Part shown: positions 1 to 64,000 of the stretch, piece after piece
Numbering within the stretch: position 1 is the first letter of the stretch
Layout of the letters: the number at the start of each line of letters is the position of its first letter
Source: Rebecca billardiae RCC1528
Lineage: Eukaryota > Protista > Haptophyta
Reading direction: 5' to 3'
Length of the DNA stretch: 64,000 nt
NCBI GenBank assembly: GCA_965240325.2
Contig: OZ251230.1
Coordinates: forward strand, 1,922,001 to 1,986,000
Program-made: the position numbers and the translations under genes
Notes under the pieces: generated by a model
Told to the model about the DNA's origin: nothing
What the model saw: the letters and a program-made list of their open reading frames with translations, nothing else
The model's database searches: none

Positions 1-215
1 TGCAGAAGCAGATGCAGATGGGCCCTCATATGCACCCTGGTGCGCCTAAGACCGGCGGGAGCGTCAGAGAGTAGAGACCGTCTCGGAGCGTCACTACTCA
101 CTATCTTGACCCGTGCCCGCGTTGCACACTCAATCTCCGCAGTTAGCTCCATCTCGGACGGTCAGCGACACTGCTACTATCAGCAGACGCAGATGGGTAT
201 CCGCAGATGTCGAAC

Positions 216-1004
216 TCACCACTCAGTTACCGCCTCGTTCTCCCACAGCGCACCACTTGGGCCGTCAGGTGGAAGCGTTGCTAGCAGCACTGCATTGCGA
301 GCGCCCACTGCCGGCGGCCTTGGCCCCTTGTGTGAGGACATGTCTGTGTCGCACCAACCAGGGCAGCATGCGTTGGCCTTCAGAGCGCTGCCCTCGCGCC
401 GGGCGAGCAGCTTGGTGTACGCAATCAGCGCGAGCTTAGAGAACGCATAGCTCGATCCGGACCATCCATGCACAAGATGTTCACCCGAAGCGACGTCGGC
501 CTCAAACTCTGCAACAAGTGCGCGCAGTTGTTCAAGCGTGAGTTCAGGATCGTTGAACTGATGTTGACGCGCAAGAGAGAGCTGACTCAGCGCCCCCTTC
601 ATCGACGCGACGAACACGACGCGAGCATCGCCTGCTTGGCGGAGGAGAGGTAAGAGCGCTTCGGTGAGGGCCACTGTGCCGTGAAAGTTGATCGCCACCG
701 TCGGCTTGCTCTGCTCCTTGAACGGAGTCGCATCTGCCTCCTTGAAAGCGAAGCCAGCGTTGTTGACGAGAACATCCAGAGATGAGTGTTCCTGCTGGAC
801 CTCGGCCGCGAATGCCTTCACGGACTCTAGGTCCGAGAGTTCAAGCGTGCCATGCCCGCACCCGAGCTCAGCAGCTGCGCGGGCGGCACAGCTCGGGTCA
901 CGGCTGGTAATGATCACGGCAAAGTTCAGGGCGATCAGCTGCCGCGCAATATGGTAACCGATGCCGCGATTCCCTCCCGTCACGACAGCAAGCGGCCTGC
1001 GCAT
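216..1004 (-). CDS. Short-chain dehydrogenase/reductase, carbonyl reductase (CBR1)-like, intronless
   Basis: TGGNRGIG Rossmann motif, NNAG, YAFSK (YxxxK), NACCPGWCDTDM. First ATG in the ORF is at 1004 (MRRPLAVV). Confidence 0.9.
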   Translation of the reverse strand: MRRPLAVVTGGNRGIGYHIARQLIALNFAVIITSRDPSCAARAAAELGCGHGTLELSDLESVKAFAAEVQQEHSSLDVLVNNAGFAFKEADATPFKEQSKPTVAINFHGTVALTEALLPLLRQAGDARVVFVASMKGALSQLSLARQHQFNDPELTLEQLRALVAEFEADVASGEHLVHGWSGSSYAFSKLALIAYTKLLARREGSALKANACCPGWCDTDMSSHKGPRPPAVGARNAVLLATLPPDGPSGALWENEAVTEW

Positions 1005-1081
1005 TGTTGATGTTATGAGCCGCCCCTCGCCGTCGGGCCGGTGCGTCCGTGCACGCCCCACGACACCCTTGGTTTCTCCAC

Positions 1082-2203
1082 CAAGGGTGTCCAGGCAAGG
1101 GTGTCCAGGGTCCGCAACAGCCAGTGCGCAGCGCGGGAGGCTGTGTCATCGCGAGGTCGCCGCTCGCCAGTGGCACTCGCCCGCCCGCCGCCGTGCACGG
1201 CGGCGGAGCCGCTCGCGCCGTGCGCTCCTGCGGCCGTCGGATCGGGCTGCGTAGGCGGCGCGCGGCTTGGGCCGTCGCTGAGCCACCCAGCGCCCCTCGC
1301 TGCGCCGCGCGCCTTCCTCGTCCTCGCCTCCTCCGCGCCTTGAAGCAGCACGCACACGCGCGGCGCCGCCACAAAAGCAGCGCAGGCGCTCGCGTGCAAG
1401 CGCGCGCGCGCAGCGCGCGACGGGCTCGACTCAGGGCTCGCGCCGCTGCGGGGGCATGCAGCACCATCACATGCGCGCGCGACGCCACCTCGAACTTGCG
1501 CATCGCTGTGACCGTCACGCGCCAAATGCTCACACGTCCTCGTGTTGAAGTAGGCCCAATCTGACCAGAACCTGCCATGCGTCAGGACGACTTCTTAGGC
1601 AAGACACGATGACAGCTACGTACGCGGCGCTTCTCAGCAAGCGTGGAGACCACAAGAGAAGCGCACGCAAGCATGACCGTCCCCGCATCGATCGCGTCGA
1701 CGTACTCAAGGCCCGTTGTGGAAGCTTCCGTCGCACGTGTGATGATGCCAAGTCAGACCATTTTGTAACGTGCATCAGCGTGCACTGACGGTCAAACGCG
1801 CAGGCTCGAGGTGGCGTCGCGCGCGCATGTGATAGCACTGCATGTCCCCGCAGAGGCTCGAACACCGAGTCGAGTCCGTCGCGCGCTGCGCGCGCGCGCT
1901 TGCACGCGAGCGCCTGCGCTGCTTTTGTGGCGGCGCCGCGCGTGTGCGTGCTGCTTCAAGGCGCGGAGGAGGCGAGGACGAGGAAGGCGCGCGGCGCAGC
2001 GAGGGGCGCTGGGTGGCTCAGCGACGGCCCAAGCCGCGCGCCGCCTACGCAGCCCGATCCGACGGCCGCAGGAGCGCACGGCGCGAGCGGCCCCGCCGCC
2101 GTGCACGGCGGCGGGCGGGCGAGTGCCACTGGCGAGCGGCGACCTCGCGATGACACAGCCTCCCGCGCTGCGCACTGGCTGTTGCGGACCCTGGACACCC
2201 TTG
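1082..2203. mobile_element. Foldback TIR element with ~400-bp arms and 7-bp TSD (P/Galileo-like signature)
   Basis: Arms 1096-1493 and 1806-2203 are inverted. Termini CAAGGG...CCCTTG. TCTCCAC lies at both 1075-1081 and 2204-2210. The left terminus is tandemly duplicated (1082-1095). Spacer 1494-1805 is unique. Confidence 0.85.
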
Positions 2204-3432
2204 TCTCCACGGAGCCGATCCGGACTCATTCTACAGGGTCTCCAACATTACACTGGACACTTTGGGCAGCAGCTCAGCGTACGGCCTGTGGCTGCCTCGC
2301 GCGGGGTCAGGAGCGGCCAGCTCGGCTCGTGTGCACCCCACTAGGTCTGTCTGCGACCGCGCATAGCCGGGCAGCCCGCGTGGAGCACCCCTCTGGGTCA
2401 TGCGGACAGTCGGCACAAGGCTGGTCGTGAGGGCCGTGAAGCAGCCGTGCCTGGCTTCTGCGCATCGGTCTGTAGCCAGCAAGGCCGCTCAAGGCCGCGC
2501 AGATATTATTACGTGGCATGGTCGATGACTATGCGGCATGCGCTCGACAGCCCTGGGCAAGCCCGGACGTAGCGCTACACCAGGAGTATATACGGCCCGA
2601 TCGGACCAGCCTACCAGTTGCGCACCTCGCTTGCACAGCTGCTGCACAGCCCATCGATCGGCTCTGGCCGTGCAGGCAAGGGCTACAGTCGGCGCCACTA
2701 CCCGCAGCGAACGCTGGAGACCCACCAGTGCGCGCACCAACCCGCCCGCCGCCAAATGCAACCGTGCGCCAGATACGAATTTTAGCAGGCATGCCACCCG
2801 CGGGGGCTCCGTGCGGACCTGTTCAGGGCCCGAACCGCTAGTCGGTTGAGCTGTACATCCAAGCCAGCCCTGGCCACACGCTGAGCGCGCCGCTCGCTGC
2901 ACCCACACCCTGTCGTCATCCGAGGAGTAAGGTCCATGGCGCTCACGTGAGCCTCTGGCCCATCTCATCGTTAGCAGCCGTAGTCAGCAAAAATCAGTGT
3001 CCGAACAATTGTTGGGGACCCTTTATGATTTGAAGGCGCTCGGCCGCGGCGGCACCGCTGCCGCGGGGGGCGTTGCGCCAGCTGGACAAACGGTCAAACT
3101 CCTTCCGGTCGTTTAAGATCTGCGCTTTTCAAAACGAAATGTTCTGCGCTCTGTCCAGTTGTGTGACGTTGAATTCGGATCCTGAAATGTTTCGGACGCC
3201 GAAAGGCTCGGGCGCTGAAAGCGCCCGAGCCCACCCTTGAGGTCCGGAGGCGCACACCGTACCCGCTTGCAGTGTTTGGTTTGAAGTTTCACGGCACCCC
3301 GCGTTCTCCCGCATACAATCGCATCAAAACATGAGACGGCTTAGAATAGTGAGTGTGCATGACCCGTTGCACGGGTGAGTAACCGTGAGCGTATGAAAAA
3401 ACGACAAGCGCAATGCTTCTCAAGTAACCTTT

Positions 3433-4791
3433 TTTTCTCGGCGCCCAAAAAAGTTTTCTTCCGCGCGAAAAAAAATTTTCCTTCGCGCGAAAAAAGTTTT
3501 CCTTCGCGCCAAAAAAAGTTTCCTTCGCGCCAAAAAAAGTTTCCTTCGCGCCAAACAGTTTTTTCTTTCGCCGCTGCCGCGCGGGGGCTGCCCAGCCGTG
3601 CCGCCGCTTGCGAGCGGCGGGCAGGCGGCGGCCCGGCTTGCGCACCCGCGGTGCGGCGGCTTGTGAGGGCGTGCTCCGCTGGGCGGGGCGCGCGCCGGGT
3701 GTGCCCGCGGAGCCGGCGCGTGCGGACGGGCTGTTGCGGCAGAGCTTCGGGCGCCCTCCTGCGCCGCGCGTCTTGCGCCACGCCTCTCTCGCCTCGCCTC
3801 AGGGCAGCGCGCACGCGCGCGCCGCCTCGAGGCCAGCGCTGCCCGCGCCGCACGGCCGACCGCGCGCGCGCCGTGCGCGGCATGGTCGGGAAGGAACGGG
3901 CGCTGCGTGCCGGGCGAGTTGGCGACACCACAGGCGCACGCCATGCCGTCACGCGACGCCGCAAAAAGGCACGAAAGTTGATCTGCAGAAGCTGTTGACG
4001 AGTGCTGATTACTTGTCGTTCCAAGCCAGACCTGAGCTTGAGGAAGATGATGAAAGAGCATCAGCGCCAGAAAAGCGTCGCATTCCGCACTTCTACACGC
4101 CCCTACAGGGATGAGCATCCATGCGCAAGAGTAGCCCGCGCGCCCGTCTGGCACTGATCTGTGTCTCTGTGATCGTTCAGACAAGGGTCACAGCATGGCT
4201 GTGCACACCATCTGTGCGCGAAGTCGAAAGAGGCATGCAAATGGGCCGACGACACGCTCGTCAAGGCGTCGCGTGGCGGCATGGCGTGCGCCTGTGGTGT
4301 CGCCAACTCGCCCGGCACGCAGCGCCCGTTCCTTCCCGACCACGCCGCGCACGGCGCGCGCGCGGTCGGCCGTGCGGCGCGGGCAGCGCTGGCCTCGAGG
4401 CGGCGCGCGCGTGCGCGCTGCCCTGAGGCGAGGCGAGAGAGGCGTGGCGCAAGACGCGCGGCGCAGGAGGGCGCCCGAAGCTCTGCCGCAACAGCCCGTC
4501 CGCACGCGCCGGCTCCGCGGGCACATCCGGCGCGCGCCCCGCCCAGCGGAGCACGCCCTCACAAGCCGCCGCACCGCGGGTGCGCAAGCCGGGCCGCCGC
4601 CTGCCCGCCGCTCGCAAGCGGCGGCACGGCTGGGCAGCCCCCGCGCGGCAGCGGCGAAGCAAAAAACTTTTTGGCGCGAAGGAAACTTTTTTTGGCGCGA
4701 AGGAAACTTTTTTTGGCGCGAAGGAAAACTTTTTTCGCGCGAAGGAAAACTTTTTTCGCGCGGAAGAAAACTTTTTTGGGCGCCGAGAAAA
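3433..4791. repeat. ~530-bp inverted repeat with 21-bp subterminal tandem arrays
   Basis: 3433-3960 vs 4265-4791 inverted. About 5 copies of AAAAAAGTTTCCTTCGCGCC-like units at ~3447-3560, mirrored at ~4664-4780. Spacer 3961-4264. Confidence 0.9.
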
Positions 4792-4987
4792 TAACTCGAG
4801 GAAAAAGATCCGCGGCCCCGGCCGTGCTACGCAAACGATATCCGCCTCGATGACCCCTTGCTGGCACTACGGTGGCAAGTGGCAGACTGACTGGCTACCA
4901 CTCTCACAACTCACTGTCTGAAACCGACACGGTGACGGTGACCATTTAGACCAACTTAGCCGACCGGGCATCTGTTGAGGAGACTGA

Positions 4988-5218
4988 GTGACGACCAGCC
5001 GGGGTCATCGTGCGGCGCTGAAGGCGAGTGAAGCCTGGCCAGACCTGTGACTGGCAGTGACTGAGTGGTCACTGCACCTGACCACCCGTACGGCCCGCCT
5101 CACCAGCACGGCCGATGACGACCAGCCGGGGTCATCGTGCGGCGCTGAAGCCTGGCCAGACCTGTGACTGAGTGGTCACGGCACCTGACCACCTACGGCC
5201 CCCTCACCAGCACGGCCG
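4988..5218. repeat. Imperfect direct tandem duplication (~105-125-bp unit)
   Basis: TGACGACCAGCCGGGGTCATCGTGCGGCGCTGAAG...CACCAGCACGGCCG occurs at ~4989 and ~5117. Confidence 0.8.
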
Positions 5219-7719
5219 TAACGGGCGTCTGTACAGAGTAGTGCGTCCGACCGGGCCGCCCTCCAGCACGAGCCGCACGCTAGGTGGCGCGCTCCTTCCG
5301 CTTCCCTGCCGATTCAGATTTGACACCTGGCATCAATGGTCCAGTGAGCTGCGGCTGCTGCAGCCGCAACGTGCTGGCGCGGTGAGACAGTGCGGACCAA
5401 GACCACAGCGGCACCGCGCGTGCGGCTCTCGTGGCAGCATCCGCACCGCGCGCGCAGGCGAAGAGTTTAGAGCGTAACGCAGGGCGACGCGCGCGCGCGG
5501 CGAGCGAGCCGGGTCACCACCGCCCGCATTCACATGCAGCCCCCGCGCGCGCGGCGCGCACCATGACCATCCGCCCCAGTGCCATAGTGCGCAGCGCGGC
5601 GCCGCCGGGTCGCAGTTCATGGGTCGTTGGACCGCATGCCGTGGCGCGGCGCGACGGGCGCGGCGCGGCGTTGCCGCGCTTGCTTCTCCCGGGGGCCTGA
5701 GCCTACTGGCTGAGGCCCCCACGCGCGGCGGACTCCGCGCGCGCCCCACCTGATGTGCGCGCGGCGCGCGGCCGCAGCGCGCGGCGGGCGGCGCTGGCCA
5801 TCGAGCCTCATGCGGGGCGGGCGCCGTGCGGCGGTGCCGCTGGTGCGTATTCGGTCTCGTCAGATGCGTGCTCGGTCTCGTCAATCGTTACCCGCGTCGC
5901 TTGCGGCAGGCGGCCGCCCCCTTTAGCGGTTGTCGAGGCCAACCAACGACGCTTGGACGCCTACGGCCGCGCGAAGCGACGGCGCCGAGCGGGCGCGCGC
6001 GCCTGGTACGAGAGGTAGACTCCCACATCGTGCCTCCACACCCCGCCCGCGCCAGCGCACCCGCCCCTGGCGCTCTTCCCGCTCGTCGGCGGCGCTCGGC
6101 ACCCGAGCCGAGCCGAACGCGTGCACGGCGCACGACGCAGCGCGGCGCGACGGGCGCGGCGCGGCGCGCTCGGGCGAAAGTCCCCCGGGGCTCCGAGCGT
6201 ACGGGCCGACGCGCCCACTCGCGGCGCGCCCCGCGCGCGCCCCGCCAAATGCGCGTGTAGGCGCGAGGCGCGGGTCGACACGCTCGGGTGCTCGGCGCGG
6301 CCGTCAACAGCCCCCCCCCGCGAGTTGATGAGCGTCCCCGGATTCCATTTTCCGGACTCTGATTGATGCTACGCAAAGCCGCGGGGGCGGCCGTCCGTCG
6401 AAACGGACGTGCCCCCCCCGCGGAAAAAGGTCACTTGAGAAGCATTGCGTATGAAATCTCGCGGTTTTGTCGCTCGCGCTGCCGCATGGCTGACGTCCGC
6501 GCCGATCCGAGCGCAATGGTGCATTGCGAAGCCGATTCGCAATGCACCAATCCAATCCGCATGTCAATCGACCCAACCGTCGCTGAGAACGAACGACAAA
6601 ACCCAGGGCAGGTGTCCACCACGAAGCCACGCCGCGCGCGCGCTGGCAGCGTGAGCCGGCGCGGTTGCAAAGGGTTGCCCAAAGGCAGAGAGATCAGCCA
6701 ATGCGGCTACCTTCGGCAAGCACGCCACCTCAGCGTCAGCATCGGGTGGGGCCGTGACGATATATGCCCTTGGATGCGGCTCCAGCCAAACGGCTCTCGA
6801 CGCGGGGAGCCGCCATCGGCCGCGAGCGCGTACACAGATACACGTGCTGTCCTCGTAAACGAGGATTCAGGAGACGAGGCGCGGCCCGCGATGCGCAGGC
6901 AAGACCTAGGGAGTGGCTCACGTTTTGATCGCGTGTACGGGTACAGAAGGCGTGCGCACGCAACCGCACCGCCTTCGTGAAGCGCGTGGGCAAGCTGCTG
7001 AAGCTCTCACGATGCGCGCTTACTTCTCACCTCCGTGCGCTCGCCGACCGCTCACGCTGCCTTCCGCGCGGCGGACCTGGGAAACCTGCCACCTGGCGCG
7101 CACGACGCAGCGCGTAACGCGGAAGGTGGTAGATCTGCTGCTACGCTCCCGCTGCCGCCGCCGGCGGCGGCAGCGGCATGCCCACGATGCGGCGACGGTG
7201 ATGACTATCACTGCCAAAGTGTCGTTTTTTCGGCGCTCACGCGTGCAACGGGTCGCATCTTCCACAATCTCGGGAATCTAGAACGGCGCGGGGGTATCTC
7301 AGCGTAGTGCAAGGCTGCGTCGGACGCGGAAACATTCTGGTGCTGAAATGGTCAGCCATGTGTTTCGGCGACGACGAATCGCGCCGCGATTTAGGCTAGA
7401 AATTCCTGGAGTTCAGACTTGGAGGGTAGCTTCGCCCGCCCGAATCTGGTAGTAATGTTTGTCCGTGCGCGTGGCCACAACAAGGCCGACTCTCGTCGCG
7501 GTAAAAGTTGAAGTTCGGTGTCGCTCGGCGCTCGCCAACGTGCTCCGCTCCGCACGCCACGGCCTTCGCCCCTGCGTCCGCGTCCCGGTGCCGCAGGCTG
7601 CTGAGGCTGCCAACGGTCCGACGTGATGCCCACCGTGAGTGGATCATGACGCGTCTGCCGAACTGCACCTCTCACTACACCTTGACCTGTTTATCACTCG
7701 GTCACGACTCGGCACAGTG

Positions 7720-8667
7720 GGCTCCGGTCACTGTCCGGGACGTCCAGCAGGGGTGCATTCAGACTCTCTGGGGGGGTCTGGGGGGGTCTCCCCCCAGCCG
7801 ATCGAAGGACCAAATACGCCTCAATAAGGCCCCAACTCGCCAGAATTCGCATAGCAGACAGTGTTCGCTGGTGTTGGCTGAGGGCCGCGTCGTGCGGCGT
7901 CGGCTCTGCGCCGAGCGGCCATGACGCATTGCACACAGCCCCGATATCGGCGCCTCCCTCGCGAGTCAAGACGCAGCGCAGTGCAGGATCGAGCAACGCA
8001 TTGACCGCTGCGGCGCAGGCCGCCGCACCTCGTGGCGCGCTCGCGAACAAGCTCTGAGCAGCCAGCTGTGGCAGTCCTCTGAGGAGCTGCAGCCAAGCAC
8101 GAGCTCGTGCGCATGCCCGCGCCAGTACGAGCTGACGGCGCGGCCCGGGGCGCGAGCAGCTCGACGCCGACAAGCTCACGCGCACGCCCGCACCGCCGCG
8201 AGCTCAAGGGCGCGGCCGCCAGCGCGAGCAGCTCGACGCGGACAGCGCGCAGCTTGCTCGAGCCGACGAGCAGCTTCTCGCCCATCGGTGACTCTCAGTG
8301 CACGAAGGTGCACCCGGGGCGCGAGCGCGACAGGGTGCCGCGGCCAACCAGCGGCTGCGCCCGGATCAAGGCCTCCATGACGTCTCATCTCCTCGCCCGC
8401 TCCGCGGAACTCCATCGTGCGGGAGACCGGTCCGGGAGGCCAAAAAAAAGTTCAGCACGATGGAGTCCTCCATGTTCGACTGTGACGACGCGTTCAAACA
8501 CGTCGAGGCGTGAGAAGACGTCGATTACTTCGATGAGGACTACGTTACTTCGTCCGCCGCCCCGGAGATCTTTCGATTGGTACCATCATCGCCCTCTGGC
8601 TCCCAGGGGTTCGTCTGAATGCACCCCCCCATAGGGTCACTGGACGTCCCTGACCGTGGCTGGAGCC
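7720..8667. mobile_element. GGCTCC-terminus non-autonomous TIR element, copy 1 (4-bp TSD)
   Basis: Imperfect ~28-bp TIRs GGCTCCGGTCACTGTCCGGGACGTCCAG / CTGGACGTCCCTGACCGTGGCTGGAGCC. Flanks AGTG and CGTG. The empty site in the opposite arm (~12580-12600) has a single CGTG. Confidence 0.85.
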
Positions 8668-8881
8668 CGTGCGCGTCGGCTGCGGCCCCGCGGCAGCAGT
8701 GAGCTCGCACACCGGGCGCTCAACGTCACCTCAAGTACATGGGCATCTCGTGTGTTCTCAGTTTTCCGTGTAGGCTTGACCCCCAGGGCGTCGCTCTCCC
8801 CAAGCGGCGTGTTTGGATCGGCAAACCTTTTGCCATGGTTCTGGAGCCTTTCGGATCGGACCGCCACTTGCCGAATCCGCC

Positions 8882-9032
8882 ATCGTGCGGCCGGTTTGGC
8901 GGTCCGGAAAGGTTGCAGAACCAGGCAAAAGGTTTGTTTGGGGATCCGACGTTACCAAGATCGTGCGGCCGGTTTGGCGGTCCGGAAAGGTTGCAGAACC
9001 AGGCAAAAGGTTTGTTTGGGGATCCGACGTTA
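8882..9032. repeat. 78-bp tandem duplication
   Basis: ATCGTGCGGCCGGTTTGGCGG...GGGATCCGACGTTA occurs at 8882 and 8960. Confidence 0.9.
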
Positions 9033-9455
9033 TACTGCAGTCATGTTGTAACCCGGCCACTGTGTCCTTCTGTGGGCCCTTCTGGGTGTGAGCAGGTTGC
9101 ACCAACCCCCTCCTGAGCGTCTCGCGGCCCCGAGGCGCTGGCTGATTGAGACCCAGCCGTTTCATCTCCGCGACGTCGATTTTCTGGCGACGCCGCGGAG
9201 CGGCTGGCACTTTCCAGTAGCGGCGGCTCAGAGGCCGCCATCGTGCCGATGGCGAAGCGGCGCACGAAGCGGAACCTCGTCGAGCGAAGCCCCTCGCACG
9301 GAGGCGCGGGGGGCGCCAATGACGGCGCGCGCGCCGCCGCCGCGAATCGGAGCGGTCCGGATGGGTCTGGGCCGGCTGTCTCGCCTGGTGCGCGCCGCGT
9401 GCGCGCCGCGCTCACCGCACGCGCGCTGCTTGTTTGCACCCGGGTGGTTTTGGGC

Positions 9456-9997
9456 GCGACGGGCACATGTCGGGCAACAACAGCCGTATGACACACTTGG
9501 ACACACTTTGACGCGTTGGGGGGGCTGGTGGGGGTCATGCTTGACACGGCCCATGTGGCACCTTTTTGGTTCTCTTTGGTTCTCGGCCGCAATCCGTCAT
9601 CGCACTCACGCTGTGCGCATCTGGCCGCTCCCGTTACGCCCCGCCGTCCGCGCACGCCAGGCGAGCTGGTGAGTGTCCTCAGCAGTTCAACGTGCACCAG
9701 TCCCATCTACTAGAATGGGCCGGGTGGAGCCCTCATGGCAGCATTTTCGCCAGATGAGTAGCATGCGCGCAGCGTTCACCGCGCAAGCATTGCGTTCGTT
9801 GCCACCCGGGATGGCTTGGCGGTTGCGACGGGCACATCGGTCGGGCGACAACAGCCGTATGACACACTTGGACACACTTTGACGCGCTGGGAGGGCTGGT
9901 GGGGGTCATACTTGACACGGCCCATGTGAAACCGGCTTGGTTTTGTTTGGTTCTCGGCCGCAATCTGTCGTCTCACTCATGCGGTGCACATCTGGCC
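9456..9997. repeat. ~170-bp diverged direct repeat pair
   Basis: GCGACGGGCACAT...CAGCCGTATGACACACTTGGACACACTTTGACGCG...CATCTGGCC occurs at ~9456-9625 and ~9825-9997. Confidence 0.8.
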
Positions 9998-12900
9998 AGT
10001 CAAGTCGGTTGAGGTGCCCCCATCTCGGCGTGCGGAGGGCAAGTCGATGAGCAGCATTCAGCAGGTGGTGGCGCGCCTCCCCCGCACGCCGGCATAGTAA
10101 CCCCAGCCGCGCTACCCGCCGTTGACAAGCACCCTCGCCACGAGGACTTAAACGACGACGGACGAGGACGATACCGATTACCGGCGGCGCGCGCGCGAAG
10201 ATGAGTTGGATGAGCATCCAACTCATCTTCGCGCGCGCACTGTGACTGTGAGTGTGACAACAACAGAAGCTACTGTAACTTGCTCAGCTCGATGCCACCG
10301 TCCCGGGCGTCGTCACGTCGGCCTACGAAGTGACATCTCGGCCGCCGTCCCTGCGTTGGGCCTGCTGCAAGAGCCAGCGAACAGGTAGCTTATCTGCGAG
10401 TGCCGCCGCCGCGAGGCGGTGCCTTTCTTGCGCTCTCCGCGCGACAGTCGGAGACCATCAGCTTGGATGGGCCGGGCGAAGCCTCGTGCTCGGCGCTTAC
10501 GCCGCTTACGCCGCATGGGTGCCATACTCACCGTGCTCACACGGCACGGCTTGGTTATGCGTCGACACTGGTCAGTCTGAAGAGTGACGCCGGGACAGTG
10601 CCCCTATACTGCAGTGACTCGTGCAGCTGCGCGTGCTGCCGCTGCGGGTGCTACTGTCAGCTGAACACGGCCTCGTGACACAGCAGGACGCACTCTGAGA
10701 CTCTGAAGCATGGGAGTAGGCGAAGCTGCCAAAGCTCCACCTATCTGCTTCTGCCGTGAACACGAGGAGCAGCCTGTGCAGCTTGGGCTCTCGACGTTCG
10801 ACGTGCAACATCATGAGCATCATTGCAGCAAGTGCCTCACTGGCGCGGACGGGACTCACGACGATCGCGCGTTTGCACGGCCCTCGCATGGCAGCCTGAC
10901 GCGACAACGTGCTGGCTATCTACTGAGCCTACTGGAGCCGTGATCGCTCGGCTCGCCGGCGCGCGTGTGTCCACAGGAGTGCTCAAGCCGGCGCAGCGGG
11001 CCGTGGTGCCGTGAGACTGAGGGTACATGATGCGGCGTGAGCTGGCGTGAGGCTGTCAACATGGGTGGCATCAGCACAGGTGACAGCGCAGACAGGGACG
11101 GAACGCGTTACAGTGCGGACGGCGGAGGCGTAGGCGCTCGCGGGGGCGGCGACAGCGCGAGGGCAGGAGCGGGGACGGCGCAGCAGGGCCGAGGCGCCAT
11201 GCTGGCTCCGGTGCGGCGGGCTTGAAACGGCCGGCCGCTTTTACTGGAAAGCGCCCGCCGCTCCGCGCCAGCGCGGAGCTCGTCAGAAAAGGCGGGGTCT
11301 CAACCCGCCAGCCCGAGGCGGTAGCACCCCCCCCCTGCACCGGAAGTCCGGGGGCGCCAGCCCCCGGACCCACAGCGGGGGGTCCGGGGGGCCTCCCCCG
11401 GGGCCCCGCCGGCCCGAGGCGAAGAAATTTTTTGGCCCTTTTTGGCGCGCTTTCCTACCGGAACAGAACAGCATCGCCGAAGGCGCGCGCCCAAGACGAT
11501 GGCGGCGCTGGATTCCGCCCCGCGGCCCCCGGCCGCCCGGCCAAGCCGTGCGTTGTGCGCGTACGTGCAACAGAGAGCGCTGGTGGGCTGGCAGCGCGCT
11601 GGCACGCCATGTGTCTTCGTGCTACGGTCCGTGCTCAATCCAACCGCGACGGCAGGCAGACGCGGTGGCGCGGCGTCCGCGCCGCTCCCGGCCGTTGCGG
11701 GCTTGGTCAGCCCAGAGCGCACCGGTTGCGCTCGCCACGCGGTGGCATGGCAGTGGCCGAGCTTGGGCCGGGCTGGGGCGTCTGCTTGGGTGGGCACTTT
11801 GCGAGCAGCGACGCGCCGACCACCCTAGGCAGGGTGCCGCTCATGAATACCGAGTCGGCGGCCGAGTCCCTGGCAGGGGCGACGATTGCGGTCGCCAGTC
11901 CGCGGACGGCACGGTGGGCCGCGCCGACACGAGGCAGGTGCGGTGGCCCCTGGGCAGGCGCATATCGTGAGGTGGTGGATACGTGATGAAGACTACTATG
12001 ATATGAAGGTCACTCCCTGCGCCGCAGGCGCGCTCTCCAGAGTTCTGGTACCACTTGCTACACTGTGACAGCCACGGCCCGGGCCCGCGGCGCGCGCCTG
12101 CGCGAAGCACCCAACCATGGGCCTGCTGAAGTCGGGGTGCCTGCACCCCGCCCCCTGCGGCTGCAGCCTGCCAGCCTAGAGCTTGAGCAGGTTGCACCCC
12201 CCCCCCCCTGCAGCCCATCAGCCCTTCGAGCAGGGTGCACCTACCCCCTACAGAAGGACATGGGGGGGGGGCTTCAACATGACCGCAGTATTAGTATTAC
12301 CAAGGCCGTCCCGTCGTATCCCCAAACAAACCTTTTGCCTGGTTCTGAAACCTTTCCGGACCGCCAAACCGGCCGCACGATGGCGGATTCGGCATGGCGG
12401 TCCGGAAAGGCTCCAGAACCATGGCCAAAGGTTTGCCGATCCAAACACGCCGCTTGGGGAGAGCGACGCCCTGGGGGTCAAGCCTACACGGAAAATCGAG
12501 AACACACGAGATGCCCATGTACTTGAGGTGACGTTGAGCGCCCGGTGTGGGAGCTCACTGCTGCCGCGGGGCCGCCAGCCGACGCGCACGGTGCAGTCGT
12601 GACCGAGTGATGAACAGGTCAAGGTGTAGTGAGAGGTGCAGTTTCAGACGCATCGTGATCCACTCACGGTGGGCATCACGTCGGACCGTTGGCCGCCTGC
12701 GGCACCGGGACGCGGACGCAGGGGCGAAGGCCGTGGCGTGCGGAGCGGAGCACGTTGGCGAGCGCCGAGCGACACCGAACTTCAACTTTTACCGCGACGC
12801 GAGTCGGCCTTGTTGTGGCCACGCAGCTCGCACGGACAAACATAACTACAAGATTCGGGCGGGCGAAGCTACCCTCCAAGTCTGAACTCCAGGAATTTCT

Positions 12901-13757
12901 AGCCTAAATCGCGGCGCGATTCGTCGTCGCCGAAACACATGGCTGACCATTTCAGCACCAGAATGTTTCCGCGTCCGCGACGCAGCCTTGCACTACGCTG
13001 AGATGCCCCCGCGCCGTTCTAGATTCCCGAGATTGTGGAACGGTGGGCATCACGTCGGACCGTTGGTCGCTTGCGCCTTGCGGCACCGGGACCGGCGGAC
13101 GCAGGGGCGAAGGCCGTCGCGTGCGGAGCGGAGTGCGGGAGTGGCGAGCGAGCCCGGAGCGACGACCGAACCCGAGTCGGCGACCGGTCCCGATTATTTT
13201 AGCCACGCGAGGTCGCAAAAGATCCATCCACTGATCCAGGAAGGAGATATATACCTCGCACGGACAAACTGAAACATGACTACAGGATTCGGGCGGGCGA
13301 CTCAGCTACCCTCCAACCAATCAGAAAGCACATTTCAGTACGGTCTGAACTACGGGGATTGCTGGTTGAAATCGGCACGATTCGTCGTCGCCGAAACACA
13401 TGGCTTATGACCATTAGTCAGAACCAGATTGTTTCGTATCCCGCCGCGTCCGACGCAACCTTGCACTACGCTGAGATACCCCCGCGCTGTTCTAGATTCC
13501 CGAGATTGTGGAATGTCAACTCAATGTGGGAGATGCACACTCACTATAGTCACTATTCTAATAAGCCGTCTCATGAATTTTGATGCGATTGTATGCGGGA
13601 TTAACGCGGGGTGCCGTGAACTGTTCAAACCCGAACGAAACACGGCAAGCGGGTACGGTGTGCGCCCCCGGACCTCAAGGGTGGGCTCGGGCGCTTTCAG
13701 CGCCCGAGCGTTTCGGCGTCCGAAACATTTCAGGATCCGAATTCAACGTCACACAAC

Positions 13758-14158
13758 GGGCTTACAAAATACCACTGGGGGCGAAACACAGTCGTCGCCA
13801 CCCCTGCTCCTCACTCAGACGGAATGTGTCCGGTGAGTGGAGAACACTGCCGCGAGAAGTTTGAATCCGGGAATGCGGGTAATCTGTCGACACATCTCGT
13901 ATTCTTTCAATAAGGCTAAAAATTCCCCTTTATAACGGGCTCCGGGTGATCAGTCATCAGACTGGCGGCCGAAGCCTCCAGCCCTACCCTGGCCAGCCCC
14001 CCGAACCAACCACCAGGCACCACCCTCACCCAACCTCAAACCACTGACATTCCGGCCTTTTTTTCATACCAGCTCCCAGACACTTTCCGTTTGAGGAGCC
14101 GGGGTCGCGACGGGGCTCCGCACTGGCGCTTTCGCCCCCAGTGGTATTTTGTAAGCCC
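13758..14158. mobile_element. MITE with 29-bp perfect TIRs
   Basis: GGGCTTACAAAATACCACTGGGGGCGAAA at 13758-13786 and its reverse complement at 14130-14158. No TSD is visible. Confidence 0.8.
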
Positions 14159-14690
14159 CTTGGTCCAACGGCAAAGCGCGACGCCGATGGCGGCTTCGCC
14201 GCCGCATGGGCGGGCGATGGCCGTTGCCCGCATAAAACGTGCGTCGGAGGCACGGAAGCGGGCAGATGGCGCGTCGCACGCGTCGTGGAACTCGGTTGCG
14301 ACGCTCGCCAGCCTCAGCGCGCGCGGCGAAGCCACGTGGCCATGGGCGCCCAGCGTGCAGGCGGCACGGTCACGCCGCTCGGCCGCAGCGACCGGCCTCG
14401 CACGCGTCCTTGCCGCGCGAAAGGGCATCCCAGCTGCGGTCATTCGACTTGTGCGTCAGGAGCAGTGTGCCAGCTAGCCGACGCGCACGCGCCGCGAGCT
14501 GCACGGCGTGCGCAAACGTAGCCCGCCGAGCGTGCGCCGATGCGGCACAGCGGGAGAGGGCCCCGATCCGAAGGCGACTCTCGTCAGAGGCCCTCCGTAG
14601 CTTCGTGATCGCGTTTGTCCAGCTGGCTCAACGCTCCCCGGCGGCGGGCCGGCGGCGACGACAAGTCTGTCGCGGCGCGGCTGCAGTACC

Positions 14691-16274
14691 ATGCTGTGGC
14701 GTTATGTCGCCCTCCTCGCCAGTGCTCTGTGCACCCTGGTGCGGGCGCGTACGCCGTCGTGCCTCGTCGTCGGCGCAGGGCCTGCCGGCCTTTCCTGTGC
14801 GCGAGCCCTCCTCTCGCACGGCGTGGACGCACGCGTTCTCGAGGCGAGCAGTCGCGTGGGCGGCCGCGTGCGCACGCAGCACTTGAGCGCGCATGGCCTC
14901 TGCGAGCTCGGCACAACTTGGATGCACGGCACCGCAGGCAATCGTGCGTGGGAGCTGGCGTGCGAATTTGGTCTCCTGGAAGAGTCGAGCTCGTCGGCTG
15001 GCGCAGCCATGGATCGTGCGTACGCGCTCGCTGACGAGCTTTGGCTGCGCGATGATGGCCGAGCTGTGGACATGGCCGCAGTCGCCGCCGCCCGGCGGGT
15101 GTTTCAGGAGGCGATCTCGACGTGCGAAGATGGTGATGCTGGCACGGCATCAGTTGGCGAGCACGTGCTGGCGGCGTGGGCGCGTGAACTCGATGAACTT
15201 GTCGTCACTCATGGCGATGCAGACCTCCTCAGTGCCATCCTGCAATGGGAGTGGCGCATGCAGTGCATGGTGGACGGCTGCGCATGCCTGAATGACGAGG
15301 GTGCCGCCGCATTTGCCCAGTACGCCGACGTGCCAGGTCCTGATCTGCGCATGCCATTGGGCTTCTCCAGCCTCACAGATCGGCTTGCACAGCCTCTCCT
15401 GGAGGCGGGGCGCCTGCAACTCGAAAGCCCAGTCCTCAGCGTGTACTGGGGCACATCCACCTCCAAAACTGACCCAGGCTCGGAGCCCCCGTCGGGAAGC
15501 GGTGCCGTGCGCGTTCAACTGGCCTCCGGTGAGTGGCGTGCGGCAGACGCGGTCGTTCTCTCGGTGCCTCTCCCAGCTCTGAACCGGATTGCCATCGAGC
15601 CCCCGCCACCACAGGCGCACATGCAGGCGCGTCAACAGCTCGAGCTCGGAGCAGTAGAGAAGCTCTTTGTGCGGCTGGAGCGATGCTCAGACGCTGGCGG
15701 GAGCGATGCTCCGCCGCCCAAGCTCATCAAGCTGCTCTGGCTGTGCCCCGATGATGAGCGCTGGGCGGTGGCAGACACCAGCACTCGAGTCGGTGACGTT
15801 GGCACACGCACGAGTTGGGCGCGCTCGCTGAATCGCTTGCGCTGGGAGGCTGGGATGCACCCACACTCGGTTGTGGGCTGGCTCACTGGCGACCACGCGC
15901 GCGCGGCTGCTCGCCTGTCCGACACCGAGCTCAAGCAGGAGCTCACGCAGGAGCTGCGTCCATTCTGGGACCAGCTCGGCTGGCAACCAGCCAGCGCCAC
16001 ATGCACGACCTTCTCTGCAGACCCCTTCATCGGAGGTGCGTACACGTTCCCGCGCGTGGGCGCTCTGGCGCCAGGCGTGGCAGAGGCGCTCGCCTCACCA
16101 CTCTATGCGCACGGAGACTGCACATCGGGGGCTGCAGGCAAGCCAGCTGCTCCACCCAGTGTGCTCTTCTGTGGCGAGGCCACCTCAGCTGAGCACTTTG
16201 GCACGGTGCACGGCGCGATTGCATCTGGCGAACGTGAGGCTACACGGCTGCTTGCCTCATGGGGGCTGCTGTGA
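14691..16274 (+). CDS. Flavin-containing amine oxidase (polyamine/spermine oxidase-like) with predicted signal peptide, intronless
   Basis: [24 protein letters not shown], and C-terminal FCGEAT...[14 protein letters not shown]. Hydrophobic N-terminus [19 protein letters not shown]. Confidence 0.9.
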
Positions 16275-16283
16275 TATTATAAC

Positions 16284-16303
16284 TATATATATGTATATAT
16301 ATA

Positions 16304-16388
<85 letters not shown>
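16284..16388. repeat. (TA)n microsatellite, ~100 bp
   Basis: Near-pure TA run starting about 10 bp after the amine oxidase stop codon. Confidence 0.98.
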
Positions 16389-16390
<2 letters not shown>

Positions 16391-17139
16391 GTCGCTTTTT
16401 TTGGCTTCGGCGCACGGAGCGCCGATCTCGTCAACGAGCGGCCATCGTGAAAGCGCGCGAAAGCTGCGTTTGCGGGGGCTCGCGCTGCCGCGGTCGTGCG
16501 ACGCGGGCGAAGGGCGCGCGGCCCCTGGCGCTGGTCGGCGGTGACGAGGACACCCAGGTGCGCCATCTCGCGCGCCGCCACGCCCGCCTCTCCGCGTCTG
16601 CCTCGCGCACACGCCGGCGCTGCAGCTGCTCGCGCCGTGGGCGGTCGCTGCACTGCCGAGCTGCTCGGCCAGCGGGTCGGGCGCGGCAGAGCGCTGCTTG
16701 ACTCAGACGCACGCAGTCTGAGTCGCTCGTCTTGCGCACTAGGCTAATTAATTGCCCGCCACCTTGATCAGCACCTGGCGGCGGCGGTCCTGGCCGATGC
16801 GCTGTGACGGCTGAGGCACCTGGCCCAAGAGCAGCGGGTTGTTGCAGCTCGGGCAGAGCGCTCGCACCGCCATCTGCGGAGACAGCACCTGCTCATTCGC
16901 GTCGCGCACGGTGTCGCAGTCCTCGCCGCTGCTGCACTGCCTCCGCGTCGCCGTCGACCGAGTTGAGGACATAGGAGGAGCTCGCGCTCGGCCGTCGAGG
17001 AGCAAGCTCGCGTGCTCGAGCTCGCCCTTCCGAGCGGGGCCGCGTATGCTCTGCAGCGCGGCGCGGTGCGCGCGGTGCGCGGCCTGCGAGGCGACAGACA
17101 GGCTGCGCGCTCGGGGAGGCTGTGAGGGCGATCAGCCGA

Positions 17140-18234
17140 CAGCGGATATCCCACTGCAACAGATAGGATCTCAGATCCTATGGCATAGGAATAGGATGAG
17201 TTCACCAGAGCGCCAGCGCCTCAGTTCTGCACATACGATCATCGGTGTTGCTATATCGTACACACAACTCCACCGGCTGTCGACTCACACCATCTCCGCC
17301 TGCCGCCACTGCCACGGCGGTCGCGCGCGCGCGCGCGCGACCGCGCGCGCGCGCGCGATCCTGTGCCATAGGATCCGCGCCAGGGACGGCTACACAGGAT
17401 CGGCATGACAGCGTCAGTTGCTCGCCCCTGGCAGCCGAGCGGCGACCCTGGGCACGGACGGCGCAGGCGAGTGCTCGCACCGGATGCCCGCGCTGACGCC
17501 CGCACCGCCGCCCACTTGCTGCCCGTGGCACACCGATTCTGGGGCGGAGCGAAGAGAGGGCAACCGCCATCGTGCGTGCGGCCACGGACCTCCCACGATG
17601 GTGGCGGCCGTCCTTGTGAACCACGAGCCCACGAATCCAAGAGCGTGCGGGTCGAGCGGCGCATAAATCGACTGCGGCACACGCATGGCGTGTCTACAGG
17701 TGCGATACCATCCACGCACGCGACATGGCAAGATGTTCCGGCTACCTCCGAGGCTTGCTCTACATGCGCGCCGATGCTCGATCGCAACCACCTGACGACG
17801 CGAGCGACCGCGCAGCCCCGGCGTGACGTACAATGCCATGCTTGGCGAGGACCAAAACGCATTGTGATTGAACCTCGTACGGCTCCGGTCGAACACAGTG
17901 AACCACGATGTGTGAGCATCAAGCTGGGTATCATCTACAAGTGCCACACTGCCGCCGTGGAGTCGCAAGGCGGCAACGACCGCGACGGCTTCACGCGCTC
18001 CATCCGTGGAGCCCAAAACATGCGGTGGTGGTCGAAAATCACAACAAGTTCGCTCTGGCGGATGGTGGCGACACTACTACCGACCCCTAGGTGCAGTCGT
18101 ACCGTTCCGTAACATGAGAAAATGTCGTCTGCTGAGTCGTCCCTGGGGCCCGATCCTATCAATCACCTACTTGCTGGCCATAGGATTGAATCCTATGGCG
18201 GGATACCAGGATCGACGCAGTGGGATATCCGCTG
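17140..18234. mobile_element. Putative TIR element with 18-bp CAG-terminus TIRs
   Basis: CAGCGGATATCCCACTGC at 17140-17157 and GCAGTGGGATATCCGCTG at 18217-18234. Repeated ATAGGAT/ATCCTAT motifs near both ends. No TSD found. Confidence 0.6.
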
Positions 18235-18315
18235 ATATGAGTCGTACTTTGGAGTCATCAGACGATATATATCACGCTCGTCATGCATCCGAAATCCAGA
18301 TATCCGCCTCCGAAC

Positions 18316-19255
18316 GGCTCCAGCTGACACGGTCACTCACCAGTGACCCTATGGGGGGGGGGTGCATTCAGACGAACCCCTGGGAGCCAGAGGGCGATGA
18401 GGGTACCAATCGAAAGATCTCCGGGGCGGCGGACGAAGTAACGTAGTCCTCATCGAAGTAATCGACGTCTTCTCACGCCTCGACGTGTTTGAACGCGTCA
18501 TGGAGGACTCCATCGTGCTGAACTTTTTTTTGGCCTCCCGGACCGGTCTCCCGCACGATGGAGTCCGCGGAGCGGGCGAGGAGATGAGACGTCATGGAGG
18601 CCTTGATCCGGGCGCAGCCGCTGGTTGGCCGCGGCACCCTGTCGCGCTCGCGCCCCGGGTGCACCTTCGTGCACTGAGAGTCACCGACGGGCGAGAAGCT
18701 GCTCGTCGACTCGAGCAAGCTGCGCGCTGTCCGCGTCGAGCTGCTCGCGCCGGCGGCCGCGCCTTGAGCTCGCGGCGGTGCGGGCGTGCGCGTGAGCTTG
18801 TCGGCGTCGAGCTGCTCGCGCCCCGGGCCGCGCCGTCAGCTCGTACTGGCGCGGGCATGCGCACGAGCTCGTGCTTGGCTGCAGCTCCTCAGAGGACTGC
18901 CACAGCTGGCTGCTCAGAGCTTGTTCGCGAGCGCGCCACGAGGTGCGGCGGCCTGCGCCGCAGCGGTCAATGCGTTGCTCGATCCTGCACTGCGCTGCGT
19001 CTTGACTCGCGAGGGAGGCGCCGATATCGGGGCTGTGTGCAATGCGTTTTGGCCGCTCGGCGCAGAGCCGACGCCGCACGACGCAGCCCTCAGCCAACAC
19101 CAGCGAACACGGTCTGCTATGCGAATTCTGGCGAGTTGGGGCCTTATTGAGGCGTATTTGGTCCTTCGATCGGCTGGGGGGAGACCCCCCCAGACCCCCC
19201 CCCCCAGAGAGTCTGAATGCACCCCTGCTGGACGTCCCGGACAGTGACCGGAGCC
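18316..19255. mobile_element. GGCTCC-terminus element, copy 2 (inverted relative to 7720-8667)
   Basis: Full-length reverse-complement similarity to 7720-8667. TSD GAAC at 18312-18315 and 19256-19259. Confidence 0.9.
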
Positions 19256-19291
19256 GAACATCACTATACTGACTACTGTGACGACATCAGC

Positions 19292-20725
19292 CTAGTCAGC
19301 ATAGCATAGTCGGCTGTTGCCGTTGCCAGCCTGGCTCAAGGGAGCATAGTGCAACTGCTTGTGGGTCACCACAGCTCCCTCGCACACCAACACTTGGACG
19401 GTTGTGGCCACAGCGACCAGACTGCCGACGACCAGCATGGCCACAGCTGGCAGCATGTCCCATGCTGCACGCATGGCAGAGGACCTGTTACCAAACCAGG
19501 CAGCAGATGGGTAGTGTCGGGAGCGCGCCTTGATCCACATGGCAGGAGGCAGCACGTATGACAGCAGAGCAGCACCCACACCACCAGTGAGGGACATGAC
19601 GAAGCCTAGCCGTACTCGTAGAAGCACAGGCAAGCACATGGCTCCAAAGATGGGTAGAGTGAGGAGCAAGTGCCTCCTAGTCGAGTTGGCGTGTGCTGGG
19701 GCAAAGTCGGCGCGGTGTGAGAAGGCCAGCTCGTTACACACGTGTCGAAGGACCATGAACGAGCCGGGTAGAGTGAGCAGCAGCATGCATGTGTACGCAA
19801 CGCGCATCACGAGGATCCACTGGCCGGCAGGGTAGTCATTGAGCAAATTGTCTGAGACGGCAGCTCCAAACGTGAGATGGCCAGCGATGGCGAATATAAC
19901 TGTGCATACGAGAGAGATGCCGATCCCGTAGCTGCTCAGACGTGACCATCGCGATAGGCACGCACGTTCAAGCGAGTCGAACAGGAGGAATGCAGTCCCG
20001 TTGTTGGTGAATGCGAATGCAATTGTGCCAAACGCAGAGCCCAGTCCACCAGAGACTAGCGGTGGTGTCCCGTGCGGGAAGGCGGTCGCGTGGTGTACCG
20101 CAGCTTGCAGGTACTGTGCGCCGACAAAAAGAGCGAGGGCGGAGACGAGAGCAGCCTTGAGCCATGATGCGTGCACCAACTGCCCCACGTCTCTCTTGAG
20201 GCAAAGTACGAGCAACGCAGGAGCAGTCGCGAGCAAGCAGCCGGCGTGCACAGCGCGCGGGTGCATGCCCACAGACGGCCACAGCTGTGCGGCTGCGTGA
20301 GATGCGGAATCCGTCAAGACGACCAGGAAGGAGACGCAGCAGCCGTACTCGAACACGAGCAGGCAGCAGGCAGCTGTGTAGTAGCCCCGTCGGCCAAAGC
20401 ATTTTTCACATGCACGCTCGTATGTGTGCGCGTGCACTGCGACTCCGGCGCCGACCTGTAGCTGCAAGGAGTAGTGCGCCATGACGGATGCGATCAGCAT
20501 CAAGGCGAGCCCGGCCCCAAAGCCAGCGCGCTTCAGCGTGTATGGCACGCCGATGATGCCAGTTCCGATCACGGAATTCACAAAGACGACCACCATGCGC
20601 AGCATGGATCTATGAGCTGGCCCGGATGGCAAGGGATCAGGGGCAGTCGACGTTGTGGGCCCGTCGTCTGCAGCCACCGCGGCCAATGGCACCACGTCAC
20701 CCGCGCCCTCGTCGGCATGCGGCAT
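19292..20725 (-). CDS. Amino acid transporter, AAAP/SLC38-like, intronless
   Basis: NSVIGTGIIGVPY motif, about 11 hydrophobic segments, AFGTIAFAF, GHLTFG...NLLNDY. Confidence 0.88.
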   Translation of the reverse strand: MPHADEGAGDVVPLAAVAADDGPTTSTAPDPLPSGPAHRSMLRMVVVFVNSVIGTGIIGVPYTLKRAGFGAGLALMLIASVMAHYSLQLQVGAGVAVHAHTYERACEKCFGRRGYYTAACCLLVFEYGCCVSFLVVLTDSASHAAAQLWPSVGMHPRAVHAGCLLATAPALLVLCLKRDVGQLVHASWLKAALVSALALFVGAQYLQAAVHHATAFPHGTPPLVSGGLGSAFGTIAFAFTNNGTAFLLFDSLERACLSRWSRLSSYGIGISLVCTVIFAIAGHLTFGAAVSDNLLNDYPAGQWILVMRVAYTCMLLLTLPGSFMVLRHVCNELAFSHRADFAPAHANSTRRHLLLTLPIFGAMCLPVLLRVRLGFVMSLTGGVGAALLSYVLPPAMWIKARSRHYPSAAWFGNRSSAMRAAWDMLPAVAMLVVGSLVAVATTVQVLVCEGAVVTHKQLHYAPLSQAGNGNSRLCYAD

Positions 20726-20860
20726 GGTGCCCAGTGGGCCCGCGGCACGGGCCTGAACGGGGCGGTGAGTGAACCGAAGCTGACAATGATGCTTCGCACC
20801 GGCGAGCCGAGCTCATGAAGATCCCAAGGTTGGAAGATGCTGAGAAGATCCCGCCAGAGT

Positions 20861-21914
20861 GAGGCCGCTCGAGCGACTTCGTGTCTGGCGAGGCAGATCG
20901 CGCCAGTGCGTGGCGAGGCAGACGCTCGCCTGCCTCGCCGCTTGGCGAGGCAGCTAAGCTAGTAACGCCGCGGCCAAACTTTACGAAAGCCAAATGTCTG
21001 CCGGTGCGCCGCCCGTCTTTTGCGCACGGTGACAAGGGCGCGCGAGGGCGCTTCCTCACGATCCCGAAGAGCGCTGCGCGCGGCGTCGCGTTGGCGGCGG
21101 CAGCGGCGCTGGGGTGTATCTTGCCCATTCTGCGTGGCGGCGCGCTCTCATGACGCCTCGGCCGCCGCCACGCCATGCGCGACCGGGCGTGTCGCCTTCT
21201 TGACGGGCAGTGCACACGCCCTTGCAAGCGCACAGCCGTGAAGAGCCGAGAGCGTCCGTCGCGAGCACGCCGCCCACGCGGGATGCGTTGCCAGGGCTAT
21301 TCGTATGACACTGGGTGCTCGCGCTCTGGCATGTGCGAGCCAGGATGACCATGGGTAGCAGCTACGATGAGCACTGCTAACCTGCATTTCAGCCGATGAC
21401 ATCCTCTCGTTCAGCGATCTTGACTGCTCTGAACGCATGGCGAACTCGGCGAAGCGCATGCGCAAGGTGGCTTCGGTGACAGCATAACGCATCCCGCGTG
21501 GGCGGCGTGCTCGCGACGGACGCTCTCGGCTCTTCACGGCTGTGCGCTTGCAAGGGCGTGTGCACTGCCCGTCAAGAAGGCGACACGCCCGGTCGCGCAT
21601 GGCGTGGCGGCGGCCGAGGCGTCATGAGAGCGCGCCGCCACGCAGAATGGGCAAGATACACCCCAGCGCCGCTGCCGCCGCCAACGCGACGCCGCGCGCA
21701 GCGCTCTTCGGGATCGTGAGGAAGCGCCCTCGCGCGCCCTTGTCACCGTGCGCAAAAGACGGGCGGCGCACCGGCAGACATTTGGCTTTCGTAAAGTTCG
21801 GCCGCGGCTTTACTAGCTTAGCTGCCTCGCCAAGCGGCGAGGCAGGCGAGCGTCTGCCTCGCCACGCACTGGCGCGATCTGCCTCGCCAGACACGAAGTC
21901 GCTCGAGCGGCCTC
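20861..21914. mobile_element. Foldback element with 429-bp arms, GAG...CTC termini and 5-bp TSD
   Basis: 20861-21289 vs 21486-21914 are nearly identical inverted arms. AGAGT at 20856-20860 and 21915-21919. An alternative reading is a 7-bp TSD CAGAGTG with AGG termini. Confidence 0.9.
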
Positions 21915-22046
21915 AGAGTGCTGATACAGATTGGACGCCGCGAGCAGCAGTTTTCGTCTCGTCATCACGGTGTGTGACGCGCCTACGGCGACGGTGGGCC
22001 GTCGCGTCGCGCCAGCCGTCGACACGACAGAACTTCCCGTCGCTGC

Positions 22047-23672
22047 ATGACTGCGGATGAGGCTGCATCCCCGTCTGCCGGCATCACTGAACCGCCTTCG
22101 ATCGTCGCGGATGTGCGCCGAGCCTTCGAGCTGATCGTCCCCACGGCGCTTGCCTTTGGTGCGGAGAACTGGCCGACGTGCACAGGCATCGCATTCATTG
22201 GTCACCAACGCACGCCCCTCCCGCCTGAGCAGCTCGATGCCGAGCTAAGCGCCGCTGCTCTGTCGGGCGCGTACTGCTCGATGTGCGCCATGGCACCTGC
22301 CCTCGGGCTGCTCTCTGCTCTGCGAACGCTGTGCCCGCAAGCCGTGGGCGCCGAGCGCCACGACCTCGTCGCTCTCGCCGTGCAGCGCGCCTTCGGCTGG
22401 CTCCTCCTCGCGCTTCCTGCAGTGGCAGTGCTCATGTGCTCTGCAAAGCGCATTCTCTTATTCGTCGGCCAGCCCCCTGAGGTGGTGGTCCTCGCCGCGC
22501 CATTCTGCATGGCGCTCATGCCAGAGTACGTGCTTGAGGGCACCATGTGCCTTTTCCAGCGAGTCTTTTTGGCGTACGGCCATGCGACCACCAACCTCGT
22601 CGTGTCAGTCGCCGCCGGAGTGGCGGTGGCTCCTCTCGCGCAGTTCATGCTCGTGCGCGCCCTCGGGTACATGGGCGTCGCGTGGGCAGTGAGCGTGTAC
22701 TCGCTTGCGTACCTCGTCTTCCAGCTGCCGGCCATTTGGCGCCACGGCCTATGGGGGCACGTGTTCGCACCGCAGCCCGTAGCCACCCTCACTTCTTGTG
22801 TGGGTGCGCGCGAGTATGCTGCGCTGGCTCTGCCTGGGCTTGTCACCGTCCTTCTCGACTACTTTGTGCGCCAGTCCGTCTATTTGCTGGCTGGCCTCCT
22901 CGACGAGCCAGTCGTCTCCCTCGGCGCAGCAGGCGTCACGTCCTCGCTCTATGGACTCGCCCTCATGCTCTGGCAGGGTGCCTCGCTCGCGGCGTCCACT
23001 ACGGTTGGCAAAGCTGTAGGCGCGGGCGACAGCGCCGGTGCTGTGCGTGCCGCACTAGGGGCGATGATCGCGACCACCTCGCTGGCACTGCTCACCTTCG
23101 TGGGGCTGGTGGCTGGTCGGCACGCGCTGTCTGGTCTATTCACCAGCTCCGTGCGCATTGCAACCCTCAGTGCGAGGACGATGCCCATGCTTGGTGCAGC
23201 CATCGCTGCCTGCGCCTTGTCGAATGTGCTCGGCGGCGTTTGCGCTGGGCTCGGTGCGCAGCGAGTCTCGGCGTATGCATCTCTCATCTGCAACCTATTG
23301 GTGGGTATCCCTGTGGGTGCATGGCTGGCGTTTTCAGTGTTGGGCGGCAGTGCCAACGGCATCATTGGCCTGTGGGCTGGTATTGCCCTGGCGTTTGCAA
23401 GCTCGACTCTCATGCAGCTCGCCTGGCTGATCGTGCAGGCTCGCAGCGGTGCAAACGGGCGAGCACGTGCCTCATGGTGGACCATCATTCCTATGCTTGC
23501 ACCAACCTTCTTCGTCCCTAGTACTGGCACCTCGCGCCTGCTTGCCACGTCGGAGATGGACGAGGGCGTGCATCACAGGCACGCTGGCAATCAGCAGATG
23601 GGCACAGCAAAGCCATCGTCTGATGTGGCGGACCGACCAGCAGGCTCATCATCCGCGCTCGGCTTACTGTGA
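22047..23672 (+). CDS. MATE family efflux transporter, intronless
   Basis: LSALRTLCPQAVGA, LGYMGVAWA, LALPG, AASTTVGKAVGAGD, GVCAGLGAQ, GIIGLWAG. About 12 TM segments. Confidence 0.9.
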   Translation: MTADEAASPSAGITEPPSIVADVRRAFELIVPTALAFGAENWPTCTGIAFIGHQRTPLPPEQLDAELSAAALSGAYCSMCAMAPALGLLSALRTLCPQAVGAERHDLVALAVQRAFGWLLLALPAVAVLMCSAKRILLFVGQPPEVVVLAAPFCMALMPEYVLEGTMCLFQRVFLAYGHATTNLVVSVAAGVAVAPLAQFMLVRALGYMGVAWAVSVYSLAYLVFQLPAIWRHGLWGHVFAPQPVATLTSCVGAREYAALALPGLVTVLLDYFVRQSVYLLAGLLDEPVVSLGAAGVTSSLYGLALMLWQGASLAASTTVGKAVGAGDSAGAVRAALGAMIATTSLALLTFVGLVAGRHALSGLFTSSVRIATLSARTMPMLGAAIAACALSNVLGGVCAGLGAQRVSAYASLICNLLVGIPVGAWLAFSVLGGSANGIIGLWAGIALAFASSTLMQLAWLIVQARSGANGRARASWWTIIPMLAPTFFVPSTGTSRLLATSEMDEGVHHRHAGNQQMGTAKPSSDVADRPAGSSSALGLL

Positions 23673-23862
23673 ATTCAGGCAGAGCTAGCCGTATATATCG
23701 TCCCGCGCGAGCGGCGCAAGCAGCTGCAGCTCCTCGACCGCGAGGTCTATGGCACGCTTGAGGGCCAGGTGGGCCCATACGAGGCGCGGCTCGACACCTT
23801 CCCCGCGATCGTCCCGATTGTCGTGGGGGCGTTCGGCGAGTGGAGCGCTGAGGTGGACCTCA

Positions 23863-25854
23863 GACCATGGAAGCGAGTCACACCGGAGTAATCTTTTTCC
23901 GTAAGCAGGTTACTCACCACATTTGGTTGGGGCCCAAAAACGTCCTTCCACAGCCTAACCACCCAACCATTCCAAGAGTGGCCAGCCGGACTACGATCAC
24001 CGGACCTAACCAAGGTCGCCGGACAGAGAGCCAGTGCCCAACCATCACAGCCGGACTGCGCTACCGGACCTAACCAAGTTCACCGGACAGCCGGCTGGTG
24101 CCTAACCAGCTAACCTTCCCAGCCGGACAGCGATTACCGGACCCGTCACCCGTGCTAGCTAAGAATCTTAAAAAAGCATTTCAAAAACATTAAAACAATG
24201 CGCTGATGATGTGATCTGAATAAAGATGGCTGCCGCTTTGCCGCCTGACGACGAACGTGGGGTGCCCATCCAACCTAACCACCCAACCAAGTTTCGTCGC
24301 GGAGCGGACTCGCGGCCTTTCATCAAGCGAATCGGCGTTAGCGACGCCCGCGCCGCCCGCGAGCCAGCGCAGCGCCGGGACGGGCGCGGTAGTGGCTGCG
24401 CCAGGAGCGGCAAAGACGCGATGCTCTCGATGCGGGCGCTCGCGAGGGCGCACGTGCCGCGGCCCCCGCGCCCCCATTTTGTTCCCCGCTGCCGGACACG
24501 CACTGCTGCTGCCAGCGGCTTACTGAGAACGCCGTCCGCGGCCTCCGCGGGGCTGCGCGCGCCTCGATCACAGCACGAGAGGTGTGCATCCCAGACCTCC
24601 CCGCTGTGCATGATGCATGCCGCGCGTCAGCTGGCTCGAGCTGCCCCACCCGCCCCCGCGCCCCATTTTGCGTCTGTCAACAACAATCCGCACACGACTT
24701 CTTCCAGCGGTGCCAGACCGCGAGCGAGCAGCGCCGGCGCCGCGCGGCGAGCCGCCGTGGTGCCGCTCCAGCAGTTGCAGCGGCAGCGGCGCGAAAACGA
24801 CGGTAGCGTCCCCGCCGCCATAATCTGGACTCGCAGTGTGGCTGCTCGCACGAGCTCCCGCACCGCACGGACCAGCTGCGCTCGTGCGACGTGCGCTAAC
24901 TAACGCGCACACGAGAAAATGGTTGGGTGGTTAGGTTAGGTTGGCACACCCCACTTCTCAAAGCTCGGTGGGGGCCGGCAGCCATGCTGATGCTCGCGCA
25001 TGCTGACCACGATGGTTGGGTGGTTAGGTTGGATGGGCAACCATCTCACGACCAGCCGGCTGGCTGAGAGCCGGCAGCCATGCTGGCGCTCATGCTGGCG
25101 ACGAAACTTGGTTGGGTGGTTAGGTTGGATGGGCACCCCTCTCGCGTCCCGTGAGTCCAGGCCGGCCGGCCGCGGCGGCCGCGCGGACGCACGGGACGCA
25201 TGGACGGCCGGCAGCCTTGCTCATGCTCGCACTTGCTGGCGACGAAACTTGGTTGGCTGGTTAGGTTGGATGGGCACCCCTCTCGTCACTGGCCGAGCCC
25301 GAGAGCCGGCAGCCATGCTGATCCTCATGCTGGCTGCCGAAACATGGTTGGCTGGTTAGGTTGGATAGGCACCCCCCTCGTCGCTGGCCGAGCCCGAGAG
25401 ACGGCAGCCATGCTGATCCTCATGCTGGCTGCCGAAACATGGTTGGCTGGTTAGGTTGGATAGGCACCCCCCTCGTCGCTGGCCGAGCCCGAGAGACGGC
25501 AGCCATGCTGATCCTCATGCTGGCTGCCGAAACATGGTTGGCTGGTTAGGTTGGATAGGCACCCCCCTCGTCGCTGGCCGAGACCGAGAGCCGGCAGCCA
25601 TGCTGATCCTCATGCTGGCTGCCGAAACATGGTTGGCTGGTTAGGTTGGATAGGCACCCCCCTCGTCGCTGGCCGAGACCGAGAGCCGGCAGCCATGCTG
25701 ATCCTCACAGCATGTACTAGTATCATCATGGTTGGGGCATGGTTAGGTGCACTCTACCCTATAGCTAGGCTGTATTCGCCACCCCCTCAATTTTCCCATA
25801 GAAAGGCTTCTATAGCAAACACACCTGGGTATAGTATAACTCGCTTCCACACCC
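23863..25854. mobile_element. TIR element with 8-bp TSD GGACCTCA and CCTAACC-rich subterminal repeats
   Basis: GGACCTCA at 23855-23862 and 25855-25862. Imperfect TIR core TGGAAGCGAGT / ACTCGCTTCCA. CCTAACC motifs on the left face GGTTAGG motifs on the right. Confidence 0.85.
24918..25750. repeat. 95-bp tandem array within the 8-bp-TSD element
   Basis: Units start at 25251, 25346, 25441, 25536 and 25631 (GGTTGGCTGGTTAGGTTGG...). More diverged copies at ~24920, 25013 and 25110. Confidence 0.92.
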
Positions 25855-26319
25855 GGACCTCACCCTCAAGAAGATCGCCAAGATGGGGCGGGACACGTGG
25901 CGCGCGCGCCTCAGCGCGCCCTCGCGCCCCGCCGCCGAGCGCGCGCTGCTCGGCACCATGCGGCGCGAGCTGGGCATGCGCTGCCTGCGTGGCCAGGCCA
26001 AGATGCTCATCGCCCGCGCGCGCATGGCGCACGTGCGCCCGGGGGCACGCGCCCGCGGGGGCACTGCGTACGACGACTACTTCGAGACGACGGCTGACGA
26101 CGCGTGGCACCGCGACCACCGCGGTGGCGCGCGCGCGTCGACGCCAGACGGTGCGTCGAGCTTCCGCTCGGCGATGGAGTGATGGGCGACTACGAGGGGG
26201 GGGGGACGACGGCGAGGAGCGCTGATCCTGGTGTTTGTCTCTGCTGCTCGATCTGCCGCTACAGCTTGCTGACTCTGACGCCTGCCCGTTGCATACCACG
26301 TCGTTAATATATATATATA

Positions 26320-29300
26320 CAGGCAATCGCGGGCAATAAGAAGTGAAAGATCTCACGGCTAGTTAGTCTCGGTCGTTTCTTAGCTAGATCCGCCCGCCGC
26401 GCAGGCGCGGGGGGCGCAGGGGGGCTGAGTCACCGGGCTGAGCCCCGGCTGCCGACAGTGCCGTGAGTCCGTTTAGCTACTTATTATTTATTAGGCCCGG
26501 CCGGCGCCGGAGGCCGAAGAATAATTTGGGCCATTTTGGCGGAGCAAATCTGGCATATATATGATGTTGCATGGACAGCACTGCGGTGCACTGGCCAGGA
26601 GAGTGTCATCAGGAGAAGTCGGGAATCCTTGCCCGCCTTGGCCTGTACTCGTAGTCGGGCCGCGCGCCGCCGGTCCCACTGGCACTTGCGCCTCGGCGGC
26701 GGACCACTCCCGCACTCGTCAGCCGCGACGACATAGTCCCGGTTTCTTAGTGATGTGACTATGCGTATAGCGAACCTGCCAATCGCTAGTCTCAGTTTCT
26801 AGGCCAGATCCGCAGATAGCAAGCCCCAGTTTCTTAACGTGACAGCTGGCCTTATTGCCCGAGTCCACTCCACCGAAATCGCGGGTCTGCCCGGCCTCCT
26901 CGCTCTCCAAATGCCCGGGGGGGGGGGGGCCGGGCAGATTGCGCGCGTGCCCGGCCTCCGTGCATGCACGCGGCGTGCGCGGAGATCATACGGCGATCGC
27001 CCGAGATCATAAGTCGCGTGCGCGGGCCGCCCTACCGCGGGGTGCGCGCGCGTGTTCGCACCCTGGCCGCCCGCATCGCCCGCGGCAGGCCGTCGCGCGC
27101 GCTCGCGGGCGGGCGCTAGGGTGCCCGGAACCCGATCGCGCTGTCGGTTCGCGCCCGCGCGCCTTCCGCCGCCGCCGCGGCCCGCCGGAACGCCCGCAAC
27201 GCACTGCCTGTATGGCCCGGTGAAAGCGCGGCCGCGTGGCGAGGCGAGGACGGCGATGTCAGGGCGGCGCGCGTGCGTGTGACGTGTCTCGTGCGGTACT
27301 CTCGTCGACGGACCAGCGTCACGCGCGCCGCGGCTCCCGTTCCGACCACGCGCCGCGCGCGTGCCGCTCGGCGCGGCTGAGCCACTCGGCTCTGACGGCT
27401 CGTCGGTCAGCGCGGCCAAGTCGCACCCGTGACGGGCAGACGAGGCCGCGCGCCGGCTCCACGGGCGCAGGACTACGCGCGCTATCCTCCCTCCGCGAGG
27501 CGTAGGCGGCTGCGCCTCGAGACTGCCGCCGCGGCCGTGCCGCGCCCGAGCGTGTGATCAGACGGCACCGCGGGCACGTACCAGCAGTGGGACGCGGCGC
27601 GCGGCGCGGCGCGTCGAGCGGAGTCACGCGGACGGCACGGCGACGACCCGTGACGGGCAGACGAGGCCGTGTTCTTCGGGCGCATGCCTGCACGCGCTAT
27701 CCTCCCTCCGCGAGGCGTAGGCGGCTGCGCCTCGAGACTGCCGCCGCGGCCATGCCGCGCCTGAGCGTGTGATCGGACGGCACCGCGGGCTACACTTAGC
27801 ACTACGGCCACCTCATGGCGATGGCTGGCCAGGTAGTGCGGCACGTCCATGCCTCCGGATGGGCATCGAGCGGTGGCGTGGTCGCCGAACCGCGTGGCGT
27901 AGTCCCAGAGCAGGTTGCTATCAGCCCTGATAAGCCCAGCGCTAGCCAGCATGTCCGTCGATGATGGCCGCGCTGTTGTCAAATGTCAGTCGCGACACAC
28001 GTATTTGCAGCATCGCTCAGCGGCAGCTGTCTGACGCAGTCGCACGACTACTGCGCAGCCAACCTTGCTCGTCAGACGCACGGCGTGTGGAGTGAGACGG
28101 AACAGTGACAGTTCGGCATCCTCGCACGACATGCCCGAGAGTTCAGCATTCAGAAGGGTGACCCTGGCCCCTACTTGCCCATCCTTCCCATACTGCTCAG
28201 CTTCACGCGCGCCGGTCGCACGAGCCCGAGGACGTGGACGTGGACGTGAGAGTGGTCGAAAAGTTTGAAGGGAAGTTGTCACTCATGACCACGCGCTCGT
28301 ACGGCCACGCCGACCTGCCTACGCCTCACCCCGGTGACCCGGCCGTGGCGCGCGGTGGGACGGGCATTCACGCCCACCATGGCTTCCCTTCAAACTTCAT
28401 CTGGATGACCCACGTACTGTACAATAGATGCTAGCGCAGTGCCGGCAGTGGGCCGCGGCGTGTGGCGCTGCTCGTCGAGTGGAGTCATGCGGACGGCACA
28501 GCGACTAACAACATGCGTCGTCTCTCGAGTGTTGGTAGCTCTACAGATGAGCACGTGATTCCACACATCGCTAGGCTGAAAGTCGTGTTGGCCCGTGAGC
28601 TGGTTGGCTGCCAGTCTGTGTCACAGCAAGCCCGCGCGCCTGACAGGTGCTGGGCTGCAGGCTGGAGTCAAGAGTGCAAGTCATTTGCGACGCGTGCGTG
28701 ACTGACTTCGTGCTGCAGGGACACGCAACGCGGAGCAAGCGCTACGGGCCGGACTCTTGCCCGAGGAGTGCGTCTGATCGTCGCCGTGCCGTCCGCGTGA
28801 CTCCGCTCGACGCGCCGCGCCGCGCGCCGCGTCCCACTGCTGGTACGTGCCCGCGGTGCCGTCTGATCACACGCTCGGGCGCGGCACGGCCGCGGCGGCA
28901 GTCTCGAGGCGCAGCCGCCTACGCCTCGCGGAGGGAGGATAGCGCGCGTAGTCCTGCGTCCGTGGAGCCGGCGCGCGGCCTCGTCTGCCCGTCACGGGTG
29001 CGACTTGGCCGCGCTGACCGACGAGCCGTCAGAGCCGAGTGGCTCAGCCGCGCCGAGCGGCACGCGCGCGGCGCGTGGTCGGAACGGGAGCCGCGGCGCG
29101 CGTGACGCTGGTCCGTCGACGAGAGTACCGCACGCCTCGCCACGCGGCCGCGCTTTCACCGGGCCATACAGGCAGTGCGTTGCGGGCGTTCCGGCGGGCC
29201 GCGGCGGCGGCGGAAGGCGCGCGGGCGCGAACCGACAGCGCGATCGGGTTCCGGGCACCCTAGCGCCCGCCCGCGAGCGCGCGCGACGGCCTGCCGCGGG

Positions 29301-29714
29301 CGATGCGGGCGGCCAGGGTGCGAACACGCGCGCGCACCCCGCGGTAGGGCGGCCCGCGCACGCGACTTATGATCTCGGGCGATCGCCGTATGATCTCCGC
29401 GCACGCCGCGTGCATGCACGGAGGCCGGGCACGCGCGCAATCTGCCCGGCCCCCCGGGCATTTGGAGAGCGAGGAGGCCGGGCAGACCCGCGATTTCGGT
29501 GGAGTGGACTCATTCTATGATTTTAACGACACAGGTAGGACGGCGCAGGTCTCCTGATTCGTCGTCGGCAGTGCCCGATCGTCGACACGAAGTCGGCGCT
29601 GGTGGCAGAGCATAGCCTGAACCGCGATCGAATGGCTTGAGCGCGGCCTTGAGCTGCTGGAGCGCGATCCACCTGCGCTGCGCGGCTCGAGTGGACTCTG
29701 CCCGCGATTGCCTG
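26320..29714. mobile_element. Tc1/mariner-type MITE (~550 bp, TA TSD) whose right TIR is split by a later insertion
   Basis: Left TIR CAGGCAATCGCGGGCAATAAG at 26320-26340. Right TIR is CTTATTGCCC (26851-26860) plus GCGATTGCCTG (29704-29714). TA on both flanks. Confidence 0.85.
26861..29698. mobile_element. Foldback element with ~730-780-bp arms, GAG...CTC termini and 5-bp TSD TGCCC
   Basis: Arms 26861-~27644 vs ~28780-29511. TGCCC at 26856-26860 and 29699-29703. A second GAGTGGACTC end lies at 29689-29698. Internal direct duplication ~27425-27575 / 27646-27790. Confidence 0.88.
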
Positions 29715-30783
29715 TATTGCGAATTACTATTATTTTAGTATTGATGTTTAAACATACAGTGCCGATATGACAGTTAATTATTACGTACTTAAGTTTGGAA
29801 GTACAGCTACTAATGCTTGGGTGAATCTGCTTATTATGATGAGTCCGGTGTGAACGGCCACCCGGTGACCCGGTGAACCGAGTGTGATTGATGAGTGATT
29901 GATGTGTGCCGACTCAGACTACAACGGAACCGAGTCAACTGCGGTCGTCAGTCAGGCCCTTGGCGCACCGACCGGAGTGCCCGTCCACCCGTCCCAGAAC
30001 GCCCCTGAGCCCGTCTTCAGCTCAGCGGGCTCAAAACCTGCCGACGGCAGGTTTTGAGCTCAGTGACTATGAAATGGGCTGGCAACGAATAGCTGCGGGT
30101 ATTTTTCAATACCAGGGAGCCTTATTGATGTAGGGGGCTGGGACGGGTGGAGTGCGCGTGTCGTCGATGACTGCTGGGTGGATGTCCCATTTTCTGGCGC
30201 ACTTCCGCACTGGGGAGGCGGAAAAGCGCCATTTAATACGAAAATAAGCGAATAAAAAGGCAATTATGGCCCGCGGTGTAGGGCGGAGCGCGTAGCGTGG
30301 AGCCCCGCCGGGGGCCCTCACTACGTTGTCAAAAAGATCTTTTGATCAAAGAAAAGGGGACGGGGGACGATTTTGAGGGCTGTCGGAGGGTGAGTTTTCG
30401 CTTTTTTGAGGGGTACCTTGGCCCATTGCTCTGCATTAGCCAGACGCATTGACGAAATAGCCGCGCCCACTCCAATTCCGTATCTACGGACGGACGTGAG
30501 TAATACGTAACCGCTGGACGTGCCTTTGTCAGTATATCTGGGTAGTGAACGAATATCTAGCTGCGATTTGTTGTAAATATTCATACGGAACAAAACTTGG
30601 TCGCCAGCCCGGGACCAACCGGACCCAGGGCCGGACGTGTTTTTTAAAAGTGCATGTGCACGGGGGTCCTACAGTAGCAGGGTATTCTACCAAGGGGGTT
30701 CCCGTTCAATCTTCCGACGATACGGTTGAACGTGCATGGTCGTAAATGGACATGGTTCCCGCGGAAGCCACTAGCTACAGTAG

Positions 30784-30871
30784 AGGGCGCACTGCAGATG
30801 AAAAGATGATCACTCCGTACCCCCATAAGGGCGCACTGCAGATGAAAAGATGATCACTCCGTACCCCCATA
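30784..30871. repeat. Perfect 44-bp tandem duplication
   Basis: AGGGCGCACTGCAGATGAAAAGATGATCACTCCGTACCCCCATA x2. Confidence 0.95.
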
Positions 30872-33800
30872 GTAGGGTATTCGTGATACGAATACAGCAC
30901 GCAGACGAAATTGCACTTGGGGCAAGGCCCTTCGGACGACTCGCGCCGGTGACGCCGGCGCGACCGCGACGCGTGGAACTGCGGAGCCCTTGACTCGGAC
31001 CGCCGCGGGACCGCGTGCGTGCGCGTGCCGCCGCAGTACGCCGCGGTGCGCGAGGTGGTGGCGGGGGCCGGCCGGCCGCTGCCTCTCGCCCTCGCACTCT
31101 GCTCTCCCCGAGCGCGCCTGTCGCCTCGCACGGGCCCCGCGACCTACTCCGTCTCGCCCGGCCCTCGCACTCCGCTCTCACCGAGCGCGCCCACCGGTCC
31201 GTGTCGTCTCGCCGGGCCGCGTGGCCGAGTCACGCCGAGTCGGCGCGCGCCGAACAACCTACCCGCAGGCGCGTTCGTCGCTCGAGGAGGAGCGAAGGGC
31301 GAGCCGAGTCCGGAGCACTACGCGAGCTCGTCGCTTGAGGAATGAGGACGGGAGCGTGCCGCGACGGCACGCCGCAGCGGAGATGAGCCGGATGCGCCCG
31401 GAGCTAGTAGTGCGGCTGAAGGGCGAGCTCGAGCTCGCGAGCTCGCTCCTCGACGCCGAGCGCGAGCTCCTCCTCAACTCGGTCGTCGACCGCGCGCCGG
31501 AGGTGCAGCAGCAGCAACTCGGCGAGCACGCACGGCCACGGGCTGCCGATTGTCACGGCCTGCCGCGCTGGCCGCCGCCGCTGCGTGGCTTCGAGGCCGA
31601 CGTGGCGGACGAGGAGGCGGCGGGCGAGCACGGCGCGGCGCGGTGGAGCAGGCGCGCACGCGCGGCGGCAGGCGCGACGCGCCGCTCGCCTCGTTCCGCA
31701 CTCCGAGGCTCCGCTCGGTCTCGCCTCTGGCGTGGGGCCAGCAGTGCCCGCTGGCCGAGGGGCGCGCGCTCTCGCTCTGCCCGGGCACGAAGCGCGCCGG
31801 CTGAGCGACCAGCGGCCCGTCGTCGAGCGCATGGCGCAGCGCGAGCACCTCAAGCAGGTGCGCCCGCACGCCCGCCCGCGCCGGCCCGCCGCCGGCGCGG
31901 CGCCTCTTGCCCTGCGCGCGCGCGCCGCCCCGGCGGCTGCGCTTCCCGCCGCGCGGCCCGCGGCGACAGTCCTCGGCCCGCCATGTCAGTCAGAGTGTCA
32001 GACTGATCGACAGCAGCCGACGGAGGTTGCACCGCGGGCCCCTAACTACGTTGGTTCTACGGAAGGACCGCGGAACGCGGTCATTATATATATATATTTA
32101 TTTAACGATAAGAAATAAGCGCGCACGCAGTGCGACGAAATTTTTTCGGCGGCGGTGTAGTAATGCGAATCACCATAGATCTGCGTACGCGGCGTCCCGA
32201 GCACCCTACTCGGGGCTCAGCTGCGGCTCGGCCTGCGCACGCTCAGCAAGCTCGCGTGCGGCAGCCTTTCCGCCTTGCCCCGCCTCGAGCAGACTCACTA
32301 TGAGGATCGACGTATGAGTGAGCGTGTGCCGCCGAAAGCTGCTGTCCGACAGCCACCCGCGGCTGCAGCCGCTGGCCGCGGTGCCTGGCCTCGGCGCGGG
32401 CCCCGCAGGCGTCCTCCTCCTGCGCGCCTCCTCCAGGCGTTTGGGCCGCCGCCGCCTTGGCCGCCTCGTCCTCGTCGATCAGCTGAACGGCGGGAGTGAT
32501 GTCTGTGCTCAGCTGACTGCGACTTGACGAGCGAGGCGACGAGCGACAGCAGCCCGATGACCAAGCCGACGAGCTCGTCGTACGAGCCGTCACGCGTGCG
32601 CTCGTGCCGGGTCTGAGCTGGCTCGCGCTCGTACGCCGACCAGGCTTTGCTCGGACTGAACGCGTCTGCTCGGGCGTCTTTGCGTGTGCGCTTGGGCGGC
32701 CGCGGGCCGTCATCTGGTCCGACCGCGCGCAGCTCGAGCTCGGAAGCGTTGAGATGCTCCACGGTCGACTCGCTTTCTGCCTCAGGCTCGACCACGGCAG
32801 CAGGCCCCGCAGCAGCCGCCTGATAGCATCGGCAGGGGCCCCTGCGCCACCCGCCGCCGTCTGCACATCGGCCAGCTTGGCGCACACGCGCTGGACCACG
32901 GCCTCGCCGCGCTTGACGCGGATGTGGTGCCAGGTCGTCGTGCCAATCGCTTGGCGATTGGCAACGGGTGCGGGCACCTCGATCACGACAACGCCTGTCG
33001 CGTAGGCTGTGTAGCGATGACCGTCCACGACTCCGTCGCGGGTGGACGGCGCCATGCACCGGCACGCCATCGCGGCCGTGGACGCAAGTGAATTCATGAA
33101 TTGTTTTTGAATTCACTAATTCGCCCAGGCCGCTACGTTGAACTCGAGCACCAAGGGCGTTCCCTGGATCCTGCCACAGTCCACACGCTCCCGAAAAGCA
33201 AAGCCCCCGCTGCGGGGGCTTTGCCTTTTTCCGTATTCAATGTACCCGCTTCAAATGGACGAAGCCCGTTCCAATAGGAAGACGGTTCAATTTTGCGTAT
33301 GACCGATGTGGGGAACGCCCCTGGACAATGTTACAACCGCGATCTTTTGACTGTGTGAATGGGGCGCCGCCCCATGCTCAAATCCGATCGAGGAGAACGA
33401 AGTTGTAACATTGCCTGGTCCCTAGATACTATGCTGTCCGGGTCCAGTCCAGGGGCCAGGGCGGATCTGAGCAGCCGGACTTTCCGCCCGGACAGGCCAG
33501 AAAATGGGATTTTCACCCTGCGCTGTCGCCGCACTAAAGTTCTACGGACAATCACCAATCTGGAATAATAATTGCGATGAGGGCGCTCTGAACGTCCTAT
33601 GTAGTACGTTACCTGAGTGTAGTGTCATAGCTAGTACCGCTCCCGAGTGGCTCGGACTCAGCGGCTACTCGCGGTCTCGTCAGCGGCCTCAGCGGGTCAT
33701 TAGCTTATAGCTAACACTGACTCATACACTATTGAATCATACCGAGCTTCGCGCGCCGGAGCGCGGCCGATCGGCACCGAATTTCGTCACCGGCGCCGGA

Positions 33801-33977
33801 GCAGCTGGCCGGTACGCACCATCACGTCTCGATCTAGTGGTGTGTACATGCTATTACCGGTGCACTGCGTGCGTGCGTGATACGTGCTGCCGATCGTCAC
33901 ACCGGACGCCATGATGGTGGGCAGTACTGGGCACCACTCCGGCTCGCTGACGCTGAGCGTCAATGCTGCGGCTGGTG

Positions 33978-35723
33978 CTACACCGCCACCGCGACAGCCC
34001 TCCCATCGGCGGCCTCGATCGCCGGCGCGGCCGCCGCCAACCCCGCCACCCCGTCCGCGGCACCGTCGGCCGGCGCGGCCCGCAGCGGCGCGGCCGCGCC
34101 CGCCGCCTCGTCGCCGCGCCCGCCACCGCCGCCCGCGTCCGCGTCCGCGTCCGCATCCGCGTCCAAGCCGGCTGCGGCGGCGGGCGCTGGCTGGATGAGT
34201 GTGAGGCAGGGGCCGCACTGCAGCCCGCTCGCGTCGTCGCGGCAGAAGGCCACGATGGCGCCGGAGAGGAAGCAGAAGCACGTCGACGCCCACATGCACG
34301 CCGCGAAGCCCTTGGCCCGGTCCTCCGCCACGTACGAGTAGAGCGCCCCCGAGGTGAGCGTGCCCACCAGTCGGCCGATGGCGTTGGCCATGTAGTAGAA
34401 CCCGACGTTGGTCGCGACCTGGGGGAGCGGAGGGGGAGGGGGAGGGCGAGGGAAGGGGGGGCACGGGCGGCGTGCGGGCCGCGCGGCGTGAGACGCGTCG
34501 GCGCGCGCGGGCGGTCAGCGCCCCCTGCCCGGCGCGCGCGCGACCACCCGCGCCGCGCGCCGCCGCGCGCCGCGCGCGTGCCGCCGCGCCGCTGGGCGCA
34601 CCTTGTCGCCCTCGGCGTAGCGCACGACCAAGTACGAGTGGACCGACGAGTTGACGGCGAAGATGATGGCGAAGGAGGCGATGCCGCCGATGAGGTAGCC
34701 CAGCATGCCCGGCACGTCGCGCTCCGCGAACGCCGGCGCGTGGCTCGCCGCCGCGCCCAGCAGCGCGGTGATGGGGATGAGCGCTAGCGCCCACAGCACC
34801 GCGGCGTGCTTGTTGGGCGGCGCCTGCCGGAGCGGCCCGCTGACGAGCTGCGGCGTGTACGCCTGCATCTGGCCGTACACGATGATGTAGAGCGCGAGGA
34901 ACGCGCCCACCACCTCGCGCGGCAGCCCGAGCCCGTACGTCTCGTCGCGCAGGAAGTACGGCAGCGGCACCTCGAACCAGAGGTCGCGGCTGCCAAACAG
35001 AAACGTGCGCGCGAGCGAGAGCGTGTTCAGGTTGTAGTTCTTGTTGAGCAGGATCTGGCGGAGGGTGGCGGGCTTCTTGGCGGCGGTGCCGAGGCGCGCG
35101 TCCAGCCCGAACACCGCCCACGGGAACGCGAGCGCCACCAGCCCGAGCATCACGCCGAGCGCGATGTAGTAGCCGAGGGCCTCGTCCGAGCCGATCAGCG
35201 CGGCGCCCAGGAAGTAGCCCACGCCCTTGAGCGCGTTCTTCCAGCCGGTGAGGAGGGCGACGAGCTTGAAGAGGCGCGACTGCTTCTCGTCGGGCGTCAC
35301 CAGCTTCGTCACCGTCTTGCCGCCCAGCTTGGTCAGGTCCTTGGCGATGCCGCAGAGCATCTGCGCGAGCGTCACAAACGCGATGGCCGTCGGCTTCTCC
35401 CACTCGTCCTGCCAGCCCATCAGCATGCCGAGGCCGCACATCTGCAGCGCGAGGCCGACGAGGAGGGTCCACCGGATCCCCCACCGATCGCCCAGCATCC
35501 CCGCCGCGATGTTCGTCACCACGCCCGCGAGCTCGTACAGCGTGAACATGACGGCGACCTCCATTGCCGTGAAGCCGCGGTTGTACGCGTGCAGCAGGAC
35601 GACCATGCGCACGCCGCCGTCGGTGACGGTGTAGAGGAGGTACGAGATCGAGATCACGATGAACGGCTTGAGCCCGCCGCCGCCCGCCCCCTGGCTCGGC
35701 GCCGCCGCGTCCTCCGTCCCCAT
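33978..35723 (-). CDS. arsJ: Organoarsenical efflux MFS transporter ArsJ (exons 35723-34602 and 34418-33978)
   Basis: Motifs recalled from ArsJ: TVTDGGVRMVVLLH, LYELAGVVTN, AQMLCGIAKDLTKLGGK, LTGWKNALKGVGYFLG, ARTFLFGSRDLWF, FAVNSSVHSYL. GT-AG intron 34601-34419 restores ...GDKVATNVGFYYMANAIGRLVGT. Confidence 0.92.
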
Positions 35724-35987
35724 CCCACGGCGCCCCGGTGCACTGGCGCTGCTGCCAAGCAGTGTGATCGTTGGGCGTATCCACGTGGCGTTTCGACGAA
35801 CATTGCGTGCTCTTCCTAGGGAGCTGACCCACTTTCCTATGGCGAGATTCGCCGTCGGCGTCTCTGGGCGAACGACTCGACAGCGAGGACGGCAAGCTTT
35901 GCCGAGACAGGCCGAGAGCCCGAGACCAGACCGGATCGTCGTTCCGCTCCCCCCGATCGCCCGGGCCGCGCGCCCACGTCCGCGACC
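35724..35987. promoter_or_regulatory. Putative 264-bp bidirectional promoter shared by arsJ and GAPDH
   Basis: Head-to-head ATGs at 35723 (-) and 35988 (+). Promoter role is inferred from geometry only. Confidence 0.6.
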
Positions 35988-37022
35988 ATGCTGGGCAAGC
36001 CCAAGGCGATCATCAACGGGTACGGCCGGATCGGCCGCCTCACGATGCGCGCGCTCTTCGACCACTCCGAGCTCAACGTCGTCGCCATCAACGAGATCGC
36101 CGCGGACGCCGCCACGGCGGCGTACCTCACCGAGTTTGACACGCACCACGGCACGTGGAAGGCGGGCAAGGTGAAGGCGGAGAAGGACGCGATCGTGATC
36201 GACGGCAAGCGCGTGCGCTTCCTGCAGGCCAAGTCGCCCGCCGACGTGCCGCTCAAGGAGCTCGGCGTCACCATCGTCATCGAGTGCACGGGCGCGCACA
36301 ACTCGGCCGCCAAGCTCGAGCCTTTCTTCGCCAACGGCGCGAAGAAGGTGGTCGTGTCGGCGCCGGTGAAGGACGAGGGCGTGCCCAACGTGGTGCTCGG
36401 CGTGAACGAGCAGACCTACGACCCGAAGAAGCACCGCATCGTCACCGCCGCCTCGTGCACCACAAACTGCATCGCGCCGGTCATCCATCTGCTCCACCGG
36501 CGCGTGGGCGTGCGCCACGGCTCGATCACGACGATCCACTGCCTCACCAACACGCAGAGCGTGCTCGACGCGCCGTGGTGCGCGGAGAAGGAGCCGCGGC
36601 GCGCGCGCGGCGCCGTCAACAACTTCTACCCCACCACCACCGGCTCCGCCAAGGCCGTGGGCGAGGTGATCCCCGAGCTGAAGGGCAAGCTGAACGGTTT
36701 TGCCGTGCGTGTGCCGCTGGCGACCGCGTCGATGACGGACATCACGCTCGAGATGGCGCGCGAGGTGACGCGCGAGGAGATCAACGAGCTGGCGAAGGCG
36801 GCGGCCGCCGCCGAGCTCAAGGGCATCCTCGGCGTCGAGGAGCGCCTGCTCACCGCCGCCGACTACTGCAACGACGCGCGCTCGACCATCATCGATGCCT
36901 CGTCCACCCTCGTGGTGGGCGGCACGCAGCTCAAGCTGTACTGCTGGTACGACAACGAGTGGGGGTACAGCAACCGGCTCGCCGAGCTCGCGCGCAAGGT
37001 GGCGAGGCTGGGCGGTGCGTAG
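35988..37022 (+). CDS. GAPDH: Glyceraldehyde-3-phosphate dehydrogenase, ArsJ-associated type, intronless, no transit peptide
   Basis: INGYGRIGR, AASCTTNC catalytic motif, WYDNEWGY. Features recalled for the ars-linked clade: INE, YDPKKHRIVTAASC, HGSITTIH.LTNTQ, PTTTGSAKA. Confidence 0.95.
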   Translation: MLGKPKAIINGYGRIGRLTMRALFDHSELNVVAINEIAADAATAAYLTEFDTHHGTWKAGKVKAEKDAIVIDGKRVRFLQAKSPADVPLKELGVTIVIECTGAHNSAAKLEPFFANGAKKVVVSAPVKDEGVPNVVLGVNEQTYDPKKHRIVTAASCTTNCIAPVIHLLHRRVGVRHGSITTIHCLTNTQSVLDAPWCAEKEPRRARGAVNNFYPTTTGSAKAVGEVIPELKGKLNGFAVRVPLATASMTDITLEMAREVTREEINELAKAAAAAELKGILGVEERLLTAADYCNDARSTIIDASSTLVVGGTQLKLYCWYDNEWGYSNRLAELARKVARLGGA

Positions 37023-37830
37023 GCGGCGCGGCGCGACGCGGCGCGCGCCGTCGCCCCCCACCGGCGCCGGGGCGCGGCGGCCGCGCGCTGACTCGGGCGC
37101 GCCGACCGCCCGCTGCCTCTGCCGCCGCGCCGCTGCCGCCATCCGGCGATCAGACGAGGAGGGCGCGCCGCCGTCCGACTGAGCTGCCGCGGCGCGGCCT
37201 GGCCAGCATCACCAGCATAGTGCACGTACGCCATTTGCCATCATCCGAATGCTGTTGCAGTGCCGGAGTGCCCTGACAAGTGGCAGCCACTCCGCAACGC
37301 GCCCGGCGACATCGTCGTCACATCAATAATCACTATAATGAATAAATCATGCAGATTGCAGTGGCAACGCCGCGGCGCTACAGACAGCAGCTGATGCAGC
37401 GCGAGCGCCTGCGGCTGACAAAAGACAATAATGATGCTGCTACGACTATACGACGTACATACTCATAATCACCGACTAGCCGCGACTGCTGCTGACGACG
37501 AGTCAGAGGCGCAGGGAGGTCAGAGCCCCGGCGCCACAGCGTCACCGGCGCCACCGCGCCCGGGCCGCACCGGTCCGACTCGCCACGCCGGTCAGCGCCG
37601 CGCGCCGGTGTGATTGATTGACGACATCATCAGTCACAGTTGCGCGCGCCGCGCCGTCCAGCAGCCTCCGCCACCGTACGGCCGTCGGCTAATACCCATC
37701 TGCCAGAGATGGCTGGTCGACCGCGACCTGTCGGCCATGGCCGCGCAGCCAATATGATCGACGACGGCCGGCAAAATAACAGCTAGTAGTAGGCCTTCTT
37801 TCGTACATAGCCGGAGAGTCGCCTCGCGTG

Positions 37831-38334
37831 CTAAGCCTTGAGGGCCGCAATGACGGCATCGGCGTACGTATCCTTCGGGCACTTCTCGCCATCCTCCTTC
37901 TCGCCCGGCATGAAGTGCGTCACCTTACCATCGCGCACGATCATTGCGTAGCGTTTCGTCCTGACAAATGTCTCCGTGCCGCTGACCTCGCCAAGCGCGC
38001 GGCAGAGCTCGCACTTGTCGTCGGACAGGACGAGGATCGAGTCGCGGGGCACGCCAAGGGACGTCGCCCAGCCATAGCACACGAACGGGTCGTTCGTGCA
38101 CGTGCAAATGACGGTGTCCACCCCGGCCGCGCGCAGCTGGTCACCCATCGTGAGGAAGGAGGGCAGGTGCGTCTTCGAGCACGTCGGCGTGAACGCCCCT
38201 GGGATGGCGAAGATGACGACGGTCTTGCCAGGCGCGCACAACGCCTTCAGAGAGTGCGGCGTCGGCGGCGCATAGTCTGGCTGGCCCTCGAGCAGGGTCA
38301 CGTCAGGCACCTCGCTGCCGATGGTTGGAGCCAT
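37831..38334 (-). CDS. PRDX5: Peroxiredoxin, Prx5 / type II
   Basis: IFAIPGAFTPTCSKTHLP, NDPFV..GW, RTKRYAMIVRDGKV. Confidence 0.93.
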   Translation of the reverse strand: MAPTIGSEVPDVTLLEGQPDYAPPTPHSLKALCAPGKTVVIFAIPGAFTPTCSKTHLPSFLTMGDQLRAAGVDTVICTCTNDPFVCYGWATSLGVPRDSILVLSDDKCELCRALGEVSGTETFVRTKRYAMIVRDGKVTHFMPGEKEDGEKCPKDTYADAVIAALKA

Positions 38335-38758
38335 GCTGGAGGCTGTGGGCGGGCGTGAACTGCGACGACTTCGCCGCTCGATCCGGAATCAGCACGCGCC
38401 GGGCTTCGCTTCGTCCGGCTGGTTGCTCTCGGACTGGCTGGCGATCCCGGAAACCAAGGGCTGCTGTGCTGATCCCTGACTCTGTCTGATGACTGATCAG
38501 ACAGTCAGTCCTGACTCCTGTCTGTCTCCTGACTGAGAGACAACACTGCCGAGTGACGGCCAGCCAGGCGCTAGCTATCATCGCCGCCATTCGTCGCGGC
38601 GCTGCCAGCAGAATCCTTGTCTGTCCGTGACAAAGTGCGTAAGGATTAAGGACGAAGCAATCGCGTCACGCGATGATCATCCCGCCGATGCCAGCCCGAT
38701 GACTCGATGATCATCAAATAAGAACCATCACGGCTACTGGCATATTCCTCTATATATA

Positions 38759-39043
38759 GTCTATTTCAAGCGGGTACATTTGATTACGGCCCGCCCGCCA
38801 GTCCCGAGTCCGGTAGCAATGCCCCCCCAGGGGCGGGGGCATTGCTTTCGGGAGGGTGTGGCAGGATCCCGGGAACGCCCTTGAGCAACCCTACTTGTGG
38901 GGCCCTGTGGGACACTTCGCCTTAATTCGGGCGTTCATTCGTCGGCCGCAGGAATGCGAATTGATCATTTTCGGTACGCCCGGTTTCTATGACCGGACTG
39001 GCAAGTGGCAGCGGGGTCTGACCGGTTACCGGCCGCCAGAGCC
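38759..39043. repeat. Transposon-end-like segment with hairpin, related to 33150-33260 (inverted) and 51612-51672 (inverted)
   Basis: 38763-38883 resembles the reverse complement of 33150-33260. 38965-39002 is the reverse complement of 51635-51672. Confidence 0.7.
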
Positions 39044-39168
39044 ACGTTACCAAAAACTGAGGAAGTCCCCTTTATGACGGGCTCCTGGTGTAGTGCCACT
39101 GGTGGTGATCACTCGGACTGGCGGCCGAAGCCTCCAGCCCTACCCTGGCCAGCCCTCCACCATTGAAG

Positions 39169-40407
39169 CTAAAACTCCCACGACACATCTGCGCACTTGC
39201 CCACGCGTTCACAGCACGCGGTGTACAGGCTGCATTCGCTCCCGTTCCGACCGTGGGACTTGCACCCGTGCACACCGATCGCACGCCCGCGCATCACGCG
39301 CTCCTCCTGGTGCACCTCTGACCGCGCGAGGTGCAGGTGCCGCGGGATGTTCGCCACGGACTTGCACGCGCGCGCGCGCTCGTCAGCCGCGTGCAGCCCG
39401 CTGGATCCGAAAGTGCTTTGGTCGAGCAGGTCGACCTTGAGCGGCGCATCCGGCTTGGAGCGTCGCTTGCGATCGAGCCGCACCATCCGCTCCCAGTAGC
39501 GCGCGAACCACACGCGCGCGAACTCCGCCGCCTCCGCCGAGCGGCGCACGAGCATCACGCCCGTGTTCGCACGGCAGCCGCGTGCGCCGGTGTGGGCGTG
39601 CGCGTCAGCGCAGAGCGCCTTGCAGCGCATCTGCTCGCGCTCCCTAGCCGCATCGGAGGCGTTGCCGCACGCGCGGTCACATTGCTCAAAGTCGCGCGCG
39701 TTCCGAGCGCGCAACCCCTTCTCCGCGCGCGAGAAGAGCCGCACGCCGACGAACTTCGCCCGAGCCGCCATCGCGTCCGCGACGCCGCCGAGCGCGGAGC
39801 GCACGCCCGAGCACAGGGCAACGTCGGTGTCCAGCACGAGGGTGCTCGGGTACGGGACGTGTGCCAGGGTACGCGTCTTGATCAGGCGCGCGTAGCGCAC
39901 GACCGAGTCCTCGGCGAGCTTCTTGCGCAGCTTCGACTGCGCGGGCGCGTCCGTCCACGAGGGCCCGTACCGCTGCGAGACCTCGCAGGCAGTCGGGCAC
40001 TGAGCGCCCGCCGCGGCGCGCCGGCCGCCGCCGGCCGCTCGCTGCTCTGGCCCGGCAGGGCTGGGCGGAGTGGCGCATGGCACGTGGACAACGTCGATGC
40101 GGGGCTCGAGCTTGCGGATCCATCGGGATGCGCCGGGCTCCGCGCGCAGGTCCGCCAGCACCGCCTCTCGCGAGGAGGAGGTGAGGATGCACAGCGGCGT
40201 GCGCGGGTTGACGCTCGCCGTGCGAATCAGGTTCCACGCCAGCGCATGCGTCGTGTGCTGGTGAACCTGCAGCGACCTGAGCTGGAGCGCGTCGAGCTGC
40301 GCCAACGGCGGCCTCGCGCCCGCGTGCCGGAAGCAGTCCAGCCAGAAGCTGCCGAACACCCAACAGACCCCCATAGACGGTGACGCGAGCACCGCGTCGG
40401 CCCCCAT
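39169..40407 (-). CDS. Putative GT-A fold glycosyltransferase (nucleotide-diphospho-sugar transferase-like)
   Basis: KTRTLAHVPYPSTLVLDTD (DxD), ANTGVMLVRRS...FARVW, LDQSTF. 412-aa ORF starting at ATG. Confidence 0.6.
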   Translation of the reverse strand: MGADAVLASPSMGVCWVFGSFWLDCFRHAGARPPLAQLDALQLRSLQVHQHTTHALAWNLIRTASVNPRTPLCILTSSSREAVLADLRAEPGASRWIRKLEPRIDVVHVPCATPPSPAGPEQRAAGGGRRAAAGAQCPTACEVSQRYGPSWTDAPAQSKLRKKLAEDSVVRYARLIKTRTLAHVPYPSTLVLDTDVALCSGVRSALGGVADAMAARAKFVGVRLFSRAEKGLRARNARDFEQCDRACGNASDAAREREQMRCKALCADAHAHTGARGCRANTGVMLVRRSAEAAEFARVWFARYWERMVRLDRKRRSKPDAPLKVDLLDQSTFGSSGLHAADERARACKSVANIPRHLHLARSEVHQEERVMRGRAIGVHGCKSHGRNGSECSLYTACCERVGKCADVSWEF

Positions 40408-40701
40408 GCTGAGCTTTCAACTTGGCCTGCATGATCGGATAGATGAAGAAATATTGAAGAAGACTACGCGACGAAGTTCGATGGCGATATGCAGTTTTGA
40501 GCCGGCGGCGGCAAATAAAATGCGTGCTTCATCAAAGAAATTCGTCCGAACTCCGACGTCCGAATAATTACTGCTGTTCAGTGTTCTCCTCGGAGGAGAA
40601 CTGCTCGGCGCTACTGCTCGGACTATACTCTATAGCTATACGACTGTTAGTGCTGACCAAGATCCGACTGCGATGCCTGGGCTCACGCTCAGACCGACGA
40701 G

Positions 40702-43700
40702 TTAGAGCATCTCCGCGTATGTGCCGTCGGGCGAAGCGGCGCCCTCGCCGTTATTGGCCTTTGGCTTGCGCGACTCTCTCTGCGAGTCTGCCCCCGCCGC
40801 GCCGCGCCTCGAGCGGATCGACTGCATGAAGCCGAGCACGACAGGCAGCAGCACGAGGCCGTGCAGCGAGCCGCACAGCACCGTCGCCAGGTACATCCGG
40901 AAGTAGTACACCTGGAACACCGGGTACTTTGCGAACGCGAGCACGAGCACGCCGAGCAGCGTGGTGATCCCTCCGCTCACGACCGAGGAGCCGACAGAGC
41001 TCATGCACTTGCGCAGCTTCTGCACGTGGTCGCCCTGCGAGCGCGGGCGAGGGGCGGGCTGCGAGCGTGAGCGCGGGCTGACGGCGCGGGCGCGCGAGCG
41101 CTGCTGGACGCCCGGCCCTCCGGCCTCCTCCCCATCGCGCCGCTGCCCAGCCCACACGCCCAGCTCGTCGGCGCGCGCGCGCGCGCGCTCGAGCACGCCC
41201 GCGCCTCGGCACGCGGCGCGCACCTCGGCCATGTTGTAGGTCGAGGCGACGTGTGCCAAGTACTCGACAGAGAGGCCGATCGCCATCACCAGGTTGATGA
41301 TCGAGATGCCTGCGGGGCACGCGCGGCGGGCGCGGGGAGGAGAGGGCGGGTGAGCGGAGCACGGCGCCGTCCGTCGCGCGCGCGCAGCGTCGCGCCGCGC
41401 GCGGCGGGCCGGCCCTTTTCACGCGCGCGTATCCGCGCGCGCGCACCGTTCATGTGCACGTTGGCGAGCTGCATCACGCCGATCAGGTCGATCTGGTTGA
41501 GGACGAGCAGCAGCAGCACGGGCAGCGAGAGCAGCATGTTGCCCAGCAGCAGCGACATCACGCACAGGATCACGACGATGGCGGAGAAGAGCAACTTTGA
41601 CGCCTGCCGGTCGCGGGGCGCGCGCAGCGCCGGGCGCAGGACGGGGGGCGCGCGCGGCGCGGTGAGCGCGCGGCGCGGCGACGGGCGCGCGCGGCGCGCA
41701 CGGGCCGCGGCACGCGGCGTGCCCCGCGCGGCGGCGGCAGCGGCGGCGCGGCGGCGCGCACGTTGGGCACGAGGATGGCGTACTGCTCGTAGAAGACGTG
41801 GTACTCCGAGTAGGGGAAGATACTGACGCCCGTCTTGTCGGCAAACGGCTCACACAACGCGCGCATGTCGAGCATCGCCTGGACAAACTCGTCGGTGCTC
41901 TGCAGCGGCACGTGGAAGCCCATCACCTGCGCCGCGTCTGCAGGTGCGCGCGCGCGCGCGAGCGGCCGCGTGCGCAGACGGCGGGGAGCGGCGTGAGCGA
42001 GAGGGGGCGCGTCGCGCCACACGCGCCGCGCCGCGCGTCATGCGTGCGCCGCGCCGCGCCGCGCCGCGTCGCGCGCGCGACGAGCGCGCGCGCGCGCGCG
42101 CGCGCCGCACCGAGCCGCCCGGTCCGCGGGCAGAAGGAGAGGTAGTTCGCGTAGAACGCAAAGTCCGAGCCGGGCGCGAGGAACTCGCGCAGCCACGGGT
42201 AGAACTTGTCGACGGGCACGCGGCCCTCTGCGTCGATCACCTCCTGCGTGTGGTTCGAGACGACGAGCGCCCACTTTTGAAAGTCGCCGAGCCAGTCGAG
42301 AGCTGGCGGCTTGATCCACGGCGAGAGCTCGAGCGCGCGCACGAGCTCGCCGAGCACGTCCTGCGTCTCGTGCGACGAGAAGTCCACGCGCGGCCCCGGC
42401 GCGTCGTCCGGGTCCGCGCCCCTCTTCGCCGTCGTTATGTACACCGGCGGGCCGATGTCGGAATAGAATTCGAAGCGCTCAAAAAAGGTGGCCATGTAGC
42501 TCCCCTTGGGCAGCACCTCGCCAATCTCGAGGCCCTGGGCCACGTTGAGCGCGTGCGAGAGCGCGCCGAGGAAGAGCACGCCGAACGCGAGCAGCACGCC
42601 CCACCGCGTCGACGGCCGGTTGAGCCACGTGACGTACGTCGTCGAGAGCCAGCGGCTGAGCTCGTCGCCGGGCACGTCGTCGTCGCGAGGCTTCATCAGC
42701 TCGCGCACGTGTGACGGGCGGCGGTGGCGGCGCGGCGGCGCGTGCGCGGAGGGCGCGCGGCCGTTGGCGGCGCTGGGCTTGGCGCCGCCGCCGCCGCCGC
42801 CCGCGCCGTTGCCGCTCGGCGACTCGTGCCCGTTGCCGCCGCCGTGCGCACCCTCCTCGCGCGGCGCGGGCGGGTGGCCGCCGCCGCCCTCGGCGCGCGC
42901 GTGCGCGTCGGCCGCGCCCTCGGCCGCGCCCGCGCCGCGCCGGTCGAGCAGCCCGCCGACGCACGGCGTGAGGCAGGGCATGCAGTCGAGCTTGGACGCG
43001 CGCACGCGCCGCGCGTCCGCGGCGATCGCCGCGCCGAACACCGTCAGCTGCAGCGCGAGGTTCACCGCGAAGCCGAGAACGCACTGCTGGCAGAAGTACT
43101 TCACCGCCGGCATCACCGAGAGCGAGCCGACGGCGAACGCGAGCGTGGTCGCGGTGGAGGTGAGCGTGATGGTCGGGCCGACCTGCGCGAGGATCGAGCC
43201 AACGAGCTGCGCCGGCGTGAGCACGCGCGTGCGCGGCTCGCGGATCCGCGCGATGTACGTGTTCGAGAGGATGAAGATATTGTCCACGCCGATGCCGAGC
43301 AGCAGAAACGGCAGCACCTGCGTCGAGACCGGCGTGAACGGCACGCGCAGCAGCACAGTGAGGCCGAGCATGATGATGATGGAGCAGATCACGAGCGCGA
43401 CGCCGGTGAGGCCGAGCAGCACGTGCGAGCTAGTGCGCTGCGTCCCCGACATCGCGAACACCACGTACATGATCATCATCACGTACGACATGGCGAGCAA
43501 CGGGACGTCGGCGGAGGCGAGCCGCGCCACCTCCTCGTCCTGCGAGACCTGCGCCATGTAGGAGACCTGAACGTGCTGCGCGCGCGCGTTGGCGCGCTCG
43601 GCGACGTCGAGGAAGCCGTACTCGTACGCGCGCGCCTTCTCGAACGGCTTGCGCTCGAGCAGGATCGCGATCATCAGCGAGCGCGCGCGCAGCACGCGGC

Positions 43701-46700
43701 CGTGTCCGTCCGACTCGAGCCCGCCCAGCACCGTCTTGCGCAGGATCGGGATGCCGCACTCGTCCTTGGCAGCGAGGTTGGAGACGGTGGCGTAAAGGTC
43801 GTCGTCCGTGCGGTACGCGCGGCGCGGCCAGTACTTGAGCGGCGACTGGAAGACGCACGTCGTCGACTCGTTCGCCGCGGGGTTCCGGCACTGCACGCGC
43901 GAGCACACCTCGCCGAGCGTCGCGGTCGCGCCGTCCTTGGTGTACTGCAGGCTGCGCAGCTCCTCCTCGACGTCGGCTGCCTCGTCGAGGGCGGCGGGAA
44001 AGAGCACGTCGCCGCCGGGCTCCTTCGTCGTGATGATCATCACCTCGTGCCGCTGCTGCCCGAACCGCTCCGCGGTGAAGTCCGCCTGCCACACCGACGG
44101 CGTGCCCTGCGCCACCCACAGCTCGGTCGGCTTCGTCTCGAGCGAGAGGTTGCCGAGCTGCCCGAACGACCACGTGAGCGCGATCGCGAGCAGGACGAGG
44201 GCGTACACAGGATGCGCGGCGGTGAAGTGGCCGAGCGTGTAGTACGCCTCCTCGATGCGCTCGTACAGCGCGGTCGCGACCCCCTCGCCGTACGCCGCGT
44301 CCGACGGGAGCACGTCCACGCCGCCCGCGCCCGCCGATGGGCCGAGCACCGGTGAGCCTGGCTTGGATGGGGCGTCGCTGCTGCTGCCGCTGCTGCCCGC
44401 GCCGCCCGCCGCGTGCTCCGCCGGCGAGGCGGCGGCGGGCGCGGCGGAGCCGCACGCGCAGAGCGCCACGCCGAACGCCGCGGCGAGGATGCACGCGAAG
44501 ATCAGCAGGTACATCGGGATGCGGCCCGGGTGGCGCAGCGGCTCTGTCGGCAGCGTGTCGAAGCCAATCGCGAGCTCTGAGAGCGGCGGCGGGTCGGTGC
44601 ACGTGGTCTGCGCGTCGGCGGCGCCGACGCCCATCTTGGAGAAGGGGTTCTTGCCCACGAGGATGCGCAGCTGCGCCACCTCCTTCGTCTTCACGCCCGA
44701 CGCGATCTTCTCGAGCAGCTCCTCCGCGTCCTCAAAGTAGGTTTCCACGGTCGTGGTCGCGAGCATCTTGTGCGAAGCGCAGTCGTGCCACAGAGCGTCC
44801 GCCATCGCCGGGTCGACGTAGATGGTGACGTTGAACGAGCCGTCGGCGTTGGCGGTGACGTTGGACATGTAGTCGGCCTGGTGCGGCGAGCACGCCAGCC
44901 CGCACACCAGCTCGCTCAGCCGCTCGAAGCAGCACCCCTTCCCGAAGATGGGCGAGGCGACCGCGGTCAGGTTGCCGCCAATCGTCACCTCCAGGTCGAC
45001 CTCGCAGCACGACATCTCGCGGTACTGGCTGCAGAAGTTGAGCGGGCGCGGCTTGGCCTCGACCTGGAGGCACGCGGCCTGCGGCGCCGAGTCGAGCGTG
45101 CCCTCGAGGTCGGGCACCGGCTCGGGCAGCGGCCCGCCCGGCAGCATCGTGTCGCCGATCGCCAGGCCGGTGTCTGGGTTGGCGCCGACGCGCGCCATGA
45201 GCGTCGCCTTCCCCGGCCCAGGCTTGTACGTCGGGTCGGAGGTGACGGAGAAGGCCTCGCAGAACTGCACGGCGGTGGGGTACAGGTTGCCCAGCGTGTC
45301 GCCGAAGATCTCGGAGTACGCACCGCGGCACTTGGCGTACAGCCCGTCGCAGTACGACGGCGACAAGTAGTAGGACGCGTTGAGCGAGCCGTCAGGCAGG
45401 GGCACGGGCACGCCGTGCGCGTCGCGCTGCACCCACACAAAGTACGACTGGCGCGGCGAGCACGCCGAGGCGCAGGTGAGCGCGAGCACGGCGGGGAGGC
45501 ACTCGGAGCTCCCGCCCCCAAAGTTGCGCTTGAGCAGCTGCAGCTTCGACGAGAGCATGTGCTCCGACTCCGCGTAGCAGCACGCCGCCTCGTTGTGCTG
45601 CTTGCACAGCTCGAGGCCCGGCGCCGCGACCGCGTGGATCGGCTCGTCGTCCGAGAGCGGGCAGGTCTTGCCGACCTCGGCGGCGTTGGCGAGGCCGGGG
45701 ACGAGCGAGCGGCCGAACTGGCGCCGCGGCGGCCGGCCCACGCCCGCCTCGATCGTCGGCGCCGGCTTGCTCGGCGCCACCGCCACGGACACCTGCACGG
45801 TGCTCGCCGCGCGCTCGCGCGAACGTGAGCGCCTCGAGCGCCGGCCGCCGCCGCCGCCGCCGTCGCTCGAGCTGCCGCTCAGCTGGTGGTGGGCGGTCTT
45901 GGGCGGCGCGCGGCCGGGCGCGACGTCGGCGAAGACGGCGGCGAGCGCGTGGCAGAACGACGCGCCGTCCGTCACGCCGTGCTCCTCCAGCGCGCCCGCG
46001 CCGCCGCACGCGCCGAGCATGCGCTCGCACGCCGCCGGCAGTACAAAAACATGCTGCGAGTCCGACTCCGACTCGGCCGGGTCGACAAAGGTGGCCTGGC
46101 GGTCGGAGCAGCCGATGCCGCACATCGCGGCGGTGACGTTGGCCGCGCACGCGCCGCCCGCCGCCGCGAGCGCCTTCCCGAACGCCGACGTCGGCGCCTC
46201 CGCCCAGTCGGCGAGCCGCGCCGCCTCGGCGGGCGTGCAGCACGACGCGACGGCGTGCGCGGCGCACACGCTGCCCTCCAGCTGCGCCAGCGCCTCCGCC
46301 TCGTCGTCGTCGTCGTCGTCGCCGCCGCCGCCGAGCTGCGCGCCCGCGAGCCAGTCGTACGGCGCGCGGCCCTCGGTGCCGAGCGGGCACGCGTCCTTGG
46401 GCGCGTCGCACTCCGGCACGTCCACGCAGCGCTGCTGCGAGAGCATCAGGTCGCCCGGCGTCGTCTCGTCGTAATGCGAGTGCGGCTCAAACTTGTACCG
46501 CGGCGTGTGCGGCCCCGGCTCGAGCATCATGTTGAGGTACGGGCCGATGAGGGAGCACATCGCGGTGGAGTCGGAGAACTTCTCGGAGAACTTCTTGTTG
46601 TCCCGCGGGTCCGTCTCGTCCTTGCACGCCGCCACGATGTCCTCGCACCAGTCCTCGGAGACGCGGATCGTCACGTTCAGCGAGCCGTCCCTGTTGGTCT

Positions 46701-48601
46701 TGGGGTACGACGTGCGCGCGAACAGGTGCTGCGAGGGCGAGCAGAGCGTGGTGCACGCGAGCTTGGCGAACTCGTGGCCGCAGGTCGGGTTGTGCAGGAT
46801 CCCGCCCAGCAGCGCGAGGTTCGAGTCGAGCGTGCTCATGTGCTCGCCGTCGCAGCACGTGGTCTCGCCCGGGCCGAAGAAGTGGCGGCACTCCCCGCCA
46901 GCGCCGCTCACGGTGACGGGGCCGTGCGGCGCGCCGTGCGTCGTGCACCGCTCGAGCTCGGGCGTGGGGTCGCCCTCGTCGGAGAGGTACGCCTCGACCT
47001 GCGTCTGCTCGCACGTCTGCTTCAGCATCTCGCCCGCCAGCACCGTCGCCGCCGGGCCGAGCGGCCCGTTCGGGTCGGTGATCGTCACCTTGACGCGCGC
47101 GCCGAGCTCGGGCCGAGCCGAGCGCGCGAGCGGCAGCAGCGCCTGCGCGCCGTGCGCGCAGATCTCGAGCGACGAGTTGAAGGCGGCGCCGAGCGCGGTG
47201 CCCGACTGCGCCGAGAGCTCGCAGGCGCAGTCGCGGTGCAGCATCTCGCAGAAGTTCGCGCCGAGCCGCACGCTCAGCTGCGGCGTGCCGTCCTCGTCCT
47301 CGTCGACGCTCACGCCGTCCTGCTGGTCGTACCCACACCCGGCCTGGCAGAGCAGCGAGCGCAGCTGCAGCGCGCACTTGGACTCGGTGACGATCTGGTC
47401 GGTGCCGTAGCCGCGGAGCAGCCCGCGCAGCCCGTCCTCGAGCATCGCCTGCTGCTCCGCCGTGCAGCACCCCTCGCCCTCCACGTCGTGCGCGCACAGG
47501 GGCGCGCCGGGCGGCGGCTCGGGCGGACCGTCCTTTGTGCGGAGCGGCGGCTCGGGCATCGTCGCCAGCGTCACCGTGCAGATGGGCTGCTCGTGCTCGC
47601 GGTCGCCGTAGACGGTGTCGTCGGAGCATTCCGGCGCGAAGTACATGTCCGCGAGCGCGTGCGACTCCGCGTCCGAGCGGTGCGTGAGCATGCGGAACGT
47701 GTGGAGCAGCTTGAAGAACTCTCCCCGCGCGTCCTCCAGCTCAGCGTCCGTGCACGCGTCGCGCATCCGCGTGCAGAGCGCGCGCGGCACGGTGCGCGTG
47801 ATGCGCTTCTTCTCCTCCTCGGAGTTGATCTTGAGCGCGGGCAGGTGGAACTGCCGGTAGCTGTACACGTCGCCGCTCTTCGCGATCTCCTCGGGCGTGA
47901 TCGAGGGCACGCACGAGACCCACGACGCCCCGCACGCGTGCCGCCGGCTCGCAATCTTGCATGTCTCGGTCGCGCGCTTGATGGCGCCGAGCGGGCCCTT
48001 CACCATCGCCGCGTCCGCGCCCGTCGGGTCGTGCATCGGCACCGCCTGCGCGGCGCGGCGGGCGCGGCGCCGCGCCCAGGGCACACGGCCGCGACCGCGT
48101 GAGCGAATGGCTGAGGGGGCGGAGCTCGGCGCGGCGCGGGGCCGTCGCGCTCGCGCGCGCGCGCACCTCGCTTGGGTCCCAGATGATCGCCCCATCGGGC
48201 ACGAGCCCTTCGCACGACGACCACGCCACCGACGCGTGGTCAATGCAGTAGACTGGCTTGAACTCGCCGCCATCCGGATGCAGGTTGAGCTCGGCATCTG
48301 CGGGTGCGCGGTGCCGCGCCGCGCACGTGGCCGCGCGGGGAAGGGGGCGCGTGCGGGCGAGGCGGAGCGTCGAGCAGCTGCACATGTGGCCCACCATAGG
48401 ATCTCACCGCCGCAGTATCGAGAGCGCACTGCGCTGCGCGCGTGCACGCGCGCCCGAGACCCAACTCGCACTCACACGTCGTGTCGCGTGCGGCCGCGCG
48501 CGGCACGGAGTGCGAGCGCGCGCACCAGCGCCGGGGGGAGCACCCGCGAGTGCCAGCAACACCACCGGAATCACCACCGCCTGGGATAGACGCGGCGCCA
48601 T
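40702..48601 (-). CDS. NPC1: Niemann-Pick C1-like sterol transporter, multi-exon, with expanded N-terminal Cys-rich domains
   Basis: Signal peptide MAPRLSQAVVIPVVLLALA. ETKPTELWV, sterol-sensing domain (VLPFLLLGIGVDNIFIL, VGPTITLT, MPAVKYF), IGPPVY, FPYSEYHVFYEQY, NLVMAIGLSVEYLAHV, YYFRMYL, HGLVLLPV. About 7 GC-rich introns; the 5' exon boundaries are approximate. Confidence 0.92.
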
Positions 48602-49218
48602 CGTGCGTCAGCGCACTGCCACGACAAATGAGGTCGCGCGTGCGCCCCGCCCCAAAGCGGTGCTGCCTACTTCTCGCAGAACCGGGTGCATCCCGGGCGC
48701 CCGGCCGCTCGTGCGAAGAACCAGGGGCAAAGTTGAATACGGCGACCCGGATCCTTGGGCTACAGCCCCTGCGCGCCCGGCATCCGAAACGCCTGTGCCG
48801 CGCGCACAGGGTGTGTACCGCGTGCGAACACCAAGAGGTGCTGCCGGGTAGCGAGAGGCCCAATAAGATTCGAGCAGCCAAAGATTCCCTCGGCTTTCGG
48901 ATTTTCGTTTTTCTGACTGATTTTTTGGGCAAGTTGCCGGACGCCATCGTGCTGCGTGCCTCCGTTTTTCGGGCGCGGATTTTCGATTTTCAGCGCCGAT
49001 TTTGGGCCCGCACTGGCAAGCTCGCGGGCGCGCGGCCGCGGAAGCCGGGCCCGGGCGGGGGAGCAAGGAACCGCTGCCGCTGCCGCCGGCCGGTGAAAAC
49101 TGAGTGCGAAGGAAGGGAGACTTCGCGGAATCGCGCCTCATCTCCTCAGTTGGCGTCTCGACGACTCGCTCAACGGTGGCGGACGCAGGCTCGCGCGCTC
49201 TCACTTCGTCTCCGCACG

Positions 49219-49521
49219 ATGAACGGCTTCATGCAGAAGGCCAGCGCAGCCGCCGATTCGGCGGGCAAGGCGGTGAAAGTGAAGGCATTTGAGACCGAGA
49301 TCGAGTTCAAGAAGGGCAACATCAAGACGCTCCAGCAGGAGTTTGGTGTGAAGGTGTTCGACCTGGTCGGCGCTTGGAAGGAGGCCGAGATCAAGGCCGC
49401 ACACGCTGAAACAAAGCAAAAGATCGACGCGGTGGAGGCGGAGATCGCGGCCAAGCAGGCTGAGATCGCCCAGCTCAAGCAGCCGGCAGCTCCAGCTGCG
49501 CCGCCAGCAGCTGCGAAGTAG
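49219..49521 (+). CDS. Small coiled-coil hypothetical protein (100 aa)
   Basis: MNGFMQKASAAADSAGKAVKVKAFETEIEFKK... with coding-like codon use and heptad-like K/E/A composition. Divergent from NPC1. Confidence 0.75.
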   Translation: MNGFMQKASAAADSAGKAVKVKAFETEIEFKKGNIKTLQQEFGVKVFDLVGAWKEAEIKAAHAETKQKIDAVEAEIAAKQAEIAQLKQPAAPAAPPAAAK

Positions 49522-50230
49522 TGGCGCAGTGAGACCAAAGCCTGTGCACGCAGCTGGAGCACGCTGGCGACAGAGCCGGCCCCGCTCGGCTGGTCGCGCC
49601 AACAATGCTGGCAAGCATTGGCCATTCCCAGTCCCCACACCACCGCTGGATGCCCTTCGCCGCCCCGACTGAGCACTCGCCGCTCGTTCGCCGGCCAGTT
49701 CGTCGTCGTCTGCCGTGGGGGCAGCGAGCGACCAGCGCAACCGTGCCGGCGACCGACCCGCGCGACGGACTGTCCGGGAGGCTGCCGGGCGCCCGGCAAA
49801 GCGGATAAGCGCCTTCGACTCTGAGCGGATGACCCAGGCTGACCGTTCCGATGTAAGGACGGAGTATTCGCGAGTCGTGAGAGTACACAGGAGTCATCGT
49901 CGCGGTGGGCGGCGGGCGGCGGGCCGTGCGCCAGTCGCCGTCGGTCGCGGGCCAGTCGCGGGCCGCCGCCCGGCGCGGGCCGGCGGGCCCCGCCGCGGGC
50001 CGCCGCCCCGGCGCGGGCCGGCGGCCGCCCGGACTCCCGGAGGCCGGAGCGGCCGTGCGCCAATCGCGGCGGCACTCGCGGTGCCGACTCGGGCCGTGCC
50101 GTCTAGGTCGTCCCCCGACTGAACTCAAACGCGTAATTACAGTCATAATTATTGATGCATCCTGGCGGCCAGCGAATTCCAAAGGTAGCCTAGGCTACGG
50201 CACTGCTGTCATCATCACGCAGAATCATTG

Positions 50231-51046
50231 TCATCCACTCTCCACGATTTCAATCTCGACGACGGACGAGGCCTCCAGATCCGGTGGCACCGCCAATGCC
50301 GCGGGGCCAGACGCGCCTGCACTAGCGATGCACGCACGGTCCTGTGCATCCGACAGCCCCTGCGAGTGCGGCGGCGCCACGCCCGAGGACACTGGCCGCG
50401 GGAGCGCAAAGTTGTAGAAGCTCGCCACGCTCAGCCCACCGAGCGGTTGCCACGCGAGCCAGCCGTCGTTACGCACCCGCCGTTGCTCTGTGCCCGACGA
50501 GCCAGTACCCTGGAAGTGCGGGTCAGCGATGAGGAGCCATGAGCGACTCGCGTCAGCCTCGTCGACCGCGACGCCTAGAAGCGTCTTGGAGTAGACGTCC
50601 GTGCTGCCGCCGATCATCCCAGGGGCACCAAACCGCTCAAAGTGATCGAGCAGGTCGGACATGTGTTCAGCCACGTGGCGCCCGGACGCGACATGGACGA
50701 GGCGCGTGCTCGCGCCGGCGCACAGCGCCTCGACGACGAGCGAGATTTCAAAGGCGCCGCCAATCCATGCGTTCGACCCAGCGACGCGTGCGGGCTTGTC
50801 CCCGAGCCTGACAAGCAGGTCCTGGATCTCGCGCACGGTAGGCACCTGCTCGAGCCCGTACTCGCTCCACGAGAGGATCGTCTGCAGCGAGCGGTATCCG
50901 CAGCCCCAGCCTGCGTCGTTGAACCCATCGTCGCGGTAGTGCCGATAGACGCAGCGCCCTCTGAACGTGGCGCAACGCAGCCCAGCCTTGGGGGGCGCGG
51001 GCAGCTCTGACTCCTGTCCGAGCACGACTATCGTCGCCGCCGCCAT
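50231..51046 (-). CDS. UFSP1: UFM1-specific protease (peptidase C78), catalytic-domain-only UFSP1-like
   Basis: HYRDDGFNDAGWGCGYRSLQT, GSNAWIG, LIADPHF (Cys and Asp-Pro-His catalytic residues). Confidence 0.88.
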   Translation of the reverse strand: MAAATIVVLGQESELPAPPKAGLRCATFRGRCVYRHYRDDGFNDAGWGCGYRSLQTILSWSEYGLEQVPTVREIQDLLVRLGDKPARVAGSNAWIGGAFEISLVVEALCAGASTRLVHVASGRHVAEHMSDLLDHFERFGAPGMIGGSTDVYSKTLLGVAVDEADASRSWLLIADPHFQGTGSSGTEQRRVRNDGWLAWQPLGGLSVASFYNFALPRPVSSGVAPPHSQGLSDAQDRACIASAGASGPAALAVPPDLEASSVVEIEIVESG

Positions 51047-51611
51047 CGTGCTGGAATCTTTGGTGAAGAACGCCACGGACATTATTATTCCGAAAAATCT
51101 TTGTCGAGGGCGCCTGGTCGAGGCATTCTGATGACGAATTCCGGCAACGGCTGTGCCGCCGTGGGCGTGGGCTGACTGAGGCGTGAATCCGAGTTATTAC
51201 TGTGATCTCGCCTGCCTGAGCTGTGTGCGTCTCTTATTCTTAGTATATGATAAACTGTAGGCATGACTCTCGTCAGATTCAGAACGCCGTCACTATTACT
51301 TACTCACTGCCAGCAATCACTGCATTCGGACAGCAGAGTGGCCGTGATGGTCTGATGAGTGATGGACACTCCCGCATTGACAGCCCGCGGTTATGGCGGG
51401 TTACTGTACTAATTCTATGATGATTTAAAGACACAGGCACGAGGGCGCAGCTCTCCTGATTCGTCTGTCGTGGTACTGGTCGCCGAAGCTTGCAGCAGTG
51501 GCAGTGCAGTGATCGACTGCCATCGACGACGAATCGATCGCCATAAAAATATACAAAATAAACATAAACATTGATGATGAACAGTAGTTCTCACAGATTA
51601 TACTGACAATT

Positions 51612-52885
51612 GGCTCCGGCTTCGGTTGACCCCTGCCAGTCCGGTCATAGAAACCGGGCGTACCGAAAATGAAAACGACCTTCGCGAGGTCGCACGGAGG
51701 CGGTCGAAGGCTTGCTGGACTCGGGTTGGCGAGCTGAGCGCGAATCCGCACCGTTTGCCGCGATCGCTTGTTTTTACACGGCGCCAGAGCCCGATTTTCA
51801 CCATTTCTACTGGGAGTCCGGGTACTTTTATTGGCCTTTTGCCCACTATGGTGGTGCGGGCGCGGGTCGCGTTGGACGTGCCCATCGTGTTCGACACCGA
51901 CGTCTCGGACGAACAGCTGGGAGGTAATCTTGGCGACCGCGATGCCGAGCACCTCTTTGCGGTCGCGCGTGACCTGGAGATCGTGCACACGGTGTCTGAC
52001 ACGACCTCGTCAGTGCACCACGGTCGGTGCAAGCCTCTCTGCACGTTGCGCCGTCTCCGGACCTCTGCAATCAGATCAAGGTGAACATGTCGAGGACGCA
52101 CAACACGATGGAGCGGATGCTTTTCCATCTCGTCGTCGATATGCTCAGGCCTCTCTGTCTGGACGAGTACTTTGTGATCCTTACGCGCTCGACACTGCAA
52201 GTCGCGACGAGGGCGACTCACGAGCCCGAGACAAGCAGCAAGCGGCAGAAGGAGGCGGACGGGCAGTGGTGGACGATGGGGGGGCGAGTCTGATTTCAAG
52301 CGATACGCGCGCATGGATCTTGACCGGCGCTCGCGCGAGCTGGGCACCGGCGAGATCGAGAGCGACACGATCGTCCGCGGCGTTGTCGTGCTCACGCCCG
52401 TGCAACCGATCACGCCTGACTTTCAGCGGCGCCCCAGCACGCGGCACGAGGCGGAGGCACGCGGCAGCGGCGGCGGAGCGGCCGCGTCTGGCGGTGTACC
52501 AGCTGAGAGAAGAGCGCGGCACAATGCTATGCGCGCGCAGCTGACCAACCAGAGCGCGCTCGCAAGTGCGGGGCGGTGAGCTGCCGTGAGGCGTGACATG
52601 GTCATGGCGTGCGTATCACGTCGATGCATGAATGGAATACAAGTTCCGTCAGAAATACCCGCGTCAATATGCATTTACCCATGTTTCGGATTTCGGTCAG
52701 ATTTCTGTATGTGTCACTTATAAAAATTGAGCCTGAAACATATTGGGAGGTGGGTGTATGCTCAATGTCGCTTTGAAGTCATCAATCCGGGGTCGGGAGG
52801 GACCCGGCTATATGGTCCGCTCGAGTGACTTCGACTCGGTTCTCAGAATGCCCGCCACTGGCAGGGGTCAACCGAATCCGGAGCC
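51612..52885. mobile_element. GGCTCC-terminus TIR element (1274 bp) with 4-bp TSD AATT
   Basis: GGCTCCGGCTTCGGTTGACCCCTGCCAGT / ACTGGCAGGGGTCAACCGAATCCGGAGCC (1 mismatch). AATT at 51608-51611 and 52886-52889. Confidence 0.88.
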
Positions 52886-53187
52886 AATTATAGTACGGTA
52901 ACGGTTAGCAGCCCGGTGCTATTACACTTACAGTACTAGTTAGTTCACTGTAACTGTGTTCCGCAGACCCGCACGGCTCCGAGACACGGCAGACTGTGAC
53001 TGTGCCGACGTTGTCGTCTGTCTGTTTCATCAAGTGTAACAGCCTCTGTAGGTGATGTACTGAATAATAACGGCGGTGTCTCGGCCTGGCAGCGCAGTAC
53101 TTAGCGTTAGACCGAATAGACGATTAAGAATTATGACGCCATTATAACTATTAACTGGTGCTGACACTTGACAGTCAGACCATCAAG

Positions 53188-54123
53188 TCATGGAGGCCTC
53201 GGGAGATCGGTGCGTGCCCGGTGCCAACGCGGAGAGCGCGCGGCCACCGGAATCGGCGAGTCGCCGCGCATGATCGCGTGCGTGCCCGCCGGCACGATCG
53301 AGCGCTTCGCCTTTCCCCCGTAGCGGAATGAGCGATTCGGCGTGCGTCGCCTCCGCACGCGCGCGCAGCGCGCGGGAGCCGCTGCAGCCAGTGAGCGTCG
53401 CGGCTTGTGGGCCTCCTCCGACAACGTCTGGCGCGGCTCCGGAGTCGACGGCTCCGGTTCCCCCTCCGCGCGCAGACGGCGCCGCTCCGGAGTCGACGGC
53501 TCCGGTTCCTCCTCCGCGCGCAGACGGCGCCGCTCCGGAGTCGACGGCTCCGGTTCCTCCTCCGCGCGCGGGCGGCGTCGCTCTGGAGTGAGCGGGCGGT
53601 GCGTGGGTGGCGGCACATGGCGGTAGATCTCGCAGCGCGCGTCCCAGCGCTCGTCGAGCAGTGGCTGCGGCACGTGCAGCTCGAGCTGGAGGGCGTATCC
53701 CGCATCGCCAAGGTCCGCCGGGACGAGCCTAGTCGGCGAGGGCTGCTCTCCTGACATCCGTGCCGCGCGCTCCTTGGGGTTCCTCCAGCGCGGCGTGCGC
53801 GGAGAGCGCGCCGGCTCGCGTGCGCTTCTCGCGAGGGCCCATGCGGTGAAGCAGTCGCGCTGCAGGTGTCGAGCGTGCGCTCTGGCGCGCTGATCAGCAT
53901 CCTCGATGCGCAGACCGATCCGGAGGAGGAGCGCCTCAGGTGCCGAGCGGCGCGCACTGGCCCATGCCGCAAAGCACTCACGTCGCAACCGCTGCGCGTG
54001 GGCGCTGGCTCGCCGATCGGCCTCCTCGATGCGCAGACCAATCTTTGCCAGGAGAACGTCGGCATCATCGCGAGCCCCAGCGGCTCTCCTCGCGGGCTTT
54101 GCGCGCGGCTTGAGCCAGTTCAT
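53188..54123 (-). CDS. Hypothetical protein with two ~41-aa repeats and three 16-aa repeats
   Basis: ATG at 54123. LL.IGLRIE.AD.RA.AHA..L.R.CF.AWA.ARS occurs twice. TPERRR.RAEEEPEPS occurs three times (48-bp DNA period, ~53430-53590). Confidence 0.6.
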   Translation of the reverse strand: MNWLKPRAKPARRAAGARDDADVLLAKIGLRIEEADRRASAHAQRLRRECFAAWASARRSAPEALLLRIGLRIEDADQRARAHARHLQRDCFTAWALARSAREPARSPRTPRWRNPKERAARMSGEQPSPTRLVPADLGDAGYALQLELHVPQPLLDERWDARCEIYRHVPPPTHRPLTPERRRPRAEEEPEPSTPERRRLRAEEEPEPSTPERRRLRAEGEPEPSTPEPRQTLSEEAHKPRRSLAAAAPARCARVRRRRTPNRSFRYGGKAKRSIVPAGTHAIMRGDSPIPVAARSPRWHRARTDLPRPP

Positions 54124-54220
54124 GAGCGTCGCGTGGAGGAGCCACATTTGGCCGACGAAGCGGCCAAAGCGGGTGATTCCGCGGACGCGCCGGAAAGGTC
54201 GCCGCCGCGCGTCGACGGGT

Positions 54221-57200
54221 CTCCCCCCCCCAAGAAGGGCTCAGCCCTCGATTTGCGCGCGGGACGCGCGCCGTCGAAGTCGCGCTTTCGCCGCTTCTGA
54301 AAAGCGCCGTGGTACCTTTCCGCGCGCTGCCGCGCCAGTGGGCGCACAGTGGCGGCCGCGCGCCGCCGCGCGGGCCGCAGCCTCGCGGCCACTGGCGCCA
54401 CCGCGAGGCCGCGCGCTCGGGCGGCGCGGGCTGCCAGCCGCGCGTAGGAGCCCGCCGCGCGCGCTCGGCCCGGCTCGCGGCCTGCTCGCCGCCCGTGCGC
54501 TCGGCACGCGGCCGGCGCGACCCGGGCGGCGCGGCGCGCGAGGTTCGCGCGCCCGCTCGGCGGGCGCGTGAGCGAGTCGAGCGCGTTCGGTCGGCCGCGC
54601 CTGGGCGAGCGTGTCCGCCACAGGCTGTAGCGAGCCGGGCTCCCTCGCCTCGACGCCCGAGGCGGTGCGCCGCGCGCGTTCTGTGCCGGTCTGCGGCGGC
54701 GCAGCGGCTGCGCTCGCGCACGGACGGCCGCTGGGCTTGGATGGGCGCTCTCGAGCGCGTTTGGCGGCGGATCCCGCGCGGAGGGCTGGGGCAGGCACGG
54801 CAGTCCGCTCTGTCCGCGCCCGGCCCGCCTCGTGACGGAGGCCTTGCCCATCGACCGCTCGCGCGCCTCGCCGCCGGCGCTCGACCGGAGTCGGGCGTGG
54901 GCCGCACGCGCCGCGCGCGCCGCGCGCCCGCCCGGTCGGCCCATGAAGGCGATGCGATGTGCTCTTCACATTGCCTGGCTCCCGCGTGCGCTGGCTGGTC
55001 GCACGCCTTCCTGGACGTCGCCTTTGGCGCGCCTCGCTCCAGCATGCGCGCGTGTGTCGCTGTGCACGCCGTGGACACAGGTCAGAAGTGTTGCAATCGT
55101 GAGCGGAGCTTAGCCCGTGGGCTGCACGCAGCTCGCCCCGTGCCTGATTTAATCGCTGGGCGCGCGAGAGGCTGTGCCACACACATCCAGGTGTGCGCCA
55201 GTAGATAGCACGTGGCTGCGTCCAACACGTCTAGGCGGAAGGTCGGGTGAGTCTAACAACTTGAGGCGGCGACCCGAGTACCTGACAACAACGACGGCCG
55301 AGCCCGTGGTGCACACGCCAGCTGAGACTCTCTGGCTGACAGGTCAGAGCCGCCATCACCGATGCCGTGCCCGCTCCGGTGCGGCTAGGCACATCACCGA
55401 GCGAACATGCGCCATCACGGTGTGCCCGAGGCAGGTCCGAGGCAGCCCACCATGCTGGCCGACATCATCTCGGGCTCGGCACCGCAGGACAGCAGCCGCT
55501 GGCCGAGCAGAGGCACTCGCGTGGCCCATAGTGTGCTCGCAAGTTCGCTCGGCCCATCAGGCGCTGCCTCCCGAGGGCGAGATCGCGGTGGGCCACCGAC
55601 CGTGCGCGCCGGCCAACCTTGCCTCAATCGCCAAGCGCAAGCACCCCGCCATCTGCTGCCGCTGCAGAGGCGCGCTGAGGGCGCTAGCCAGCCTGTGTGA
55701 CCGTCTGTCAGACAGAGGCATCATTGGTGACTGCTCGTGTAGCCGTGCCATCCAGAGTGCACTTAAGTGGGGCGAAATGCTGGTGGTCAGGCGGTAGAGG
55801 CTGTGCCCCGTGTCACACGCGGACGTCGCAGTGCGAAAGAGCACGCCGAGGCGGCGCTGCAGGTAGCGAGTGCGGTTGAGAATCATGCCCGATTGACACT
55901 GCTGCCTGTATTGTCAGCGTTGCTTGCAGGAAGGGCTGGCTGCAGGTGCCACCCAGCCCACCGGCCGGCCAACCGCTGTCGCCACCACTATCGCCGCTGG
56001 CATGCCCGCCACCATTACCGCCACCGTCTCCGCCGCTAAGCCCGCCGCGTAGAACGCGGCCGTCGCCGCCGCCACGCCCGCCACCGAGCTCGCAGCCGAG
56101 CCCGCAGCCATCACCGCCACCGTCGCCCCCTCCTCCCAATCCGCCGCCGAGCCCACCGCAGATCCCACTACCACCATCGCTACCACCATCACCGCCTGCG
56201 TCGTCACCACCTAGTCCGCCGCCGTCATTACCGTCATCATCACCGCCCAGTCCGCCGCCGAGCCCAGAGCGTCGTCGCCGCCATCGTCTCTGCCACCATC
56301 GCCGCTGCCCAGCCAGTCTCAGGGTACACGCAGCCGTCATCGCGCGGTCGTCGTGCAGTATTCAAGTTCAACGACACTGCTACATCAGCGGGCCGGATGG
56401 CGATCCCAGGTGCGCATGGCAACGGATGTCAAGCAATGTCGTCCGCTCAGCAGGTGTACGTTCCCTACATCCATGCTGCTGCTCGGGCTCTGGCGAGTCT
56501 GGCAGACCTGTCGGCACTGCACACGCGCGGGCTCGCGCGTGCACACGCGCGGGCTCGCGCACACAGTAGCAGACTAAGTGCAGCACTGCTGAGTGAACAG
56601 CACGCGCACAGCCATGGGCACGGTATGCCTAGCACGGCCGTGAGACGGGCGGGCACGGGTGCGCTGGGGCGGCCCAGGCTGCATCAACTGCCCCCGTCGC
56701 TCGCCAACACTCTAGCTGGGCCTGCTAGCTCAGCTTGTGTTCATGCGCTGCCGGCGCTCAGTCGGCTCGGCACAGTCACTGCAATGGGCAATAGCGCTTT
56801 GTGCCCTGCCGGCCCCGCCTGCTGGCGCTGCGCCAAGGTCAGCACAGTGGTGGGCCCATTGGGCGCGGACAGCAGCACGCGCCGCGCGTCTCATGTCTGT
56901 GACCGCTGCCAGTTCGGGCACTCAAAGGGCCGCAGCCAGTGGACGGTCCAGACCCCGCATGAGCGCTGAGCAAGGCGAGGAACGAGTGCGACCGGCTGAG
57001 CAGAGATGCCAGCTGAACAGTAGGCTGCTGCAACTGCATTGCCCTCGCGTGCCGCTGGATGCCGCGCTGCCTTCGTGGGCCGACCGGGCGGGCGCGCGGC
57101 GCGCGCGGCGCGTGCGGCCCACGCCCGACTCCGGTCGAGCGCCGGCGGCGAGGCGCGCGAGCGGTCGATGGGCAAGGCCTCCGTCACGAGGCGGGCTTGG

Positions 57201-57797
57201 CGCGGACAGAGCGGACTGCCGTGCCTGCCCCAGCCCTCCGCGCGGGATCCGCCGCCAAACGCGCTCGAGAGCGCCCATCCAAGCCCAGCGGCCGTCCGTG
57301 CGCGAGCGCAGCCGCTGCGCCGCCGCAGACCGGCACAGAACGCGCGCGGCGCACCGCCTCGGGCGTCGAGGCGAGGGAGCCCGGCTCGCTACAGCCTGTG
57401 GCGGACACGCTCGCCCAGGCGCGGCCGACCGAACGCGCTCGACTCGCTCACGCGCCCGCCGAGCGGGCGCGCGAACCTCGCGCGCCGCGCCGCCCGGGTC
57501 GCGCCGGCCGCGTGCCGAGCGCACGGGCGGCGAGCAGGCCGCGAGCCGGGCCGAGCGCGCGCGGCGGGCTCCTACGCGCGGCTGGCAGCCCGCGCCGCCC
57601 GAGCGCGCGGCCTCGCGGTGGCGCCAGTGGCCGCGAGGCTGCGGCCCGCGCGGCGGCGCGCGGCCGCCACTGTGCGCCCACTGGCGCGCAGCGCGCGGAA
57701 AGGTACCACGGCGCTTTTCAGAAGCGGCGAAAGCGCGACTTCGACGGCGCGCGTCCCGCGCGCAAATCGAGGGCTGAGCCCTTCTTGGGGGGGGGAG
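54221..57797. mobile_element. Foldback element with ~730-bp near-identical arms and a 2.1-kb spacer
   Basis: 54221-54950 vs 57069-57797 inverted. Termini CTCCCCCCCCCAAGAAG. Flanks GTCGACGGGT / GTCGTTCGGGT (degenerate long TSD, or 2-bp GT). Confidence 0.88.
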
Positions 57798-57984
57798 GTC
57801 GTTCGGGTCCGGATCCAAGAAGCTGTTTCGCTGAGCGCAAACGGTCATTCTTGGAAGCCTCGGCTGTGCATCCGGTGAAAATTCCCCCTTTACCCCCATA
57901 TTCCTTTGCTGTGACTCTGTGAGGCTGTGACTGAAAAGTCCGGCCGCGAGCCGCTTGAGCCGGCCCGGGCGGGAGGAATTCAGC

Positions 57985-59663
57985 ATGGGCGGCATGGCGC
58001 GCGTGACGGCCAGGCGGAGAGTGGGCCAGCCCCCCTTTTGCCTGGCGACGGCCTTGCTGGCGCTCTGGGCGCTCGCGGCGATCGTGCTGTGGCCAAGCGT
58101 GCCCGAGCAGCTCGTCGAGACATCGTCCTGCGTGCCGATCGAGCGCGTGCTCTGGGCTCCACACGTCGTCACCGCGCACTTTGGCGTCACGCCCGCGCTC
58201 GTGCGCGTCGACCGGTCGGGCAAGATCGGCGCGGTGCAGGCGGCGTCGTTGCGCGAGGCGGAGCAGTACGGGCGTGAGCACGGCCTCCCCGTCGAGCCGC
58301 ACCCGGGCGTGACCATCTCGCCGGGCGTCATCGACGCGCGCGTGCAGCTCTCCACGCCCGGCCGCGACGCGTCGAGCTTCTACCACGCGACGCGCGCGGC
58401 GGCTGCGGGCGGCGTGACGACGATCATCGACGGCCCGTTCGGCTCGAAGCCGGTGGCGACGGACAAGCACGGGCTGCAGATGCACATGCGCGCCGCCGCG
58501 ACCGACCGCCTCTCCGTCAACGTCGGCTTCAAGGCGGGCATCTCGCCCGCGAGCGCACGAGACCCGCTCGCCCTGTTCGCTCTGGCGAGCGCGGGCGCGC
58601 TTGGCTTCTATGCCGTGATCTCGCCGGTGCACGAGGAGGTGGGCGTCGACCCGCTGGACATGGACGGGCTCATGGCCGCCGCGGAGACCGTCGCGCGCAC
58701 CGGCGTGCCGCTGCACGTGCGCGCCGAGCTCGGCGACGAGCAGACGCTGATGCAGACGCAGACGCAGGCGGTGAGGCGCGCCTGTGCCGCGCGCGCGCGC
58801 GACGCGCTCGGCGGGCGCTCTGACGCGTGCGTGGGCGCGTGCGCCCGCCCCCGGCCCCGCAGGTGTTCGAGTACGAGGCCGATCGCAACGAGCACGTCAC
58901 GCACTTCCGCACGCGCCCCGGCGAGTGGCAGGCGGCGGCGCTGCGCGGGCTCGCCGAGGTTGCGCGAGCGGTGCCGTCGTTGCGCTTGCACGCAGCCAAC
59001 GTGGTGTTGGCCGATTCGGACGCGACGGAGGCGCTCGCCGCGGCGCGCGCCGCGGGCGGGCCGCGCTTCAGCGCGGACACCACGCCGCACTACCTCGCCC
59101 TCGACGCGTTCGGCGTGCGCACCGGCGACACCCGGCTCAAGGCCGAGCCGGCGGTGCGCGACGAGGAGAACCGGGAGCGGCTGTGGGCCCTCTTGGCAGG
59201 CGGCCAGCTGGAGATGGTCTCGAGCGACCACGCGCCGTGCGTGGAGGAGCTGCGGGCCGGCGGGGACTTCCTCGCGGCGTGGGCGGGCGTGTCCGGCCTG
59301 CAGTTCCTGCTGCAGGCGACGTGGACGGAGGCGCGGCGACACGGGCACGACGTGGCCAGGCTGGCGCGCTGGCTCTCCGAGAAGCCCGCAGAGTTGGCCG
59401 GAATACGCGGCAAGGGGCGCATCGAGGTGGGCGCCGATGCCGACCTCGTGCTGTGGGACCCGACCGCGCGCGTGCGCCCGCCGCACGCCGAGTACCACCG
59501 CGTGCCCGGCCAGTCGCCCTGGGCCAACGTCACCCTGTACGGCCGCGTCGAGGAGACGCTGGTGGGAGGCGTGCCCGTCTTCTCGCACGGCCGGCACACG
59601 AGCCGCTTCTGCGGCGCCGTGCTGCTCGGCCACTCGGCGCACACGGCCGGGGCGACGTGGTGA
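57985..59663 (+). CDS. Allantoinase/dihydroorotase-family amidohydrolase homologue (exons 57985-58770 and 58863-59663), probably non-catalytic
   Basis: PGVID, TRAAAAGGVTTIIDGP, TTPHYL, LKAEPAVRDEENRERLW, SSDHAP, KGRIEVGADADLVLWDP. A 92-bp GT-AG intron joins the two ORF frames. Confidence 0.88.
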
Positions 59664-59967
59664 CGCCCGACGCGCGCTGGCGGGCGCCGCCGTCCGCTCG
59701 ATGATGCTGCCGATCGTCTGCTAAGCAGCAGCACTCTCAGACGGGCGGGCTCGCCGCCCGGGCGGCGATCGCCTTGTCACAATGGCTGACAGCGATGCCG
59801 GCCACCGGTCGTGACTCGAGGTGCCTGTCAGCGCCTCAGCGGCGGCGTTTTGGTGAGCGCTCACCGCTCAAAGCCCAGTGGCAGTTCTTTATTGACTTCC
59901 GGCGCAGTGCTTGCTTCCCCGTTTTCAGTTTGGCTGCTGGCTGGCGGCGGGCGGCACCGCGGCAGTG

Positions 59968-61608
59968 ATGAGGGCGCGCTTCCTCGCCAGCGAGTGGTGC
60001 GCCTACTCGACGGTGCGGCTTGTGCGCATCCACGACCCGAAGCTGGCGGTGCTGCACTACGCATTCCAGCTCTGCGTCCTCGCGTACGTGCTCGCCGTCC
60101 CTCTCTGGCTCAACAAGGGTTACCTCGTCACCGACGCGCCGACCGGCGCGGTCCGCATGAACCTGCTCAAGCCGTGCGCGCCGCCGTTCGAGGAGTGCCA
60201 CTCGCAGTGGCAGCAGCACGCGACACCGGCGTCGGAGCTCGCGTACTGCGTCGTGCCCGACGCCGAGGCGCAGGACGAGCGCGGGCCGCGCCTGCCCTGC
60301 CTCTACCTGGACCAGTTCGACGCCGTGTGGCCGCCGTCCGTTGGCGCGAGCGCGTTCGTCACGACGCGCGTGTCGGAGACGAACCAGAGCCGGCACTGCA
60401 GCGTGCGCGACTACGCGTGCGAGTTCACGCCGCGCACGAGCTCGAGCCCCGCCAACTCGTACTTCGTCGCCGACGTGGACGCCTTCACGCTCCGCGTCGA
60501 CCACGCGGTGCGATCGGCCAGCCTCGGCCTGCGCACGGTGAGCGCGCAGCGGCTGCGCGGCGACGTGGTGCGCTGCGTGAGCGGGACGGCGTGCTCGCCG
60601 GTGAGCCCCTCCCACTGGGAGGTTGTGCACGAGTTCGTCCCCGGCGAGCCCGACATCCTGCCGCTCGGCTCGCTCCTGGCGACCGCGTCGGTCGGCGACG
60701 AGGTCGGCGCGTCCCTCGACGACGCGGCGGCGGACGACGACTCGGGCGCGTCGCTGCGGCACGAGGGCGTGGTACTGATGCTGTCGGTGCAGTACGACAA
60801 CACCGGCACGCTGATCCCCGGCTCCGGCCCGCGGCACACGCTCTTCGGCGACCCGAACGACAATATCCGGTACCGCTGGCGGCTGAGGCTGCTGCCGGAG
60901 CTCAGGTTCAAGGTGGAGGAGGCGGCGGGCGCGGGCGCGGCCGCCGGCGCGTTTCCGTCGCTCGGCGCGGCGGGGGCGGCGCTCCGCGTCGTGCGCTCGC
61001 GCCACGGCGTGCTGATCGTCGTCGTGCAGACGGGCACGCTCGGCGCCTTCTCCTTCTCCGCGCTGCTGCTGCAGCTCACCACGTCGCTCACGCTGCTCGC
61101 GCTCGCCACGTTCGTGGTTGACACGATCGCGTGCTACGTGCTGCGCGAGCGCCGGAGGTACCGCGGCGCAAAGTACCTCGTCGCGCGCGGCGGCGGGCAC
61201 GCGGGCTGCGCGGGCGGCGGCGCCTCGGGCACGACGCAGCTCGCCGACGACGGAGCGCGCGGCCGCGCCGCGCGCTCGGCCGAGCAGCACCACAGCGCGC
61301 TGCTGCAGCAGGCCGACAACTACGCCGAGTACATTGGCTATGGCTCGGCGGATGATGGCGGAGGGCCCTTGCCCGCGATCGTGATCTCCAACTCGACGCT
61401 CGCGGCGGCGGAGTCGTGGACGCAGTTCCCGGAGGTGGAGCACTCGCCGGGCCCGTGGTCGCCGCCTCGTGACAGCCTGCTGGACGTACTGGAGCCTGGA
61501 CGCGGCGCTGCCGCAGGGGGCACGGCAGCCACCGGAGCCGCCGCGGCAGGCACCTCGTCCGCAGCGCCGCATCTGGGCCATCTGTCGTCTTCGCATCCGC
61601 AGCAATAA
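59968..61608 (+). CDS. P2RX: P2X receptor (ATP-gated cation channel family), intronless
   Basis: N-terminal YSTVR (YxTxK/R), TM1 ending in KGY, Cys-containing ectodomain, HGVLIVVVQTGTLGAFSF, TM2 LLALATFVVD. Confidence 0.88.
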   Translation: MRARFLASEWCAYSTVRLVRIHDPKLAVLHYAFQLCVLAYVLAVPLWLNKGYLVTDAPTGAVRMNLLKPCAPPFEECHSQWQQHATPASELAYCVVPDAEAQDERGPRLPCLYLDQFDAVWPPSVGASAFVTTRVSETNQSRHCSVRDYACEFTPRTSSSPANSYFVADVDAFTLRVDHAVRSASLGLRTVSAQRLRGDVVRCVSGTACSPVSPSHWEVVHEFVPGEPDILPLGSLLATASVGDEVGASLDDAAADDDSGASLRHEGVVLMLSVQYDNTGTLIPGSGPRHTLFGDPNDNIRYRWRLRLLPELRFKVEEAAGAGAAAGAFPSLGAAGAALRVVRSRHGVLIVVVQTGTLGAFSFSALLLQLTTSLTLLALATFVVDTIACYVLRERRRYRGAKYLVARGGGHAGCAGGGASGTTQLADDGARGRAARSAEQHHSALLQQADNYAEYIGYGSADDGGGPLPAIVISNSTLAAAESWTQFPEVEHSPGPWSPPRDSLLDVLEPGRGAAAGGTAATGAAAAGTSSAAPHLGHLSSSHPQQ

Positions 61609-62248
61609 CATCGGCGGTTGAGCCTGGCACGTGCTAGGAGTATATGTCGTGATATATGATGATATATATACGGCTATAGCAGGCACCGCCGCGCCAATAA
61701 TTCGCGTAGTCGTCAATAATAAATAACTCAGTCGCATTATTTATATAAATATATATATTATATTTATATAGTAATAATAGTATAACTCAGCGGCCGTCAC
61801 CATCGGCATCGTCATCGTGATCGAGTACGTCCGTCAAGCCTCAAGGCTACTTCGGACTGCTAGCTAGTCAAGACCGTCATCATGTCGTCGGCGTCGTGTC
61901 ACGATACTGCTGGCATCGCGACGATAAGCTTAGCCGGGCAGTAATAATAAGCAGGCCTATTATAAGGGCCAGTACGTATTCTATTCAGCAGTAGCAGTAA
62001 GCCGTCGCCCCGCGGCCCGCCCCGCAGCCCGGGCCGGCCGGCGGATTGGCGCGGCAGTCACTCGGTCCGCGCGGCGGGAGCGGGGCGGACGTGAGCCACG
62101 ACTGGGCCCTGGGGCCCTGGCACAATAAGGCGGACGACGAACTGCGATGATGCGTAGTAGTCACTGTGTTGATGCTGCTGCTGCCTGATGATGAAGCCTG
62201 ATGAGTGAATATCACTATCAGTGATGATGACGTGATGACGATGCCGAT

Positions 62249-63415
62249 TCACGTCGATCGCTTGCGATTGCTCATCGCCTGAAGAACGCGTGCCAGGAGC
62301 GGCGCGAGCTCGGGGTCACGCGCGTACTCGCCAAGCCGCGACGGATCCGCCTGGATCGCCGCCAACGCGCGCGCCACGCGCGGGTCACGGGCAATGGCTG
62401 CCACCTCGGCGAGAGCGCGCGGGCTCGCCGCGAGTCGCGCACGCATGGCAGCGGCAGCCGGGTCGGCGTCAGGATCGCCACCGTCATCGGCGCTCGAGAC
62501 GCGCCCAGCCTCGTCGGGCCCTTCCATGCCCAGCAGTGTCGCCGGCGCGGCGCGCGGGAGGAGCGCGTGGAAGAGCACACCTTGGTCGTCGCCTTCGTCA
62601 CGGCCTGTGCGGGCCAGGAGTGCCGCTGCCGCGGCTGCGCCCTCACCGCCCTCGGCGCCACCACCGCTGGCGGCACCCACTGTGTATGAACCGCCCTCGC
62701 AGTGCACGACCCCCTCCGCATCATCGTCACAGCGCCAGCGGAGCGTGTCCAGGGCGAGGACGTGCAGCGCACTCGCGTTGTCGTACGTCGGCGAGCACAG
62801 CGCGGCGATCTCGCGCACGCCGATCGTGCCGCCACTGCTGCCGCCACTGCTGCCGCCGTGAGCCCATGCGCACGGCTCGTACACACGCACGGGCCGACGC
62901 AGCTCGTTGGCGAGGGCGACGAGCTCGGCGCCGCCGGCCCACTCACCGAGCTCGTACACACGCCGCAGGTACTCGATCGACGTCGCGCCCGGACCCAGCC
63001 GTCGCTTCGCAGCCATCGCGACTAGGTCCCCCGCGGCGATCGTCGCCCGGCCGCCAAGGATGAGGTGCCGGCCGCGCGAGGCGAGGGCTTCGACGGCGAG
63101 CTCGCGGAGGCGCATGGCGAGCGGCGGAAGGAACGGCGAGAGCATCCCAGTGTCGACGCCGTCCTCAGCGAACCTCAGCGCGATGCCCACAGCATGGTAG
63201 AGGCTGTCGCCGCCTGCGAGCGTGCGCGCCACGCCAAATGCGCGCGCAGGCGGCCCCGACGCGGGCGCGCCAGGCCCCACGGTCACGAGTGGGTACGTGG
63301 GCGTGCAAAGACCACGCGGGGAGCCGCCATCTAAATCTTCGCAGGAGATGGACCGCGCGCGCAGCCGCGACGAGCAACAGAGCGCACACGCGCCGAGGAG
63401 GCCCGCGGCGCGCAT
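62249..63415 (-). CDS. OTU-like domain plus C-terminal STI1/DP domain protein, catalytic Cys absent
   Basis: GGDSLYHAV (cf. GDGNCLFRA), WAGGAELVALANELRRPVRVY, DPRVARALAAIQADPSRLGEYARDP. The start may instead be 63472. Confidence 0.65.
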   Translation of the reverse strand: MRAAGLLGACALCCSSRLRARSISCEDLDGGSPRGLCTPTYPLVTVGPGAPASGPPARAFGVARTLAGGDSLYHAVGIALRFAEDGVDTGMLSPFLPPLAMRLRELAVEALASRGRHLILGGRATIAAGDLVAMAAKRRLGPGATSIEYLRRVYELGEWAGGAELVALANELRRPVRVYEPCAWAHGGSSGGSSGGTIGVREIAALCSPTYDNASALHVLALDTLRWRCDDDAEGVVHCEGGSYTVGAASGGGAEGGEGAAAAAALLARTGRDEGDDQGVLFHALLPRAAPATLLGMEGPDEAGRVSSADDGGDPDADPAAAAMRARLAASPRALAEVAAIARDPRVARALAAIQADPSRLGEYARDPELAPLLARVLQAMSNRKRST

Positions 63416-63638
63416 CCTGCTTCCGCTCCCACACAGCGGCGGCGGAAATGTGAAATGGAAATCGCGCGACATTGTTTAGCCGGTGTAGTCTCTCAGATTC
63501 TACTTAAGTTAGTAGTACAAACTGTACTCGCCACACGGCCTGATGCAGCCAGGTTGTCTCAGGTCACAGGTGCCGATCGAGCAGCTCCGGGACAGCACGT
63601 GTGCCCCTGCGCGCCTGCGGACAGCGACCCACGCCTCA

Positions 63639-64000
63639 TCATGCGGGGCCGCCAGGCGCGCTCGGCGCGAGGTAGGAGCTGGCGGGTGTGGCCGCGGCCA
63701 TGGCGGGCTGCGCTGGGCTCGTGAGTGCGCCGAGCAGTGTCTGGATGTGCCCGGCCACCTCGCGGTTCGTGTCCATCAGGCTGCGGAAGTCGTCCACCTT
63801 GAAGTTGGACAGCACCTTGGCGAGCGCGTCCCGGTCCTTCATGGTCTTGAGCTGCGACTTGAGCTCATCGCCCTCCTGCGCGCGCGGGGCACGCACGCGC
63901 GGCGCGCGCGCGCGCGGTCGGCGGCGGTCGGCGCGGCCCGGCGGTCGGCGCGGGGCGTCGCGCGTGCGCGGCGGCACGCACCGACTGCGCCGAGGTGAGG
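63639..64000 (-). CDS. 3' end of a hypothetical gene running off the window (last exon 63875-63639, intron 63981-63876)
   Basis: Coding-like EGDELKSQLKTMKDRDALAKVLSNFKVDDFRSLMDTNREV preceded by a CG-rich GT-AG intron. Confidence 0.65.
   Translation of the reverse strand, partial: SPRRSRCVPPRTRDAPRRPPGRADRRRPRARAPRVRAPRAQEGDELKSQLKTMKDRDALAKVLSNFKVDDFRSLMDTNREVAGHIQTLLGALTSPAQPAMAAATPASSYLAPSAPGGPA

What the first reader, a model, noticed from the sequence alone, without database searches (positions are those of the whole stretch)
33978..37022. Eukaryotic GAPDH-ArsJ arsenate-efflux module kept as a head-to-head gene pair
Seen: an ArsJ-motif MFS gene and a GAPDH start 264 bp apart in divergent orientation. 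arsJ carries a spliceosomal intron of the same style as neighbouring host genes, so this is not bacterial contamination. Established: in bacterial ars clusters (characterised in Pseudomonas aeruginosa) a dedicated GAPDH makes labile 1-arseno-3-phosphoglycerate and ArsJ exports it; the genes are co-oriented in an operon. Inference: the pair was acquired together by HGT and rewired to a bidirectional promoter, keeping co-expression of a channelled two-step detox system in an alga. Algal ArsJ homologues may already be known; the linkage with a dedicated ars-type GAPDH is the notable point.
Basis: partly seen in the sequence, partly recalled or inferred. Interest (0 to 1): 0.92.

Follow-up and report, generated by a model that had tools for sequence, protein, structure and literature searches.

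The report
Haptophyte ArsJ-GAPDH arsenate export gene pair
A haptophyte-type alga keeps the two genes that bacteria and green algae use to expel arsenate (a special GAPDH and the ArsJ pump) head to head on 264 bp of shared upstream DNA; the pair is real, but the same neighbourhood was published for green algae in 2020, so this is a new lineage, not a new system.

Summary
A two-exon ArsJ-type MFS gene (minus strand, 35723..33978, 183-nt GT-AG intron) and a single-exon GAPDH (35988..37022) start 264 bp apart in divergent orientation.

- **GAPDH type:** it passes NCBIfam's ArsJ-associated GAPDH cut-off (459.2 vs 450). It sits in a 100/99-supported ars-type clade, away from canonical GAPDHs.
- **ArsJ type:** it falls in a eukaryote-only ArsJ clade (99/98), sister to diatoms.
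- **Not contamination:** the intron lies at the same codon boundary in Pavlovales sp. CCMP2436, which also has the head-to-head pair.

The "notable point" is not new. Foflonker and Blaby-Haas (2020) described the ArsJ-GAPDH3(-PGK) neighbourhood in green algae, proposed bacterial HGT, and showed arsenate-sensitive Chlamydomonas arsJ and pgk3 mutants.

The divergent layout is not special to this alga either. I found it in diatom-clade contigs, in GC-rich PGK-bearing picoeukaryote-like contigs, and on one unassigned scaffold. None of 80 bacterial species loci has it; 76 to 78 are co-oriented GAPDH then ArsJ.

What seems new is the haptophyte case, the absence of PGK, and a haptophyte GAPDH clade separate from green/diatom GAPDH3. 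Co-expression and arsenate function remain untested because no sequencing runs were listed.

The parts
35988..37022 (+). Single-exon CDS of an ArsJ-associated (ars-type) glyceraldehyde-3-phosphate dehydrogenase, 344 aa. It has no N-terminal extension, so it is presumably cytosolic.
   Evidence: ORF. Pfam Gp_dh_N and Gp_dh_C. NCBIfam NF033735 scores 459.2 bits against a cut-off of 450. Ars-type clade supported 100/99. It carries all 8 clade-signature residues, plus catalytic Cys157 and His184.
35724..35987 (.). The 264-bp spacer between the two start codons. It must hold both 5' UTRs and the promoter(s), so it is a putative bidirectional promoter.
   Evidence: Coordinates. It has no notable repeats or foldback. 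It shares no k-mers above shuffled expectation with the Pavlovales CCMP2436 spacer. Promoter function is inferred, not shown.
34602..35723 (-). ArsJ exon 1 (374 codons), the main body of the MFS transporter.
   Evidence: NCBIfam NF033734 MFS_ArsJ scores 330.4 bits over model positions 3-339. Pfam MFS_1. It is 79% identical to Pavlovales CCMP2436 ArsJ.
34419..34601 (-). Spliceosomal intron, 183 nt, GT...AG, phase 0, 88% GC, with a C-rich tract before the acceptor.
   Evidence: Sequence. The HMM is contiguous across the junction at positions 339/340. The Pavlovales CCMP2436 orthologue has an intron at the same position.
33978..34418 (-). ArsJ exon 2 (146 aa plus stop). It holds the last transmembrane segments, the eukaryote-specific GL-x-CG-x-C motif and a low-complexity Ala/Asp/Gly tail.
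   Evidence: NF033734 scores 47.8 bits over model positions 340-388. The motif is shared with green-algal, diatom and hemichordate ArsJ and is absent from bacterial ArsJ.

Best explanation
This is a nuclear two-gene arsenate-detoxification module of a haptophyte (Pavlovales-type) alga, ultimately of bacterial origin.

Proposed mechanism:
1. The cytosolic ars-type GAPDH uses arsenate in place of phosphate on glyceraldehyde-3-phosphate and makes the labile 1-arseno-3-phosphoglycerate.
2. The ArsJ MFS permease exports that compound before it hydrolyses. The net effect is arsenate efflux at the cost of one 3-phosphoglycerate.
3. The two genes diverge from a 264-bp spacer that most likely acts as a shared bidirectional promoter.

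The head-to-head layout is an old eukaryotic arrangement. It is shared with another haptophyte, with diatom-clade contigs and with prasinophyte-like contigs. It was not invented in this genome. Unlike the green-algal version, no PGK-like gene accompanies the pair.

Shown here: gene models, family assignment, phylogenetic placement and synteny.
Inferred: enzyme chemistry, transport substrate, membrane location and co-regulation.
For: Family assignment:
- GAPDH scores 459.2 on NF033735, above the 450 cut-off. ArsJ covers NF033734 positions 3-388 contiguously across the two exons.
- The best non-haptophyte GAPDH hits are named bacterial ArsJ-associated GAPDHs at 56-58% identity. Canonical solved GAPDHs score at most 299 bits.

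Trees:
- In the GAPDH tree the ars-type clade has 100/99 support. It includes C. reinhardtii Cre07.g354200, the published GAPDH3.
- In the ArsJ tree all eukaryotes form one clade (99/98) that includes C. reinhardtii ArsJ. Haptophytes are sister to diatoms (100/100).

Published function: PMC7826186 reports that GAPDH plus ArsJ act as an arsenate efflux system in P. aeruginosa (citing Chen 2016). It also reports that C. reinhardtii arsJ and pgk3 mutants are arsenate-sensitive.

Synteny:
- Pavlovales CCMP2436 has the same divergent pair about 540 bp apart, with a shared intron position.
- Divergent pairs also occur in L095 and L109 (diatom clade), in L101 and L103-L107 (with PGK), and in L008.

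Functional coupling in bacteria:
- 76-78 of 80 species loci have GAPDH immediately upstream of ArsJ.
- One Filomicrobium MAG encodes an in-frame GAPDH-ArsJ fusion.
Against: - No expression, splicing or arsenate-response data could be obtained.
- ArsJ scored as two pieces sums to about 378 bits, under the 400 cut-off. However, the experimentally supported Chlamydomonas ArsJ scores 380 and the Pavlovales one 394.6.
- E. huxleyi and D. lutheri keep the orthologous GAPDH without ArsJ within 8 kb. No protein from either species appears among the 120 best ArsJ hits. The GAPDH may therefore have an ArsJ-independent role.
- Named diatoms (Seminavis, Cyclotella), a pedinophyte and a hemichordate have the genes unlinked. 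Linkage is therefore not essential.
- The spacer shares no detectable motif with the Pavlovales spacer.
Confidence: 0.8

Rival explanations
1. The GAPDH is mainly a metabolic (glycolytic or gluconeogenic) isoenzyme of bacterial origin, and its position next to ArsJ is a relic of the ancestral operon without present-day functional coupling. On this view ArsJ may export another phosphorylated or acyl metabolite.
For: - E. huxleyi and D. lutheri retain the orthologous GAPDH with no ArsJ within 8 kb. Neither species appears among the top 120 ArsJ hits.
- Their GAPDHs score lower on NF033735 (430.6 and 434.5) than the linked ones (459.2 and 447.1).
- The genes are unlinked in Cyclotella, Seminavis and a pedinophyte.
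Against: - The divergent pair is conserved in several independent algal lineages.
- All eight ars-clade signature residues are retained.
- Bacterial linkage is near-universal and a natural fusion exists.
- The Chlamydomonas arsJ mutant is arsenate-sensitive.
Confidence: 0.12
2. The haptophyte pair, or only its GAPDH half, comes from a separate and later bacterial transfer. It would not descend from the acquisition that gave green algae and diatoms their GAPDH3.
For: - Haptophyte GAPDHs plus scaffold L008 form their own clade (99/94), apart from the green and diatom GAPDH3 clade (99/100).
- The window GAPDH is 56-58% identical to gammaproteobacterial proteins but only about 48-50% identical to green or diatom-type GAPDH3.
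- Forcing haptophytes with diatoms, as in the ArsJ tree, costs 31.6 lnL units (AU p 0.095).
Against: - The backbone of the ars-type clade is unresolved.
- A single eukaryotic GAPDH clade is not rejected (AU p 0.366), and neither is haptophytes plus diatoms (p 0.095).
- ArsJ is clearly of the common eukaryotic type with the eukaryote-only C-terminal motif.
- The divergent layout is shared with the other algal lineages, which a fresh operon transfer would not predict.
Confidence: 0.2
3. The locus is bacterial contamination or a misassembly inside a eukaryotic scaffold.
For: Both proteins are bacterial-type, and the local GC content (0.72) is at the high end of the window.
Against: - ArsJ has a spliceosomal intron at a position shared with another haptophyte.
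- ArsJ belongs to the eukaryote-only clade and carries the eukaryote-specific motif.
- The divergent layout was never seen in 80 bacterial loci.
- Other stretches of the window reach 0.72-0.74 GC.
- Flanking genes are of eukaryotic type.
Confidence: 0.01

Closest known systems
ArsJ-GAPDH3(-PGK3/PGK4) arsenic-detoxification gene neighbourhood of green algae (Foflonker and Blaby-Haas 2020, PMC7826186)
   Same: - It pairs a eukaryotic nuclear ArsJ homologue with a bacterial-type GAPDH distinct from GapC and GapA/B, and the two genes are neighbours.
- Bacterial HGT of the pair was proposed.
- C. reinhardtii ArsJ and GAPDH3 fall in the same ArsJ clade and the same ars-type GAPDH clade as the window genes.
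- PGK-bearing metagenome contigs (L101, L103-L107) even show the same head-to-head ArsJ/GAPDH3 layout.
   Different: - The lineage is haptophyte. That paper mentions no haptophytes or diatoms.
- No PGK-like gene is present anywhere in the 64-kb window or in the Pavlovales locus.
- In Chlamydomonas incerta, ArsJ and GAPDH3 are convergent and GAPDH3 is head-to-head with PGK3.
- Haptophyte GAPDH forms a clade apart from green and diatom GAPDH3.
Bacterial ars-operon gapdh-arsJ pair (characterised in Pseudomonas aeruginosa, Chen et al. 2016, as summarised in PMC7826186)
   Same: Same two protein families. GAPDH passes the NCBIfam ArsJ-associated model, and ArsJ covers the whole ArsJ model. The presumed chemistry is the same: 1-arseno-3-phosphoglycerate is formed and then exported.
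   Different: - Bacterial genes are co-oriented, GAPDH first and usually less than 100 bp apart, in 76-78 of 80 species loci. None is divergent. Here the genes are divergent with separate transcripts.
- ArsJ here has an intron, a eukaryote-specific GL-x-CG-x-C motif and a long low-complexity tail.
- Identity to bacterial proteins is only about 37-44% for ArsJ and 46-58% for GAPDH.
Pteris vittata GAPC1-OCT4 arsenate tolerance route (Cai et al. 2019, as cited in PMC7826186)
   Same: It works the same way: a GAPDH arsenylates G3P and a transporter handles the product.
   Different: It is convergent. The fern uses a plant GapC and an OCT4 transporter, not ars-type GAPDH and ArsJ. It is not homologous to this locus.
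Lone arsJ of Cyanidiales red algae (Cho et al. 2023, PMC9812998)
   Same: A eukaryotic ArsJ reported as monophyletic with other eukaryotic ArsJ, which agrees with the single eukaryotic ArsJ clade found here.
   Different: There arsJ 'exists by itself', without GAPDH or PGK neighbours. Here it is tightly paired with GAPDH.

Membership tests
ArsJ-associated GAPDH (NCBIfam NF033735) | Whole-protein HMM score at or above the curated cut-off (450 bits) | tested here: met
   The window GAPDH scores 459.2 bits over model positions 3-323 of 323. For comparison, C. reinhardtii GAPDH3 scores 458.7, Cyclotella 481.5, Pavlovales 447.1, D. lutheri 434.5 and E. huxleyi 430.6.
ArsJ-associated GAPDH (NCBIfam NF033735) | Phylogenetic placement with ArsJ-linked GAPDHs rather than canonical GapC, GapA or Gap1 | tested here: met
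   The ars-type clade has 100/99 support against 12 canonical representatives. A quick tree with 64 other representatives gave 100 SH-aLRT. Solved canonical GAPDHs score at most 299 bits, against about 400 for named bacterial ars-type proteins.
ArsJ-associated GAPDH (NCBIfam NF033735) | Gene adjacent to an arsJ gene | tested here: met
   The start codons are 264 bp apart in divergent orientation.
ArsJ-associated GAPDH (NCBIfam NF033735) | Intact phosphorylating-GAPDH catalytic residues and clade-specific residues | tested here: met
   The SCTTNC motif with Cys157 and His184 is present. All 8 positions that are at least 90% conserved in the ars clade and at most 10% in the outgroup are matched. 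These include T189, where canonical GAPDH has D in the T-x-D-Q motif, and S220, where canonical has A in TGAAKAV.
ArsJ-associated GAPDH (NCBIfam NF033735) | Forms 1-arseno-3-phosphoglycerate and confers As(V) resistance together with ArsJ | not testable with these tools
   This needs enzyme assays or complementation. The function is known only for P. aeruginosa, as summarised in PMC7826186.
ArsJ organoarsenical efflux MFS permease (NCBIfam NF033734) | Whole-protein HMM score at or above the curated cut-off (400 bits) | tested here: inconclusive
   The spliced protein could only be scored as two exons, 330.4 plus 47.8 bits. Full-length eukaryotic orthologues also fall just short: Pavlovales 394.6, C. 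reinhardtii 380.0 (the mutant is arsenate-sensitive) and Seminavis 349.7. The cut-off is tuned for bacterial proteins.
ArsJ organoarsenical efflux MFS permease (NCBIfam NF033734) | End-to-end match to the ArsJ model and an MFS fold | tested here: met
   Model positions 3-339 (exon 1) and 340-388 (exon 2) of 392 are covered. It is the only NCBIfam hit. Pfam MFS_1 is present.
ArsJ organoarsenical efflux MFS permease (NCBIfam NF033734) | Orthology with experimentally supported ArsJ | tested here: met
   It lies in the eukaryotic ArsJ clade (99/98) together with C. reinhardtii ArsJ. That clade is separated by a single branch from all 32 bacterial operon-encoded ArsJ sampled.
ArsJ organoarsenical efflux MFS permease (NCBIfam NF033734) | Transports 1-arseno-3-phosphoglycerate out of the cytosol | not testable with these tools
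   This requires vesicle transport or resistance assays.
Eukaryotic ArsJ-GAPDH3-PGK neighbourhood (Foflonker and Blaby-Haas 2020) | ArsJ and ars-type GAPDH as neighbouring nuclear genes | tested here: met
   Shown, and conserved in Pavlovales CCMP2436.
Eukaryotic ArsJ-GAPDH3-PGK neighbourhood (Foflonker and Blaby-Haas 2020) | A non-canonical PGK-like gene (PGK3/PGK4) in the neighbourhood (in most but not all green algae) | tested here: not met
   Three searches found no PGK in the 64-kb window: signature motifs, exon peptides of the C. incerta PGK3 locus, and two PGK4-like proteins from L100 and L107. The only hit from the last search was an antisense artefact of an over-extended ORF. No gene with a PGK Pfam domain is called in the Pavlovales locus.
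Eukaryotic ArsJ-GAPDH3-PGK neighbourhood (Foflonker and Blaby-Haas 2020) | GAPDH belongs to the same subclade as green-algal GAPDH3 | tested here: inconclusive
   Haptophyte GAPDH plus L008 (99/94) and green plus diatom GAPDH3 (99/100) are separate clades on an unresolved backbone. Joining all eukaryotes is not rejected (AU p 0.366).

The most novel reading that the evidence does not exclude
The divergent ArsJ/GAPDH pair may be an ancient two-gene cassette that has been kept, or passed between, haptophytes, diatoms and prasinophytes as a unit. In the haptophyte line the GAPDH half may have been replaced in place by a second, independently acquired bacterial ars-type GAPDH. That would be partner swapping inside a conserved bidirectional gene pair.

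This would explain two observations:
- Haptophyte ArsJ is sister to diatom ArsJ.
- Haptophyte GAPDH sits apart from the green and diatom GAPDH3 clade and is more similar to gammaproteobacterial enzymes.
Probability: 0.2. Interest if true: 0.55.

Novelty: new member of a known kind. Interest (0 to 1): 0.3.

Why it matters
Arsenate enters cells through phosphate transporters, so phytoplankton living in phosphate-poor water need a way to get rid of it. The result extends the GAPDH-ArsJ efflux route beyond bacteria and green algae. It now includes haptophytes and, from the metagenome contigs, diatom-clade algae.

The result also shows that the head-to-head layout is conserved across distant algal groups. 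That gives a clean, compact pair with a 264-bp spacer and almost no introns. The pair could be used to test two things: whether a bacterial operon was converted into a bidirectional eukaryotic promoter unit, and whether the algal pair needs a PGK partner at all.

It is useful for annotation. These GAPDHs should not be counted as glycolytic isoenzymes, and the MFS gene should be named ArsJ. The finding is not a new kind of system.

Tried and rejected
- **RNA and DNA read support.** Two look-ups listed no runs, so read laying was never used. Splicing and expression remain unverified.
- **PGK partner.** A motif scan, C. incerta PGK3 exon peptides and two PGK4-like proteins found nothing in the window. 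The single hit was an antisense artefact of an over-extended ORF.
- **Promoter features.** No foldback or significant repeat lies in the 264-bp spacer. The spacer shares fewer k-mers with the Pavlovales spacer than shuffled controls do.
- **Discordance between the ArsJ and GAPDH trees.** It is suggestive but not significant (AU p 0.366 and 0.095), so I do not claim separate origins.
- **Bacterial contamination.** Rejected on the conserved intron, the eukaryote-only clade and motif, and the layout.
- **Chen et al. 2016.** The primary paper (PMC4992400) is not held. The mechanism is cited through PMC7826186.
- **Literature for haptophyte or diatom ArsJ-GAPDH.** Searches returned only the green-algal and red-algal papers.
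- **Organism identity.** I did not determine it independently. The 'haptophyte/Pavlovales-type' label rests on the two gene trees and on other agents' notes.
- **Whole spliced ArsJ against NCBIfam.** The spliced protein has no reference, so it was scored as two exons only.
Full report
**What is there**

The GAPDH ORF at 35988..37022 (+) encodes 344 aa with both GAPDH Pfam domains.

On the minus strand an MFS gene starts at 35723. Its structure is as follows:
- Exon 1 runs to 34602 (374 codons).
- A 183-nt GT...AG intron (34601..34419, 88% GC, C-rich acceptor tract) follows.
- Exon 2 (34418..33978) adds 146 residues.
- The spliced product is 520 aa.

The splice site is not guesswork. Exon 1 matches positions 3-339 of the NCBIfam ArsJ model and exon 2 matches positions 340-388. 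The Pavlovales sp. CCMP2436 orthologue has an annotated intron at the same phase-0 boundary, between GDK and VAT.

The two ATGs are separated by exactly 264 bp (35724..35987). No public sequencing run could be listed for this DNA, so transcription and splicing are unverified.

**What the proteins are**

The GAPDH passes the curated cut-off of NCBIfam NF033735, "ArsJ-associated GAPDH" (459.2 vs 450).
- Its best database hits are haptophyte proteins: Diacronema lutheri 73%, Pavlovales CCMP2436 72% and Emiliania huxleyi 72%.
- After those come more than a hundred bacterial proteins at 54-58% identity. Most of those that carry a source name are called ArsJ-associated GAPDH.
- Every solved canonical GAPDH, including plant GapC and GapA/B, scores 260-299 bits. 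The bacterial ars-type proteins score about 400.
- In a maximum-likelihood tree the ars-type enzymes form a 100/99 clade against canonical representatives.
- That clade contains the window protein and C. reinhardtii Cre07.g354200, the published GAPDH3.
- The window protein keeps the catalytic Cys and His. It also matches all eight residues that distinguish the ars clade from the outgroup.
- Two of these are a D-to-T change in the T-x-D-Q motif and an A-to-S change in TGAAKAV.
- From my memory of GAPDH structures, not tested here, these two motifs line the phosphate sites.

ArsJ hits only the ArsJ NCBIfam model.
- Scored in two pieces it sums to about 378 bits, below the 400-bit cut-off.
- The Chlamydomonas ArsJ, whose mutant is arsenate-sensitive, scores 380. 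The Pavlovales orthologue scores 394.6. The shortfall is therefore a property of all eukaryotic ArsJ.
- In the ArsJ tree all eukaryotic sequences form one clade (99/98), separated from all 32 sampled bacterial ArsJ. The eukaryotes sampled were green algae, diatoms, haptophytes and a hemichordate.
- Haptophytes are sister to diatoms (100/100).
- Eukaryotic ArsJ also share a C-terminal GL-x-CG-x-C motif that bacteria lack.

**Not contamination**

Four lines of evidence exclude a bacterial contaminant:
- The intron position is conserved with another haptophyte.
- ArsJ belongs to the eukaryote-only clade and carries the eukaryote-only motif.
- The flanking genes are of eukaryotic type, for example an Aa_trans transporter whose nearest Atlas clusters are 100% eukaryotic.
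- Other parts of the window have equally high GC.

**Prior art**

Foflonker and Blaby-Haas (Mol Biol Evol 2020, PMC7826186) reported the following:
- They described a conserved green-algal neighbourhood of ArsJ, a bacterial-type GAPDH3 and a PGK-like gene.
- They proposed that GAPDH and ArsJ were acquired as a unit from bacteria.
- They showed that C. reinhardtii arsJ and pgk3 insertion mutants are arsenate-sensitive.

Cho et al. (2023, PMC9812998) noted a lone arsJ in Cyanidiales and a monophyletic eukaryotic ArsJ.

The 2020 paper does not mention haptophytes, diatoms or gene orientation. Further searches found no paper on ArsJ in haptophytes.

**Synteny survey**

| Source | Arrangement |
|---|---|
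| Pavlovales sp. CCMP2436 | ArsJ and GAPDH head to head, about 540 bp apart |
| D. lutheri, E. huxleyi | Orthologous GAPDH, no ArsJ within 8 kb; neither species among the 120 best ArsJ hits |
| C. incerta | ArsJ and GAPDH3 convergent; GAPDH3 head to head with PGK3 |
| Seminavis, Cyclotella, a pedinophyte, the hemichordate Glandiceps | Genes unlinked |
| L095, L109 (GC 40-43%, nested in the diatom ArsJ clade) | Divergent ArsJ/GAPDH3 pair |
| L101, L103-L107 (GC 64-68%) | PGK, then GAPDH3, head to head with ArsJ |
| L096, L098-L100, L117 | GAPDH3, then PGK, head to head with ArsJ |
| L008 (unassigned scaffold) | Divergent pair, next to a Na/Pi cotransporter |
| 80 bacterial species loci | 76-78 with GAPDH directly upstream of ArsJ on the same strand; none divergent |
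| Filomicrobium MAG (L026) | In-frame GAPDH-ArsJ fusion |

The metagenome rows come from a scan with the window's ArsJ that returned 38 eukaryote-type loci. The second and third contig groups fit the Mamiellophyceae-type clusters of the 2020 paper; this match is an inference.

The head-to-head layout is therefore a recurrent and probably old eukaryotic arrangement. It was not invented in this alga.

**Origin**

ArsJ points to one eukaryotic origin. GAPDH resolves into two eukaryotic clades on an unresolved backbone:
- haptophytes plus L008 (99/94);
- green algae plus diatoms (99/100).

Forcing all eukaryotes together is not rejected (AU p 0.366). Forcing haptophytes with diatoms, as in the ArsJ tree, costs 31.6 lnL units (p 0.095).

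Co-acquisition once, early in algal evolution, fits the data. A separate origin of the haptophyte GAPDH cannot be excluded.

**Mechanism**

By homology, the cytosolic GAPDH has no targeting extension. It would arsenylate glyceraldehyde-3-phosphate, and ArsJ would export the labile 1-arseno-3-phosphoglycerate.

The 264-bp spacer must carry both promoters and is probably bidirectional. It contains no notable repeat and shares no motif with the Pavlovales spacer.

No PGK-like gene lies in the 64-kb window, so the haptophyte module has two genes.

The retention of the GAPDH alone in E. huxleyi and D. lutheri is the main caveat. It hints at a role beyond ArsJ coupling.

**Verdict**

The module is real and correctly recognised. 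It is bacterial-derived and eukaryotised, and it is a new lineage member of a published kind of algal gene neighbourhood. Interest is modest.

The most useful new points are these:
- the haptophyte and diatom-clade occurrences;
- the cross-lineage conservation of the divergent layout;
- the lack of PGK;
- the separate haptophyte GAPDH clade.

Noticed in passing
L026:2900-5257 (+) (MAG Filomicrobium sp. MED665, NZGY01000106.1): A single 785-aa ORF encodes GAPDH (aa 2-347) fused in frame to ArsJ (aa 368-761). This natural fusion supports direct coupling of the two activities.
   Followed up: partly
L007:10001-11635 (+) (Glandiceps talaboti chromosome OZ203272.1): A hemichordate chromosome of 27.5 Mb carries an intronless eukaryote-type ArsJ (544 aa) with no called neighbours within 10 kb. 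It nests inside the eukaryotic ArsJ clade. I did not examine whether it is a true animal gene or a symbiont or contaminant.
   Followed up: partly
L101, L103-L107 and L096, L098-L100, L117 (metagenome contigs): There are two arrangements of a three-gene PGK / GAPDH3 / ArsJ cluster in intron-poor picoeukaryote-like contigs. In one, GAPDH3 is head to head with ArsJ. In the other, PGK is head to head with ArsJ. ArsJ is always one partner of a divergent pair.
   Followed up: partly
L008:428-7557 (ENA metagenome scaffold, GC 62%): An unassigned scaffold has a divergent pair 328 bp apart: a long ArsJ-like gene (627 aa) and an ars-type GAPDH (376 aa). A Na/Pi cotransporter gene lies nearby. Its GAPDH is sister to the haptophyte clade (99/94), and its ArsJ sits on a very long branch.
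   Followed up: partly
L009:351-4014 and L010:433-3964 (marine metagenome contigs, GC 33%): A low-GC marine bacterial operon has an arsR-like HTH_5 gene (divergent), then GAPDH, then ArsJ 5 bp later. It is followed by a PstS-like PBP_like_2 gene, linking arsenate efflux with phosphate uptake genes. The GAPDH cluster has more than 1000 members in marine metagenomes.
   Followed up: no
P0241 and P0251 (representative-library hits): One protein of 2089 aa has five GAPDH-like stretches, and one of 1455 aa has two. Both score high against the window GAPDH. Their origin and meaning are unknown.
   Followed up: no
window 37831-38334 (-): A 167-aa Redoxin/AhpC-TSA (peroxiredoxin-like) ORF lies about 800 bp downstream of the GAPDH stop, convergent with it. 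A link with arsenic stress is possible but untested.
   Followed up: no
L001 and L003 (Diacronema lutheri, Emiliania huxleyi): Both haptophytes keep the orthologous ars-type GAPDH without ArsJ within 8 kb. Their GAPDHs score below the NF033735 cut-off (434.5 and 430.6), whereas the ArsJ-linked ones score 459.2 and 447.1. This may reflect relaxed constraint or a changed role.
   Followed up: partly

What the first reader, a model, noticed from the sequence alone, without database searches (positions are those of the whole stretch)
44700..47960. NPC1 with five complete (plus one partial) tandem N-terminal sterol-binding-like domains
Seen: the pattern C-x(5-9)-CC...C...L.C...CS..Q..F...C..(L)...C recurs from ~47498 (LCAHDVEGEGCC), 46893 (ECRHFF..TTCC), 46269 (VCAAHAVASCC), 45610 (LCKQHNEAACC) and 45036 (FCSQYREMSCC), with a degenerate copy near 47960-47750. 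Established: canonical NPC1/NCR1 has a single such NTD (folate-receptor-like fold). Inference: a multivalent sterol-capture antenna, perhaps replacing NPC2 hand-off or binding several sterol types.
Basis: partly seen in the sequence, partly recalled or inferred. Interest (0 to 1): 0.75.

Follow-up and report, generated by a model that had tools for sequence, protein, structure and literature searches.

The report
NPC1 transporter with five sterol-domain repeats
A haptophyte alga has one real gene for an NPC1-type lipid transporter that carries five different copies in a row of the sterol-catching head domain that animals and yeast carry once; relatives of the alga share this layout and no paper I could find describes it.

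Summary
One open frame on the minus strand (41923-48471) encodes five tandem Cys-rich domains at the coordinates given. Each matches NPC1_N/Folate_rec in Pfam, though R1 only weakly. They are related to each other by profile comparison at 22-26% identity. As a profile they hit the human NPC1 NTD (E 2e-15) far better than folate receptors (about 6e-3). A confident model of the membrane-proximal copy (pLDDT 89.8) superposes on the NPC1 NTD (Z 13.9).

After the repeats come a Pro-rich linker, TM1, an NPC1 middle luminal domain and a sterol-sensing domain. Four species share the collinear layout, including Diacronema lutheri KAG8468954.1. One orthologue reads straight across four of the window's introns, which argues for a single transcript.

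The "partial sixth copy" is a conserved Cys-rich N-terminal domain with no significant similarity to the repeats. The genome has an NPC2-like gene, so "replacing NPC2" is not supported. The cholesterol-binding Gln79 survives only in the first copy, and only in two of four species. Copies 2 and 3 have their own invariant residue there, so sterol binding by each copy is unproven.

Verdict: a real, ancient new variant of NPC1 whose function is inferred, not shown.

The parts
40702..48601 (-). Whole inferred coding region of the multi-NTD NPC1-like gene: 7 exons, 6 GT-AG introns of 121-189 nt, 6942 nt, giving 2313 codons plus stop
   Evidence: Exon blocks come from tblastn of orthologue P0002. The N-terminal exons come from the D. 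lutheri protein P0153. Splice sites were read from the DNA. The exon lengths sum to a multiple of 3. This is inferred; there is no RNA data.
48478..48601 (-). Exon 1: start codon and signal-peptide-like segment (MAPRLSQAVVIPVVLLALAG...). The donor GT lies at 48477-48476.
   Evidence: The D. lutheri orthologue also begins with a signal peptide. The boundary is the least certain of the model.
48167..48297 (-). Exon 2: first part of the N-terminal Cys-rich domain R0 (...DGGEFKPVYCIDHASVAWSSCEGLVPDGAIIWDPSE)
   Evidence: tblastn of P0153 residues 27-61 matches 48274-48170 at 40% identity. AG and GT flank the exon.
42111..48045 (-). Exon 3 (5935 nt): rest of R0, repeats R1-R5, TM1, middle luminal domain, sterol-sensing domain, TM8 and the start of the C-terminal luminal domain
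   Evidence: Lies in the open frame 41923-48471. The acceptor is at 48047-48046 and the donor at 42110-42109.
47527..48045 (-). R0, exon-3 part: conserved Cys-rich domain with 7 Cys invariant in the orthologues. It is not demonstrably an NTD copy.
   Evidence: No Pfam hit. hhalign probability is below 3% against R1-R5. Identity to the orthologues is 38-40%.
46972..47526 (-). R1 (ORF aa 316-500): NTD-type repeat, the weakest by Pfam. It keeps the Gln79-equivalent in 2 of 4 species.
   Evidence: Folate_rec 19.5 bits and NPC1_N 14.5 bits. hhalign to R4 gives 97% probability. It scores 88.1 bits against family profile A3, which contains it.
46372..46971 (-). R2 (aa 501-700): the best NPC1_N match, with an invariant His at the Gln79 position
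   Evidence: NPC1_N 47.1 bits, E 3e-12. A low-confidence model still has NCR1 and NPC1 NTDs as top Foldseek hits.
45892..46371 (-). R3 (aa 701-860): NTD-type repeat with an invariant Glu at the Gln79 position and a conserved N-V-T/S sequon at the Asn103 position
   Evidence: NPC1_N 24.2 bits. hhalign to R1, R4 and R5 gives about 94-95% probability.
45700..45891 (-). Low-complexity Ser/Gly/Arg-rich linker between R3 and R4, much longer here than in the orthologues
   Evidence: Alignment gaps in P0001 and P0002. A (CGC)n run lies at 45839-45866.
45097..45699 (-). R4 (aa 925-1125): NTD-type repeat, 65-71% identical to P0153 and P0001 and 50% to P0002
   Evidence: Folate_rec 39.0 bits and NPC1_N 27.1 bits, both over the cut-off.
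44572..45096 (-). R5 (aa 1126-1300): the membrane-proximal NTD-type repeat, in the position of the canonical NTD
   Evidence: NPC1_N 26.7 bits. AlphaFold2 model: pLDDT 89.8, pTM 0.84. Foldseek TM-score is 0.61 to 3gkh. VIA Z is 13.9 to the NPC1 NTD, 12.8 to NCR1 and NPC1L1, and 9.9 to Juno.
44437..44601 (-). Invariant C-T-x-PPPLSEL linker and TM1 (IPMYLLIFACILAAAFGVAL), laid out as the Pro-rich linker and TM1 after the NPC1 NTD
   Evidence: Sequence; invariant columns.
43549..44022 (-). NPC1 middle luminal domain
   Evidence: PF22314, 29.6 bits against a cut-off of 27.
42970..43431 (-). Sterol-sensing domain
   Evidence: PF12349, 123.4 bits. The transporter body best matches human NPC1 (E 3.6e-38), ahead of PTCH1 (2e-28).
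40702..41937 (-). Exons 4-7 (41762-41937, 41447-41603, 41224-41309, 40702-41034): the end of the C-terminal luminal domain and the last TM helices
   Evidence: tblastn blocks of P0002 at 64-93% identity.

Best explanation
This is one intact gene for an NPC1-family (RND-type, sterol-sensing-domain) lipid transporter. Its luminal or extracellular N-terminus carries a signal peptide, a Cys-rich domain of unknown kinship (R0), and five tandem, anciently diverged domains of the NPC1-NTD fold (R1-R5). A Pro-rich linker and TM1 follow.

Shown: the architecture, the fold of R5, the NPC1-type transporter body, conservation of the array in four species, and 53 invariant cysteines in R1-R5.

Inferred mechanism: R5 sits where the canonical NTD sits, and most likely hands a lipid into the tunnel between the middle and C-terminal luminal domains. 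R1-R4 would be extra tethered binding modules on the same stalk. They would reach further through a surface coat, and each would have its own pocket chemistry, because the residue at the Gln79 position differs between repeats but is fixed within R2 and R3. On this reading they widen the range of lipids captured, or pass cargo inward, possibly also to the NTD-less NPC1 paralogues of the same genome.
For: Five NPC1_N/Folate_rec stretches lie in one ORF, followed by NPC1_MLD and SSD. The repeats are mutually homologous. A profile of the five hits human NPC1 NTD at E 2e-15, NCR1 at 1e-10 and NPC1L1 at 2.5e-7, against Juno and folate receptors at about 1e-3 to 7e-3.

The R5 model (pLDDT 89.8) aligns to NPC1 NTD residues 37-247 with Z 13.9 and TM-score 0.61. 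The transporter body matches NPC1 best.

The orthologues P0001, P0002 and P0153 (D. lutheri KAG8468954.1) each have five collinear repeats plus the body. Each positional repeat forms its own clade with SH-aLRT 99-100. R5 does so once the orthologue fragments P0003 and P0004, which nest inside it, are counted with it. P0002 is continuous across the window's four 3' introns.

Identity to P0153 and P0001 rises towards the membrane, from R1 at 43-48% to R4 at 65-71% and R5 at 66-67%. His in R2 and Glu in R3 are invariant at the Gln79 position.

The NTD is a tethered module that can act in trans, and can transfer sterol to an NPC1 lacking an NTD (PMC11009665, PMC6062155). The genome has 5 loci with an NPC1-type MLD, but NTD-type domains occur only in this gene.
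Against: No ligand binding was tested. Gln79, whose mutation abolishes cholesterol binding in NPC1 (PMC4718804), is absent from R5 (Leu in three of four species, Asp in the fourth) and from R2-R4. The Asn103 position is Arg in R5. No P202/F203-like motif is recognisable, apart from a 'TPRY' in R2, and that part of the alignment is unreliable.

By contrast, the consensus of the related short proteins keeps Gln79 and Asn103. In the quick tree R1-R3 sit near domains of Filamin-REJ-GPS surface proteins, although the deep nodes are weak. There is no RNA evidence from this organism. Only R5 has a confident model; the R2 model has pLDDT 54.5.
Confidence: 0.55

Rival explanations
1. The extra NTD-fold domains, and perhaps all five, do not bind lipid. 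They act as a rigid disulfide-rich stalk, or as protein- or carbohydrate-binding adhesion modules that place the transporter in a scale or cell-coat layer, or that recognise a partner. Juno and HHIP-N use the same fold to bind proteins.
For: Gln79 is lost in four of five repeats. Distal repeats are less conserved. The same domain type occurs once or twice in Filamin-REJ-GPS surface proteins of Balamuthia and of uncultured protists, and R1-R3 group loosely with those in the tree. The R5 model also matches Juno (Z 9.9) and HHIP-N (Z 5.5).
Against: Every repeat is closer to NPC1, NCR1 and NPC1L1 NTDs than to Juno, folate receptors or HHIP, by sequence profile and by structure for R5. A mere spacer would not be expected to keep repeat-specific invariant residues at the ligand-contact position (His in R2, Glu in R3). 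The array is fused to a transporter whose known input is an NTD-bound lipid.
Confidence: 0.25
2. The repeats bind small polar or aromatic nutrients, such as folate- or riboflavin-like vitamins, as folate receptors and riboflavin-binding protein do. The protein would then be a capture-and-uptake receptor rather than a sterol transporter.
For: R1 and R4 score slightly better with Pfam Folate_rec than with NPC1_N. The R5 model matches riboflavin-binding protein at Z 9.2.
Against: Profile E-values favour NPC1-type NTDs by 10 to 30 orders of magnitude. The body is an SSD/RND lipid transporter that matches NPC1 best. No folate-receptor ligand residues were examined.
Confidence: 0.08
3. This is an annotation or reading artefact. 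The long open frame in 72% G+C DNA would merge several separate genes or pseudogene fragments, so the five domains would not be part of one protein.
For: Long spurious ORFs are common in this G+C-rich window. There is no transcript evidence from this organism.
Against: The frame is coding throughout, with Pfam domains along its whole length. Four species keep the same order and all 53 cysteines of R1-R5. There is no signal peptide, stop or TM helix between the repeats. P0002 and the BRAKER2-annotated D. lutheri protein run from R0 to the C-terminus. The inferred exon lengths sum to a multiple of three.
Confidence: 0.03

Closest known systems
Human NPC1, yeast NCR1 and NPC1L1 (NPC1 family of RND-type sterol transporters)
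   Same: The order of parts is the same: luminal NTD, Pro-rich linker, TM1, middle luminal domain, sterol-sensing domain, C-terminal luminal domain. The body matches human NPC1 best (E 3.6e-38). R5 superposes on the NPC1 NTD (Z 13.9) and on the NCR1 and NPC1L1 NTDs (Z 12.8 each). An NPC2-like ML-domain gene is present in the genome.
   Different: There are five NTD-fold domains instead of one, plus an extra Cys-rich R0. The domains are compact, about 150-200 residues. The model lines R5 up with NPC1 residues 37-247 only, and that is shown for R5 alone. Gln79 is not kept in four of the five.
NPC1 variants with modular NTDs: a separately encoded NTD in some fungi, and experimentally split NPC1
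   Same: These show that the NTD is a tethered, separable binding module that can work in trans (PMC11009665, PMC6062155). That makes gain or loss of NTD modules mechanistically plausible.
   Different: Those cases have one NTD, or none, per system. Here five are fused in cis, while four other NPC1-MLD-type loci of the same genome show no NTD.
Folate receptor, Juno and riboflavin-binding protein family (Pfam Folate_rec), including the Branchiostoma protein C3Y1A9 with five Folate_rec domains
   Same: The disulfide-rich fold is the same (Z 9-10 for R5). Tandem arrays of this superfamily exist elsewhere: the Branchiostoma protein has 5 Folate_rec stretches at 707 bits.
   Different: The repeats here are much closer to NPC1-type NTDs. 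The amphioxus array is attached to CTHRC1 domains, not to a transporter.
Filamin-REJ-GPS surface proteins of Balamuthia mandrillaris (KAL6058314.1, KAL6063572.1) and of uncultured protists
   Same: They carry one to three copies of an NPC1_N/Folate_rec-like domain. These are among the best-scoring relatives of the window's repeats outside the orthologues.
   Different: They have no SSD transporter body. The domains are embedded among filamin repeats, a REJ domain and, in some, a GPS motif.

Membership tests
NPC1/NCR1 family of sterol transporters | Sterol-sensing domain within an RND-type membrane body | tested here: met
   PF12349 at 123.4 bits and Patched SSD at 65.9 bits. The best PDB matches are NPC1 (E 3.6e-38) and NPC1L1 (8e-36), ahead of PTCH1 (2e-28).
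NPC1/NCR1 family of sterol transporters | NPC1-type middle luminal domain between TM2 and the SSD | tested here: met
   PF22314 at 29.6 bits, just over the cut-off of 27. The same domain is found in the orthologues.
NPC1/NCR1 family of sterol transporters | Luminal N-terminal domain of the NPC1_N fold, joined by a Pro-rich linker to an extra TM1 | tested here: met
   R5 precedes an invariant PPPLSEL linker and TM1. The R5 model scores Z 13.9 against 3gkh. The profile of the repeats hits the NPC1 NTD at E 2e-15.
NPC1/NCR1 family of sterol transporters | A single NTD per polypeptide (the canonical architecture) | tested here: not met
   The window protein and three full-length orthologues each have five NTD-type domains.
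NPC1/NCR1 family of sterol transporters | Sterol-contact residue Gln79 (the Q79A mutation abolishes cholesterol binding; PMC4718804) | tested here: not met
   The residues at this position are R1 Q/Q/D/E, R2 H in all four species, R3 E in all four, R4 S/Q/A/N and R5 L/L/D/L. The membrane-proximal R5 lacks it.
NPC1/NCR1 family of sterol transporters | P202/F203 motif of the NTD, needed for binding and transfer (PMC4718804) | tested here: inconclusive
   The HMM alignment places no Pro-Phe at these positions. R2 has 'TPRY' nearby, and R1 and R3 are mostly gapped there. This part of the alignment is unreliable.
NPC1/NCR1 family of sterol transporters | An NPC2 (ML-domain) partner encoded in the genome | tested here: met
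   PF02221 at 64.9 bits, E 5e-16, at G000:C33:919179-919541. No interaction was tested.
NPC1/NCR1 family of sterol transporters | Binding and transport of sterol | not testable with these tools
   This needs binding assays and genetics.
Folate receptor family (Pfam PF03024) | Match to the family profile above its gathering score, and closer to it than to sister families | tested here: not met
   Only R4 exceeds the cut-off (39.0 against 29.8 bits). The profiles favour NPC1-type NTDs: 2e-15 against about 6e-3, and 7e-47 against 5e-8. Structural Z is 13.9 for NPC1 against 9.9 for Juno.

The most novel reading that the evidence does not exclude
The five NTDs are five different lipid pockets on one stalk. 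Together they form a relay that captures chemically different sterols and passes them inward across a thick coat to the transporter tunnel. Pavlovophytes make unusual dihydroxylated sterols, the pavlovols (PMC8379373). The relay would also supply, in trans, the NTD-less NPC1 paralogues of the same cell. This would be a natural multi-specific 'bucket brigade' version of the NPC2-to-NTD hand-off.
Probability: 0.15. Interest if true: 0.8.

Novelty: new variant of a known kind. Interest (0 to 1): 0.6.

Why it matters
NPC1 is a disease gene and a virus receptor, and its single NTD is the entry point of the sterol hand-off. Whether the NTD is only a tethered catcher, and how it couples to the transporter core, is still debated (PMC11009665, PMC6062155). 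Here the catcher has been multiplied five times and each copy has been kept for a long time. That gives a ready-made comparative system: five diverged pockets on one known scaffold, in a lineage with unusual sterols. It may show what determines NTD ligand specificity, reach and hand-off. It also shows that NPC1 domain architecture varies more across eukaryotes than the animal and fungal models suggest. The practical value depends on binding data that do not yet exist.

Tried and rejected
- **Sixth copy (R0).** I tested R0 with Pfam. I also ran hhalign and hmmsearch against three repeat profiles, including the complete natural R0 of the D. lutheri protein, and the ESM Atlas. Nothing was significant. 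Only the cysteine order is collinear with the repeats. The first Atlas call failed on a length limit.
- **Recent tandem duplication.** Rejected. There is no DNA-level repeat, the copies are 22-26% identical, and each positional repeat is a clade across species.
- **Other NTD-bearing genes in the genome.** None were found with NPC1_N, Folate_rec or the family profile A3.
- **Wider distribution.** Two word searches gave only P0001 and P0002. The 1.84-billion-protein profile search gave orthologue fragments, many two-repeat fragments of unknown context, Filamin-REJ proteins and ordinary single-NTD NPC1s. Short fragments can stand as cluster representatives and hide full-length members: P0004, 185 aa, hides the 2263-aa P0153. 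Counts are therefore lower bounds.
- **Mya arenaria WAR17615.1.** This "NPC1-like" model with two NTDs looks like a merger of tandem genes, not a true precedent.
- **Metagenome contigs.** The related-loci scan confirmed nothing.
- **Literature.** Five searches found no description of a multi-NTD NPC1, and no paper linking NPC1 to haptophytes in this sense.
- **Joined model.** I did not build or search a joined spliced protein. Exons were handled by reference only.


Full report
**What is there**

The window is G+C-rich eukaryotic DNA. It comes from a 72-Mb, 41-contig genome that earlier notes of this scan call haptophyte-type. On the minus strand a single open frame runs from 48471 to 41923, 2182 codons.

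Pfam finds five NPC1_N and five Folate_rec stretches. After them come NPC1_MLD (29.6 bits), the sterol-sensing domain (123.4 bits) and Patched SSD.

Scanned one by one, the repeats score as follows:

| Repeat | NPC1_N (bits; cut-off 27) | Folate_rec (bits; cut-off 29.8) |
|---|---|---|
| R2 | 47.1 | 28.6 |
| R4 | 27.1 | 39.0 |
| R5 | 26.7 | 21.2 |
| R3 | 24.2 | 22.6 |
| R1 | 14.5 | 19.5 |

Profile-profile comparison of orthologue alignments ties R1-R5 together at 86-98% probability. R1-R5 is 23%, but R1-R4 is 97%. The copies are only 22-26% identical, and there is no repeat at the DNA level. This is an old array, not a recent duplication or an assembly artefact.

**Which fold**

A profile of the five repeats hits:
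- human NPC1 NTD at E 2e-15
- yeast NCR1 at 1e-10
- NPC1L1 at 2.5e-7
- Juno and folate receptors at about 1e-3 to 7e-3
- HHIP at 0.03.

A first model of R2, built from a five-row alignment, was poor (pLDDT 54.5). It still ranked the NCR1 and NPC1 NTDs first.

With an 82-row alignment built from hits of the large profile search, R5 gave a confident model: pLDDT 89.8, pTM 0.84. Foldseek ranks the NPC1 NTD first (TM-score 0.61). The Foldseek-independent aligner gives:
- Z 13.9 to 3gkh (164 of 175 residues, rmsd 3.3 A, NPC1 residues 37-247)
- Z 12.8 to NCR1 and to NPC1L1
- Z 9.9 to Juno and 9.2 to riboflavin-binding protein
- Z 5.5 and below for HHIP-N and the Frizzled-type cysteine-rich domains.

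The domains are on the NPC1 side of the superfamily. The transporter body also matches NPC1 best (E 3.6e-38, against 2e-28 for PTCH1).

**One gene**

Word searches found two full-length relatives, P0001 (2353 aa) and P0002 (2149 aa). Both have the same Pfam content and align collinearly from R0 to the C-terminus.

The cluster of the fragment P0004 contains P0153. This is KAG8468954.1, a hypothetical protein of Diacronema lutheri (2263 aa; UniRef calls it 'SSD domain-containing protein'). It is 55% identical to the window protein and has five repeats and the body.

P0002 maps to the window in five blocks and is continuous where the window has four short introns. It therefore behaves like a spliced message.

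P0153 starts with a signal peptide, and its next 35 residues match a small exon at 48274-48170. That fixed the 5' end. Reading the splice sites in the DNA gives seven exons:

| Exon | Coordinates (minus strand) |
|---|---|
| 1 | 48601-48478 |
| 2 | 48297-48167 |
| 3 | 48045-42111 |
| 4 | 41937-41762 |
| 5 | 41603-41447 |
| 6 | 41309-41224 |
| 7 | 41034-40702 |

All introns are GT-AG and 121-189 nt long. The exon lengths sum to 6942 nt, which is 2313 codons plus stop. This model is inferred; no RNA was available. Exons were used by reference, and the natural D. lutheri protein stood in for the complete N-terminus.

**The sixth copy**

It is 38-40% identical between species, and seven cysteines in its exon-3 part are invariant. 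But it has no Pfam hit, no significant hhalign or hmmsearch match to any repeat profile even with the complete D. lutheri R0 (probability 0.2-3%), and no Atlas neighbour. Its cysteines can be laid collinearly on the repeat pattern, so an extremely diverged copy is not excluded. It is not shown.

**Age and constraint**

In a quick maximum-likelihood tree of 101 domains, each positional repeat forms a clade across the four species, with SH-aLRT 99-100 and stems of 1.0-1.4 changes per site. R5's clade also includes the orthologue fragments P0003 and P0004. Deeper nodes are unresolved. The careful search did not finish. Rows with short HMM coverage and most long single-domain hits were left out.

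All 53 cysteines of R1-R5 are invariant in the four proteins. Identity of the window protein to P0153 and P0001 rises towards the membrane:

| Part | Identity to P0153 and P0001 |
|---|---|
| R0 | 40% |
| R1 | 43-48% |
| R2 | 56-58% |
| R3 | 44-46% |
| R4 | 65-71% |
| R5 | 66-67% |
| Middle luminal domain | 72-75% |
| Sterol-sensing domain | 83% |

P0002 is more distant throughout (37% in R1, 57% in R5).

**Ligand-site residues**

In NPC1 the Q79A mutation abolishes cholesterol binding and P202A/F203A abolishes binding and transport (PMC4718804). L175Q/L176Q abolishes transfer from NPC2 (PMC6163316).

The consensus of the related short proteins keeps 'CCxxxQxxxL' and 'CxxN'. In the array the two positions read as follows:

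| Repeat | Gln79 position (four species) | Asn103 position |
|---|---|---|
| R1 | Q/Q/D/E | variable |
| R2 | H in all four | E/Q/E/E |
| R3 | E in all four | N in all four, within an N-V-T/S sequon |
| R4 | S/Q/A/N | variable |
| R5 | L/L/D/L | R in all four |

So the copy placed like the canonical NTD lacks the canonical sterol-hydroxyl contact, and two copies have their own fixed residue there. This argues against five equivalent cholesterol sites. It is compatible with different ligands per copy, or with non-lipid roles.

**Genomic context**

The genome has at least 28 loci matching the sterol-sensing domain and five with an NPC1-type middle luminal domain. NPC1_N, Folate_rec and the family-specific profile A3 match nowhere except these five repeats. 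A3 contains the five sequences, so its scores for them are inflated. An NPC2-type ML-domain gene exists (64.9 bits), so the idea that the array replaces NPC2 has no support.

**Distribution and novelty**

The profile search of 1.84 billion representatives gave 599 hits. They fall into these groups:
- Two are fragments of further orthologues, 59-65% identical to R5.
- Many are two-repeat fragments that fill their short contigs, so their context is unknown.
- Others are Filamin-REJ surface proteins, some with a GPS motif, with one to three such domains, for example in Balamuthia.
- One is an amphioxus protein with five true Folate_rec domains.
- The rest are ordinary single-NTD NPC1s.
- A clam 'NPC1-like' model with two NTDs looks like merged tandem genes.

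No other protein combining several NTDs with the transporter body was seen. 'Restricted to pavlovophyte-like haptophytes' is therefore a lower-bound statement.

Five literature searches found no description of this architecture. The D. lutheri protein sits in GenBank as hypothetical.

**Mechanism**

Work on NCR1 concludes that the NTD is a tethered binding domain without allosteric coupling to the core, and that some fungi encode it separately (PMC11009665). Human NPC1 works when the NTD is expressed as a separate fragment, and an NTD can supply an NPC1 molecule that lacks one (PMC6062155). A string of such modules is therefore mechanistically plausible.

My best reading is that R5 feeds the tunnel and R1-R4 extend reach and ligand range, possibly serving the NTD-less paralogues too. 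Pavlovophytes make dihydroxylated sterols unique to the class (PMC8379373), which gives a conceivable reason for several pockets. All of this is inference.

The main rival is that the distal domains are a stalk or are adhesion modules. I put the architecture at about 0.9 and the lipid-array mechanism at about 0.4.

**Verdict**

This is a real, conserved and undescribed variant of a well-known transporter family. It would surprise NPC1 specialists. It is open to direct test, but its function is unproven.

Noticed in passing
G000, whole genome (e.g. C24:843783-844241, C22:331328-331771, C18:298834-299283): At least 28 loci match the sterol-sensing domain, about 15 of them above 95 bits. Five carry an NPC1-type middle luminal domain. 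This is a large expansion of the Patched/NPC1 family for a 72-Mb alga, and only the gene studied here has NTD-type domains.
   Followed up: partly
G000:C33:919179-919541 (locus L004): A single NPC2-type ML-domain match (PF02221, 64.9 bits), on the minus strand of another contig. It is the likely soluble partner of the NPC1-like proteins.
   Followed up: no
window 45700-45891 (-): A Ser/Gly/Arg-rich low-complexity linker between R3 and R4 is about 40-45 residues longer here than in the orthologues. It overlaps a (CGC)n run at 45839-45866, so this is lineage-specific linker expansion.
   Followed up: partly
window about 49180-49521 (+): Upstream of the NPC1-like gene and divergent from it, an ORF encodes a Lys/Ala/Glu-rich, coiled-coil-looking small protein (MNGFMQKASAAADSAGKAVKVKAFETEIEF...). 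The two starts are about 600 bp apart.
   Followed up: no
proteins P0026, P0028, P0010, P0013, P0030, P0059, P0120 (not in the window): Large Filamin-repeat and REJ proteins, some with a GPS motif, from Balamuthia mandrillaris and uncultured protists carry one to three NPC1_N/Folate_rec-like domains near the N-terminus. I have not seen this domain combination described.
   Followed up: partly
protein P0020 (Mya arenaria WAR17615.1): This annotated 'NPC1-like protein' has two NTDs that are 42% identical to each other, with a fragment that looks like part of a middle luminal domain (not tested) between them. It is most likely two tandem NPC1 genes merged in the gene model.
   Followed up: partly
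cluster of P0004: A 185-residue metagenome fragment is the representative of a 90% cluster that also holds the 2263-residue D. lutheri protein. Length-filtered and representative-only searches therefore miss full-length members.
   Followed up: yes
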